Shown in pieces: positions 1 to 64,000 of a stretch of DNA of 64,000 nucleotides; position 1 is the stretch's first letter; each line of letters opens with the position of its first letter. A model generated the notes under the pieces. It had not been told where the DNA came from, did not search any database, and worked only from the letters and a program-made list of their open reading frames with translations. Source of the stretch: Oikopleura dioica (lineage: Eukaryota > Animalia > Chordata); the NCBI GenBank assembly GCA_907165135.1, contig OU015568.1, positions 7,812,001 to 7,876,000 of the forward strand, written 5' to 3'. The translations under genes were made by a program, and so were the position numbers.

Positions 1-47
1 TTTAATAAATGCGTTTACCGTGCAAAATGTTAAATAATTATACTTAG

Positions 48-1278
48 ACTTTTGCTATCTCTCGTCACGTTATAATACAAGATTATAACTGATATACTTT
101 TTGCTAGCAATACCTGATCAATTCCGGCGTCATTGACCGTCTATTGGACCTGTCCCGCATCGCTGAAGAATTCCACAAGCGGGCCTTTGAAATCCTCGCG
201 TCTCTCTCCACCGTTATTGAATTCCGCTGGGATCTTCTCAAACCTAAGCTCATCTTCGAGTCCATCCTCACTCTTGCAAGCTCCGATGTTGAACAAAAAA
301 GTTTCGCTTACAAAATTCTTCACAATGTTTCTTCCTCTTCACAGGAAAAGATGATTCTTCCAAACTCGTTCCTTGCATATCCAACAGAAGAAGCTTTGCC
401 GACGAATGCGTCGATTGTTTTTGTCCACGGACTGATGGGAAAAGCTCACAGGTATGTCCATTTCATTCCAAATAGAAGTCAAAATATTTAAAGAACTTGG
501 CGCTGCAACGATAAAATCATCGGCGATCCAGTTCACTCCTACTGCTGGCCGGTCGAATGGCTCCCCAAAACACTTGCTCGCCGTGGAATCGTTCCAAAAA
601 TCATTCTTATGTCTTATCCTACCTCATTGACGACTTACAACAAGACTTGCCTCCACATGGATGAAATAATGGATGAAAAGTCAGAAAAACTTCTTGAGAA
701 CTTGAAATCGCTTCGTGAAAACAATGAACCTTTGTTTATCGTCGGCCATTCGATGGGTGGTCTCCTACTGAAGAAAATAATGCTAAAGGGTGAGAGCCAA
801 AACTGTGAAAATGAGGAGCTATTGATTGCTTTTTATAGCTCATGAAAATAACGAAACAGATCTCCTGAAGAACATCAAGGGCGTGTGCTTCTATTCAACG
901 CCGCACTTCGGCAGTTCGTTGGCGAAGCTTTCGGTGAAAGCTCCAGTGGCCAACTCGATCGTTTCATCAGAAGTGCGCGAGCTGAGTTCCGCTTCTGAGC
1001 AGCTCAAAGAGCTCAATGATCAATTCCTATCAGTTGCAAGAAACACGTCTATTCCAATTCATTCCTTCATCGAATCAGTTCCTATCAAAGTGGTCGGCTT
1101 TAATCATTTGGTAGTCTCGAAAGAATCTGCCGATCTTGGCCTGGGAGGATCTACACTTGTAAATGAGAACCACATCAATGTCAACAAACCCTCTTCAAAA
1201 AGTGACATTCTCTACTCGCAACTCGTGAATTTCATCGTCGATAATTTACACAACTCTACTGATTCTGTTAAAAAATAA
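48..1278 (+). CDS. SERAC1: SERAC1-like alpha/beta-hydrolase (5' end outside window, multi-exon)
   Basis: VFVHGLMG, WPVEWLP, nucleophile motif GHSMGG and FYSTPHFGS, preceded by a helical region; short GT-AG introns; stop TAA at 1276-1278. Confidence 0.85.
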
Positions 1279-1390
1279 TTCCATTTTTGCAATTAAAAAA
1301 ATATATTAAAAATAGAAAAAATCAAAACTGTTCTTTTTTTGTCCGAAGATATTTCTATATTCCTAGTTTCGATAAAGTTTTTGTTCAAGA

Positions 1391-2422
1391 ATGACAGAAG
1401 AAAGGGAAAGAAAAGCTCCAATGGAGTACATCCAGGCCGATAAAGTCTCGTTCGGCATGTTCCTGCTCCGAGTTTTTACAATCTTTGCGGGCATCATGGC
1501 TATCGTCAACCCATATAGGTGCTGATTGTAAATCATTCCTTCCATCTAACACCTAAGTTTTAGTTCGTACTTCAGAAAGGTTTTATTGGCTTCAGCAGCC
1601 GCAAATGCCCTTCGCCTCCATCAGCGAGTTCCCCATTTGACGCTTAGGTAAGACCAATTTTGGATCTAAATTGTTTTATATTTTCGAAGAAAAACTCAAT
1701 AAAATAATTGAATTAAATCCATTGCACGTTATATTTAACGCTCGGTTTTATGATCAAATTACCCCTCTCTAACCAGTTATTCTAGCGCACAAACACTACA
1801 AAATATACTGGCGGAAGATTCAGGACATTATCTTGCTTTTTCGATCATGTTCTTGGGCGTCAAAAATCCGTAAGTTCGGACGCTTCCTTCCAAATATTTA
1901 TTAAAATAGAATGATGATCATTATTCTTCCACTGATGGCATTTGCTGTTATGCATTCATGCGCTTATTTCACGAAACTCTCGACCGAAACGACTCTACCT
2001 CAAATTGGCCTACTCACGAAAGCAATTACGTACATCCGCTCTAAAAATCAAGTTCTTCTCCAGGTAAACCGCGCTAAATAATTCTTCCTTCATCGTTCTA
2101 GTTTATCGCTATGAACGAAATCTTCATGATGCCGATTACCGTCTACCTCGCATTTACTGGCAACGGAATCTTTCTTCCTATCATGTATTATCGTTTCTTG
2201 CTCATGAGATATTGCTCTGAAAGAAATCCATACAAGTAAGCCCTATTTATATAATGGCAGAATAATAATTTGCCAAGTCGTATGTGTTTCAACCAACTGA
2301 ATATGGCTGCGATGCAGTTCGCCGCTGGAGGAAGCTGTCCTGGTTTCGCTCGAAATCTGATCTACAAAGCAAGTGCCATGATCAACCGAATGGCCCCGAT
2401 GCCAGCTGCTGCGTCTCAATAA
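1391..2422 (+). CDS. TMEM33: Transmembrane protein 33 (Pom33/Krueppel homolog 2 family)
   Basis: Not in the ORF track because exons are short. Spliced reading gives MTEERERKAPMEYIQADK..., KVLLASAAANALRLHQRVPHL, EDSGHYL, FIAMNEIFMMP, IMYYRFLLMRYCSERNPY and C-terminal ...MINRMAPMPAAASQ*. Confidence 0.9.
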
Positions 2423-2661
2423 GAGCCGCTGAAAACTGTACTCCTTTGATGTTAGATATTTCAATTTAGACTAAAATATAATTGATAATTGTTACACCGC
2501 ACCCAGAAGAAAATAACTATCGCAATTCTTCTTCACAAAGAACTTAGCATGTGAAAGCCCCCCATCTTTATGTTTACCTTCTTTTTACTCAAGTAGTTTA
2601 TCTGCAATTTACAATTTTGACTGTCAAGCTAGTGAGTGTCGCTAATCTTTGTTTTCTTCAG

Positions 2662-3210
2662 ATGAAAGGTGGAGCAAGGCGATGGTTAGCAAGTACCGGC
2701 ATAGGAAGTAGACTTGTTCACCCTCGAGTTGCACCATTGTATCTGGCGATGCGCTCGAAGTCGAAAATTCTTCAGACGGCTGATTTCTCCAAGTTCCGCG
2801 ACATCGTTCTTTTGGAGTACAACTGCAGCAAATGTGGATCCTCTAACTTCGAAATGCTCCTGCAATCAATGTACATCCAAAATTTGGTGATAACGAAGTG
2901 CAGCAATTGCGCCACGAAGTTTTGCCTTGGAGATCAACTAGAATGGTTCCGAGAAATCGCCGTGAAAAACCCTCAATTGATTCAAGTTCTGATCAAAAAC
3001 GGCGACTTGATTCAAGGATCAGTAACTCTTGATTTCGAATCGAAGCTGAATGAAAGCGCAGAAAATAGAAAAATTCTCGAGCAAGCTGATGCGACCGACT
3101 ACATCGGTTTCGATTTCCAGGAACAAAACAAGACAAACAAAGCTTCAGTGAATCTTTTGCGTCTATTCGACCAACCGGAACTTATTACCACCCCAGAACC
3201 TGAAGAATAA
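2662..3210 (+). CDS. DNLZ: DNL-type zinc finger protein (Zim17/Hep1, mtHsp70 escort)
   Basis: YNCSKCG...VITKCSNCATKFCLGDQLEWF matches zf-DNL; basic presequence-like N-terminus; ATG at 2662 directly after the TTTCTTCAG acceptor. Confidence 0.8.
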   Translation: MKGGARRWLASTGIGSRLVHPRVAPLYLAMRSKSKILQTADFSKFRDIVLLEYNCSKCGSSNFEMLLQSMYIQNLVITKCSNCATKFCLGDQLEWFREIAVKNPQLIQVLIKNGDLIQGSVTLDFESKLNESAENRKILEQADATDYIGFDFQEQNKTNKASVNLLRLFDQPELITTPEPEE

Positions 3211-3273
3211 CTGTTTTTACCTTTTTACAAAAATATATTTATTTTTTCAAGATTCCTACTGTTCGACTTTTAG

Positions 3274-5958
3274 ATGGGCCGTGATGATAGACGAAGCGAC
3301 AAAGACTATCGAAAACGCGCTCGTAGTCGTTCTCCGGAAAGACGTCCGACCGAGCGAAGTCGGAAGAGGGAAAAAGAGATCTTCAAAATCCCAGAAAAGT
3401 TGAGCTCGGAAGACAAAATCAAGTACATTCTCAAGGGAGGATCAGAAGTTCCTGTCAATCCAGCGCTTTTGGAAGAAAACGAAGTCAAACTATCAACAGT
3501 AAGAAACTCTTGCCAATTTCTTGGAAAGCTACTAAAAATTTAGAATGCGACACCCCTCTCATTAGAAGAAATCATCGAAGCTAAAAAGGCAAAAGAAGAT
3601 GAGCTTTCAAAACCAAAATTCATCTCAAAAGCAGAGAAAGCAAAAATAGCGCTTGCAAAGAGGCAAAAAGAAGCTGATGAGGCTAGAAAACGAGCTGACG
3701 AGCAAAGAGCCAAACAAAAGGAAATCTTCCAGCAAGGCAGAATCCAAAATGATCCAGAATTTGAGCGGAGACAAAGGTAAAACTTGCATTCGCGTGACGA
3801 AATTATGAAAAATACATAAGGAGAAAAGAACTAGACGCAAGAAGAAGTGAGCGAGAAGATAGAAGGTCACAAAAAGATTCGGAAAAAGAGCAAACTGCGA
3901 TCAAAGACCGATATCTTGGAGCCGCTAAGAAAAAGAAGAAAGTAAGAAAGCAAAATGAACGAAAGTTCGTCTTTGATTGGGACGCAGGTGAAGAAAATAT
4001 ATCATAATTTTCTCTCTAACTTTTTCAAATTTCAAAGGCGACGATACATCAAACGACTACAATCCTCTCTATCGAGAGCGTCATCAAGTACAGCTCTTTG
4101 GCCGTGGCTACATCGCTGGAATCGACATCAAGTCCCAACGAAGTGAAACCGGCGCATTCTACTCAAAGCTTCTCGACGAAAAGTGGTCAGAAGATCAGTC
4201 TAGCAGGAACAAGGAGCTGCAAGATATGCGAAAGAAGAAAGAAGAGCAAAAGGCATTCGACGAGCGTCACTGGCGAAAGAAGCCGCTAGAAATGATGAGA
4301 GATCGAGATTGGCGTATTTTGCGAGAAGATTTCTCCATCGCTACCAAGGTTACCTCATTTTCTCCTTACCGTTGCTATATTTTCTCTAGGGTGGAAATAT
4401 TCCGAAGCCGATGCGATACTGGAAAGAATCCATCATTCCAGAAAACATCCTCAAAATCATTTCCGATGTCGGATACAAAGATCCAACTCCTATTCAACGA
4501 CAAGCCATTCCCATCGGTATGCAGAATCGAGACATTATCGGTGTTGCTGAAACTGGTTCCGGTAAAACTCTTGCGTTTTTGGTCCCTCTCCTGGTTTGGA
4601 TCGACTCGTTGCCCAGAAATATCCGTGTTGAGGATGCAGATAAGGGTCCCTATGCAATTATTCTAGCACCAACAAGAGAATTAGCAACGCAGATTGAAGA
4701 GGAAGTCAGTAAGTAATCAACAATGATTATCAGTTGTTCAGTTCGACAATTTTAGTAAAATTCGGTGGCCCTCTCGGAATCAGATCAGTTGCCGTTATTG
4801 GTGGTGCTTCTCGAGAAGAGCAGGGTCTGAAGCTTCGCATGGGTTGTGAAATTGTCATCGCCACGCCTGGTCGTTTGATCGATGTTATCGAGAACCGATA
4901 TCTTGTGCTGTCACAGTGTACTTATATCGTTTTGGACGAGGCTGATCGTATGATTGACATGGGTTTTGAACCGGAAGTCCAGAAGATTCTTAGCCACATG
5001 CCAGTAACTAACGAAAAGCAGGACAACGAGGCGCTTGAGGATGAGGAAGCAATGAAGAAGAACTTCTTCGACAGAAACAAGGTTATTTTTGAAGATTTGC
5101 GTTCACAATTTCTCAAACTCCTTTTTTCAGTTCCGTCAAACGGTCATGTTCACGGCAACAATGCCTCCGCCCGTCGAGCGCATCGCAAAGACCTTCATGC
5201 GTCGACCTTGCACAGTCTATATCGGCTCAGTCGGCAAAGCGGCTGATCGCGTCGTTCAGAAGGCTTACTTCGTTCCTGATGGACAGAAGGCGAAGAAGAT
5301 GATCTCGATTTTGGAAGAGGAGAATTGCCTCGATCAAGGTCCGATCATCGTGTTCGTCAATCAGAAGAAGGGTTGCGACGTGCTTGCAAGACAACTGGAA
5401 AAGTATGGATACGATGCTATTTCGCTCCACGGTGGAAAAGGTTTGCTCTTTTTTTCTCATAAATCGTCTTTTTACTCTATTTTTAGGTCAGGATCAACGA
5501 GACTACGCCCTTGCTTGCATCAAAAATGGAGAAAAGAACGTGCTTGTCGCCACTGACGTTGCTGGTCGTGGTATTGATATTAAAGATGTCTCGCTTGTCC
5601 TCAATTATGATATGGCCAAAAATATCGAAGATTATACCCATCGTATCGGTCGAACAGGTAATCTATCAGTGATAGACTATAACATTCTCGTATGTTCATC
5701 TATGACAGTTTTAATTGATTATTATCTTTATGACGCGCGATAAAAAATATCATTTCAGGTCGTGCAGGTAAATCTGGTAAAGCAGTCACGTTCCTCACGC
5801 AGGACGACGCTCACAACTTCTACGATCTCCGGCAGATGCTGATCGAAAGTGCCTGTAGCTCTTGCCCACCCGAACTTGACAGACATCCCGAAGCGCAACA
5901 AAAGCCCGGCACGATTATACAGAAAAAGCGTAAAGATGAAACTGTTTTTGTTAAGTAA
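3274..5958 (+). CDS. DDX23: DEAD-box RNA helicase DDX23/Prp28 (U5 snRNP)
   Basis: RS/RD-rich N-terminus, [15 protein letters not shown] motif, [43 protein letters not shown]; C-terminus [12 protein letters not shown]. Confidence 0.97.
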
Positions 5959-6116
5959 AAGCGACTTTCAAGCACTAGTAGAAAAATATTTTTGAATTTA
6001 ATTCGACTTGTCAACTGCCCTCTCTCTCTATCTTCTTGGCGTTAAAATTAAATCTATTCACAAGTTCAAATGATCGAGAGTTCGAACTATTAGGGTGGAA
6101 ACAAGCGCTTTTCAGA

Positions 6117-6751
6117 ATGTTTGGGTGTATCCTTGCGGGTCAGCCAGTTCAGACAGAATTCGAGCGGGTCTCCGAGACCGACTTCGTTCTCAGATTGAAT
6201 CAGCTCGAGCCCAGCTTTTTGACAGTCTTCCTCACAGGGCAAGAGCTTCTGCCAGAAAACGCAGCGGTCTGTATCTACATTTCTATCCCAACAGACGGGG
6301 AAGATCACTGGCACTTTCTCGGATTCATTTCGAACGAGAAGCAGAGCGGGACCTTCAAAATTTCAAATCTAAAGCGGATAGCTAGTAGTGGAGCCGGAGG
6401 AAATCAATTCGGGAATTTCCGCGGGCCCCAAGTTGGGCTTTCGTTGAAGCCTCTCACGGAGGTCAGCGGGTTCACGCCAGGTATGCTTTGCTTGTTCACC
6501 CTACCAGGCCTTGTTTGAACCCTGGCGAGGTCAAAAACAAAACAAAGAGCCTTCTCTTGCTTATTTAAACACGCTCCCTAGCTGTCTCGACAGATACTTC
6601 CACCCTCGTCACACGCATCGCAGAGAGCATTTACAATTATTGCACGAGCTTTGTTACCGGAGACGGCGGATCGGTTCCACTGGCGACTATTGAGGCATGG
6701 TTTCGTAACACTCAGCAGCGGCTTGAAAGAAATCCAAATCACTTTAGATGA
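6117..6751 (+). CDS. HIKESHI: Hikeshi/OPI10 family Hsp70 nuclear import carrier
   Basis: MFGCILAGQPVQT..., WHFLGFISNEKQSGTFKIS, C-terminal WFRNTQQRLERNPNHFR*; ATG after a TTTCAG acceptor. Confidence 0.9.
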
Positions 6752-7060
6752 ATGGCCAGAAAATATTTTCAAATAAGTTCATGGCTGAAAATTGCCTTCA
6801 AATCTGCATATAAATTTTTATTTTTTTAATCGATTCCAAAGATTTGCTTCCTTCATTTCATTCACTTTTATTATCAAAATCAGCCATTTCAAGAGATCAG
6901 ATCAAAAATTAGACGATTTTTTGAAAGACAAAAAGAGAGCACGTGATACATGAAAGGGCCTGATGAGCTGCTTTAATTTTTGTTCTGCTGCAAAAATCGA
7001 TCTCTTTTAGAATGCGATAAGAGATAAATTAAATTGGACTTGAATAATTGAATTGCGATC

Positions 7061-7884
7061 ATGGGCATCACAAGTTCACGATATGTCGATGCGTGGCGGC
7101 TTGGCCTAGTCGGCATTGGATCAATTGGAGCTTTGAGCTATATACAGGAATGGAATCGAATGCAGAGAACGAAAAGCTATAGAATCGCAGAAATATTCAT
7201 CAGGTACTCATGGAGATAGTCTCAGGGAGTATATCTCCGTGGGAAGAATTAAAAACTTAATTAGTAAATTAAGTTTAATTAAAATTCATAAATATGTTAA
7301 GCCGACAAAATACCGAAAATACCACCATCAAAGAATACTCGCCCTCATTCCAGCGGATCAAAGCGCTCTACTGGAACATCTTAGCCCTTGATGGGGTCAA
7401 TCCTATGAACCTGAAACCGCACGACGCTTGGTTTTGGGGTTATGCTTTCTTGGGAGCAGTCTTTGCCAGCTTCTTTGTGCGACAAAAGATTGGATTCAAA
7501 TTGCTTGACAATAGGCTCAAATCTTCTTTATGTACGGATTCGATATTAATTGTTATCTGATGAGGATAGATTACACTATAAGTTTATATAAACATCAATT
7601 TCATTTGATACTTCATGACAGTTTCATATCGAAAAACCAGTGGGAAGGAAAGTCTCTCTTACATCATCGATGTTCAGCAGATTGATAATCCCGAAACGCG
7701 CAGAACTTAGCCGGTGGAGCATGGTATGTAGGTGATGAAAATTTTGAATCTGACGGGACTTTAGATGAAACGAAATAAAGACGCAGTGCTAGCATCACTT
7801 TGCCTGGTTCTTGGAATTACTACAAATTTATGTAAGTTTATTTCAGGCCACAACTTCTTTTCCAAGTGCACGTACCTCGTGTAA
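7061..7884 (+). CDS. Uncharacterised multi-exon membrane protein (tentative model)
   Basis: ATG 7061 opens MGITSSRYVDAWRLGLVGIGSIGALSYIQEW; a phase-compatible GT-AG intron leads to ...HDAWFWGYAFLGAVFASFFVRQ; downstream exons could not be resolved uniquely. Confidence 0.35.
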
Positions 7885-8062
7885 TATAAAATATATTAAT
7901 ATCTATAAAAACGATAATATATGAAAATAAATTGATTTATCCGATGAATCGGATCACCGGTTTTCTGAGAAAGTCTTCAAGGTTAATCTGGAATCTTATA
8001 TCATAGTAGAGGATTCAATAAAAATTAATTGGAAGGCTTAAATAAGCATCATTTTTATTGTA

Positions 8063-8578
8063 GCAACCAACCAGTAAAGGACTATATAAATCTGGAAAGA
8101 AAGACTTATCCCAAACTGTTCAGTGGATTACCTGAAAACCGATTCTGACACATACAAATACCTAAAAGCAGCTTTCCCTGAATATGATGATTCGACGATT
8201 GAATCGCTCCAGCAAGACCAAGAAACATCCTGCCGTTTGCTGGCGCTTATCATCAACCAAAACCTCCACCACTTCGATCGAAACAAGCTCGAGTTCGTGG
8301 CCGAGTACGTTGAGCGGATTACCCAGCGCCCTGCGTTTTGGGATGACGCTAATACTTGGATACAGTTCTCCCCTGTCCTTACGCTACAATACCTTCTGGA
8401 TGAACTGGATTCGCTTGAGCTCGGTGTCTGCTTCAAAAAGTACAATTATGCGCTCGAATACTTGAGTGCAGCCATTACGGGTCGCTCTTGTCCGGAGAGA
8501 GTCTTTGACGTCCGCGAAATTACCAGAAAGGCGCCATGCTGTGCGTATCACTCATTACTCAGGCAGGGGTTACCATGA
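8063..8578 (+). CDS. Uncharacterised helical protein exon, possibly decayed
   Basis: About 170 open codons after the TTGTAG acceptor with protein-like composition; no family recognised; flanking frames do not join cleanly. Confidence 0.35.
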
Positions 8579-8942
8579 AATATCTCGAACTTGATCCTTG
8601 AAATCAACAACGATTGACCTCGTTTTCAATAAAATCTTTAACCCTATCAAAGCGACCTATTTATTACTGTTGGAACTAAAGGACCAGAATTCATGAAATT
8701 CTACCATTATTGGACAGACGTAGACCTTGAATATCGATTTTCGTTAACGCTGAAGAATGCCGAAGAACGACAGAAGCCTGATTGTGCCTTTTGAATCCAC
8801 CTCTTTGGATGGTTTCGATTAGTTTGTGTTCTGCTTTATTTATTTTAACATATATGATATATCTACCGATGCGTAGGGATATGCATATTGCATATATTAT
8901 ACCGTGTGCCACGTATTGATTGTTTCGTTTTCTATGATTTAA

Positions 8943-9689
8943 GGGTAATGGTATACATCGGCGCGGCGCCGCTCGCTCGATCCGCGCTCCGCAAGAACCT
9001 ATTTCTCACGAGGCCGTAAAATCTGAAGGATCGAGATTTTTTCGAGATTTAAACAGATTTGGAATCCTCACAGTCTCTTCTATAAACTGATTGAAAATTA
9101 AAACAATTTTCAAAGAGAAACAATGTGAAAAGTGCCAGTTTCCTTCAAATGACATTTTCTCCATAATTTGTCATCCAAATTTTTTGAAAATTAGACTGTC
9201 TTGTAGAGAATCGTCAGCTCTACTATTCCTGTGTTTCAGATTTTTGTTTTAAGCTTTCATTAATTTTACATCGCAATTTGTAAAGAGCGCAGCGGGAGCG
9301 CGCCGCGAGAAATAGGAAGCGGAGAGGCGCGGGCGAGAATAACTCTCTTTTCAAAAGAGCGCACATAATTTTTGAAAGCCCAAATGAAAATCTGAAACAC
9401 AGGAATTGTAGAGCTGACGATTCTCTACAAGACAGTCTAATTTTCAAAAAATTTGGATGACAAATTATGGAGAAAATGTCATTTGAAGGAAACTGGCACT
9501 TTTCACATTGTTTCTCTTTGAAAATTGTTTTAATTTTCAATCAGTTTATAGAAGAGACTGTGAGGATTCCAAATCTGTTTAAATCTCGAAAAAATCTCGA
9601 TCCGTTCAGATTTTACGGCCTCGTGAGAAATAGGTTCTTGCGAAGCGCGGATCGAGCGAGCGGCGCCGCGCCGATGTATACCATTACCC
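8943..9689. mobile_element. Palindromic MITE, about 300-bp inverted arms, TTAA-flanked
   Basis: 8943-9244 is the near-perfect reverse complement of 9387-9689; termini GGGTAATGG...CCATTACCC; TTAA at 8939-8942 and 9690-9693; no transposase ORF. Confidence 0.92.
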
Positions 9690-9877
9690 TTAAGATGTAT
9701 CCTAACCTTCGCTGCCAAAAGTCTTCAACAACTAGTTTCAAGACTAGTTCTAGTAGAAAATTCATAGATTCAATATTTCTCCTTTCCTTTACCAACTTTT
9801 TCCTGAAAGCTTTATTTCACAGAATAAACCTCATCATGGTCCCTGAGTTTTTGATTTCACAAGAATTTTAACATAGC

Positions 9878-12800
9878 ATGAGTGCTTCGGAAATCGGAAA
9901 AGTTCTCCATACACTTGAGTCACTCAGCCTTGGTCTCACCGCAAATGCCTTAAAACAAGAAGCTAGCCAAAAAGGAATCACGATTCCGTTTGTTACTCCA
10001 CAGGTCATCGCCGACCTAAAACAAAACTTTCTCAACGGCGATGAACAAAATTTCCTTGTTATTTGGAATGAAGCTGGAATCGTGGATCACGACTTGTCAT
10101 TCTTCTTGTCCATATATTTTGCCTTCTTTCCAGTCTTCGAACAAGTTCAAGCCAATACTGCCAAAGAGGACGATGTAAAATCTTGTCAAAAGGAGTTCGT
10201 CAAGAAAATCATGGACATTGATGATGAGCGAATGCCAGAAAGCGAAGAGGCACAGCTCTACTTCGCCCTGGGGCAAGTGCCAAAGCCACACTTGCGGCGA
10301 CAATTCGCACACATCTTTCAAGTCAACTGGAGCACAGATTTACTGTCTAAATGCATCGCGAAAATGAAGACTCTTTTACCATCGACGACGTCAAATGACA
10401 CGCGAAAATTGGAGCGTCTGAAGAACGAATACGACCGACTCAGCTACAGCTCCAGTCAGCAGCAAACGTAATATTCTGTTTATAAATAATTTGTAACGTT
10501 TTGCTTTTAGCGAAATAAGAAGACTGGAGCGTGACTACGCTCAAGTTCTCCAGCTTAGCCTGGAATTGATGGATTTAGTCAAGGGAGGGGCGGATTCTAT
10601 CTGATATAAGGTCTATTAAGCGGTATTTCCGAAATGTTACTTGTCGGTATTGTAACGTGCCCGCAACAACAGTACTATTTTCTTAATCACAGAGCGTAAA
10701 AATCATCCCAGTTTACCCCGGTAAAAGTCAGCACTGCGCGGCGAGCCGACTCAACTGAGCCCCGATCTGCTGCGCCGGTTCAGCGACCAACTGTCTTCCC
10801 GCCCCGCAACTGCTCAGCCACGGGCTAATTCTGCCCGTCCATCTAGTGCATTACTCTCTGGATATGCTCCAAGTCCCGATCCAATCTTCAAGCAGCCTTA
10901 TCCCGTCGCTCCACCAGCGCAGTCAAAGTCAGGCTTAACCTACGATTACGATGCAATCAAGAAAGAGTGTCTTCAAAATGGCCGCCTCTATCAGAACCTG
11001 AGAGTCAAGCTGACTCAGTTTTGTAATACCTACGAGGTAATACGTATGAACATTTCACACATAAAACGTTTCAATAGGAGCGACAGAACTTCTTCAAAGA
11101 ATACATCCTTGCCGATGTGTTAGGCTGCACCAACTCTTCAGGTGACTTTCACAAGCGTGTCCTTCGATCCCTCGCCCCTCCAACACCTCTTGCAATTCGT
11201 CAATCTGTCCAGCGCTTCGTTAATACGTTAGCAAGTGTATTCATCGGTCGCAAATATCTATCACTTTCGACCGAACTTGTCCCTACACTGATTAACGCTT
11301 TGATCCTCGAAGATGATCCTGTTTCCAGGCCGCATTTACTAGGTAAAAATCTTTCCGCTTTCAGATATATGTATCATCTTTTTTGCTTCTGGCCGTGAGT
11401 ATTATTCAATCGATTAGGGGCGCTTCAAAAACTGTCGCTTCGACGCGTTCTGTCATCGCAGATGGTTCGCAGTAATAAAGTCATGCCTTGGCTGGTCGAG
11501 AATTTGGCGGATCCAGGATTGTGGCTCACTTTATTCTTTCTTAATATATACGTATCGGGATATTTTAATTGCACTAAATTGGAACTCCAGACAAGGAAAT
11601 TCCAGATTTCCAGTCACCAAATTTCGTGACATGACGTTTTACAAAAAATGAGCCTAGTCAGACTCAATGTCCGAATACCTTCTTGAATACTCCGTCGCTC
11701 TCCTTCACAATCTATGTTTGCGCTCAGCTGGTCGCTGGTCCCTAGCTGGAGACGCTGAGAACGTCTTGCGCGTTTTGTCCGACCTTCTCAGTCATGATAA
11801 TGAGTCGCTGAAGTCGTATCTGAATGGGACGCTTTTCTCGGTGCTCTTCATTCAAAGCTTCAAGGAAAAAGCGAATCAGATTGGATTGAAACAGATTATC
11901 GACTCGTTTATGAGAGGAGATCATGCTCATAAAACTGTAAGTTTGGATTTTTGGCATCACAAGGGCTGCTTTGACAGGTTATGAAAAGCCCATTTGTCCC
12001 TTGTCATTTTAGTGAAAATCTGTCATTGATAATTTAAGTTTATGTTTAAAATAGCAACTGGAATACATCAGGAAGCAAATCGACAAAGAGCCTGAAAGCG
12101 CGGATCAAGACTCCGACGATGAAGAAGGTGACGACGATGACGAAGAAGATGGCGACTCCCTCGAGGCCGATTTGGACGTAGAAGATGTTTTTCCAAGTCA
12201 GAATATCGACGTGTTGCAAACTTATCTTATCGCGAATCGAGCGAACGCGAATAATCAGCCACGCAAGGAGGAAATGTTCCGGCCAGGAACTCCCGGCGCG
12301 CGGGCCAATCGTGAACGGTATAACGACCGAGTATTGAGCTCCAGTAGCACAGAGCCGTTTAGTGACGAAATTAGGTGCAGTACATTATCCTCGTTGATTT
12401 CAGATGATGTAGAAACTAAAAATTCCTCCTTAGCGCTTTTCATTAGTTCCTAATAGAATCGATCATTCTATTGCATCACGTGACGCTGCATAACAACGCT
12501 GCTCATTTTATTTTCAGCACATTCGACATGCTGCACAACTCGACAGAGGTCGGCGAATCGGTGAACCTCGACGCCCGATCCAATACCAAATTCGTTTCTG
12601 ATTCTGCTGACCTTCGACAGATTTTCGATACTGGAGCCTCTCAATCCCAGTCTGTACATACAATCTACAATTATAAAGAAAATCTACGACCGTGCGTATA
12701 GCAATAATGCATATATTTTGTGTTGAAATAATCGTTTAGGGAAAGTGGCAGCGTGTCATCTGGCCGTGCGTCGTCGAGGCCGGCTGCTAGCCGCGATCAG

Positions 12801-13001
12801 ACCCGCTTGAAAGAGCAGGATCAGCCTCCAGATGCTAGCTATATGGCCGCCTTTGGGTAAGTCCAGCAAAATCAAAATCGAAATCAACCCTCTCTCTCAA
12901 GTGAAAGGCCGAAAATTCCACGAACGCCGGATTTAAACTCCTCTCCGAATAATTACCCCTCACGCTCCATGACTTCAAGCAAAGCATCATTCCATCAATG
13001 A
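9878..13001 (+). CDS. ARMC9: LisH domain and armadillo repeat protein ARMC9
   Basis: N-terminal LisH-like helix, YFALGQVPKP, RQSVQRFVNTLAS, LGALQKLSLRR, LEYSVALLHNLCLRS, VLSDLLSHDN, acidic DSDDEEGDDDDEE tract. Confidence 0.9.
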
Positions 13002-13183
13002 ACAACGAAAAAAATATTCCAAATATTCCAGATCACTGATTTTCTTATGCATTTTTATTTTTTTACACTTTTTAATCTCCTTTTTATACATGTTCCCCGA
13101 ACAAGCAAAACCGAATACTAACAGCTTAAAATCTCGAAATCGATTTGTTTTCAATTTCATTCTCAGAGGGTCGCTTCTTGCTA

Positions 13184-15088
13184 ATGGCAACGATTGACGA
13201 ATTGCTCGGTAAATTCCCTGAGATGGACCCCGTTCTGCTCAGGTGCATCAAACTCCTTCAAGTCGGCGGCAAAGAAGGGCGCAAAGGGATAAAGGACATG
13301 ACAAATGAGCTATTTACCACGCGCTCTGCTTCGCCCCTGACGACTGTCCAGGCGAAAGTAAGTCGACTCATTTTTCATTTCATCCCCTATTTACCCGCTC
13401 ATTATTACAGAGTGACAAGCGCAAGGCGGCTCAAGCAATCGGACAATCGGAGAAAAAACCTCGTATGGAGTTGGAATCTGGTTTTGATCTCAAATCAGGA
13501 ATGGGTTAAAATTGGAAAACAATATCGATTCTAGTCCATTTTGTCATCCAGATTTACGGCGCTTTAGGGCGGTCTATCTTTGCCTCGGAATTCGTGCCCT
13601 TATTCGGATAGAACGCGTTGTGTGGCTGTGTGCCCCTGTGTCACAATCAATATTTCAATTTATTTCCATTACTTTCTCAATTCCACGGCAGCCGGGCTCG
13701 CTCTGTGAGCTCAGTGCCTGTACGTCGATTCTCGATTTTCCAGTATTTATTAAATTTCATCCCCCGAAATTATACGTAAGTCAATACGTCGAAAAGAGCG
13801 TTTAACCCAGAAAAAGGAGGGAGTGTTCTATCGGCTGCGTCAAGTTCTACGAGTAGCGAGAGTTGTAAAACTTGTGGAGACCCGTCAATAAAGGGCAAAC
13901 AGGTGAGTCACTGGTTTTTCTCTTGTCAGTATCCTTTTTGTACGTTGAGTAGGAGCTCACTGCTTAGCATTCACCGCGTGCCTTACAATCAGTGCCGTAC
14001 TGTATTGTCAAGCACACAAGCGGAATACTCAGCAATGAGCTGAATGGTGAGAAACATACAGGATTCTCTGCTTCTTGTTTTTTTTTTATTTTTTACAAAA
14101 AATTCATAACGCGACTGTCTCTTCTGTGGTGTTGACCATGTCGGTGCGCGACGTCAAAAAGGAGAGCGAGGCTCAGCAGCGACATCATTCGAAACATCGC
14201 CTCCCGTACTATATCGCACACATATGATAATCAATCAATGGAATTATACAACTGAACCTATGGGCCATTCTATCATGTCAAATTACCTTTTTTTATTTCG
14301 CGATCGGGGCGTTTTCTCTTCCTTGATTTCAATTCAAAAAATGTATATCTTAAACATTTTATTTAGGGACTAAAAGTCGAGTGCTCCGAATGTCATCAAT
14401 ATTTCCACCAAGAATGTCACAAGCCGCCAGTGCCAGGTTCGTGAATTTGGTATTTGAGGTTCACTTTATTTTTTACGATCAGTTTAAAAGTTTGAAATTT
14501 TGTCAGGGGGATCTAGAAAGTTGCAGGAATTGATACGTGAAGTCTCTGAATTATTCTTCTTTTCAGCGATCACCGCGTCAGATCCAAGAACGATCTGGAA
14601 ATGTTCATCTTGCACTGAATCTGATAAGAGTACCTTTGTCAATCCGAAAAGTAGGAAGTCGGAGGAGAAGAGCAAGGATAAATCGGTTGATTCCGTTCCA
14701 TCCCAACGCGTCGATAAGCTTTCCGCCAAGAAAGATATCGATGGAAAGAGCCGCGAAGGAAGCCCAAGGTGCTACTTTCGGTTACGAATAACGGTGGCGA
14801 GTAACTACTGTTCTTTTAGTCTTTCTGGTTGGGGAACTTGATAAAAGGCGAAAAGAAGAAGAATGAAACGAAGCTAACGTCGGTTGACATATTTGCGGCG
14901 GACTCGGGTAATGAAACCGCCAAGCCTAAAAAGAGCAAATACAAGGACAGCTTAGCTGAAGGTTTGTCGATAATCGTCGCACACACGTGCCGCACTCTCA
15001 ACTCTCCGCTCATGCAACACTTTTAGACGGCGACAGCAAAGACGACAAAAAGGTGAAAAAGAAAAAGAAGAAAAAGTCACAGCAATAA
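13184..15088 (+). CDS. INTS12: Integrator complex subunit 12 (PHD finger)
   Basis: N-terminal EMDPVLLRCIKLL, KKPRME, and a PHD finger split over exons: CKTCG...VECSECHQYFHQECHKP...DPRTIWKCSSC; lysine-rich C-terminus. Confidence 0.85.
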
Positions 15089-15374
15089 TAGTAGAAAATC
15101 TTCTCTTTCACTGCCAACCTTCTTCAATAAAAAATATAATTCAATTCCGACCAATCACAAACACCCTTCAAGACAAATTTTCTGCCATAAACTAATCTGA
15201 TTTGCTCGACAGTTTTGAATATTACGAGTTATTTTTCGAGCAATCTTATTCGCTCAGAAAAGTGACTGATTACTGATAGGATCGAAATTCCCATAGGATT
15301 GAGGTTGGATATTATTTTCAGTCAAAATCAATGCATTCCATTTCGGTTCAAAAATAAGCTCATCCGTCTTAGAG

Positions 15375-15868
15375 ATGGCGAATCGGAGCCAGGCGCTGTA
15401 CTTGCGTCAATTGTATCGAGTGCGTCAAAAAGCTCAAAGACGCCTGCCGAATGAATTATTGGAGACGGCGGGCAGGATCGAAACCCATTTGGCTGCGCAG
15501 CCCAAGTTTACTGACGAGGCCTTTTGCAACCACTTAAATACTCCATACATACAGGTAGATATTTATCACCTATCAGCGTCATATTTTATTGATTCCTCCC
15601 TTTTTCGATAATGATGGAAAATTTTTTTGACATCAAGTCACTCTGAATTGAACCTGTCAATCAGGAGTTGTAATTTTGTGTTCAGCAATTTCATCTGCTC
15701 TTACGGGAAGTACGAGAGGAAGGCCTTATCGTTGACGAACACCGAGACTTTCAAGAAGAAATCGAGCAGCAACGACAAGCGAAAGGAAAAGGACAACAGT
15801 TTCTTTCAAGCGCTAATAGGAAAACTCAATGGCCAGGAGAAGGCACGCATTGGCACAGAAAAGATTGA
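15375..15868 (+). CDS. Uncharacterised two-exon protein (about 120 aa)
   Basis: ATG after a TTAG acceptor; phase-0 GT-AG intron joins ...NTPYIQ to QFHLLLREV...WPGEGTHWHRKD*; no family recognised. Confidence 0.55.
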
Positions 15869-15949
15869 ACTGATCATTACTGCTTGATATGGATATTTAT
15901 AAACTATTTCAAAATGCATGTTTGTTAAATTTTTTCGCTTTTCAGATTG

Positions 15950-16468
15950 ATGGACCACGACGAGGACGACAATCGGGACCGACCAGGGAACATCAACAAA
16001 CGCATCGACTTCTCGAAAGAAGTGCGCTGCCTCCTCTACGGCTTCGGCGACGACCCCAATCCTTACACTGAAACTGTCAGTAAGTACACAACACGTAGGG
16101 TTCTAGCCTGTAGAGAGCAAGTAAATAATTTGCGAGTATTGCAACTGAATCCTCGAATCTTCGATCTTCGTGGAGTCTTCAATTATGCATGAATTTATAT
16201 CTGATCGCTCATTCAGATCTCGTTGAGGAGCTTGTCATACAGTACATACAGGACATTACACGCTCGGCGATCGAGTTTGGCAAGTCGGGAAAGATCAACC
16301 TCGAAGCTCTTGCTTACGTCATCAGAAACGACAAGAGAAAAGGTCTGCTAAATGACATTTACAGATTCCTTATTTCAGTTTCTAGCAACTCGAGCGAAGG
16401 AACTAATCTATCTCGACCAAGAAATCAAAAAGGCGCGAAAAGGCTTCGACGACAATGGCCACATGTAA
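15950..16468 (+). CDS. TAF13: TFIID subunit 13
   Basis: FSKEVRCLLYGFGDDPNPYTETVNLVEELVIQYI...IRNDKRKATRAKELIYLDQEIKKARKGFD aligns colinearly with the TAF13 histone fold; last intron 16343-16385. Confidence 0.95.
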
Positions 16469-17062
16469 CCTGTTTCGCCTCCTGATAATCATTTTTCTGT
16501 ACATTTCTCCTGCTCTGTCAACTTCTTTCCATATCGTCGGAGAAGGACTACATCGCCAGCTGAATATAACGCTCTCTGAAGAGCGACGCGGTTCTAATGC
16601 TCTTCTTTCTTGGCAAATTACGCCGGATTTTTACGTTGATGTTTACGAATTGCAGAGGAAGAAGTTTCAATTTAGGGTCGACGATGGGGAGAGCAAATTT
16701 ATCGACATAGGTACTGCTAATGCATTTTATTCAACAAACGAACGATCCTTTTTTCAGAAATTCCCGCTCACCAGGCGGGTTTCCACTCTTTCTCGTGCAA
16801 CCTGGCTGCCAATTCTGTTCTCCTTCCCTTTCACATTCGCTACCAGCCCGCTGGCCCGCACTCAAGCAGCGAGATTCTCATCCCCTCGCCAGAAGTCAAC
16901 TTTATCCAGCCAAACGGCGAAATCGAAACCGAATACGGAGATCCGTTCTACTTGACCATCCCCGTCGCCAATACGAAGCACCTCTTTCTCGTCAATTTTT
17001 CCACTCTCTTTGCAGCTGTTTTCGGCGCTTTGTACCTTGCCCGTGAAATTCTCAGAAAGTGA
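16455..17062 (+). CDS. PIGX: PIG-X/PBN1 (GPI mannosyltransferase I subunit)
   Basis: Signal peptide MATCNLFRLLIIIFLYISPALS, GEGLHR, FYVDVYEL, IDIEIPA, LPFHIRYQP, LTIPVAN and a C-terminal TM helix. Confidence 0.88.
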
Positions 17063-17463
17063 AACTTCTTTCCTACATTCTTAAAACTCAACAACTGTGA
17101 AATTTTATTAAAAATGATCTCCGAACTGGCAAATTATTTTTAATCGTTGAAACTTTCAAATTGAAGTCCTTTCAAGAGTAAAAGCCACTTGCGGCTTTCG
17201 GCTAACAAAAAGCTTCTTCGCCCGTTGAGTTGAGAAAAGCCGCACGCGGCTTTCAAAAATCTGCGACTAACGCTGCCCTCAAAATCTAGAAAAAGCGAAG
17301 TCTTTTCAGATAAGCGAACCTCATTTTTCGAGAATTCAAAATAAGCAAAAATACTTTCGAGTCTGATAAACTTAGCCTCCGCTAATAGCAAATGGATAGA
17401 AAAATGTTTCTTTTTTCAACGAAAGAAGCTGTTCCAGAGATAATAAAAAGTCCGCCAATTCAG

Positions 17464-20400
17464 ATGGCAAATGGGGCGATCGAAAGTCGTTTGATTTCAT
17501 CCCTCCACAACCCAAGGAGTTCCAAAAATGGGCACTCCTCCGATCTTGACCTCCACCAAAAGCTGAAAATCCAACAGAAGCAGAACTCGCTACCAACAGT
17601 CAAGTTCACGCCGCCGACACTAGAAATCGCCACCGACATTGAACAGTTGAAATCGAAATACATTGTTTTAACCCCAAAGGAATGTGGTTCCAAATTGATA
17701 TTTGGCGCTTTTCCTATTTTCGCGATTGGCCGCGGAGGAATCTCCTCGGGCTACAATTGGCCAGTTTGAATTTGAAATGTTATGGCTTCCCCCGTGATGT
17801 AATCATGGAATGGAAAATTAAATAGTGAAAGTGTTAGTCGAACTTTTAATATTCAAAAATGAAGGAAAGTTTTTAGGATCTTAAATTATTTTACTCAAAA
17901 AGTTTGGTTAGAATAGCCGCGCGCGGCTTAAGAATCATAAAATAGGGCATTAAATGCGGCTAAAATGACCGTAGAACTGATTTTATTGGCCTCACGAGCC
18001 GAACGCGGCTTTTCTTCAAACCTAGTGTTTTTGAAATTCTAAAAACTTGAATCTTAGTTTTTCAAAAAGCGTCATTTTTGGAACCACCACCAAAAGAAGC
18101 AATTTAACCCCTCCCCTCACAACAAGTTCCAAGCGAAGCCACAGCCAGTTCCAAAATCTCCCTCAAACGATAGTCAAACTGTAAAACAATCAATATCGGA
18201 ATCTCCTCAGCCCAAGAAAGCTCAAGACGGCATCCCAGGTTGGCCGCGAAATTCGTTGCATCGATTTTATTGATAAATGCTATTCAGAGGCAAAGCGCAA
18301 CTTCTTTCCGGTTGACAACATCGGTTTGAAATGGAACCCGAATCAAGTCAAGCTCCTCGGTGGATTGTACAACTTAGGCAACACCTGCTATCTCAACTCC
18401 AGTTTGCAGTGTTTGATGCACACTGCGCCCCTAGTTAATATTCTCTCTGTTCCGCAGAATCATCCTGCTGTTAGAAATCATGGTAAGAAAATCATTTATA
18501 TCTATTCAAACGGGCTCAGCAACCTGTGTAGAGAGCTGCGAAGCGGTTTCGCCAAAAGTACAATACTTAAAAATTTATTTGCAAAATCGTTAAAAATTTC
18601 AATATTTCCTCGTTCAGGAGCATTTTGCCCGATGAGATCTCTCGCCAAGCTCATCCGCCAGCTCCAAAACCTCGGTCCTCGACAAGCAACAAGGCCGCAC
18701 GAGATTGTACAACATCTGAAACAGATCGCTTCTCATTTCAGCCACGGACGGCAAGAATGCGCCCACGAATTCACGAGACTGTTTATGGACGCGCTTTTGA
18801 GAAGTTGTACTCGTCAGTTTGGAAAGGTTCGTGTTCAAGTCTTTGATTTTTCTTTCACTTTCGGCTTTTTAGGTCGACAAATACGAGGAGACGACGTCGA
18901 TACCACATCGCGTTTTCGGCGGCTGGCTTCGTTCAAGAGTCACGTGTTCAAATTGCAAGAATCATTCCGATACCTTCGAGTCGTTTCTCGATGTTAATTT
19001 GGAAATGAAGGTTGTTATCGCTCCCGTCGCCTATAATCTAACCGCATTTCTAGGGCTGCGATTCGCTATTCGACTGTCTTCGGCACTTCACAATGACGGA
19101 AATTCTCGACAACGGGAATATGTACAAATGCGATAAATGCAAAAAAGCTACGCGGGCTGCAAAGGTAAGGAAAGTCCTTCAAGTCTTCTTTCTAGCCTTT
19201 TTTCTAGCGATTTACCATTCATCGCCCTCCAAATGTTCTGGCAATCTCTCTGAAACGATTCAACATCATGGGAAACAAGAACGGTCGGGAGATTCGCTTC
19301 CCATCGAAGCTTGACATTTCAAAATTCTGCTCCTATTCGAAAATGGACAACAATTACGAGCTGTATGCGATTCTGGTCCACGCTGGATTCACTGTCAATT
19401 CCGGCCATTACTACAGTTACTGTAGAACGGCGAAGGGAAACTGGAGCAGGTACTATTGATGAAATTGAGTCGACCTAATTAAACTTGTTTTAATTAGATT
19501 TGATGACTCTTGCGTCACACCTACGAGTTTGGAAAACGTCCTGCGCCAGCAGCCGTACATGCTTTACTACGTGCGCACTGATACGCCATTTTGGTGTAAA
19601 AAGACAAAGAGACCAAACAGCTCTCCAGTCCAGTCTCCTCTTCCGGCAAAGATCCCGGCCTCGAGTCCGACGACGCCGACGAACAATCAACTGCCGAAGA
19701 ATCCCTTCGTCAGTACTCCTTCACCATCGCCACAGAAACAAAAGTCGTTTATTGGACCAACCAGGCCAGTTGTAACGACCGTCAAAGTGACAAAGCCCGA
19801 TGAGAGAAAATACGAAAAACAATCGCCTAAATCCTCACCAAAGCCTAAGCCAAGAGAGTCGCCAAAACAGTCGCCGAAAATGTCGCCAGTTTCGTCGCCG
19901 CAGCAGCCGATTAGAAACAAACTCTTTTACAAGTAACTACTAGCTCGCCTTATGTCTACTATTCATGTTCTTTTTCTAGCCCTGGAAACAAATCAAACAA
20001 CCAACAGGCGAAGAACGGATCTTCTGCTCCTTCGCCGAAGCACAACAACAATCAATTCCAGCGTTCGAACTCGATAAGTTCAACAATTGGAATGCTCAAG
20101 AGTCAAAAGCCAGAGAAAAAGACGGAGAAAGAACGCATCTCCGGCCTTGTTGGATATTCGAGCGATGAGTCAGACGATGATACGAGTAAAGCCAAGAGCA
20201 GTTTCAATAACAGCAATTCGAACGGTCCAAAGAAGGAGGCAAGAAAGTCGGATGATAAGGATGGCTTGATGAAGAGCTTTCATGAACGAAAAGACAGAAT
20301 CGAAGAAAACAGAAAGAGAAAATATAATTTAGGAAACGGGGGCTCATTCTGGGGCCTCGGAAAGGTAACTCGTTGCTTTCCACTTGATATTAATCCAAGC

Positions 20401-20669
20401 TAAAGGTAAATCGATGGGATGGAAAGGCGAATAACTTGGATCAGCGAGATCGAGCTGCTTCAGCAGCAAGTGCGGGAAGTATAATTTCGAAGGAACAGTT
20501 GGATATTGACAAGGGAAAGACGAAGAAGTTAAAGCTCGAAAAGGTTGAATTTACATTAAGAACTCGGAAATTTTCATCATTGATATTTTAGAATCTTCAA
20601 AGAAGTAAGTCGTGGAGTAGCGTGAACCACTTTCAGAAAGTCCAATCTTCCCAAAGCATCAAACGCTGA
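17464..20669 (+). CDS. USP36: Ubiquitin-specific protease USP36/USP42 family
   Basis: EQLKSKYIVLTP N-terminal motif, Cys box GLYNLGNTCYLNSSLQCL, QECAHEF, His box YELYAILVHAGFTVNSGHYYSY, C-terminal LDIDKGKTKKLK. Confidence 0.9.
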
Positions 20670-21083
20670 GAAGTGAAGATTGTTTTTAATAGTTAATTGT
20701 ACAGAATTTATCTGAGTGTCTGGTTTTTATCACAGTAAAATGTCTATCTTTATCTCATCTATTCACTTTCTACTGTATAAGTTATTGCTTCCTCTCGTTC
20801 TGATAATTCATATTTCTCGATTTCTATCCACCACTCACTCTGAAGAGCAACTATCCGCTCAAGTGTTCACCTACTCTCACACACCCCTTTTAAATACGGA
20901 GCTTGAAGATAAACGAAGAAAAAAATAAATTGAAAAAGAAAAAACAACCCCCATCGACTTCAATTCATCTTGTGCCAGTATTGTCTACTCGTATCTAAAT
21001 GATCCTGTGCCGGCGTGAAATAAATCCTGTTGTCGAATTCATCTTCTAATTCTGTTGTCTTCAGAAAAGAAAAATATTAAAAA

Positions 21084-21536
21084 ATGGATGACAAATTGGC
21101 CGAGTATCGACGCAAAAAAGCGCAGCAATACGAAAAGACAAAAATTTCTTCATCGTTTGGTTCTAGTAGTAGCTCTTCGAGTTCTTCTTTGCTCAACTAT
21201 CTCCCCTTCTATCCTCTTATTTGTAAAATAGCCAATTACTTGGCAAGTACTAAAGCCGCTCAAATGATCGCTCAAAACTGGAGAAGAGTCCCTCTCTTTG
21301 GCCGGGTGAATGTGCTCTACTGGGTTCTTTGGTTGCTCGGGTATCTGATCGCTCTTGAAATAGAGTTTGGCATCGTCTATCTAACAAGTTCTCTAATTGG
21401 CCTGATCTTCCTCAACCTGGGGACTAAAAGAGAAGGCGAAGTTTCTGCATATTCTGTCTTTAATCCCGGCTGTCGTAGACTAGACGGGACCTTCACCTCT
21501 GATGATTTCGAAAAAAATGTCTTGCACAGGCATTAG
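21084..21536 (+). CDS. SAYSD1: SAYSvFN motif domain protein 1
   Basis: Single exon; TM hairpin ...EIEFGIVYLTSSLIGLIFLNLG followed by EGEVSAYSVFNPGC. Confidence 0.95.
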   Translation: MDDKLAEYRRKKAQQYEKTKISSSFGSSSSSSSSSLLNYLPFYPLICKIANYLASTKAAQMIAQNWRRVPLFGRVNVLYWVLWLLGYLIALEIEFGIVYLTSSLIGLIFLNLGTKREGEVSAYSVFNPGCRRLDGTFTSDDFEKNVLHRH

Positions 21537-21580
21537 TTCATAGAAAATCCACTCTCATCCGTTTTATTTTAGAGTGGAGA

Positions 21581-23446
21581 ATGTCGGACAATACAAATCA
21601 GTTTTCGAAGATGTCGTTAAACCCGAATGCATTCGAGTTCGTCCCTGGCCGCAATTTGAATGCACCGGCTTTTGTCCCTGGACAGGCTTTTGCTGCTCCC
21701 ACTCCAGCAGCTGCTGCGCCTGTTCAAGCCGAGCCACCAAAGCAAGAAGAGCCAGAAGATGATTGGGACAGGGTGATCCGTTCTTTTTCAATTGAAAGTC
21801 ATTCCATTCTTAGGATGATGATGAACCAGCCCCAGAGCCAGCGAAGGAACCCGAACCTGCTCCTGAACCAGAGCCAGAACCAGAAAAGCCAAAAGAACCA
21901 GAACCAAAGAAAGTAGAACCGAAGGTGGCTACTCCTGAGCCCGAAGAAGAAGAAGAGGAACCAGCCGAGGAAGAGGGCGCAACAAAAGACTACGTCAACA
22001 TTGTTTTCATCGGACACGTCGACGCGGGCAAATCGACGATGAGTGGACAGATCTTGAAGTTAACCGGCATGGTTGACAGCAGAACGTTGGAAAAGTATGA
22101 GAGAGAGTCGAAAGAAAAGAATCGAGAGTCGTGGGCGCTCTCCTGGTGCATTGACACCAACGATGAGGAGCGAGACAAGGGCAAAACTGTCGAGTATGGA
22201 AAGGCTTTTTTCGAAACTGAGAATAAGGTAAAATCAGTTCATTTGGACTTAACTAATGTTTCGTAGCATTTCACTATTCTCGATGCTCCCGGACACAAGT
22301 CCTTCGTTCCGAGCATGATTGAAGGTGCTTCTCAGGCTGATTTCGCGATTTTGATCATCTCTGCGCGAAAGGGTGAATTTGAAGCTGGTATGTTTGGGTT
22401 TTCTTTTCATCCTTCTTGAAATTAAATTTTAATAGGTTTCGAAAAGGGAGGACAAACCCGAGAGCACGCAATGCTCGTCAAAACCCAAGGAATCAAGCGT
22501 CTCATCGTTGCTATCAACAAAATGGACGAAACAGGCTGGGACGTGAACAGATACAACGAAATTCTCGAAAAGATGAAGCCATGGCTCCTCAAGCAAGTTG
22601 GATTCAAAAAGGAGCAACTCCACTTTATCCCACTATCCGGCTTCTCAGGCGTCAATGTCAAGGATTCTGATGTCTCCAAGCATCCCTGGTACAAGGGCCC
22701 ATCGCTTCTTGACTATTTGGATCAACTGCCAGCTGTTGAGAGAAATACCAAAGGAGCAGTTCGGTTTTGTGTAAGTCCAAAGTTCTTTTCTTGCTCAAAT
22801 TTCTAAAATGTCGCTTTCAGGTCGCCCAGAGATACAAAGACATGGGCCACGTCGTCATGGGAAAGCTCGAAATGGGCAAGCTTACCAAAGGCAAAAAACT
22901 GGTCATCCAGCCATCCGGTCGGAAAGTCAAAGTTTCCTCGATGGAATTCGAAGACAACCCAGTCGCAGTTGGGATTGCCGGACAAAACCTCAAAATCCGT
23001 CTCGAAGGGATTGAAAACGACGACGATGTTCGAAAGGGATACGTTTTGTGCGACACTGCTAATGTTTGCAAAAGATCGGCATGTTTTGACGGAAGAGTCC
23101 AAATCGCAGAGTACAAGTCTATCATCTCGTAAGTCCTATTTTACTGCTTCATCGACTGATTCGTGATTTCAGAGAAGGTTTCACGGCCGTTTTGCATCTT
23201 CACACAGCCGTCGAAGAAGTCACCGTCGAGCGACTCCTCGCCAAGTTCAACAGAAAGACCAAAAAGCTGGAGAAATTCTCCGGCGCGCGTTTCCTCAAGC
23301 AAGGCGACCAGGGTGTCGTGCGATTCAAGCTGCCGTGCCAGGTCGCGATGGAACTGGCTGACGACTTTCCAAGCATGGGCAGATTCACTCTCCGTGATGA
23401 AGGCAAAACCATCGCCATGGGCGTCATCAAGAAGATTATCGAATGA
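21581..23446 (+). CDS. GSPT1: Eukaryotic release factor eRF3
   Basis: Two PAM2-like motifs ([18 protein letters not shown]), [42 protein letters not shown]. Confidence 0.97.
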
Positions 23447-24420
23447 AATGAACACGGACAGGAAAATGGTCTTTCTACTTGAGATTTTATCCACTTAGAA
23501 GCGTTAAAAGATCATGTCAAGATATAAACTTTTCAAATCGTCATCGCGCGCAGGTGACTTTTGCATGGGTCATCTGCGCGCACTCTAGGGAAAATATCAG
23601 TTCTATCAACTCAACCTCAGCATCTCCTGGTCCAGCCGATTCCGGGAGCCTGCTGCTAGAATTTTTACAAACATACAGTCAGCTTATTGAAGGTCTCCAA
23701 TCGTCTTTCCTGTCTCCACTCTAAAGAAGGCAAGAAGAAAGGAAATCTTCGATCAACAAATTTCTTTCTGTTGCCCAGAACGTCTTGAAGTTATTAACTC
23801 AATTTTTCTCAAACAAGCGTTCAAATCTAGTTCAATCAATGTCCCATTCTGCTCACCCCAAAACCAAATCTCAAACTCCCCAAAATCCAAGTCTTTACTA
23901 CGTCCCTAACCAAATAAATAAAGAAAAAAGACAACTCAACAGCGATAAAAAGGTGAAATCAACGAAGAGAATTTCATTTTTATCTGGCCAAAGAAAGCTT
24001 ATCGATCTTATCAGTAGCATGGTTACGTATTTGATACCAAAAGCAGGTCAAAAACCTTGTGTATTCGAAGATCCGGCGTCGTTTAATTTCATCCCTTTTA
24101 GTGGAAGAAATTCTTTTTGTCCTTGGATGGTGCGCTCTCTGTCGCCCCTACTGCAGCCCTGCGGAGGAGACACCTACGCATTTTTTTATTCTTTAAATAT
24201 TCTTAATTACGGCTTATTAAATGACTGTACTTGATTGATTTCTTCATCATTGGACTCGTCGCCTTCTTGCGGTCATTTTTTGTATTGACAGTATTTTGAA
24301 AATCCCGCCGGAAAGTTGAATTTGGCGCGCTTTGAATTGGTCCTCCAGTTGGGTGAAAACTGATCGCTGGAAAACAAAGGGCAGCGCTTGGTTGAGGCGA
24401 CGCGTCACTTGAGGAACGAA

Positions 24421-27400
24421 ATGACGGGAAGAAGAGCCTCTTCTCGCCAGAGAATTAACCAGGAACCAGAGACACCAGAGAAGATTCGGGATTATGATGA
24501 CGAGGTTGAGGAAGGTGACGAGGATGCTCTGCCGGAAAAACGCCTTAGAACTTCTACCAGATCGAATCAGTTTGATTACAGCGGTACCACGATTGTCAGG
24601 GCTCGGAGGAAGAAGAAGGCAGTTGTTAGGGATGCAACAACTGGCAAATTTATATCGGAGAAACCTTTAGGTAAGATCCCATTTTGTCAAAACAACCTGA
24701 TGAGGGGAATGTCTGAGCGCGACTGTCAATAATACATCCTTATGTAATGTTGATTTGAAATGCTGTTTTGAGTCTCGTAGACTGCTTTGAACGCTAACAG
24801 TCAGTCAACAGTCTGACACAATCATTTAAGCTAAGAAAACATGTTCAAAAACAGACTGTCAGTCCTTTTTTCTCAGGTTCTGAAGGCGGCACATTTCCGC
24901 TCAACCAGTCACTCATTTCGGATTACGACGAGACCGTCGAGAATGACGACTCTTCGACCGTGAAGATAGAAAAGGACAGCGATAATGAAGAAGGGAAAGA
25001 ATCTTCGCAAGAAAAAGATGCTGAGGCTGCTGGCTCAGGTTCAGACGATGAAAGCGAGGCAATCGCGAAAGCACTTGGGCTTCGCAAAATTATGCCGAGA
25101 AATGATCCACCAAGCTCGCCATCTTCATCGCCAAAGCAATTTCAACCCACCTCAAATTTGACAGAACGAGAAGCTGTTATCTACGTCCCAACACCCGTGA
25201 CAAAAGAAACGGAGATCACACTCTCTGCCACTGCCTCAAAGATCGAACCGAAAAGTCCAGCTAAAGGGTCCTCGAAACGAAAGCGGAAGAAGGTTTCTGA
25301 AAAGGAACACACTTGTCCCGAAGGATACGTTACTTGCAAGCTCTGCTATGATTTTTTCCCGTCAGAAAAGGACTTGAACGAGCATGAACGGTCCAAACAT
25401 CCAGATGTGTCTAGCTATCAATGTACCATCTGCAATTACTGCTCATTGGAAAAATCTTTAATGACAAGACATATGAAAACGCACAGGTAATTATCCAAAT
25501 GAAAACTCATTTTCTTAAAATATCAAAAAATAGTGGACAGAGGCCATTTAATTGCTCCGTCTGTGGATATGCATTCACGACAAAAGCCAATTGCGAGCGT
25601 CACATTAAAAAGCGCCACGAGCTGACGGATAAGCTCGAAATCGAAAAGCATGTCCAATACGACTTTTCCGTCCAAAAGGCAAACGATTGCGAACAGTCTT
25701 GGAAACTAAGTAAGACCCGTTTTTTCATATTGAAATCAACAACGACTTTCTAGCTCAAAAGACGGTATGCATGCACTGTGACGCGAGATTCGATGATTTC
25801 TGGTCGCTGCGAGATCATATGAAGATCCATGACAAGCGATCCTTCTATTGCTCAACATGCCAAGCTGCGTTTTCTTGCAGAAGCAATTGCATCGCCCATA
25901 TTATGCAAAAACATAACGTCATCGACCGAGAGGTAGCTGCTGAAATGGTCGATTTCGACGAGGATTTGACCAAAGTTCCAAAAGGTGGAAGAGTGAGCTT
26001 CAGAGGAAAAACAGGACTCAAGAGAAAAACAACAAAGCGCCAGGAAAAAGGCGAGAGCGAAGAGGAGCAGGACGCAGAAGAAGAGCAGCCTGAGAAGCCC
26101 ACATTCAAGTTTCCTTACAAATGTGATATTTGCAAATGTGGCTTTCACGACTTCAAACTTGCTCATGATCACATCAAGTATCGCCACTGGAAGGATTTCA
26201 AGGGCTTTCTCAGACAAAATATCCTTTTCAGCGAACATGTCACGAATGAAGAGTTCACTAAAATTTATGATCGAGTGAAGAATCAAAACTCTCTGGACAA
26301 GCACATCGTTGGCCCGTCGCCTGTCTGGTGCCGAGCAGAAGTCAAGAGCTACATCCGAAAAAAACGGCCAAAAGGCAATCACGTGCACATCCTCAAAGAC
26401 TCCTCGCTCCACTCGATTATGCGCAACATTCAAAATCACAAAAACCGCACCATGAGCAAGCTCCCCTATCCAACACCAAAGACTACTTTTGATCTCGCAC
26501 AGCTTCAAAGCAAGAACTTGGCGAATGTAGAATTTGTAGAGCTCCACGATAAGCCTGGGGAGCCACCAAAACAACTAGCAGTTGTGAAGAACATTGTTCA
26601 ACCAAATTTAATCACGACTCAGTCACAAGGAAAGGACTTTTATTTTTACAATACAGATGTTTTTCTAAAGCATCAATAACTTGATATAAAACCTTTTGTA
26701 AAGGATCTACTCCGACTGTCATCTATCAATCTGATGATGTGAGCACTTTACCCAGCACCTCTCAAGCAGGTGTCAAGTCAATTGTCAAGCAAGTGAATAG
26801 AAAGAACCTGTCAATGGGGAACGGGCCTATTCCAACCATCAACGGAATCGATTACTACCAAGATCCTCCTGAGCTACCCAAAGTGCCACAGATTCGACAA
26901 GGCAAGCTCGTCTATAATCTGGCCATCAAGCCCGCACCGTCACCGACCAAGCCAATCGACTTCAAAAAAGCGAACACACTGTTCAAAACACAAGCGATTG
27001 TCCGAGAGGCAAGGGCAAATCAAACTTCAGGTAACTATCGTAGTCATCGTCAATTCATCTGATTGTTTTTGTAGAAAGCTCCACGAAAACGCCCCCGAAG
27101 GTTCAATTTACGGTTAAATCAGGCAACCAAAGCTTCAAACTTACGCAAAAACAGAAGGAAAAGAGAGACAAGCCTGGAGTATTTGTGCCTCTCGATACGA
27201 CCAGTATTCCAATCGCATCAACAACAAAAGTTGATTCTGCGTCAGTCTATGTTCCGACGAATGTTGTGAACTACGAAGAAGTTTATACAGATGAAAGCCC
27301 GCAGAAACAAAAGGGATGGGCTCAAAAGATTTACATTTAGCATTTCACATGCTGCATGTTATTTACATGCTTCTTTCTCGAGTCCAAAAAAGGTTGTCAC

Positions 27401-28128
27401 GACGCCAGCGATATTAAAGACGCTTCCTGTCATCAAATCAAAAAATGATAAACCTTCGGAGCAACCTGTGGAAGTTCTTCCTAGCAACGTCCTCAGCAGC
27501 GATTACGTCGAGGAAATTGGAATGACTTACGATGAACCAGCAGAGCCAAAAACAAAGAATATCAAGCTCAAGAATCTCAGAGCGAACGGGAAAGTTGACG
27601 AAAGACCGTGTCCAAAAGTATGATTGAATCTTTTGCCATGAGAGACTTTTATTTTAAATTCTAGTGCGGGAAAACGTTTCCTTGGGCGTCATCTCTTAGA
27701 CGACACTTGCTTACTCATACTGGCATGAAGCCGTACATGTGTTCTCTTTGCAGATCGCGATTTACTACGAAATCAAATCTCGAACGACATGTCCTGGTAT
27801 GATTTCTTTTCAAGCTTGGTTTTCATGAATTTTACTCTAGCGCCGCCACGGAATATTCGACAGGGAAAGCCAAGCTGCCTGTGTGATCAAACTGAGCAAG
27901 GAAGAGATGCAAGCGATGGCTGCTGAAGAAGAGCAAAATGAAGAAGCAGATGAAAAAGAAGAAAGCATGGAAGGAACGGAAGCGGAAAACACGGTCGAGC
28001 TGATGGAACACGACGGTATGATCGGTGACGGACTCGGGCAAACAGTTCTCGTGCCAGTGACTGAAGAAGAGATCGCTGGTGGAACCTTTCTTGTTCAGCA
28101 CGTCCCTGACCAGCCTGTAGAAAATTGA
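24421..28128 (+). CDS. RREB1: RREB1/Hindsight-like C2H2 zinc-finger transcription factor
   Basis: [30 protein letters not shown] and [42 protein letters not shown] are RREB1/Hnt-type finger pairs. Confidence 0.85.
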
Positions 28129-28272
28129 TAAATTGCAAATAAAACATAACAAGAGAAATGACTATCGTTTTGTTTTTTGAGAGAAATCCAAATTTTATTG
28201 CTAAATAGGCAGTAGATAAATGAATGTGAGGAGTGCATCTATTGTTTCCTAGCGGGCGAGTGAGTTTTTTTC

Positions 28273-29283
<1,011 letters not shown>

Positions 29284-29989
29284 TCATGTCTTTAGTCTAA
29301 AATTTTAAACCCCAGTTATCCATCATTTGGCTCAAAAAATTACGAATACTCTAGGATGCATCTTACCGTGGCGAAAGAAAATCTCTTGTGAGCTAAAAAT
29401 GAAAAAATCGCAAGCGGAAAATAAGATCTAGAGAAGATTTTGCATATTGTCTAGAGACATTTTTACATGTTCTCGAGAGGATTTCTGCACCGCGTGATCG
29501 CTGGAGCTGATTCTCCCGTCTCGTAGACAACTCTATTTTCATTGATAGGAAATTTGAATAGTTATTGATGGAATTCTGTGCCTAATGATGATTTTATGGG
29601 CCAACAGTTTTCAATAAAAGTGTTAAATAGTCTCAAATTTGGTTCTCTTATTACAATTTGAATGATTGAACAGATTTCGAATAAGTAAATGGCGAATTCT
29701 AGAGATATCTCAAAGCACTTCCTTCATATAGAGTACGTAAAGCAAAGAATAAATCAAGTAAAGTCTGTTTCTCTTATTAATTTCTCTCAGCCAATGACTG
29801 TCTTGGAAATTGAAGTAATTCTGACTCAGCCAAAGCTTTCTCTCAGGCAAATGAAAGATAAAATCTGTCTCTGCTATTCTGAAAATGAAGAAATTAATCT
29901 TGCTCAAAAAATATTTTTCACTCGAATCAGCGACCGTTGAAGCGCGCCCCGCGCAGCCCGCAATTTTTGCGCGCCCGCTCGGCTGAGAA

Positions 29990-30027
29990 AAATCCCGCCA
30001 GAATTCGTCTTTGGGAGATTTTCGCGG
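29990..30027. promoter_or_regulatory. E2F-like motifs upstream of PCNA
   Basis: AAATCCCGCCA and TTTTCGCGG in a GC-rich patch about 0.8 kb 5' of the PCNA ATG; PCNA is a classic E2F target. Motif match only. Confidence 0.3.
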
Positions 30028-30394
30028 TAAAAAGGGGGTTATAATTTTTGCCTCTGTTTTATAAATAAATATAAACTGCATCTAACAGATTCTGCAGTTG
30101 AAGATTCAATGATAAGGTAAATAACTGGCGAGCAGAAATCAGTAACTACCGGTCGATAAAATGCAGCTTGTGATAAGATAACGCTCATCTGATAAGCTCT
30201 TCCTTGTATTGCGCACCTAGTGTCTTGATTTATGATCAGCAGGTGTGCGAATTTATGGCGTATAAAACTGCTACTTCGAACTTGAATCCACTACCTTATT
30301 AAAAATAGTAATTGACTTTTTTAAAATGAAACTATTACTGAGATCGGTACAGTTACTCTGGAACGAAAATCAACCCCTCTGAGTTAAGATTTAT

Positions 30395-32064
30395 TTATTC
30401 AATAGTCTCAACGTATTCTACTAATTTCAAGCTTCCAAATGTCTCTGGCTCTTCACAAATCGAAATAAAATTCTTCACGTAATTCTCCGCTGTATTCAGC
30501 TTTTCAAACGTATTTCATATAAAAAAATCTATCTTTGAAAGCTCTCCTGCAACGCGATAGACTTCCAGATCGAAGTGTGTAATCGTAATGCAGAGTTTCT
30601 TCGTACTCTGAAATAGAAAAGTGTACTCGACAACATTATTCCAGCGCGTTCCAGAGCAGTAGACTTCATCGACAGTTATTTCCGGCAAAGTCACATTCAG
30701 CGTTTCCATGTTCATTTGGCCAATGTTTGAGAAGCTTATCGAATTCGCTGAAAGAAAAGGATGAAAAAGACCAAAGCTACAGAAACTTACAAACACCGTT
30801 ATTTGCGTCCATGATCTTCTTATATGTTCCTCCGTCATCTTCCAGTTGGTGAAGGAATTGAGGAAACATCAAGTGCTCGGAGTTATCAATCTTCTCCTTG
30901 ACCTCTTCTATCATTCTTTTGGCAACTTCTAGTAGGGTTTCGGATGCGTCCACTTTTGGTACAGTGCCGCTGAAAAATATGTAGCAGGCAACAGGATTCG
31001 CGGCGAGAAATGGTCGGAGATTGAAAATGACATCGAAATTCAGTTGCTTTGACTTTTCGATCGATCTCTAAGAAAATCCAAATAACTTATTATTTGAAAT
31101 ATGCAAAAAAGAAAAAATTTTACCATGATTCGTGCGTTGATAAAAGCCGTCGCTGCCATCAACAACGACCCCACTGTTATTCCATTTTCTTTACAAAAGA
31201 TCTTCATTTTCTTCGCTCCCTCTTCTGTTCCGCAACCAAGAGTCATTGTTGATTTCAAATCTTGCGGACGACCCTTTTCGATGTTCTCAAACTTTTCATG
31301 AGGAACGACGTTTTGGAAGTTGAGAAGTCGATCGTGAAATTCTTTTTTGTACTTTTTTGCTTTCTCGGGGAAATTGTGAAGGTTTTGGCGAAGGTCGGAA
31401 ATGGGTTTGGGGACGTCTTCGATTCTTCCGTCGATGGTTTCGCAGCCTGTGTAAATGTTGAGATTCTTGTGCTGGTAGAAGAGCAAAAGATCGGTGAGAA
31501 TCTTTTGCATTGATTTTCCATCGCAAAGTGAATGAATTATCAAAACTACAAAATTACGAAAAGTAAACTCTTGCTCGTCTGAAAAAGTACTTGTTAGTTG
31601 AATTCTTTTTCCTTCACCAAAGACGACCAGATGAGAAGGAAAAGATAGCTCATTTAGTCTCTCAAACGTAAACTCATTCGTAACTCGTTGAAAATCATCC
31701 TTGAAGTCTTCTGATTTTCGATACTCTGGTCCCTGCTCAAGCAGCTGGTCGGAATCTGTATGATCAAATTTGACAAAGACTTTATTCTCCCATCGTCCTC
31801 GGAGAAAAGGGTTCAATCTTCGGACATTAAACCAAGCAGAGTTCAGAGCTTTCTTATCCAACGGTTCCTGAAAGAGAATTTTTCAGAGATTTTTGTTGAT
31901 AAGTTTTGCCTTACTTTTAGATTGATGATTGCTGCGAAGGATACAGTAACTCTGTCATTGTTCATAACAGCTTCGATTTCATTTTCTTCTCTCATTCTTC
32001 TTTTGAGTTGAATGATTTGGTAGTTTTTATGAGTGTTACGAGGGCGTGGATTTCCAAGGATCAT
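30395..32064 (-). CDS. Condensation-domain/PapA5-like (HxxxD) acyltransferase
   Basis: IIHSLCDGKS active-site-like motif, CKENGITVGSLLMAA, FNLRPFL, SFSNIG; spliced C-terminus ...YRVAAENYVKNFISICEEP...YVETIE*. Confidence 0.75.
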
Positions 32065-32578
32065 AACAAGAGCTTCTTTGGCGGCTTTGAAGCTGGGGAT
32101 GATTTATGATTTGATTGAAATTTGCTCAAAGTAACGCTAATGGCTCGAGGCGTGTGCACACTTTCGAGATTTTTGTTTGCCTCCGGCGTGTGCCCTGCAA
32201 TGTTGCGCGAAATGTCAAACAATGTCCGAGTAATGTCTTTTTTTATTTGCCCATCACTCGTTTTCGTGCTGCTAGAAAACTTTGCTCAAATTAATCAAAT
32301 TTCTTCTTTTCTAAAAATAACGAACTTGAGCCTGCTCGGAAATGAATGGCGGAAGTCGGAAGGGTACACGACTAAGCAGGGAATTTGCATCACGTGATTT
32401 GCGCGCGATTCGGTTTCCGGTTTACTTTTTTCTGCCTCATTACACAAATTGAAATTTCTAAAACAACGATTTTTCTATGTACGGCGATGAAATTTCAGAT
32501 TTCCAATTTAGAAATCAGAGTCTGATTATCAGGCAATACCGTAACGAACCGCGGTTAACCGCGGTTAAGGTTCGAGAG

Positions 32579-32640
32579 CCTTTGCAGAAAACCTGAGTCA
32601 GGGTTTGAAAAACGACCCTGACTCAGGTTTTCTTCACAGG
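32579..32640. repeat. Short hairpin / minimal MITE (19-bp perfect stem)
   Basis: AGAAAACCTGAGTCAGGGT (32586-32604) pairs with 32615-32633 across a 10-nt loop; same terminal motif as 33129-33297. Confidence 0.7.
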
Positions 32641-33128
32641 TAAAGTCAGAAAGGTGCATTTTTCGCAAGCAATAATCTTTCTTTTACAATGAAGTTTGGT
32701 AGCGGAACCAAAGATAATTACGTTTACCGCCTTAATTTCACAATTGATCAAAAATCAAGCAATAAAGCGCGCGGGCCACTTCCGCCTCGTCCATCAAGAG
32801 CTTCAAAATAACATAAAACCATTTTCGGCAAATAAACACCCGGTGCACTGATGGATGGTTCCTTCATTTACAGTGTAAGTGACAGTCTTAAACTTCTGCT
32901 GGCGACGATGCGCCGCCGGACAGTAGGACAAACTGGAAACCGGAAGAGAGTGAAAATTTCCCCCGCCGCACAAAAGCGAAACCGCCAAACTCTATCAGCT
33001 TTATTACATAACTGATAAAACCGAAGACCTTTGCAATCTCTATTACTGCGAAATTGCCATTTCCGAGTTTTTCTTTTCAAAAATCTAATTCAATATTTTT
33101 GAATTTGACTTTGTTAAATATTAATTTT

Positions 33129-33297
33129 GAAAACCTGAGTCAAATTCTGAAGAACTCATTTATAGCCGCAAAGCTAAGAATTAAAAATAGATTTAAAAGA
33201 TGTGTTGCGAAGTCTCTTTGCGGCTTCGCTCTCAAAAAGCCGCTATGCGGCTTTTAAATTTAGCTCTTCAGAACCTGAATCAGGTTTTCTACACAGG
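33129..33297. mobile_element. Degenerate small MITE related to 32579-32640
   Basis: GAAAACCTGAGTCA ... TGAATCAGGTTTTC inverted ends, inner TTCTGAAGA/TCTTCAGAA and AGCCGC/GCGGCT pairs; both copies end TTTTCTxCACAGG. Confidence 0.55.
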
Positions 33298-33707
33298 TTG
33301 GCGTGAAATAACTTCGGATTATTTTTATTGAAAATTGAGCAGTAAACCTTTTCTTTGAGATATTTCGTTGAGAAAAGATGCTGAAATAAAGATAACTTTT
33401 TATGTATAAAAATTAGTTGTGGTGGAGGGGAGTATTCGAAAAATAAAAGCGGCGGCGCGTGGCGTCGCTCTGCCGCGGCGCTGTGGAGATTTTGCGCCAG
33501 CCTCTCCACTCTCACCTTTTCAGTTTTTTCTCCATTTTTCGTAAGTTCTTATAAAGACTTTTAGTTTTTTCTCATTGATCATCTTCTCTTCTGAAAGACC
33601 CCAAGCTTCCGGGCCTTTTTGAAATCAAGGAAGAGAACGGGGAAGCGTGAGAAATCAGAGATTGAGCGAAGAGGGATGAAGAAGACAGACTCTGGCAGGA
33701 AAAGGTC

Positions 33708-36700
33708 ATGACAGATCTTATGTTGTTTCTTGTTCTTTTGCTTGTTGGATTTGGGAAGGCATCGCTTCAAAATGGTAAGTTGGTCATGAAGCAATTAGGG
33801 TTAGGGTTAGGGTTAGGGTTTTAATCAAGTCTTCGAAAGCTTTTTGGAAGCAATTATTTTCTAAACTAAGTGAAAATTTTTCGTCAAAAAAGCTTTGGTC
33901 TCATTTCGAAAGCCTTGTAAACGGATAGGTTGGAATGCGATGCTCGAAATTGTTTGACAGAGAGAAAGACAGAGTTGAAAGCAGCGCCCGCGACCGCGAC
34001 AACAACTTTCAACTTCTCTCTAAAAATATTTTTCGCGAGAGACACTGTGTCCGACAAAATATAAATATCCTTTGACGCGGTCGTTCTACATCGCTAAAGC
34101 TGGGTAATTATGGCCTTTCGAAAGACTGAAAAACAAATCTTTGATTTTTGAACAAAATTGTCTTCTTTTGGTTTGTTACTTTCGATAGGGCACAGTAAAG
34201 AGGGGTGCGTCTTCAGTGAAGAAAACGATAAGGCACTCAATTCGGGCATTTACAAACAGAGCGTGCGACTGGCCGATTTCCAGTCTATCGACGAAATTAG
34301 ATAGCAACAATCAACGGAAGAAAACAGTCAATGGAAAGATTTTTTGTTCGCTCGAAATCGAAATTTTTTCATTTTCAATTTTCAAATATTATATTTGCAT
34401 GAATAATATTATCCTAAAAGTGGGCTAGAAGGTCTCTTTGTTATGAAAAAAGGAGTAGGTGAGAGCCAGTTCCATTAATTTAGTCTATTTCAGTCAATTT
34501 TTATTCAATATAATCTTTGAAATTCAAAGTTTGAAGCTGGATTTCATCTTCTTCTTTAATTTTAGACTTATTCATCCCTTGCTTTTTCGGGTTTTCCGGA
34601 AAATTTCAACCGGAAGATCAACTTTTTGTCCTTTGAAATCAAATAAGAGAGAATTTTTATATCCATTCCAAGAAAACTCAAAAGCAGCATTATTGGCGGG
34701 CAGCCTAAAGAAGTAACTTTCTCAAGGTCGTGGTCGCAAAAGAATTGTTTTATTTAATCTTGAGCGTTATTGTACGTGAAAGGATTTAAGATATCAAAAG
34801 GGTCCTCGAAATTAGAGCACAATAAAGGACCAAGAGATCAAAATCTTTTCAATCAAAATAAAAAAAATACATTTTGAGTACAAATACGGCGATGAGGCTC
34901 TTAGGGGCGCCTTTTCAAGGGCAAGCAAATTTCAAATGGGAATTTCAAAGGAGGGCTGGCTTCAAAATATTGCTCCTAAGGATATTGTACTGCAAGACAA
35001 GTACAGTAAGGGGTATTGAAAGTTGAGATTAATGCCATTTTAAAGTATTTAATATCAGAAGGGAATGAAATTTACGGCTCAGAGAAGATGGAAGAAATCG
35101 TCTGAGCAAGTTTTTGACGGTAATTATTTTGCGAATCTATGTACTTCCGCCGTTTTTCCGTTTTTTGTTTTGGGCGGCCACGGTGTCGCATAATGCAGAC
35201 TGAAATCGCTTCTTCAAACAATGGGCGCCCGGGGGGGTACTCCAATGGGCTAGACAACTGTCTTCCTCCATCAACTAACCACTCAGAATGCCATTTGCAC
35301 CTTCCGTATTCAAACTGAAGAGATTCTACTTTTATCTTATTCGAAACTGCTTCTATTTGAGCAAATCTGTAAACACTGAATTCAACAGCTTGAAAACCTT
35401 TCTTTTTATGTAGAAATAATTATGGCTTCATTAAAAAAGCGTATAATCAAATTGGGTCGACTTTCGGAAGGCAGCCTTTGATCGATCACGTGGGTGGCAC
35501 ACTTCGCACATATCAGGCAAAAGCACTTCAGAAAGGCAAACCTAATTCGGACATTAGCGAAATATACAATCAAGTGTCAATCAAACCCCTTTTTCGAGCC
35601 TCAATCTCAATAAAACGATCATGCTCTTCGAATTCGAAAGGAAAAGAGGGATCAACAATGCTGCAGGCGCGTCAGACAACTCGCCGCCGATGGGTTGTTA
35701 TTCCGTGAAAGGCGCAGTCGGCCATGTTGTCTGAAGCCGTGTTAGTTGTTTCTTTTGTCGTTTGAAAATAAACTCGAGAAACGGAAGTGCCACTAACGCT
35801 CCTCATTTTTCAGACAAACTCGACACAGCTGCTGCGCAAGATGAGGATGGTGTTTGTACTGTGTTCGGAGATCCACATTACAGGTAAGAAAGTGCTGGTT
35901 TCTTGTCTTACAGACTCTTTTTCGTTTTATGAAATTCAATATTCTCAATAATTCGTTAAAAAATATTATGTCAAGATTACACCACAAGCCGACAATATGT
36001 TTTACGTGCGTAAAAATATGGAATTCGTTATTTGAAAATAAGCATCCCAGCTTGAAAAAGAGGAAAATGAGCATCAAAGAAAGCTTGCTGGAAATTCGAT
36101 GTAACCGTTCAAAATTAACCAGCCTATCCGATAGGGCTCTAGCTGAGAATCTACTTTCAGAACATTCGATGGAAACAGCTATTCCTTTCAAGGCGCATGT
36201 CGGTACATCTTGACAACTGACTGCTCTCCGGACGCTCCTTCTTGTGAAGATGGTTCCTTCTCGGTGATTGTACAAAATGATGCGCGCCTCAGTCCGTACA
36301 GCTGGACTCAGAACGTGACTTTTTCCTTATACAACCAGATCACTGGCTTTTATTCCATCAAGCTTCTCCAGGTATATCATCCTTGAAAGAATAATGACTA
36401 GAATCTGATAACGACCGAATGGTGGCGCTTCTCATAAGAGAGCCGCCAATCAGATTTGCAGGAATGAAATTGACTCTCATTGGTTGATATAAGGGACTAC
36501 GAATTGAAGTAAATGGACTTCCGTTGCTCCTCCCATATTCCGGAAACGGCGTCAACATTTTCGAGCAAAAACACAAACTGCGGCTCACCACACGCGTCGG
36601 TAATTATGCACATAGAATAAATAAACCTCCAAGTACTCCTCTTTTTAGGCATTTCGATTCTTTGGGATGGCCGCTCGATGCTTGAGATCACGGCGAAACC

Positions 36701-37914
36701 GGAACTTAAGAATTCGCTCTTTGGCCTTTGCGGCAATTTTGATGGCGACGCCAGAAACGATTTCAACTCATCCACGGGAAATGTAATGCTCGATTCAAAT
36801 GAATTCGCCCAAAGTTGGAAAATTCCTGGAGAAGGGTTTTGCAGCATTCAGTCTCCTTCAGTAAGAACTCATTCGCCTCTCACTAATTTTCTACACAATT
36901 CTAGCGGCGATCAATTGAATCTTGTCAAGCGCAACCGATCTCCATCCAATTCGCTGCTCACAACGAATGTCAAATCTTCAAAAGTCCATCCTTTCAGAAC
37001 TGTTTTCCCCTTGTTTCTCCTCAATTCTTCCACAGGTGAGATATTCGAAATATATTTGCCAAAAAGGGAAAGCAAAAGGTCGAAAAAAAAAGATGGGCAA
37101 TTAACAAAGGTCGAGTGGCACTTAATCGGCAATGCGTTTGATCCGCGCGAGGACATTTATGGAAGCCAGAATAAATAGAACTTACTTTTCAGATCGTGCT
37201 TGAGCGATGCTTGCGCCAGATCATGTCCAGACAAGGCCAAATGTGGATGCGACTCGATGAGGGCATATGTGTCCGAATGCGCCAAAAAAGGACTGAAGAT
37301 TCATTGGAAGGAGCATCAGTATTGTAACAGTAAGTTCAAATGCGGAGGTTCTTCTGCAATTTATTTTCCATTATTAAGTCCAATGTACCTCGGGGAAGAT
37401 CTACTCCGAATGCGGAACGAGCAAATGCCGTCGTTGCAAGAAATATTGGGCGGATCGTAACGGTCTTGAATCCTGCACTGCCAAAAGATGTCGCCCTGGC
37501 TGTTATTGTCCTGAAGGTATGGAAGGGTTCAGTCTGAGAGGAGCATCGAGAAATATTTGAAACCAAAAAGCTTATTTTTCCCTTTGAATGATTAATCCGT
37601 TTTTCTGTTTTCGGATCTGGTCAATATTGGAGAAGGGAATAAACATGCATAATAAAATATGCAGCTCAAAACCTAACTAACCCTTTTTAGGCAAAATCGA
37701 GTACAAAGGAGTCTGCATTAAGCCCAAGCGATGCCCAAGCCGATACAAATTCCAGGGCGTCATTTTCTTCGACGGGCGCCCGTTCTATCAATTAGACTCG
37801 CGAAAGTCTCAAAATTCTGTGTTTGACCTATCACGGCGAAAATCAAGCTCAAGAAGGAAGAAAAAGCGCAAACGAAAAAAGTCGCGAAAATCAAGACCAG
37901 TTCTCCGAGATTAG
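33708..37914 (+). CDS. BMPER/Crossveinless-2/Kielin-like secreted VWD-C8-TIL protein
   Basis: Signal-peptide exon MTDLMLFLVLLLVGFGKA; GVCTVFGDPHYRTFDG, FQGACRYILTTDC, VIVQNDARLSPYSWTQNV, LFGLCGNFDG, C8 domain, TIL domain ending CIKPKRCP; basic C-tail. Exons between 33776 and 35810 unresolved. Confidence 0.75.
33795..33818 (+). repeat. Interstitial (TTAGGG)4
   Basis: Four perfect TTAGGG units about 20 nt into the first intron of the BMPER-like gene. Confidence 0.9.
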
Positions 37915-38497
37915 ATTCATCTCGTTTTGATTAGATTTTATATTATTTCAATTTATTCAATTATGTTTCTACCTTACTGTACCCCACTGTACCTTACTTC
38001 TTTTTACTTCTCGTACTCCTCATATCTCTGACAGCATCGAAAACCTCGGACACCTCACGAACATAACCAGAAAACCCAAAAAATGACGAAAACAATCGAC
38101 AAAAGAAACTTTATCATGCCTCGTTGTAAAATTTACTGCAATAAATTTTGTACAGAATCAATAAATCAGAATTTGACGATCAAACGGAAAAAATGAAGGA
38201 TGATAAAAGCGCTGGAAAAGGATGAACAATGAGCTTATAATGCGAACAAGATGACAATCAAAAACTATTTAATTTAGCCGAAATATCAAATAAAAAAAAT
38301 TATTTTGAGAATTTGTTTTTCGATCTTCTTCGATGTCAGATTCCTAATAAACGGAAAGCTCCATCCCCGTGTGCTAGAAAAGGCACTGGTTCGGATTCTT
38401 ACACAAGGTTAAATAACATTCTCGCATATAAAGATCGACACTGCGAGGCACAGTTCATACTACAATTGAGTCGCTTGCCGGGATTCATTCTAAAGAC

Positions 38498-38665
38498 ATG
38501 AAGCTCTTCTTGCTTTTCCTGCTCTTGACAGTCGTAGCTGCCGATCTTGCCTGGTACAATCGAATGAACAACAATGTAAATCATCACTTGAACAGACGAA
38601 ACAGTCGAAATTTGTCGATGCGAATGTACAGAAGAATGATACAAAAATACCTTACTTCAGACTAA
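38498..38665 (+). CDS. Small secreted cationic peptide (55 aa)
   Basis: MKLFLLFLLLTVVAA signal + DLAWYNRMNNNVNHHLNRRNSRNLSMRMYRRMIQKYLTSD*; TATAAA at 38427 and AATAAA just after the stop. Confidence 0.7.
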   Translation: MKLFLLFLLLTVVAADLAWYNRMNNNVNHHLNRRNSRNLSMRMYRRMIQKYLTSD

Positions 38666-40680
38666 AATATTAATAAATAAACTCGAATCGCGAAATCGCA
38701 AGTCTTCAAACTTCATCTCCAAACTGCATGGTATAATCAAATTCAAACTAATCCTTGAACAAGGATTAATAAATTAGTAATTCTAATCGAATTCGAACTC
38801 TGAGTTTTCTAAGAGCCGTCGATGATCTCTGACCGATCAGTCTAACGAGCCGTCAAGGTCTCAGATCTTCTTTTTAACGAATTTTCATTAAGGCTTTTTT
38901 CCCTTCGTTCGAAAGAGAGAAGCATACATTTTACATGTCATTGATGCGCTAGAATACGTTGAATATTGAGTGCGTGGTTCATTCTTTCCGCGGCAGGAAT
39001 AGAAAACGATCCTGTTTCGCTGGCGAGAGCGGGAAAGAAGACATGTCTAGCTTCGCTGTTACTAGAACTAGGACAGAGAATGGACACACTTCGAGATATA
39101 CAAGGGCCAAATCTGTAAGTACCGGAGATTTTCTTTCTGCTGAAGAAACTGTCTTTCTGATTGATAAACCTACTAATTATTCTTCAAATTGAAGTTCAAA
39201 AGAAATTTGGTTTCTAAAAGAATCTTGAGGGCTCTGTTGAGCTTCAAATCTATAAAATCGAAGGTAGTGGTAGTGAATTTTCATGGCGTGGAGGCGAGAC
39301 ATGCTCCATCGCCCTTAAAAACCTTCGCTTCAATGCCAAGTCAGCATTAAGAAATGAGCAGTAAGCAGATAAGGAGGAATAAGAATGGGACAAATTGGTC
39401 TCGGTTTCTACAGGTACAAGTTGTACGGTACAGCGATCTCGAATTAATTTTCTATGTCCTTGATGTTGAAGGCTTGAACTTTCAGATTGCCTAGAAACAA
39501 ACAGAAAATAGGGGTTCAGAAAAGAACATATTCTGAGAAAATTGATTTATACATAAAGTCCGTCTCATAATCCGACTGTAATCTTTTCTCATCAAATCAA
39601 GCGCCCGTTCCATTTTTAAGACGATATTGATTCGAGCAATTACAGGAACAAGTAGGGCAGCAGACATCATCTACTAGAGCCCGCACAAAAAAAGAAACAC
39701 GAGATAAGCTCTACTGACAGTAGAGTTCACTTTTCGAAAGATTATTCACGCAAACGTCCTAATCAGCTCTTGAAAATAATGTCCTCTTGAACCAATTAAA
39801 ATTTAATCAGCAGCAAAAGTTTACAAGTTTTCATGACTGCCCACATCTTCCTCTGAAGAGTCAAAGCAGCAGAAAAAATAATCGCATAATTTATTGTTTT
39901 ATTATAAAAAAAGGGATGTCCTTCCTCGGATAAACCTTGTTTAATAATTCCAGTTAGGGACATCCTGTTAATTCACAGACTAACGAATTTCTGTCCCATT
40001 TGTCAGAACGCTCAGTTCAAGTCGATAACGCCCGCATGTAGTATTTATCATTCTTGTTTGAGAAGAAATGTCGGCTGAAAGGGAGTGCCAAAGGTTGTTG
40101 GAACTTGGGTTAAAACTTATAGATTCTTATGTTTAGGGAGCTACATACAGGGTTAGGGTTACTTGTCAATTTTCGAATAACAATTAATCTGCAAAATTTT
40201 TGCTGTGAAATTCGCGATTTTTTTCATTTTTTTTTCACGAAATTAATGCAAAAGAAAACATTTTGCCTTCCATTATTATTTTTCGCTGTTCGCTGACCCT
40301 TCAATCATCCATTTCGGGTCTCGAGTGATTTGGAACTGGAAGGACGGCGTAATTTAAAATGTAAACTTGAGGAGGACTGCGATGCTGCTGTCCGGCAAGC
40401 GACGCCCGTAAAGACTCTGAAAAGGAACGGAGCTGATCATTTCGATTTATTAAAAGAGCAACCCGCACAGCACCAATCGCCCTGTCAAAATACAGCGCGA
40501 TGGGGATCCTTGTCGAGCCGAGTGAGGGGACCATGCTCTTCTTCGGCAGGTGTCAAAACTTACATCCCGTATTGATCCGGAGATGATACATATAAGCTCC
40601 GGGAATCAACGAAGAGAATCATATAGTAGAAAAGAATCATTAGAGAAAAATGCACAGAGCTTCGAATCCAAATCCCTACC

Positions 40681-43600
40681 ATGCTTATTACCATGGATGG
40701 AATCTGTACACCGAGTAAGTTTCCTCCTAAAAATCGCCAATTTTGGACATTAGAGAAAGCTGTCTTCTCAATATGTTACTTCATAAAAACTTGATTGTCT
40801 GCAAACAGGATCCCCTGTTTGAAAAAGTCTATGTATATTTAGCCTATCTTAAATGATCTTTCTTCTGAAGAGAAAATGGAAAGATAGTCGATGCAACTAA
40901 CGATTGACATTTATTGCAATTTAATTTTTAATGCATATAAAGCTTATAAGTCGGACAAACCACCGCCATGATCGAAGAGAATTTGAATGCTATGTCGCAA
41001 CCATACACGTATCACGGCTGGAATTGTTATGAAGAGTAAGATTAAAAGAAATTTTCGATAATAATTTTGAGAGGTTCGATTTTCCGTAAATTCGATTTTC
41101 CGTATGTTCGATTTTCCGTATATTCGATTTTCCGTAACTCACGGAAAATCGAATTTCACGGAGTTTTTCCGTGAGTCACGGAAAATCGAATTTACGGAAA
41201 TTCGAATCTCTGATGGAAAAAAGGCAAACTATGTTATTTTCCAAGAAATTTTTTATTTATTTGAAATAGGCTTACCGGACTAAATTTTGACCCTTATTTC
41301 TAGCTTAGTAGGGTGGTCATATGACACAGTTTTAGAAAGCCTAGCTTCTGAACTTTCATTTGGGCACAAATTCAAGGGGTCTGGGTCATGCCCGCAAGGC
41401 AATTCATTGGACCTGAAGTCCCAAAATAGGTACTAGAATCCTTCAAACTATTTTTTCAATGCCCGTCCGGGCTCGAGAGCAGTCAAGAGTCATATATTTA
41501 GAAAGCTCAGGCTCTGAGCTTTCAGTAGAAACTCAAGAAATCTTAGCGCCAAGCCGTTTGTGGCCACCTGGAGGCGCTAGAAGTTGGAGGTGAAAATCCG
41601 GAAATGCCGGAAAACTCGGTTTTTGAGTTCTAAACTCTACAATTATATGTTTAAAATATATGTAGACAATAATTAACGCATTAAAAAGTTGAACCGAGGT
41701 CAAACCGGGTGGTCAACCGGGTGGTTCATCATGGGCCATATTTACATGTTTTTGAAGGTTTATAAAACTAAACCACCCGATTCGAACTCGGTTCAGCTTT
41801 TTAATGCATGAATTATTGTTTATATATGTTTTATACATATAACTGTAGAGTTTAGAACTCAAAACCGAGTTTTCCGCCATTTCCGGATTTTCACCTCCAA
41901 CTTCTAGCGCCTCCAGGTGGCCACAAACGGCTTGGCGCTAAGATTTCTTGAGTTTTACTGAAAGCTCAGAGCCTGAGCTTTCTAAATATATGACTCTTGA
42001 TTTCTCTCGAGCCCGGACGTGCATCGAAAATTAGTTTGAAGTATTCAGAATACTGTTTTCTAGTACCTATTTTGGGAGTTCAGGTCCCATGAATTGCCTT
42101 GCGGGCATGACCCAGACCCCTTGAATTTGTGCCCAAATGAAAGCCCAGAAGCTAGGCTTTTTAAAACTGTGTCATATGACTAGTGTGATATGACCACCCA
42201 ACTAAGCTAGAAATAAGGGTCAAAATTTAGTCCGGTAAGTTTATTTATTTCAATGTTACAAAGTATATTCAATTGTTTTTAAAGATAAGGTTATTAAGAT
42301 AATGTTCGATTTTCCGTGAAGTTCGATTTTCCGTACATTCGATTTTCCGTGAGTTACGGAAAATCGAATCTCACGGAAAATCGAATATACGGAAAATCGA
42401 ATTTACGGAAAATCGAATCTCTCAATAATTTTATGCGTATTTCTTGATTCTCCTCGTTGATTCCATTTTTTTTGTTTTGCACCCTAATCTAAGACCCTGG
42501 TAGAAAACTGAGGCCGCGCTTTATCCACCCAAAGAAATGCTCCAAAAGGGTCAAAATCAACATTTCCGGGCAAATCTTCAAGACGTACGAGGAGACCTTG
42601 GAGCGAATGCCGAATACACTGCTCGGGGACAAGACAAGACGAGAAGGTACTAAATATTGATGAAAAATATATAATGTCAGACAATTTGTATACTGGAAGA
42701 TGAAAACTCTGAGTTTAATTAAAACTTGGGCTCATTTCTTCTTTATAAGCGCAACTACAGTCAGTCTTCATAATACAATCATATAGACTGCGTTTAATAA
42801 AACCGATATTGAAAGCACTCTTTCAATTCTTAATTGATCAAGTCTAATCATTAATGAATCGCTCGATTTTCTATCGTCCGATCAAACTTACAGTATTGAT
42901 AATCTGTCATTAAGAATACTACGATGAAAGCTGCGACGAGTACTTCTTCGATCGTCATCGAGAGTCTTTTGCTGCAATTTTGTACTTTTACCAATCTGAT
43001 GGGATAATGGAGCGCCCAAAGTGGATTCCATTAGACCTTTTTATTGAAGGAACTTGGCGGTCATTTCGTATCATCATTTTTCAAGCTACGAACTATAAAG
43101 CCAAGACAAAAAGAAATCATCTTTTTCGACCTAACGTCTCATTTTATCGATGATGTCACTCCTATGCCAGTAGTGCAAGAAGGAACTGAAGTTCAGATGC
43201 TCCATATTCTCCTAAAGCACAACTAAATTATTGAGCAAGTTTGAATTCGTGTAAGAAGAAACAATCACCAAGGACACAAGCATGCGAAGCATAATTTGGA
43301 ACACATTCGAGGTGAATTATTTAGGGCGTAAGGAGCGTGCGTTAAACATCAACTAAGAATCCGACAACAAAAATTGGCCGCGCTCTTGCTTCAGCGTCCA
43401 TTTTTTTCATTTTGATTGCTACAGTCTCGTTTTGTGTGGAGACTCTGCCGCAGTTTCAAGAGGCAGAAAATGCAACGGAAATCATTCCACCTTGGGAGCC
43501 AGCGAACAAAGGAAAGGCTTTTTTCTTCAGCTTGAAAAAAAAGAAATTGTAAAAGCCTAAGTCAGGATTTCCCTTCTGGGTTATTGAAAGTATCTGCATT

Positions 43601-44662
43601 GTTTTCTTCACGATTGAGTTTGTTCTCAGGAAAGGACTCCGAAAACCACCATTCAAAAAGCGCAGAACATATTGAGTTCTTGAAAAGACTTTTCTCAACG
43701 CCGAATATCTGCAAATTTCTCAAGACGATTGGAAATCTGATTGATTTACTAGCCATCGTCCCTTACTACTTTTCACTTTCGGTACAGATATTGCTTATAA
43801 AAGGTCTTACATCAGCATAAGAACCCTTTAAATTTGATATATTTAGATGAGCCAATGGAAGGAGAAGAAATCGGAAGTGGAGAAGCTCTGGCCAAGAGTA
43901 ACAAAGTCGCGTTTCTTGCGGTTTTGAGGATTATTCGAATATTGAGGTGAACGATTTGCCAATCATCAGTATTGAATAATATCGCATAGAGTTTTCCGTA
44001 TTGCAAAGCTTGGACGACACAACCAGAACTTATCACGCTTAGTGCGAACTATGAAGGTAATTTTCATTATCAAATAATAATCAAAGATGATAAAATTATT
44101 TTTATTAACTGTTAAAAGCTGCAGTTTCGTTTAAAAGCCATCTTAGAACTAAAGTCTCATTTTAGGGATCAGCGAAAGAATTCAGTTTTCTCTTTCTTCT
44201 CTTTGGCGTTTTCATGGTGATCTTCAGTGCTCTAGTTTATTTTGCAGAGAATGGTCAAAACGAAAAGATGAATTCTATTCCAGGTCCTTCTAAGAAAATT
44301 CTGCGAAAAAAAAAAAATTAAGCTTCATTTTGGTGGGCAATAGTGACGATGACAACTGTTGGCTACGGAGACGTGGTTCCTATCACCGTGCCTGGCAAGA
44401 TGGTCGGCCTTTTGTGCGCTTTATCAGGTGTCTTGTGTATTGCGCTTCCTGTGCCTGCCATTGTCCAGGTACTTATCATCTTTGTCATATCAGAAAATCA
44501 AGAAAGAGCTGTAGAACTTTCATCGTATCTTCAAAGAAGATAAAGCCTTGATGGAGGTTTCGGATGATAGAAGCTACGATGGCTTGGTCCGCTCTAGTTT
44601 GCGAAGATACTTCATGCTCAAAAAGACGTAAATGCAATAAATCAATGCTTGAAACAATCTGA
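40681..44662 (+). CDS. Voltage-gated K+ channel, Shaker/Kv1-like
   Basis: T1 domain ([27 protein letters not shown]), S4 [18 protein letters not shown], pore [16 protein letters not shown]6 [11 protein letters not shown]; first coding exon 40681-40714 tentative. Confidence 0.92.
41069..42423. mobile_element. Mutator/Foldback-like non-autonomous element with 9-bp TSD
   Basis: Termini GAGAG...CTCTC; direct repeat AATAATTTT at 41060-41068 and 42424-42432; subterminal arrays of about 16-bp TTCGATTTTCCGTA units in both orientations. Confidence 0.85.
41271..42239. mobile_element. Nested palindromic MITE (about 450-bp arms)
   Basis: CTTACCGGACTAAATTTTG... is the reverse complement of ...CAAAATTTAGTCCGGTAAG; arms meet around a spacer near 41725-41770; TA at 41273-41274 and 42236-42237; several indels between arms. 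Confidence 0.9.
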
Positions 44663-44944
44663 TGAATATGACTGTAAATAAACTTCGGTGTACTCTGCTA
44701 GTTTCAGCGAGAATTTCGCGCTTTATGAAGTTGTTTTTGACGTTATTCTGCATAAGTACTCACGTGGTCTCTTGGAAACGCATAATGACGAGTGCAGATG
44801 CTTGACCTGAAGTGCATAAATTGTGTGATAACAGTAATTTATCCGTGATTTATAATGGAAAACTGTACAATATTTGAGTGCAGTCAATATGAACTTCTAT
44901 TTAAATTCGAGTCTGTGACCAGAAATAGCACTAGATTCGAAGTC

Positions 44945-47566
44945 ATGAAAGGTAAGATCAGATATAAGAGAAAGACTAAAGCATAAATTTAAGTGCTTTC
45001 GAGTCTCCTTGCAAGCTCTGCTCTCGCAGACATCTATCTGCACTTTCCTCGCGGATCTAATAATCGACTTAATGAGGACAATAAGGTTTGAAAGGTATCA
45101 TTTTTCTAACGAGACGACAATTTTCCAAGAATAACAATCGTGCTAACAACAACCGACTTTTCAACTCGCAAAACGGCAACACCGGGGGATATAATGTTGG
45201 AGATGTAACTATTGACCCCCACACTGACTACGACAGTCAAAATAAAGCAGTCTACTTTCAATCTGGTAAATTGGCGCCTTCTGAAATCTCCATCGAGTGG
45301 TTCAACCAGCATGGCTGTGGTACTGCCGACAAAAATGATGCGAACTGGATCAACTGCCAAATCGTCATCCAGTACATGTGCCAGGATTCATCCTCGACAA
45401 AAATGACAAACGGACTCAGCACTGAAAAATCTGCATATACAGCACCGCCAAACGATGAAATGTTTCATAACGAAACTATCGCCCGTCGAGACGCTGACTT
45501 TGAAAACAAGCCTGACTCTGGAATGCAGGAATCCTGGGAATCCTACGATGCTTGCTATAGAAGAGAGCGAAATCGGGGCCTCTTCATGGCAGACAAAAAT
45601 CCTGGGAGAACTAAAGGGGCCACAAAGACTCGACAAAACTCTGGAGGAACTCGATACGGATATGAATGTTCTGAGGAGCGAGACTACTATCCTTACTGGC
45701 ATCCATCTGAGTGGACAGATATCGCTGTCATGACTTCTGAGCCGACCAAGTGCGATGATTTACTCGAGAACTCTGGAAACCGAGTTGTCAAGCATGAGTG
45801 TGTTCATTTCATTGACGAAAACACCGTTCAAGGATGGTCCGAAGCTAACAATGAAGAAGCTTGCGAAATGAAGGGCGGCAAATGGATCGGATTCCAAATG
45901 TACAAGGATATTATTGGAGAAGATCCGCTTGAATGTGAGAAACTGATGGTCAAGAAAGAGGATATTCGATGGGCAGTTCCTCATTTAGCTGGCGCCGGCA
46001 GATATCTTGCTCCAAAAGAAAAATGCTTGGTTCTTCACCCCGAGCCAGAATGCATGGCTCCACCGAAAATGCGCACAAATCACAATGGAAACATCGAAGG
46101 TGGCGGTCTTCCAACATACAAATGGACTCTTCCTCACTTTGAAGCTGAAGATTTCTCGAAGGAATGCGCCGTCAGAATCCGATACAACATTACGACCAAT
46201 GATTACCCAGACGACTTTTCGACAGAACACACTGAAACACACTACGCTGCTCCTGAAATCTGGCCCAATCCGGTCGTCAACTACAAAGATGTCGATCTCA
46301 AACTGGCCATCAACACCGCTCAATTTGGTAGAACATTCCAGGATAGAACCCACATTTTCCAGGTAAACTCGGCTCTATTAGATAACGAGTTTACATTATT
46401 TTAGATTCTTCCACGCCCAGCGAGCATTCCGGATGATCACAAACTTTACAATGTCGGCGTCCGAGGACGAAGAGGAAATGCTGCTCAAACTTACCCAGCT
46501 GTTGAATACGACTTCAGCCCCTCAAATCTCGATATTAATTCCTATGATCTCGTTCATTTCCAATGGGAGGGCTCAAACACAGTTCCTTCTAGCACTGGTC
46601 AAGGAAAGGACAACACCGATCGAAACAACATTGTTCCATTGCTCGCTGCCAACCAAAACATCCCCGCTGGATTCATTGCGGATCAGCGACAGAACGACGA
46701 CCTTCCGGTGGATCACTTTTCTGTTGAAGAGGATGGAGAAACTAAGGTCTTCTATGTTCGAACTTCTCACGGTGCAAATCTCTTTGAAATCCCCGATATC
46801 TGTCACAGCTTTGGTATGGAAATGCCCATTCCAACCAGCGAGGCATACAATGAAGCTCTGAAAAATTACTGGGTCAATAATGAGGGCATCTGGAAGGGCG
46901 ACTTCCCTATCGGAGTTCATGGTAATCAAAAAGTCTGCTAACTGAGGTTTTCCTTCATTTCTAGCTCTATGGATTGAGAGTGAGTCTGGCGACGAAGCTG
47001 GCTTCAATTCATTCACTGGAGATAACCCACAGATGGAGTACTATGAAAATGTTGCCCACTATGCTGTGATGAACTCACAAGGAAACTGGTACGACGCTCG
47101 ACATGAACACGACTTTGCCTGGTTCCCATGCGTCAAACAAGTTTACGACGTTCCAACAACTGACCCTGAGATGTTTGCCGAATGGCTCTGGACCTCCTCC
47201 GACGTCAACGACCTCTCACACATGGACGACTTGAAGATTCAACTTGCATCAAGTGGATTCTACGGTTGCCATCATGAAGGCCATTGCTCAAACTCAGTTG
47301 AAGCACCAAAGGAAGTGATGAACCCAAAGCTGAACAACGCACCTCCTTCTTTCAAAGGAAATGTTGTGAAGATGAACCCAGGTACTTTGATTTCAAAAAT
47401 TCCAAAGATTCTTACGTTTATTTCAAGGAGTTCATCATTACATGTGCACTAGGAACGGGTTCGAAATTCCAAGTAGCTTTCTTTATAAATGAGTAGATAT
47501 TAAACCCTCAAAAGAAACAACGCCTTCACCAACCGACATCAGAAAGGAACCATCATCGTCCACTAA
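44945..47566 (+). CDS. DD3-3-like secreted protein
   Basis: Signal peptide then DIYLHFPRGSNNRLNE, NRLFNSQN, QIVIQYMC, RYGYECSEERDYYPYWHPSEW, LAINTAQFGRTFQDR, FTNRHQKGTIIVH*. Confidence 0.85.
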
Positions 47567-47798
47567 TTCGATCCACAGTTTAGATGCTGCGACTTCTGAT
47601 TTACTCATCAATAAATTTCAATCTTCTTTCCTGGCTTCTATTTTCATTTCATGATAATTTCATGATTAGGGGCAGATTTTTGGCAGATATGAAAATTTGC
47701 ACAGCCTTTCCGCAATAAAATATGCAAAAGTCTGCTCGCCATATAAAGTACTTCAGTCATGAGCTTCTGCACTGCAAAATTTGAAGATAAAATTTAAT

Positions 47799-48134
47799 AT
47801 GAGATTTTTACTCCTATTTCCAATGATATCCGCCGATTATTCATACGCAGCGATAAGCCCGCGAAGCTTTGGTAAGAAATTGCAAGCTAAACATCAGCGA
47901 AGAGCAGAAGAGCTTATAACTGAGATCGCTCAACATCCTTCGAAGTTATTTAACCTTCTTAAAGCAAACGTGCGATCGTTCATGCGCGGCACTCGCGGTG
48001 GATTTGGCCCAAGCGTGCCGTTTTCCGACTTGGAGCTTGACGATGAGCTGTCCCGAAGTCTCCGCGCTCCGGAAGAAGAAGCTGGCGAAAAACATACTCG
48101 AGGAGCTGCTCCTTTGGCTCCCTTTTTCGGATAA
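47799..48134 (+). CDS. Candidate secreted prepropeptide (neuropeptide-like, C-terminal PFF-Gly)
   Basis: Hydrophobic N-terminus MRFLLLFPMISA, basic sites, acidic spacer, ends HTRGAAPLAPFFG*; TATAAA at 47742. Confidence 0.55.
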   Translation: MRFLLLFPMISADYSYAAISPRSFGKKLQAKHQRRAEELITEIAQHPSKLFNLLKANVRSFMRGTRGGFGPSVPFSDLELDDELSRSLRAPEEEAGEKHTRGAAPLAPFFG

Positions 48135-49082
48135 GCTCAAATTTTGCCTGCTTGCGTAGTCTATTCGTCCTTTCCTTATCCTCTTTCTGCATACAAATTT
48201 TCAAGTCGCAACGAATTAAAATTAATTCTTCGGCTGGATTTTTAAATGGTCGATTTATTTAGCACCGCGGAACCGGTCGGTCGGAGTTAATGCCACCATT
48301 AGAAACGATGAAGTGTGGTAAATCACAGAAAACGGAAAGAGGATTACGGAGCAAATGAAGACTGATGGTTTTATTCGAAGGGGGAGAACTAGAATTTTGA
48401 ATTGAGCAGGAAAGAGAAAGGATCAATATTGTGATAAGAAAGTCGACAAAATCAGAAGCGGAGAAAGAGCACGCGACGAGCGGGCAAATTCGATCATTTG
48501 CGTCTCGTACTCTTTCTCGTTCTAGCAAGAATCTACGCACCGGTAGTTACTATACTTTTTCGTTTTTTGCCAAGAGGGATGAGCTGAATATATATATACA
48601 TATGAATAAATAATTGAATAAGTCGGTTTGTCATTGAGTGGGATAGGTGGCGCACACAAAGTTGAACGTGGTTGATATGTTGAATGTATATGCCAATTTT
48701 GAACATCTGTTGATAGCAAGGAAGAGTTTCATTTTTTTCACAGGGCAACGAATTGGGCCTAACTGTTCGGGAAACACCCGAATAGCGAAAATCGTACATA
48801 CAGCGATAGGAAGCTAGAGGAAGTTATTTTCACATTTGGGATGTATTTTTCTCTTGATTTTTTCACCAATACATGGATAAATTAAAAAATAAATATCAAG
48901 GGGTCGTATCCATTTGAAAATGAAAAAAAAACTGAACATAACATTTTCTAAACTGAAATATGAAATGGGCAAAGGATTAAAAAAGAGAAGATTGAAGAGC
49001 GATGGCGAGGGAGTACGGTAAAACGGATGGCTAGGCGCGGCCAGAATTGCTTGGCCTGGGAAATAGAATGTTAGAATGAGTC

Positions 49083-52000
49083 TCAGCTTGTCTGCCAGTG
49101 GTGACCGCACAGGGCGATTAGGACGGCAACAATAGCAAACGCAAATACCAGCAGCGCTGAAGGGGGAATTTAGTTTGTTTTTATGTTTTCGAGCTCACCG
49201 GTGATTGAATCTTCTTCAAAGATCTTTTTCATTGAAGGCGTCGACTTCTTCGTCTCCTTGACTTCTTTGACTTCCTTGAAGACGAGGCAGAAGGACTTCT
49301 CAGGCGAGCACTCTGCCCATTGACCATCACGTTGGGATTGAACCCGCACCGCGTAATTAATATTTGTGTCCAGATTCTCAATCTTGAGCTCTTGTTTTGT
49401 CGTCGTCAGCGATCTGAGTGTTTCATCCCCTCGGAGAAGCTCGACACGGTATTTCAAGTCTACCAAGTTGCTCTCCATCGTCCAAGAGATCGTAGCCGAG
49501 CGATTTTCTACATTCGTAGCTACCACAGGAGCGCGACGGATATTCGGAGGAGGACATCGGGGAGTTGTGACTTCGAAAATAGAGCTGAAAGGTCCATCTC
49601 CAGAGCTGTTGCTGGCAGAGACGCGGAACCGATAGCTCGTGCCTTCCGTCAACTTGGATATTTTGTTGTAGCTCTTTTCGCCCCTGTAGATCACCTTCCA
49701 CGAGCTAAAGAGAATATTATTATGATGGATTGGTGAAGGGCGTGAACTTACCCTTTTGAGTGACGTTGGAGCATGTATTTGTTGTTTGAATCTGTCCATT
49801 GGAGTTTGACAGAGGTGGGATGAACTTCGAGGAGAGTTAGGACAGGCGCTGTCGGAGGAAGAGGCTTCGTTTTTACATGTATCCAATCTAACATGACGCA
49901 AATTTGATGAATCTGATTGCGAATTGCATATTTACCTGACCACGGACTCGGACCCCTGTCGTTGACAGCTCTTATCCTGAATCGATAAGTTTCCTCGGGC
50001 ATGAGATCATCAATTTCGACTCTATCGTCATCCCCAGATACCACCGTTGAGCATCGCTCCTCGGAGGACATTTTGTATTCAACTGTGTATGATCTAAATG
50101 GGGGTTTGCCATTAGTAATTAATAAATACGACGTCGCTTACGTTATTTTGGAGCCCTGATCTTGCGGCTTGGGCCACTGCAGAAGCGCCCACTGACGAAC
50201 AATTGGGGTAGAAGTTGGCATCAGCGAAACAGAAAGCTTTGGAACGTGAGGAATTGATGCGTTTGTTTTTACAGAACATGGAGAGGAAAATCCTAGAATA
50301 AGGTAAATCGCGGATAATTGAATTTGCACTCACCAGATTGACCAACAGAATTTATAGCGGCAACTTTGAATACGAAATGAGTGTTAGCAGCGAGCCCGGT
50401 ACGCTCCAATTTGGTCGAGTTGACGTTCAATGACAGCGTCTTGCCTTCGCTTCTGATCTGGACATAATATCCTGAAAGATAATTTTAACATTGACTCTCT
50501 TTGACAGGATCTCTATTTACCTGTTATCGGAGAGCCATTGGCGACTGGCTCTCTCCACTCGATCGCGACTGCGTCCGATTGTACAGAGGTCACCGAGGGG
50601 CTTTCGGGAACTGAGGGAACATCCGCGAGGGTCTGGAATTCTGTCGAGTTCCATTCACTTTCCTCAGAGCCGGAATTCACCGTCCTCAAGTGGACCTTGT
50701 ACGTCCTTCCAGAGAGTAGGTTCTCCAGGGTTGCTTCTCTAGCGGATCGAAGACCATCTTTGAACTGTACACGATCATCAGAATCATCAGCTTCGACAGG
50801 GGCACTTTCTGTCTTGTGATCGTAATATCCAACTTCAGTGAGTCGAATTTCATAGCGAGAAACGCTTCCACCCGCCACGCACAGCCCGACCGACCAGCTC
50901 AAAGAGCAGGAATCCGTGCCAATATTGGTCACGTCGATCTTTTTCGGAGCTAGTGGTCTTCCGGGAGGCGTGTTGATCATTTCGGGGAGGGACCAGACCG
51001 AAGCCATGCCGTGTTGGTTTACGGCTTGGACGCGGTATTCAATTTTGGAGCCGGGAAGGAGATCTGTAAAGACATGGCTGGTTTCATTGCCTAGAAATCG
51101 ATGATTGAGTGGGGAAATGAAATGGTTTTACCTTTGTATTTCAACTCCCAAGCAGATTGATTCTGATTAGCATATCGCTGTTGAACTCGGAATTCAGTAA
51201 TAGAGCTGCCACCTGTTTCTTTAGGCGCCTTCCACTCCAGCGTAACATTATATAACGGGCGTGCGCGACTCTTCTCTAATAACACGGGCTTATCAAAAAG
51301 TTTAAGAGGGTAACTTACCTTCTGAGATGTTGGTATTCTTCTCGAGGCGCGTTCGGATCGGCCTGCTGGGCTGTGTGGGAGGGTCTTGTCCAGTGCTTTC
51401 GTCGCAAGGTTTACAGAAGTCGGATTGGCCGTCCTTTGTCAATCCTGCTACACGGAAACGGTATCTACGAATTCTTTAGCAGGTATTAGAGAGCTCCGTT
51501 GTACCTTGCAGCTTTTTTGAGCTCTCGAAAGGAGTAGTGAGTCTCTTGACCTTCGTAGGCAGTTTTGAAAGATTCATCGTCGTGGTATCTGTGTGTGATT
51601 TGCTTCATCTGCAGGATATACTTGGTCACACCCGCCATCGGCGACCAAGAAACGTCAATCGAGGTCGAAGAAGTTTTCTTTGCTAAATAGCCGTGTGAGT
51701 TTGAAAGAAGGAATGCGTGGGAATCTTACCTTTGAGATTGTCTGGTGCACTTGCTCGCGATCTTCGTGACTTTGGTTCGTAGTCTCCTTTTCCACGCTAA
51801 ACAGAATTCAATCCATGCTCAGTGGTTCTGTGTTTTACCTTGTGTGGTCGGTGAATGTCAGGTGACTTTTCTCTATTGTCAATATTGTTTTTGCTGATTG
51901 CTTCTGTTCTGAAGTTCTGCACTTGACTTGGGTCTCCTTCAATGTTCAGGTATCGGGCCTTGACACGGGATAGGTAGTTGTTTTCAGGAATGAGCTTGGC

Positions 52001-55000
52001 GACTTCGTACTCGAGCTTGAGGCCCTGATAGACCAGCTTCCAGGCATCGTCCTGGGCGCTCGTGGTGTTTCGAATTTCAAGAATATATGACAGGTTCTCT
52101 TCGTTTAAATCTGACTTTTCATCGGAGCGAACTTTGTTCCATTTGATAATCGCCCAGTTGTGCGAAAGCTTGACGATTCTTGGTGAATCGATTTTGGAAA
52201 GTGTGCTTTTTATGTTCTTCTTTTCTTCGTCTGTTTCTGCTCCTTTCGAAGGAGCGAGCGATTTGTTCATCTGTTCTTTGGCGGTGACTAGAAATTAGAG
52301 TTTGATAACGCAGATTAAATTAAAGACACCTTTATTCTGCTCGTTGATAGTGGCGATGTCATGGTTGTAAACGGGCTGGTAGGAATTGCCGTTGTGGACA
52401 TATGGAGGTGCAGCTTCGTGTGAAACATGCTGCATCGGCATCGCGTGCTGGATCTACAAGCGCATCAAAAATTTGATTCTCATCGTTAAATTATCTTTAT
52501 TTTAAATAAGAAAACTGAAGAATACACGATAGGAATAGAAATTCGCATAAGATATGCTTCATGCAAGGCATAATGCTCTCGCCCCTAAGAACTGGTCATC
52601 CGTCAAATCCGCTAATCGTATTGATTCTTGATGCGCATTCCTGATACTGCGGTCCGGGTAATACAGAATAGACCTTGATCATGTGTCCCGTGTTGGGATC
52701 CGTGTCCAGTCTCATGTATACTTGATAGCCGATGGGAGGTGCAATTGGAAGAGGCATACCCGGAGATACGGGCATAGAAATTCGAACGGGGCCTCGGTAC
52801 ATATTCTGTGTCCCGTCACAATTTGGCAGCGTAATTTCCATACCAGCGGTGACCTCAAGGTCCACAATTTCTTGAGTGTAGCCAAGGCCGCCGAACATGT
52901 GAGCAGGCTGGTACGCCGGAGCGGCAGCGGCGACCATCGTATCATGGAGTTCGAGTTCTTTTAGCGCTAGAAATATAATTTAACACATTTTTTCACAAGA
53001 ACAAATGATAAGTTGTTCGAAGAAGATTAATTTATTGAAAGTCATTTTCCCAAAAAAGTTATTCTGACGTCAGTGGCACTAATTAAAATGAGTGCGTTGT
53101 GTATTTCCCCTGGCATGTTTCCACTAACCTAGCAAATGTCTTATACGTTCTCGAAGAATTATTAACTTGTGACGGGTTTACAATTTCAGCATTTTGTGGA
53201 CACAGAAATCATCATTTTTTGGCGAAAAAATGATAGAAATCGAATGTTGCTACTAAAGTAAGCCGGCCTTTCGAAAGTAATCGATCTGTGCCTGAAGTGT
53301 GGGATCAAATTGTCGGCTTCTCTCCATTATCCGAGAGATATGGAGCGGGCTCCAATCGAGAGTAATTATTCTGAGCGGCACAGAAAATAGAACTTGATTT
53401 CAAGCCCGCCCGACGTTCCCTATTATTTGATTGCTCATTTTCTCTCTAATTAAGGGCCCCTGCCGGCTCAAGCATGATCAAGGCGCAATTTCACCCTCGT
53501 AAAGCCGGCAAACGACCTTGATCACGTAAAAATCAAATTTTTTGTCGAAAAAAACAAAAAGTCAGCATTATAAAATAGACCCGATTATATTGAAAAAAGT
53601 CCAAAGGTCACCGCTTAATTTAAAGCAAACAGATCAATCATCGGTCAAATTATACGGTAAGAGTTCAATAGACTTTGAGACTTTGAGTTTTGGCTTGACT
53701 TTACCCTTGGTTTTGCGTTTTTTCTTTCTTCCCCGCGTCATGTGAACTCTTATCATAAAAATCTTCTCTGAGGAAAAAAACTTTCTTTATCAATTTTGTT
53801 TATTGTCCGCTTTTATTAGAATTCCGATGCATTTAGTTGACGCTTCAGGTGAGTAGTGGGAGCAGGCGTTTTTTGAGGAGGGAAGAAGACTCTTGCCCCG
53901 AGGGTCTTGCCCCGCTAGTTGCGTCGGCAGCTACTGGACTAAAGGCGGCGGTAGGGAGCAGTAGAACGCGCTTCTGCCTAGAGAAGACGCATGACGCCAA
54001 TCCCTTTTTTGCGTCTTACTCTGTTAACCCGGGCAAATTCACTGTCACGCTTCCCCACTACAGTAGCCACAATAGCTCCTCCCTGGGGACGTCACACTTG
54101 CCAAGCATATTTACTAGATTCTCAACACTCTTAGACAAAAGAAATGCTAAACACCTGGACCTGCCTTTGAAATCAACGAAAAATTGACACTAACCCTGAT
54201 AATAGTAAAATATCGCCTGGTCATTGGTTAACATCTCTGGCGGCAACATATCTTCCTATATAAACACTCTTTATCGTGACATTCATTCGAAAAAACCCTT
54301 GGTAACTTGCCCTTAGGCCGTGTGCCTCGGTCATTTCACCACCCCACCGGCGGGACAGGAAAAACAAACAAAACTTCCCAACGCAATTTTACAAGGTTTG
54401 TGTCAAGGTTACTCACAATGTGGCGCTGGGGGATTGTTCTGGGGAGCACTGGAACTTTCTTGTACAGGAACTTTCACCAAGAGTTCAACAAACAGTAATT
54501 TATCGCTAAAATTTTATACTACAAATCGTATTTCTACTTTAAAGACTCCAAGTTCCAAGCGAAAACTTCACGAGAATCACGGTAGATTTGCGAAACTCTG
54601 GCTTGGACAGGCAACTGGGCAGGAGTGTGATTATGTGGAGGAAGTGGAGGAGGCGACATGTGATGAGAATAAGGCGGATGGTGGTGGTGATGGAGCAGAG
54701 GCGGTAATGGCGGCGATTGGACAGGAGTAGCTCCGTTTGAAGCTACGGTGGTCAGAGGCAGCTGAGGAACGTAGCCATTTGCATGGTAGGCTGCTGGGAC
54801 TGGCTCAAGGCCCGGCGGGTGAGAGAGGGTCTTTTTAATTCGATTCACGAAAAAGTTCGAACTCAAGGACTTTGGTAAGATAAAAATATAGTTGGTGAAT
54901 CGTTGCCTGAGCCGGAAGTGGCGTTGGATTAGCGGAACTTTCTTCACTTTCTTCCGTGACTTCATTCTCCGCCGAGTTTTCTTCATTCCGAGCATTTAGA

Positions 55001-55149
55001 GATTCTTCTTCAGTTTCACCATTCTTTTGAGCTGCCTCTCCATCGTTGTCGACATCATCTTCGACGAGTTGGAGTTTTTCTTTGACGGGGCCGACGGGAC
55101 TGATTTCGACTGGCTCGGCGTTGGGCTCGGCTTGTATTGACGCCGGCAT
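49083..55149 (-). CDS. FNDC3: Fibronectin type III domain-containing protein 3 (FNDC3A/B-like)
   Basis: Pro/His-rich N-terminus, YRGPVRISMPVSPGMPLPIAPPIGY, multiple FN3 repeats (YRFRIRAVNDRGPSPWS, YRFRVSASNSSGDGPFS), C-terminal TM LLVFAFAIVAVLIAL then stop at 49083. Confidence 0.88.
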
Positions 55150-57545
55150 CGACTGTGACTGGTCTCACCTCAAATCCGATTTCCGTTTCTGAAATAACAA
55201 ACGCGTTATGAAACTTTCGACAGTAAGTGTTACAGTCAGCTGGAGGTGGGTAAAAAACAGACAGAAATTCATTCATCGAGAATATCTTATTGAATTAGAC
55301 TTATTCTTCCTTCTTTCTACATACTGTTTTTGGCCGCCAGATACTGTAGTTATTTATTATTAAAAATATTGTCTGGCTAATGATTGCAGACTGGGGGCTG
55401 CCAGATAAAGCAGAAAATCGCTCTTGAAGAGCATCAATCAAAATGACGACAATTTTCGTTTTTCCTCTTTTCTCGAGCACATTTTCTGTTGTAGTCTGAC
55501 TATCAAAATAGACCCTAACGTCCCCCGAAGCGCTTTTTGTCTTTACGACATTTTCGGAAATTTCGAACTCTTCGCGTCTTTTCTCAATTAGTTTATCTCC
55601 TTCTCTAAGAGTTTTCTGTGTCTTTTTTATCTATTCTAATAATGAATAATTTGACTAAATTGAAATTATGCGATTTTTTTCGCTAAATTGATTGATTTAT
55701 TAATGGGTAGTGCTACTTTGACTGTGGGAGTGAAAATTTGCGATTTTAAATTTTAATCACGTAGAGGCGTAGTGTACCCAGCATTTGTCACTGCAACACG
55801 TAGTGTTAGGGCGTCCAATGAGAATGCGCCAAGCGCGCGGCGCGGCCAATCAGCGCGCGCGAGCCAGCGCTCATTCATTTTCCGCGCCACTTTCGAGAAT
55901 CTACGACGTGAGATCAACTCGATCTAACCACTTTGTTACTGATCTGGCCTAATTCTAAGCCCAGGTCAGTGCGAACTCACGGTCTTAGGCTTATGGCCAC
56001 GTCAGGTTAAATTCTAAACCGCTGTCTGATGACAAAGCAGTTTATTGATATTTAACTTTTTCTAGCGATGACATCCAATGAATCTATAAGAAGAAAAATT
56101 ATCAAATAACTTTATATTTTTATCTTTAATATTTCGATAGACTAAAGTTTTTTAAATATAAAGTTTTTTGATAATTATTCTTCTTTTGGACTGGAAGTGG
56201 ATGTTATCGCTAAAATAAGTTAAATACCGACGAGCTGTTATTATTCTGGTGTTCCGTAGCGAGGTAAACTGAATATTTCCTAGGACTCGCTTATCTATCC
56301 GAATTATTCTCTCTTTTGATGGTTCATATTTGCGAGTTGTCAATAAGGATCGTTCTCTCTAACTCCGAGTCTGAAAGCTTGAAGCTCGCCAGACTGCTGG
56401 TCGAAATTCCTCGCTAGCTAATCTAACAGTCGTCGATATTTTAGATAGTCAGACAACGCTCTGTCTCTTCTTCTAAGGTCAGCAAGATAAATTGTCAATC
56501 AATGGTAGAATTTTTTTCTTGGTCTCTTGAAAAAAGTGAAAAAATATCTCAAGAAGAAAAATATCTGGCGGGGCGATACTGAATGACTTTGTATATCTTA
56601 TCAATCTCCTGAGTCTCTCTCTCCCTCTCTTTCTGTTTTATTCTTGATTCTCTGTTTTGATAAATACCCAAGGCGTGCTCGAGTCCATGTGAAAGTTCCT
56701 CAACTCTCAAATTGAATCGACTCTCGGAATAAATAATTATTTGTCCAGGTAATCGCAGCAGCTCGATCAACTTATCTAAGAAAGAAGGCGTTTATTTACA
56801 CTCCAACGATCGTCTATAAAATGCGGAAACGTCAGCAATAAGCATAACGATGAAGCTAATAACCAACAATTTACGATTATTGCTAATAATTTATTTGTTA
56901 ATAACTTTTTGTAATAATTCATTTAACAAGTCGGTTAAAAATGCACCTTGGCAGATCGGCTTACTGTAATTGAGCGACTGTAAGCGCACCTGAACATGAC
57001 ATAGATCTCATTCTTGTCCCCCTCTCTCTTTTTGGCAAAGTGTTCATTAATCCGGCTGGTGTCGTCTTAAACTCTCAGGGTAAATCCCCTCGTTTTTATT
57101 AAATTGATCTTTTGGTCGGATCAAGCCGAAGAGTCTTCGCCTCATATTATTATTAGCGAAAGTCAAAATCAATTATCCAAAATTGCGCTTTCCTTCTTCA
57201 CCTTTCCGAAGAGCCTCGACGTCATAATGGCCGTTTTTTCAAGACTACTATTTAGACAATTTAATTGAAAACATCACGGGTGTCCAGTGTAACGTCATGA
57301 CTGCGAAATTATTCGAAGGATCATTTTTATTATAAGGGCATTTTGATCTTTAATAATTTATTAATAATAAATGAAGCAATTATAGTAAAATATTGACATG
57401 AAGATTTCGGATCATCGTGGAAAGGGGAAGAATTTCGACTCGTTTTTATGAAACTACAAATACCAAACAGTGACTCGTCCCTTAATCAAATATCCTTTCG
57501 CACGCGGAAGAAAAAATCGCGAATCCCTCATTTCAAAATCGCAAA

Positions 57546-59458
57546 ATGAGAGACTCAACATTAGAAGAAGAGGAAGAGGTCTTTGAGGAGCAGGAAGACC
57601 TCGTCGATCAACTGCCGAATTTCGGCGAGAAAGGTGAGCGGATTTCGATTTTTCTTGATGCTGACTTTGAAAGAAAAGGATGCTGCTGGACCTGGTCCTG
57701 GTGTATTGTGCCTATCATTAAACTGCTGCTGTGGATGTTTCAAAATTACTCGGCCGTATCAACCGCTGCTGGGTATTATGCTATGGCTTCGCATAATACA
57801 ACAATTGGTACTTTCTATCAGACAGGCACATCATTTTTAAATGATCAATTTTAGATGACGATGCTCTTAGGGAGGAGCTAAAACTACATTATGACAATGA
57901 GACAGGACCGGATTTTTATAAAAAATGCCAAATATACCATTTTTGATTTATCAACAATTCTAAACCCAAAAAAGGTTGTGCTGCTCAGAATGAATTCGGC
58001 CGTCAAGCGTCCCTTACTTTTGCTTCTTTGACACTCATCATCGTTCTCCTTCCAACGCTGTGGCTTTCAACCCTTTTCCTCCTTGACACGCGCAGGATGC
58101 TGAAAGGTCGAGTTGAGAAAGAGTTACTCCATCGATTTGATGAATAGACAGATATAATCTCGTTTCTTTCCCAACGCGCTCTAGACGTCGGCAAATTCAA
58201 TTTCGGAATGAAGATACTTTTCGGCGTGAGTCTCATCACGTGCACTGGCTATTTCGTCAAACATCTCATGCTCGTGATCTATGGGATCAAGGCCAGAAAA
58301 CTCGCCAAGAAAAAGAACGACATTTTTGACGATGAGGTGCAAAAATTCCTCTATTTGCACAGGCACTCGCAAAGCCACCTTGAACAGTTTAGACGAGTGG
58401 AAGCTGTCACTAAGCTTGTTCCACAGGTTTTGTTTGTTTCTTAGCACGTCTTCTACCAACATTAAGGCGATTCTGCAATTCTACGTCATTTGGTTCACAA
58501 TCGACACGGGCAACCGAGAACTAATGAAGCAGCTTGACTGCATGACAAAGACCTGGGTGCTCGTCGGCCTCTCTGTTCTCAAGTTTTCAGTCGACTCTGC
58601 GCAGAATGTCCGAGCTTTTCCAATCGACGAGGTCAAAGTTTTCGACAGAGGACAGGTCACGGAATTTCTCGACTACTACACGGACAAAAAAGTGCCCGGA
58701 AAAATGCCTATCGGACTCCTTTATTACGCTACTTCTATCACCTCCAGATGCATCCTTATCGCTATTACTGTATATTACTTACCAATTGGCATGCTCATCA
58801 TGTTGGGAGTGGTTCATTTGGCACTGGTGGCGCTTCCGTGTTTTGTCATTGGAAGCTACTGTAAGTCGTTTTTCGAAGAAGCGAGGAGGAAGCTCAAGGG
58901 GAAGAAGAGAAAGGTGCTCTGGAAACTATTCTACTATCTTGTGGTCGCTGTGCCTTCTGTCTATCTGATGTGGCTGTCGACTCTATTTACCTGGGTAGAT
59001 GTATATGGGGTCCCCGCAACGAAGCCTTGCATGATAAAAACTCACTCGAAGAAAAGAGAAAAGAGAAGGAACACATCGTACGCTAGTGTCTTGATCTACT
59101 ACTTTCTCGTTGTTTTCGGCGAGAACTTATTGCTAAGTGCATATTTTTACATCTTGCGCAAAGATTTGGTTTATTCCCAGCAAAATAGTATGCCATTTTC
59201 AAAAGCTCCGTTTTCATTTTTCTCTTAGAACTAACTTTCCATGAAGTAATGTGGACATTTGCTCTGCTCTGGATTCTCAAAGTGACTGGTTTTGTACTCG
59301 GCTGTTTGTATTATTTTTGTATTTGCAAAATTGACACTGAACACTGTAATCTCAACCAGGTAAAATTGACTAACCAAATTGGTACTCATCGTTGATTTCA
59401 GCCACCGATTGTTGAACGAGCCCTTCAGAAAATTAAGAGGATTGACAGTCGAATTTAA
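57546..59458 (+). CDS. XK-related (XKR) multi-pass membrane protein
   Basis: EAVTKLVPQ...LQFYVIW, SRCILIAI and YYFLVVFGENLLL resemble conserved XK segments; many TM helices. Confidence 0.65.
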
Positions 59459-59789
59459 TACGATAACTGCCTAACTGTGTTACTTCAAATAAATTGCAAA
59501 TGAGCGTTATATACGCTCCGTGTCTGATATTTAATAGTGTATGAATCATCGCCCAGAGCACTAAAGCAAAAATATTTGATTGACATAACCCACGCGCCTG
59601 ACACACAGGTCAACAGAGTCTATTGACGTCGTTCAAAGAGTTCGAGAATAATCTTCCACCTTCACCAAGCCAATAAACTGCATAAAGTCTCGAGACTGTC
59701 CGAAGAAATTGAACAAAAAACAATATCGATTATCGATACACTACCTATTGTCGTTTGAAAGGCCCAAGAATCAAGTTCAATAAAGAGCA

Positions 59790-60578
59790 ATGAAAACTTG
59801 TGAGAAAACGGAGAAATCAGAAATTCAACCAACACAATGGCTTCAGCAATTGATTCCAGATACGAAAATTCAGCAAAAAGATATCGGTAAATTTAACTCT
59901 TTGGAAAAAAATATTCAAAATTAATGTCAGACTCCTCGCTTGGAAAAACCAGAGTTTACTGGGCGAATCAAGAAAAGGACAAAATGCCGCTTGTGATGCT
60001 TCACGGTTGGGGAACTGGCTCTGGTTGTTTCTTTCGAAATGTTGCTCACGTGAATGCTCCTGTAATGCTTGTCGACTTGCCTGGATTTGGCCACTCGGAA
60101 AGAAAAGATTTTGGAACAGAGGACCCGTTGAAGATCGAAAGTCTCTGGTCTGAAGCGCTGACGGAAGTGATTCAAAAAGAAGTAAAAGAAGATTTCTGGC
60201 TGGCAGGGCATTCTTTCGGCGGTTATTTGTCGGCCAAATTGTGCATGGATGGAGTACTGAAACCGCAGGGCTTGATTCTTCTCGATCCTTGGGTACTTTT
60301 ACTCTTTAATTCTCAAATAACATCTTTCTAGGGATTCGCAGTAGACGACGGCGAGCTCCAGAAAAAGCTTGACTCTATGCCCTGGGCAAGAAGGACAGTG
60401 ATTAAAACTACGTTTGGTATTTTCAAGGCGCTCAAATGGGAAAGTGGTTTGGAAATGTTCCGGGCCTTCCCGAAGAGCATCGGAATGCCGCTTATGAGAA
60501 GAGCAAGGAATGATCTGAGGGCTGTTTACGGCGATGAATTCTTTGAGTACACGTATGAGATAAACAGCATGGGAAAGG
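59790..60578 (+). CDS. ABHD4/ABHD5-like alpha/beta hydrolase, interrupted by a retroelement
   Basis: LVMLHGWGTG, VDLPGFGHSER, LAGHSFGGY, LILLDPWGF; the frame stops at an intron into which the Penelope-like element inserted; downstream exons unresolved. Confidence 0.8.
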
Positions 60579-60644
60579 ATTGAAATTTTATTATCACCTT
60601 CATTGTTTAGTTTTCACAGTAGTTAATAATGAATCATGAGGATC

Positions 60645-60689
60645 GTTTTTCGAACGTTTTCGTTTATTTAAAACATCATCAGGAAAAAC
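60645..60689 (-). ncRNA. Minimal type I hammerhead ribozyme motif (pLTR copy A)
   Basis: Sense strand GUUUUUC-CUGAUGA-U-GUUU(UAAAU)AAAC-GAA-AACGUU-C-GAAAAAC. Confidence 0.75.
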
Positions 60690-60852
60690 TAGAAACTGTT
60701 ACGACAGAAAAAGAGATAGAAAACTAACTTGGTGTGTGAGAAAGCTGGACAGATAGCTAACTGAATCGAAAATTTCAGAGCAGAAAACAAGTGAAAAAGG
60801 AAAACAAGCGAAAGATAGTCGAGCGCCAAGGTGGCCCTAAAACAGTGCTCGA

Positions 60853-61565
60853 CTAAAAAGTTTTAAATTGTTTAAAATCAGATTGTTCGTTGAGTGAAGG
60901 TTTATGGAGTAAAATAAGAAATTGTTCCGTGTTTTTTTCGTTGACTCTCAAAAGTTAGATTGGTCTGGAGTACGTCAAAGAACTGAAGAGCAAAGTCATT
61001 TTTTGATAGTTTACGACGGATTTTTGGAAGGTTCTTGAAAGGTTTTGCAGGAGATAATATGTTTATAAATAGAAGAAGGAGCAGATTTGTTCTGATTATT
61101 TGAGCTCGTATGTTCACACCAGCGTATACCGGCACGTCTCATGGTTTGACCGATGTAACTAGCACGACAAGGACATTCAAATTTATAAATAAGATCGTTT
61201 AGCTCGTGTTTATCTACTGATCTTTTCCAAAATTTACCTAAAGCACGCTCCAAACGAATAGTCCTCCAAGAAATAGTGAGACGAAAAGACGGAGTAACTT
61301 TGCGAAAGAGTTTTTGAAGACTTAATCCGATTTTGTAGCACCGTTCACTAGTAAAATCAAGACACAAGTTGTATTTTCTAATAATTCCTTCTTCATCCCT
61401 ATGAAGCGGTTCAAAGTTTTTAGATTTAATCTCATTAATTTTACGCTTGATAATGGGCAAAGGATAGGAGTTTTTTAGGAAGCGTTGTGTCAATTGTTTG
61501 AGTGCGAGGTCTAAAGAATACGGACACGATGTACAGTTGAATCTTCTGTAAATTTCTCCTGTCAA
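60853..61565 (-). pseudogene. GIY-YIG endonuclease part of the Penelope ORF, frameshifted
   Basis: LIYKFECPCRASYIGQT...RWCEH; continues through apparent shifts near 61035 and 60935 to EQFLILLHKPSLNEQ...TF* (stop 60853-60855). Confidence 0.85.
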
Positions 61566-63307
61566 TAGAGAGATCTTTTGATTGAGAGGACACTAGTTTT
61601 AAAGTTAGTCAAGATGTCGGACTTATTATCTTTTTCGAAAAAGAAAAGTTGGTATTTTCCATCGTGAAGTTTAATACTAGTGTCAAGATAAGAAATGAAA
61701 CTAGATTTCATTTCTTCAGATGTCATTTTGATGGTAGGGTGAAATCGATTCATGCAATTCAATATACGAGATTTTGCAGATTTTCGAGATACAATAAGGT
61801 AGTCGTCGACGTACCGTGAGCAGAAGATTATATTTCCTTTTTTGATTTCAGTATTTAGAAATTTAGTTTCTAAGTGAGAAATGAAAATATTTGCAACACA
61901 TGGGGCAAGTTTGCTGCCCATGCTGCATCCATTACGTTGACGAAAGAAACCTTCAGGAGTACTGAAGCTAGTAAATTTCTGTAAAACACCAGTTAAAAAT
62001 TCCTTGAAGATAGAGCGATCAGGAAAGTAGGAAATAGAGCCGTCTGACATTTCCTCTGGTTCGAAATATTTTAATGGATTTTTATATAAAATATCTAAAA
62101 TAACTTCGATGGCTGAGGAAACATCAATGTTAGGATACATCGAGACAATGTCTGCACTCCAAATTATATGTTCATCAACTGAAATTTGATCAGCAATGTC
62201 CATAAAAGAGGACTTGAATTGTTTAGTTGATGAATATGAAAACTGAAGTTCAGGAATAATTTTGGAAATGATGGAATAGATGTATTTTTCTGCACCACTG
62301 CATAGTGAGCCAGGGCTTCCTATGATAGTCCGCACTGGATGAGGTGAGGGTTTGTGCATTTTAAGAATACCAAAACTATTTTTGATTTTATGATTACATT
62401 GAAGACTGCGAAATGTAGAATGGGAGATTTCAGGGCGAAGTTTTTTAATAAGTAAGTTGTAATCTGAAATGTCTTTGGTTGTAGGATCAGATTCACAAAT
62501 TACAAATTTATTACGCGGAAATTCAGCATTCATTTTGCTAACATAATCAGTGGTATTAAGAAAACATAAATGTTTGCTTTTGTCAATTTTGACCAAAGTA
62601 ATATCACGATTTTTATCAAGATATTTCCGAAGAGTTTTAATGTCATCATTTTTGGTGAAACATTGTCTAAGTTGATGTAGATAATGATTGACTTCGGTTT
62701 CGACGCGTTTCTGAGTCATAATGTCAATTTTGAAGATGGAAATATGTTTTGACCAACTACGCAAGAGACTCTCAAAAGCAGGGAACAATTTGGAGTCACG
62801 AGGTGAACCTCCGACAGATCTGGAAATTCCATTTTCGAGAATTTTAAGAATTTTGGTTGGAATAATTTTGTCACTAAGATTGAAGATTTCGATCTTAGGA
62901 GAAGAGGAATCAGAATTAGAAATAAGATTTTTCAATTTTATTTCACGAGTTTTGTCAGAAGAACTTTCAGAAATTTGAATATTTCGTAGAAGTGATTTGT
63001 AAAAATCATTTCTCTCAAGTGTGGAAAAAGAGGAAGTGAAATTATCGAATTTAGATTGAAAGTCTTGAAAAGCAGAAGAAATTTCGAGGGAGAGATCATT
63101 TATGACTGTGTTGAGCCTTTTCAGTTGAAAATTTAAAAGATCTCTTTCAGTAGTTGAGGTGGCTTTAAGATTTAGTGATGGTGGTATTACTTGGTGTTGA
63201 GCACACTTTGTGAGAAACTGTAGTCTCTTCGTTAATCTGTAATGCCTTCTCATTAACCGCATCAGGAGTTCTCTCGATTCTCTCTCGCGGGAAAGTCGGT
63301 TATTCAT
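61562..63307 (-). CDS. Penelope-type reverse transcriptase (N-terminal part of the element ORF)
   Basis: KIDKSK, FGILKMHK, SADIVSMYPNI, QRNGCSMGSKLAP, SRYVDD, SYLDT. Confidence 0.95.
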   Translation of the reverse strand: MNNRLSRERESRELLMRLMRRHYRLTKRLQFLTKCAQHQVIPPSLNLKATSTTERDLLNFQLKRLNTVINDLSLEISSAFQDFQSKFDNFTSSFSTLERNDFYKSLLRNIQISESSSDKTREIKLKNLISNSDSSSPKIEIFNLSDKIIPTKILKILENGISRSVGGSPRDSKLFPAFESLLRSWSKHISIFKIDIMTQKRVETEVNHYLHQLRQCFTKNDDIKTLRKYLDKNRDITLVKIDKSKHLCFLNTTDYVSKMNAEFPRNKFVICESDPTTKDISDYNLLIKKLRPEISHSTFRSLQCNHKIKNSFGILKMHKPSPHPVRTIIGSPGSLCSGAEKYIYSIISKIIPELQFSYSSTKQFKSSFMDIADQISVDEHIIWSADIVSMYPNIDVSSAIEVILDILYKNPLKYFEPEEMSDGSISYFPDRSIFKEFLTGVLQKFTSFSTPEGFFRQRNGCSMGSKLAPCVANIFISHLETKFLNTEIKKGNIIFCSRYVDDYLIVSRKSAKSRILNCMNRFHPTIKMTSEEMKSSFISYLDTSIKLHDGKYQLFFFEKDNKSDILTNFKTSVLSIKRSLY

Positions 63308-63353
63308 CGTATATTTTTGATATTGACTTCGTTAATAATGAATCATGAGGATC

Positions 63354-63398
63354 GTTTTTCGAACGTTTTCGTTTATTTAAAACATCATCAGGAAAAAC
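63354..63398 (-). ncRNA. Minimal type I hammerhead ribozyme motif (pLTR copy B)
   Basis: Identical to copy A; about 45 nt upstream of the element ATG at 63307. Confidence 0.75.
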
Positions 63399-63686
63399 TA
63401 GAAACTGTTACGACAGAAAAAGAGATAGAAAACTAACTTGGTGTGTGAGAAAGCTGGACAGATAGCTAACTGAATCGAAAATTTCAGAGCAGAAAACAAG
63501 TGAAAAAGGAAAACAAGCGAAAGATAGTCGAGCGCCAAGGTGGCCCTAAAACTTTCTAAAAATTTCGCTTGTTTTCCTTTTTCACTTGTTTTCTGCTCTG
63601 AAATTTTCGATTCAGTTAGCTATCTGTCCAGCTTTCTCACACACCAAGTTAGTTTTCTATCTCTTTTTCTGTCGTAACAGTTTCTA

Positions 63687-63731
63687 GTTTTTCCTGATGA
63701 TGTTTTAAATAAACGAAAACGTTCGAAAAAC
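63687..63731 (+). ncRNA. Minimal type I hammerhead ribozyme motif (inverted pLTR copy C)
   Basis: GTTTTTC 63687-63693, CTGATGA 63694-63700, stem II GTTT/AAAC, GAA, AACGTT palindrome, C 63724, GAAAAAC 63725-63731. Confidence 0.75.
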
Positions 63732-64000
63732 GATCCTCATGATTCATTATTAACGAAGTCAATATCAAAAAAATATTCACAGTAGTTGTTCGCATTTGGC
63801 GCTAGACAAGTATGTAAACATTCTATTGTTCGTCCATTTTACAAAAAGATAAATTTCGGTGGAAAGCAAGAAATACAACTCGAGTTTTATACTCTTGGAC
63901 CGAACTAGTCCAGTAAAGATAAGAATCTCACATCTGGAGGTCGGCAGGCAATAGATGCATAAAATTCAATCCTCAAAAAGAACCCGCCACTGGCGAGAAA

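What the first reader, a model, noticed from the sequence alone, without database searches (positions are those of the whole stretch)
16343..16468. PIGX starts inside the last exon of TAF13: same-strand CDS overlap and a probable dual-use splice acceptor
Seen: TAF13 ends GAC AAT GGC CAC ATG TAA (16468). The PIGX ATG at 16455 lies in another frame, a 14-nt overlap, and encodes a credible signal peptide. There is no other in-frame ATG before the conserved GEGLHR motif and no intergenic space for a separate acceptor. The last TAF13 intron ends in tandem acceptors (CAG 16376-16378, TAG 16383-16385), and 16455 is the first ATG after either. Inference: the same 3' splice region is cis-spliced to make TAF13 mRNA and SL trans-spliced to make PIGX mRNA, making the two mRNAs mutually exclusive products of one precursor. 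Re-initiation on a bicistronic mRNA is the alternative. Known: shared-acceptor operons exist in nematodes; mammalian PIGX has an atypical non-AUG start.
Basis: partly seen in the sequence, partly recalled or inferred. Interest (0 to 1): 0.72.

Follow-up and report, generated by a model that had tools for sequence, protein, structure and literature searches.

The report
One mRNA, two genes: TAF13 and PIGX
In the tiny marine chordate Oikopleura the genes TAF13 and PIGX overlap by 14 bases and seem to be carried on one mature mRNA; TAF13 has lost every internal AUG, so ribosomes that skip its weak start can scan on to PIGX.

Summary
TAF13 ends at TAA 16466-68. The only usable PIGX ATG is at 16455, in another frame, giving a 14-nt same-strand overlap.

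It proposed that the last TAF13 intron acceptor is also an SL trans-splice site, giving mutually exclusive mRNAs.
- 27 spliced transcript contigs from separate public runs, covering at least 9 appendicularian lineages, all carry TAF13 and PIGX together.
- Where the 5' end is complete, the 40-nt spliced leader is joined just upstream of the TAF13 AUG. It is never joined to exon 3 or to PIGX.
- One contig runs from SL to poly(A).
- 300-nt RNA reads of a sister lineage cross the spliced exon 2/3 junction and continue 148-223 nt into PIGX. The same reads show SL junctions clearly at the next gene.

Between the two AUGs there is 1 ATG in 3,193 nt, against about 47 expected. TAF13 has lost all internal Met codons. 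Its AUG always has a pyrimidine at -3, and the PIGX AUG always has a purine there.

Best reading: a conserved, unresolved dicistronic SL-mRNA on which PIGX is translated by leaky scanning.

The scan reached the same reading earlier on other DNA of this genome (AROS-DUS4L, s1-400284). There are no transcript data from the window's own lineage, and translation was not tested.

The parts
15931..15945 (+). Pyrimidine tract and AG of the SL trans-splice acceptor that starts the dicistronic mRNA. The mRNA body begins at 15946 (ATTG, then the AUG).
   Evidence: Contigs L003, L004, L011-L015, L020 and L025 read SL...TCTAACAG|ATTGATGG. Pyrimidine fraction 0.87.
15950..16079 (+). TAF13 exon 1. The AUG at 15950 is in the context uugAUGG, with a pyrimidine at -3. 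No other ATG in the exon.
   Evidence: Pfam PF02269; ATG count.
16080..16216 (+). TAF13 intron 1 (GT..AG, 137 nt). It holds 2 ATGs.
   Evidence: The spliced contigs lack it.
16217..16342 (+). TAF13 exon 2, with no ATG in any frame.
   Evidence: Pfam PF02269 at 32 bits. It aligns to human TAF13, where human Met residues are Ile here. ATG count.
16343..16385 (+). TAF13 intron 2 (43 nt, GT..TAG). An out-of-frame CAG lies at 16376-78, and the intron holds 1 ATG.
   Evidence: Read joints 16342 to exon 3 in the sister lineage.
16386..16468 (+). TAF13 exon 3, ending at TAA 16466-68. Its only ATG is the PIGX start.
16455..16468 (+). The 14-nt overlap of the PIGX start with the TAF13 end (ATGGCCACATGTAA).
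   Evidence: The same 14-nt overlap is present in L002/L008, L004, L009 and L024, and a 17-nt overlap in L003.
16455..16710 (+). PIGX exon 1. The AUG context is acaAUGG (purine at -3). It encodes the signal peptide and the GEGLHR motif.
   Evidence: Pfam PF08320; homologues P0001-P0008.
16711..16757 (+). PIGX intron (47 nt). The equivalent intron is retained in some contigs of other lineages.
   Evidence: Retained in L004 and in P0008.
16758..17062 (+). PIGX exon 2, with the C-terminal membrane anchor and stop TGA 17060-62.
   Evidence: Pfam PF08320 at 31.5 bits, above the cut-off.
17107..17112 (+). ATTAAA, the first poly(A) signal hexamer after the TAF13 stop. It is the likely 3'-end signal of the dicistronic mRNA.
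   Evidence: no AATAAA or ATTAAA between 16469 and 17106. 3'-tag reads of run X4 lie on 16859-17041 and not on TAF13.

Best explanation
TAF13 and PIGX are two cistrons of one mature mRNA. The primary transcript belongs to an SL-resolved operon. The spliced leader is added at the acceptor ending at 15945, four bases upstream of the TAF13 AUG. All three introns are removed and the RNA is polyadenylated after PIGX. No processing takes place between the two reading frames (shown by transcripts of related lineages, inferred for this one). Because nothing has to be cut there, the spacer has been free to shrink to zero and below, which explains the overlap.

PIGX is translated by leaky scanning (inferred). 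Some 43S complexes pass the TAF13 AUG, which has a pyrimidine at -3. They meet no other AUG for about 325 nt, because the TAF13 ORF has been cleared of ATG in all three frames, including every internal Met codon. They then initiate at the PIGX AUG, which has a purine at -3. The ratio of the two proteins would be set by the strength of the first start codon.
For: One mRNA:
- 27 spliced contigs from separate runs all join TAF13 to PIGX.
- L004, L006, L007 and L012 carry the template-switch tag plus the full 40-nt SL directly upstream of TAF13.
- L031 runs from SL through both ORFs to AATAAA and a poly(A) tail.
- 300-nt reads of runs X7-X9 cross the spliced exon 2/3 joint and continue a median 148-223 nt beyond 16459 into PIGX.
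- No SL-PIGX junction is seen, while SL junctions make up 40-65% of reads at the next gene (17463) in the same runs.
- There is no poly(A) hexamer between the TAF13 stop and 17107. 3'-tag reads (X4) lie on the PIGX 3' end and not on TAF13.

Leaky scanning:
- In 9 lineages that share 60-94% nucleotide identity, there is 1 ATG in 3,193 nt between the two AUGs, against 66 in the 4,500 nt downstream. About 47 were expected; binomial P = 1e-14.
- The window and the genomic loci L001, L008, L009 and L010 show the same, while the short TAF13 introns do contain ATGs.
- Appendicularian TAF13 proteins have no internal Met upstream of the PIGX start codon. Human and other animal TAF13 have 4-5 at conserved positions.
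- AUG1 has U or C at -3 in all 9 lineages, and AUG2 has A or G at -3 in all 9.
- The SL itself has no AUG.
- Stop-to-start spacing ranges from -17 to +59 nt, so tight stop-start coupling is not conserved, whereas the AUG-free tract is.
- The same set of features defines the experimentally tested leaky-scanning bicistrons of green algae (PMC11892635).
Against: - There is no RNA from the window's own lineage. The reads and contigs come from relatives with 74-78% amino-acid identity in PIGX exon 1 and about 90% nucleotide identity in TAF13.
- Assemblers can clip a short SL branch, so contigs alone cannot exclude a minor SL-PIGX mRNA.
- In X7-X9, depth rises 3-6 fold between exon 2 and exon 3, and many reads start about 18-20 nt before 16415. 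This may be an alignment artefact of divergence, but it could also reflect extra 5' ends there.
- From loose-end lengths I can only bound SL-exon 3 reads at roughly 7-20% or less.
- A pyrimidine at -3 also occurs at ordinary SL-adjacent starts (cagAUGG at 17464). The TAF13 AUG has G at +4, so 'weak context' is not established for this organism.
- Per-lineage shuffle tests are modest (P 0.006-0.33), and the lineages are not independent.
- There is no ribosome-profiling or reporter evidence.
Confidence: 0.62

Rival explanations
1. Dual-use acceptor. The TAF13 intron-2 acceptor (TAG 16383-85 or CAG 16376-78) is cis-spliced to make TAF13 mRNA, or SL trans-spliced to make a monocistronic PIGX mRNA with a 69-nt leader. 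The two products would exclude each other.
For: This is the only strong pyrimidine-rich acceptor upstream of the PIGX ATG (Y = 0.80), and 16455 is the first ATG after it. Depth rises 3-6 fold at exon 3 in X7-X9. Operons without intercistronic DNA and with mutually exclusive processing are proposed for Ciona and for C. elegans SL1-type operons (PMC1488885).
Against: None of the 27 contigs has SL joined to exon 3. Loose ends before 16415 have a median of 18-20 letters and show exon 3 sequence. In contrast, SL junctions at 17463 in the same runs give 47-57-letter loose ends. The model does not explain why TAF13 exons 1-2 are ATG-free in all lineages. It gives TAF13 no 3' end, since there is no poly(A) signal. 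The tandem CAG is not conserved.
Confidence: 0.12
2. Termination-reinitiation on the same dicistronic mRNA. Ribosomes that finish TAF13 at the stop codon stay on the mRNA, move a few bases back or forward, and restart at the PIGX AUG.
For: The dicistronic mRNA itself. The stop and start lie within -17 to +14 nt in 9 of 11 lineages, including an AUGA overlap in L007.
Against: ORF 1 is 112-124 codons long, far above the length after which eukaryotic ribosomes usually reinitiate (general knowledge). No TURBS-like element was looked for or seen. The spacing reaches +28 and +59 nt in L031 and L030. This model does not need, and so does not explain, the conserved removal of all AUGs and Met codons from TAF13.
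Confidence: 0.18
3. PIGX has its own promoter or an internal 5' end inside TAF13, or is trans-spliced at one of the AGs inside exon 3 (16394, 16399, 16421, 16432, 16442).
For: There is an excess of read starts about 18-20 nt before 16415 and a depth step in X7-X9. The verified SL acceptor at 17463 has only 0.53 pyrimidines, so a weak tract does not exclude an acceptor.
Against: No SL letters appear in any loose-end consensus at these places. No contig starts there with SL. The exon 3 AGs arise from conserved Lys/Arg codons and have 0.20-0.60 pyrimidines upstream. The AUG-free exons 1-2 stay unexplained.
Confidence: 0.05

Closest known systems
Leaky-scanning bicistronic nuclear mRNAs of green algae (Chlamydomonas, Auxenochlorella; PMC7896298, PMC11892635)
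   Same: Both have two conserved protein-coding ORFs on one mature capped, polyadenylated mRNA. Both have a short ORF 1, depletion of AUG upstream of ORF 2, a weaker start context at ORF 1, and short or negative inter-ORF distances.
   Different: This case is in a chordate and sits inside an SL trans-spliced operon, so the 5' end is a spliced leader. AUG removal here is essentially complete and is kept across lineages only 60-78% identical. Translation has not been tested here.
SL-resolved operons of Oikopleura dioica (Ganot 2004 as cited in PMC1488885; Denoeud 2010 as cited in PMC4122922 and PMC7986045)
   Same: Same organism group and same 40-nt SL. TAF13 is itself a downstream operon gene that receives SL 58 nt after the stop of the gene before it.
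   Different: Described operons have intercistronic spacers of 23-30 nt, with a 60-nt cut-off, and are resolved into monocistronic mRNAs. Here there is no spacer and no sign of resolution between TAF13 and PIGX.
Operons without intercistronic DNA in Ciona and SL1-type operons of C. elegans (PMC1488885)
   Same: Zero intercistronic distance, and the idea that processing of the two cistrons competes on one precursor.
   Different: In those operons the downstream mRNA carries SL at an AG that abuts the upstream poly(A) site, the coding regions do not overlap, and dicistronic RNAs are rare precursors. Here the dicistronic form is the form found, and no SL junction at PIGX is seen.
AROS-DUS4L pair in the same genome
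   Same: Reported as an 8-nt overlap, one mature two-gene mRNA, and an upstream ORF without internal AUG.
   Different: It concerns other genes at another locus. I did not examine it.

Membership tests
Leaky-scanning bicistronic mRNA | Both ORFs lie on one mature, 5'-complete, polyadenylated, fully spliced mRNA | tested here: met
   L031 runs SL-TAF13-PIGX-AATAAA-poly(A). L004, L006, L007 and L012 carry the template-switch tag plus the full SL. Reads span exon 2, exon 3 and PIGX. All of this is shown in related lineages, not in the window's own.
Leaky-scanning bicistronic mRNA | Depletion of AUG in all frames between the first AUG and the ORF 2 AUG | tested here: met
   1 ATG in 3,193 nt against about 47 expected, across 9 lineages. 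Zero in the window's exons, while its introns hold 3.
Leaky-scanning bicistronic mRNA | Weaker initiation context at AUG 1 than at AUG 2 | tested here: inconclusive
   The -3 position is a pyrimidine at AUG 1 and a purine at AUG 2 in 9 of 9 lineages. However, AUG 1 has G at +4, the species' own consensus was not derived, and cagAUGG also occurs at an ordinary SL-adjacent start.
Leaky-scanning bicistronic mRNA | ORF 2 output changes inversely with AUG 1 strength | not testable with these tools
   Needs reporters or ribosome profiling.
SL-resolved operon junction with a shared or abutting acceptor (Ciona / C. elegans SL1-type) | The downstream mRNA carries SL at an acceptor at the 3' end of, or within, the upstream gene | tested here: not met
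   No SL-exon 3 or SL-PIGX junction in 27 contigs or in reads that show SL at 17463. The bound is roughly 7-20% of reads or less.
SL-resolved operon junction with a shared or abutting acceptor (Ciona / C. elegans SL1-type) | The upstream mRNA is cleaved and polyadenylated at or near that acceptor | tested here: not met
   No poly(A) hexamer from 16469 to 17106. Spliced TAF13 reads run on 148-223 nt, and there are no 3'-tag reads on TAF13.
Termination-reinitiation coupling | Stop and restart codons overlap or lie within a few nucleotides, conserved | tested here: inconclusive
   -17 to +14 nt in most lineages, but +28 and +59 in L031 and L030.
Termination-reinitiation coupling | A short ORF 1, or a dedicated tethering element (TURBS-like) upstream of the stop | not tested
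   ORF 1 is 112-124 codons long, so it is not short. No search for an 18S-complementary motif was made.
TAF13 (Pfam PF02269, TFIID 18 kDa) | Histone-fold domain match over the whole protein | tested here: met
   The three exons hit profile positions 2-25, 27-70 and 73-93. L002 TAF13 against human TAF13 in the PDB gives E = 2e-30.
PIG-X / PBN1 (Pfam PF08320) | Domain match with an N-terminal signal peptide and a C-terminal membrane anchor | tested here: met
   Exon 2 scores 31.5 bits (cut-off 23) and exon 1 17.3 bits. The spliced orthologues P0003, P0004, P0005 and P0007 carry PF08320. UniRef names CBY10358.1 as PIGX.

The most novel reading that the evidence does not exclude
Appendicularians hold a class of obligately dicistronic mRNAs nested inside SL-resolved operons. 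In these, the upstream ORF has been purged of every AUG, so that one capped, SL-bearing mRNA feeds two unrelated proteins by leaky scanning. TAF13-PIGX would be an ancient example, kept across lineages with saturated synonymous divergence, and AROS-DUS4L a second. This would be a third way, beside promoters and trans-splicing, in which a chordate genome expresses tightly packed genes. It would also mean that current operon and gene annotations miss such pairs, for example the reference PIGX model that starts at Met13.
Probability: 0.45. Interest if true: 0.8.

Novelty: new variant of a known kind. Interest (0 to 1): 0.7.

Why it matters
Oikopleura is the textbook chordate for operons that trans-splicing resolves into single-gene mRNAs. 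A conserved pair that is not resolved would show that true polycistronic translation also operates in a chordate, and that selection can reshape a conserved transcription factor to allow it. Here that reshaping means TAF13 has lost all its internal methionines and all out-of-frame AUGs. The finding has three consequences:
- It gives a simple sequence signature for finding further cases genome-wide: an AUG-free upstream ORF, a zero or negative spacer, and no SL site.
- It explains an annotation error in the reference genome.
- It offers a natural system for studying how start-codon strength sets the ratio of two proteins from one mRNA.

Tried and rejected
- The single reads call used runs carrying the same species label. 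They turned out to be a lineage about 10% divergent from the window. Alignment was therefore patchy and no start or end pile-ups could be placed.
- The 30-letter limit on loose-end consensus hides whatever lies upstream of the 29 diverged bases of exon 3. I could only bound SL-exon 3 reads by their lengths.
It was not spent on an 'SL + gap + GACGACAATG' pattern, so that direct pattern search was not done.
- Ganot et al. 2004 (PMC507004) is not held. The intercistronic figures are taken second-hand from PMC1488885.
- Paper searches for Oikopleura with leaky scanning, bicistronic or dicistronic found no description of this pair.
- Other long ATG-free stretches in the window did not look like upstream cistrons. 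A 394-nt stretch in the window's own PIGX 3' half is not conserved in other lineages.
- The window's exons were never joined for a search tool. Pfam and PDB searches were run exon by exon or on natural spliced contigs.
- No fold prediction was run, because both proteins are identified by sequence.

Full report
**What is in the window**

The sequence and the ORF list give two compact gene models on the + strand.

TAF13:
- Exon 1 is 15950-16079.
- Intron 1 is GT16080..AG16216.
- Exon 2 is 16217-16342.
- Intron 2 is 16343-16385 (43 nt).
- Exon 3 is 16386-16468, ending GAC AAT GGC CAC ATG TAA.

PIGX:
- The ATG is at 16455 and exon 1 runs to 16710.
- The intron is 16711-16757.
- Exon 2 is 16758-17062.

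Exon-by-exon Pfam scans hit PF02269 (TFIID 18 kDa) for the three TAF13 exons, at consecutive profile positions. They hit PF08320 (PIG-X) for both PIGX exons.

The overlap 16455-16468 is 14 nt, in different frames. The PIGX frame is closed by TAA at 16404-06. There is no ATG from 16379 to 16454, and no second in-frame ATG before GEGLHR.

One statement needs softening. Exon 3 contains five AG dinucleotides upstream of the ATG, so an internal acceptor cannot be excluded by sequence alone. This matters because the verified SL acceptor of the next gene (17463) has only a modest pyrimidine tract.

**Transcripts**

A word search with PIGX exon 1, cluster listing and contig look-ups gave 27 spliced transcript contigs, each from a different public run or metatranscriptome. 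They also gave genomic contigs: L001 from these look-ups, and L008-L010 from a metagenome scan.

Every transcript contig carries TAF13 immediately followed by, or overlapping, PIGX. Where the 5' end is complete, the contig begins with the spliced leader. In L004, L006, L007 and L012 the whole 40-nt SL is present, preceded by a template-switch tag. The SL is joined a few bases upstream of the TAF13 AUG (SL|ATTGATGG). No contig has SL joined to exon 3 or to PIGX. L031 runs from SL through both ORFs to AATAAA and a poly(A) tail in 1,010 nt.

Assemblers can clip a short SL branch, so contigs alone are not decisive. The raw reads add to them. Runs X7-X9 are oligo-dT RNA-seq with reads up to 300 nt, from a lineage matching L008. 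Their reads cross the spliced exon 2/exon 3 joint and continue a median 148-223 nt beyond 16459 into PIGX sequence.

The same runs show the SL clearly at the next gene: 9-16 reads per run at 17461-63, with loose ends of 47-57 letters. At exon 3, by contrast, the loose ends are short (median 18-20 letters) and read as exon 3 sequence.

[quoted passage not shown] In the window there is no AATAAA or ATTAAA between the TAF13 stop and ATTAAA at 17107. TAF13 therefore seems to have no 3' end of its own.

**The AUG-free tract**

In the window, the only ATGs in the three TAF13 exons are the TAF13 start and the PIGX start. The 180 nt of TAF13 introns hold three. The same holds in the genomic loci L001, L008, L009 and L010.

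The comparison across nine non-redundant spliced lineages, which share 60-94% nucleotide identity in this region, is as follows:

| Region | Length | ATGs |
|---|---|---|
| Between the two AUGs | 3,193 nt | 1 |
| The 500 nt after each PIGX AUG | 4,500 nt | 66 |

About 47 ATGs were expected in the first region (binomial P about 1e-14). The lineages are related, so this overstates independence.

The single exception is in L007. It is out of frame, in a poor context, and opens a 9-codon ORF. Per-lineage shuffles are individually modest: dinucleotide P 0.006-0.13 and synonymous-codon P 0.02-0.33. About 1-2% of 325-nt windows in this 64-kb window are ATG-free by chance. The weight therefore lies in the conservation.

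All appendicularian TAF13 proteins found lack internal Met upstream of the PIGX start codon. Human TAF13 and two other animal TAF13s have Met at 4-5 conserved positions, which are Leu or Ile here. The SL has no AUG.

The TAF13 AUG has U or C at -3 in all nine lineages, and the PIGX AUG has A or G at -3 in all nine. Stop-to-start spacing varies: -17, -14 (five lineages including the window), -4, +9, +13, +14, +28 and +59 nt.

**Reading**

The simplest account is a conserved, unresolved dicistronic SL-mRNA. Because no cleavage, polyadenylation or trans-splicing has to happen between the cistrons, the spacer is free to vanish, which explains the overlap.

PIGX would be reached by leaky scanning past the TAF13 AUG. 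This is the only model that explains why exons 1 and 2 of TAF13, far upstream of any candidate acceptor, have been kept free of AUG. The same combination of features defines the green-algal bicistrons for which leaky scanning was shown by mutagenesis (PMC11892635): a short ORF 1, AUG depletion before ORF 2, a weaker first start, and short or negative spacers.

I put the existence of the dicistronic mature mRNA at about 0.85. I put leaky scanning as the main route to PIGX at about 0.6-0.65.

**Rivals**

It has no junction evidence, gives TAF13 no 3' end, and does not explain the AUG-free exons 1-2. Probability about 0.12.
- *Termination-reinitiation.* It fits the usually tight stop-start spacing. 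However, it does not fit the +28 and +59 cases or the 112-124-codon ORF 1, and it does not need AUG depletion. Probability about 0.18.
- *An internal 5' end, or an AG inside exon 3.* Probability about 0.05.

**What speaks against my reading**

- No RNA from the window's own lineage was examined.
- In X7-X9, depth rises 3-6 fold from exon 2 to exon 3, and many reads start about 18-20 nt before 16415. I cannot tell whether this is an artefact of laying diverged reads on this window or a sign of extra 5' ends. From loose-end lengths, SL-exon 3 reads are at most about 7% (X7) to 20% (X8, X9).
- A pyrimidine at -3 is also found at ordinary SL-adjacent starts, and the TAF13 AUG has G at +4.
- Translation was not measured.

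**Comparison with what is known**

Oikopleura operons are described as resolved by the single SL, with spacers of 23-30 nt and a 60-nt prediction cut-off (PMC1488885, PMC7986045, PMC4122922). Ciona and C. elegans SL1-type operons lack spacers, but the downstream mRNA still receives SL, and dicistronic RNAs are rare precursors.

Full-text searches found no paper linking Oikopleura with leaky scanning or with mature dicistronic mRNAs.

The reference annotation CBY10358.1 starts PIGX at Met13 (172 aa), which hides the overlap. The window's PIGX has no such second Met.

An earlier follow-up of this scan reached the same reading for AROS-DUS4L elsewhere in this genome (s1-400284). I found that note after forming my reading and did not test it. 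If it holds, this is a class and not a single oddity.

**Limits kept**

The window's exons were never joined for any search tool. Searches used single exons by reference, or natural spliced contigs.

Noticed in passing
window 15885-15949: The gene upstream ends at TGA 15885-87. 58 nt later, the acceptor ending at 15945 receives the SL for TAF13. This is an ordinary SL-resolved operon junction directly next to the unresolved TAF13-PIGX pair. The upstream gene was not identified.
   Followed up: partly
window 17449-17466: The next gene downstream is SL trans-spliced at the AG 17462-63, and its AUG (17464) directly follows the SL. Reads of X7-X9 and X4 show ...GATTGTCTAA + cag|ATGGCA. The pyrimidine tract is weak (0.53). 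A second, minor loose end at 17459 suggests unspliced or alternative forms.
   Followed up: partly
L008 2888-2931; L009 1700-1740: TAF13 intron 2 has a GC donor (AAAAG|GCATGA, AAAAG|GCAAGA) in the Bergen-like lineages, but GT in the window and in L010. The donor type has been replaced at a conserved intron position.
   Followed up: no
L004 611-688; P0008: The PIGX intron is retained in some otherwise fully processed SL-TAF13-PIGX contigs. Retention breaks the PIGX frame. This could be noise or regulation.
   Followed up: no
P0009 = CBY10358.1 (reference O. dioica annotation): The reference PIGX model is 172 aa and starts at the second Met. It thereby loses 12 residues of the signal peptide and hides the overlap with TAF13.
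   Followed up: partly
window 16395-16459 (reads of X7-X9): There is an excess of read starts about 18-20 nt upstream of 16415, and a 3-6 fold depth step between TAF13 exon 2 and exon 3. No SL letters are visible in the consensus. This is unexplained.
   Followed up: partly
window 16720-17114: A 394-nt ATG-free stretch covers the 3' half of PIGX in this lineage only. Other lineages have several ATGs there, so it is probably chance.
   Followed up: yes
L006 49-56; L002 1-14; L022 1-12: In some lineages the SL, or an AG-ending sequence, sits 8 nt further upstream of the usual TAF13 acceptor (SL|TGTTACAG ATTGATGG). This suggests tandem alternative SL acceptors in front of TAF13.
   Followed up: no
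P0038, P0039: These database proteins begin MGTHPIFESDFDCLT. That is the translation of the template-switch tag plus the spliced leader, so it is an artefactual N-terminus in public protein sets.
   Followed up: no
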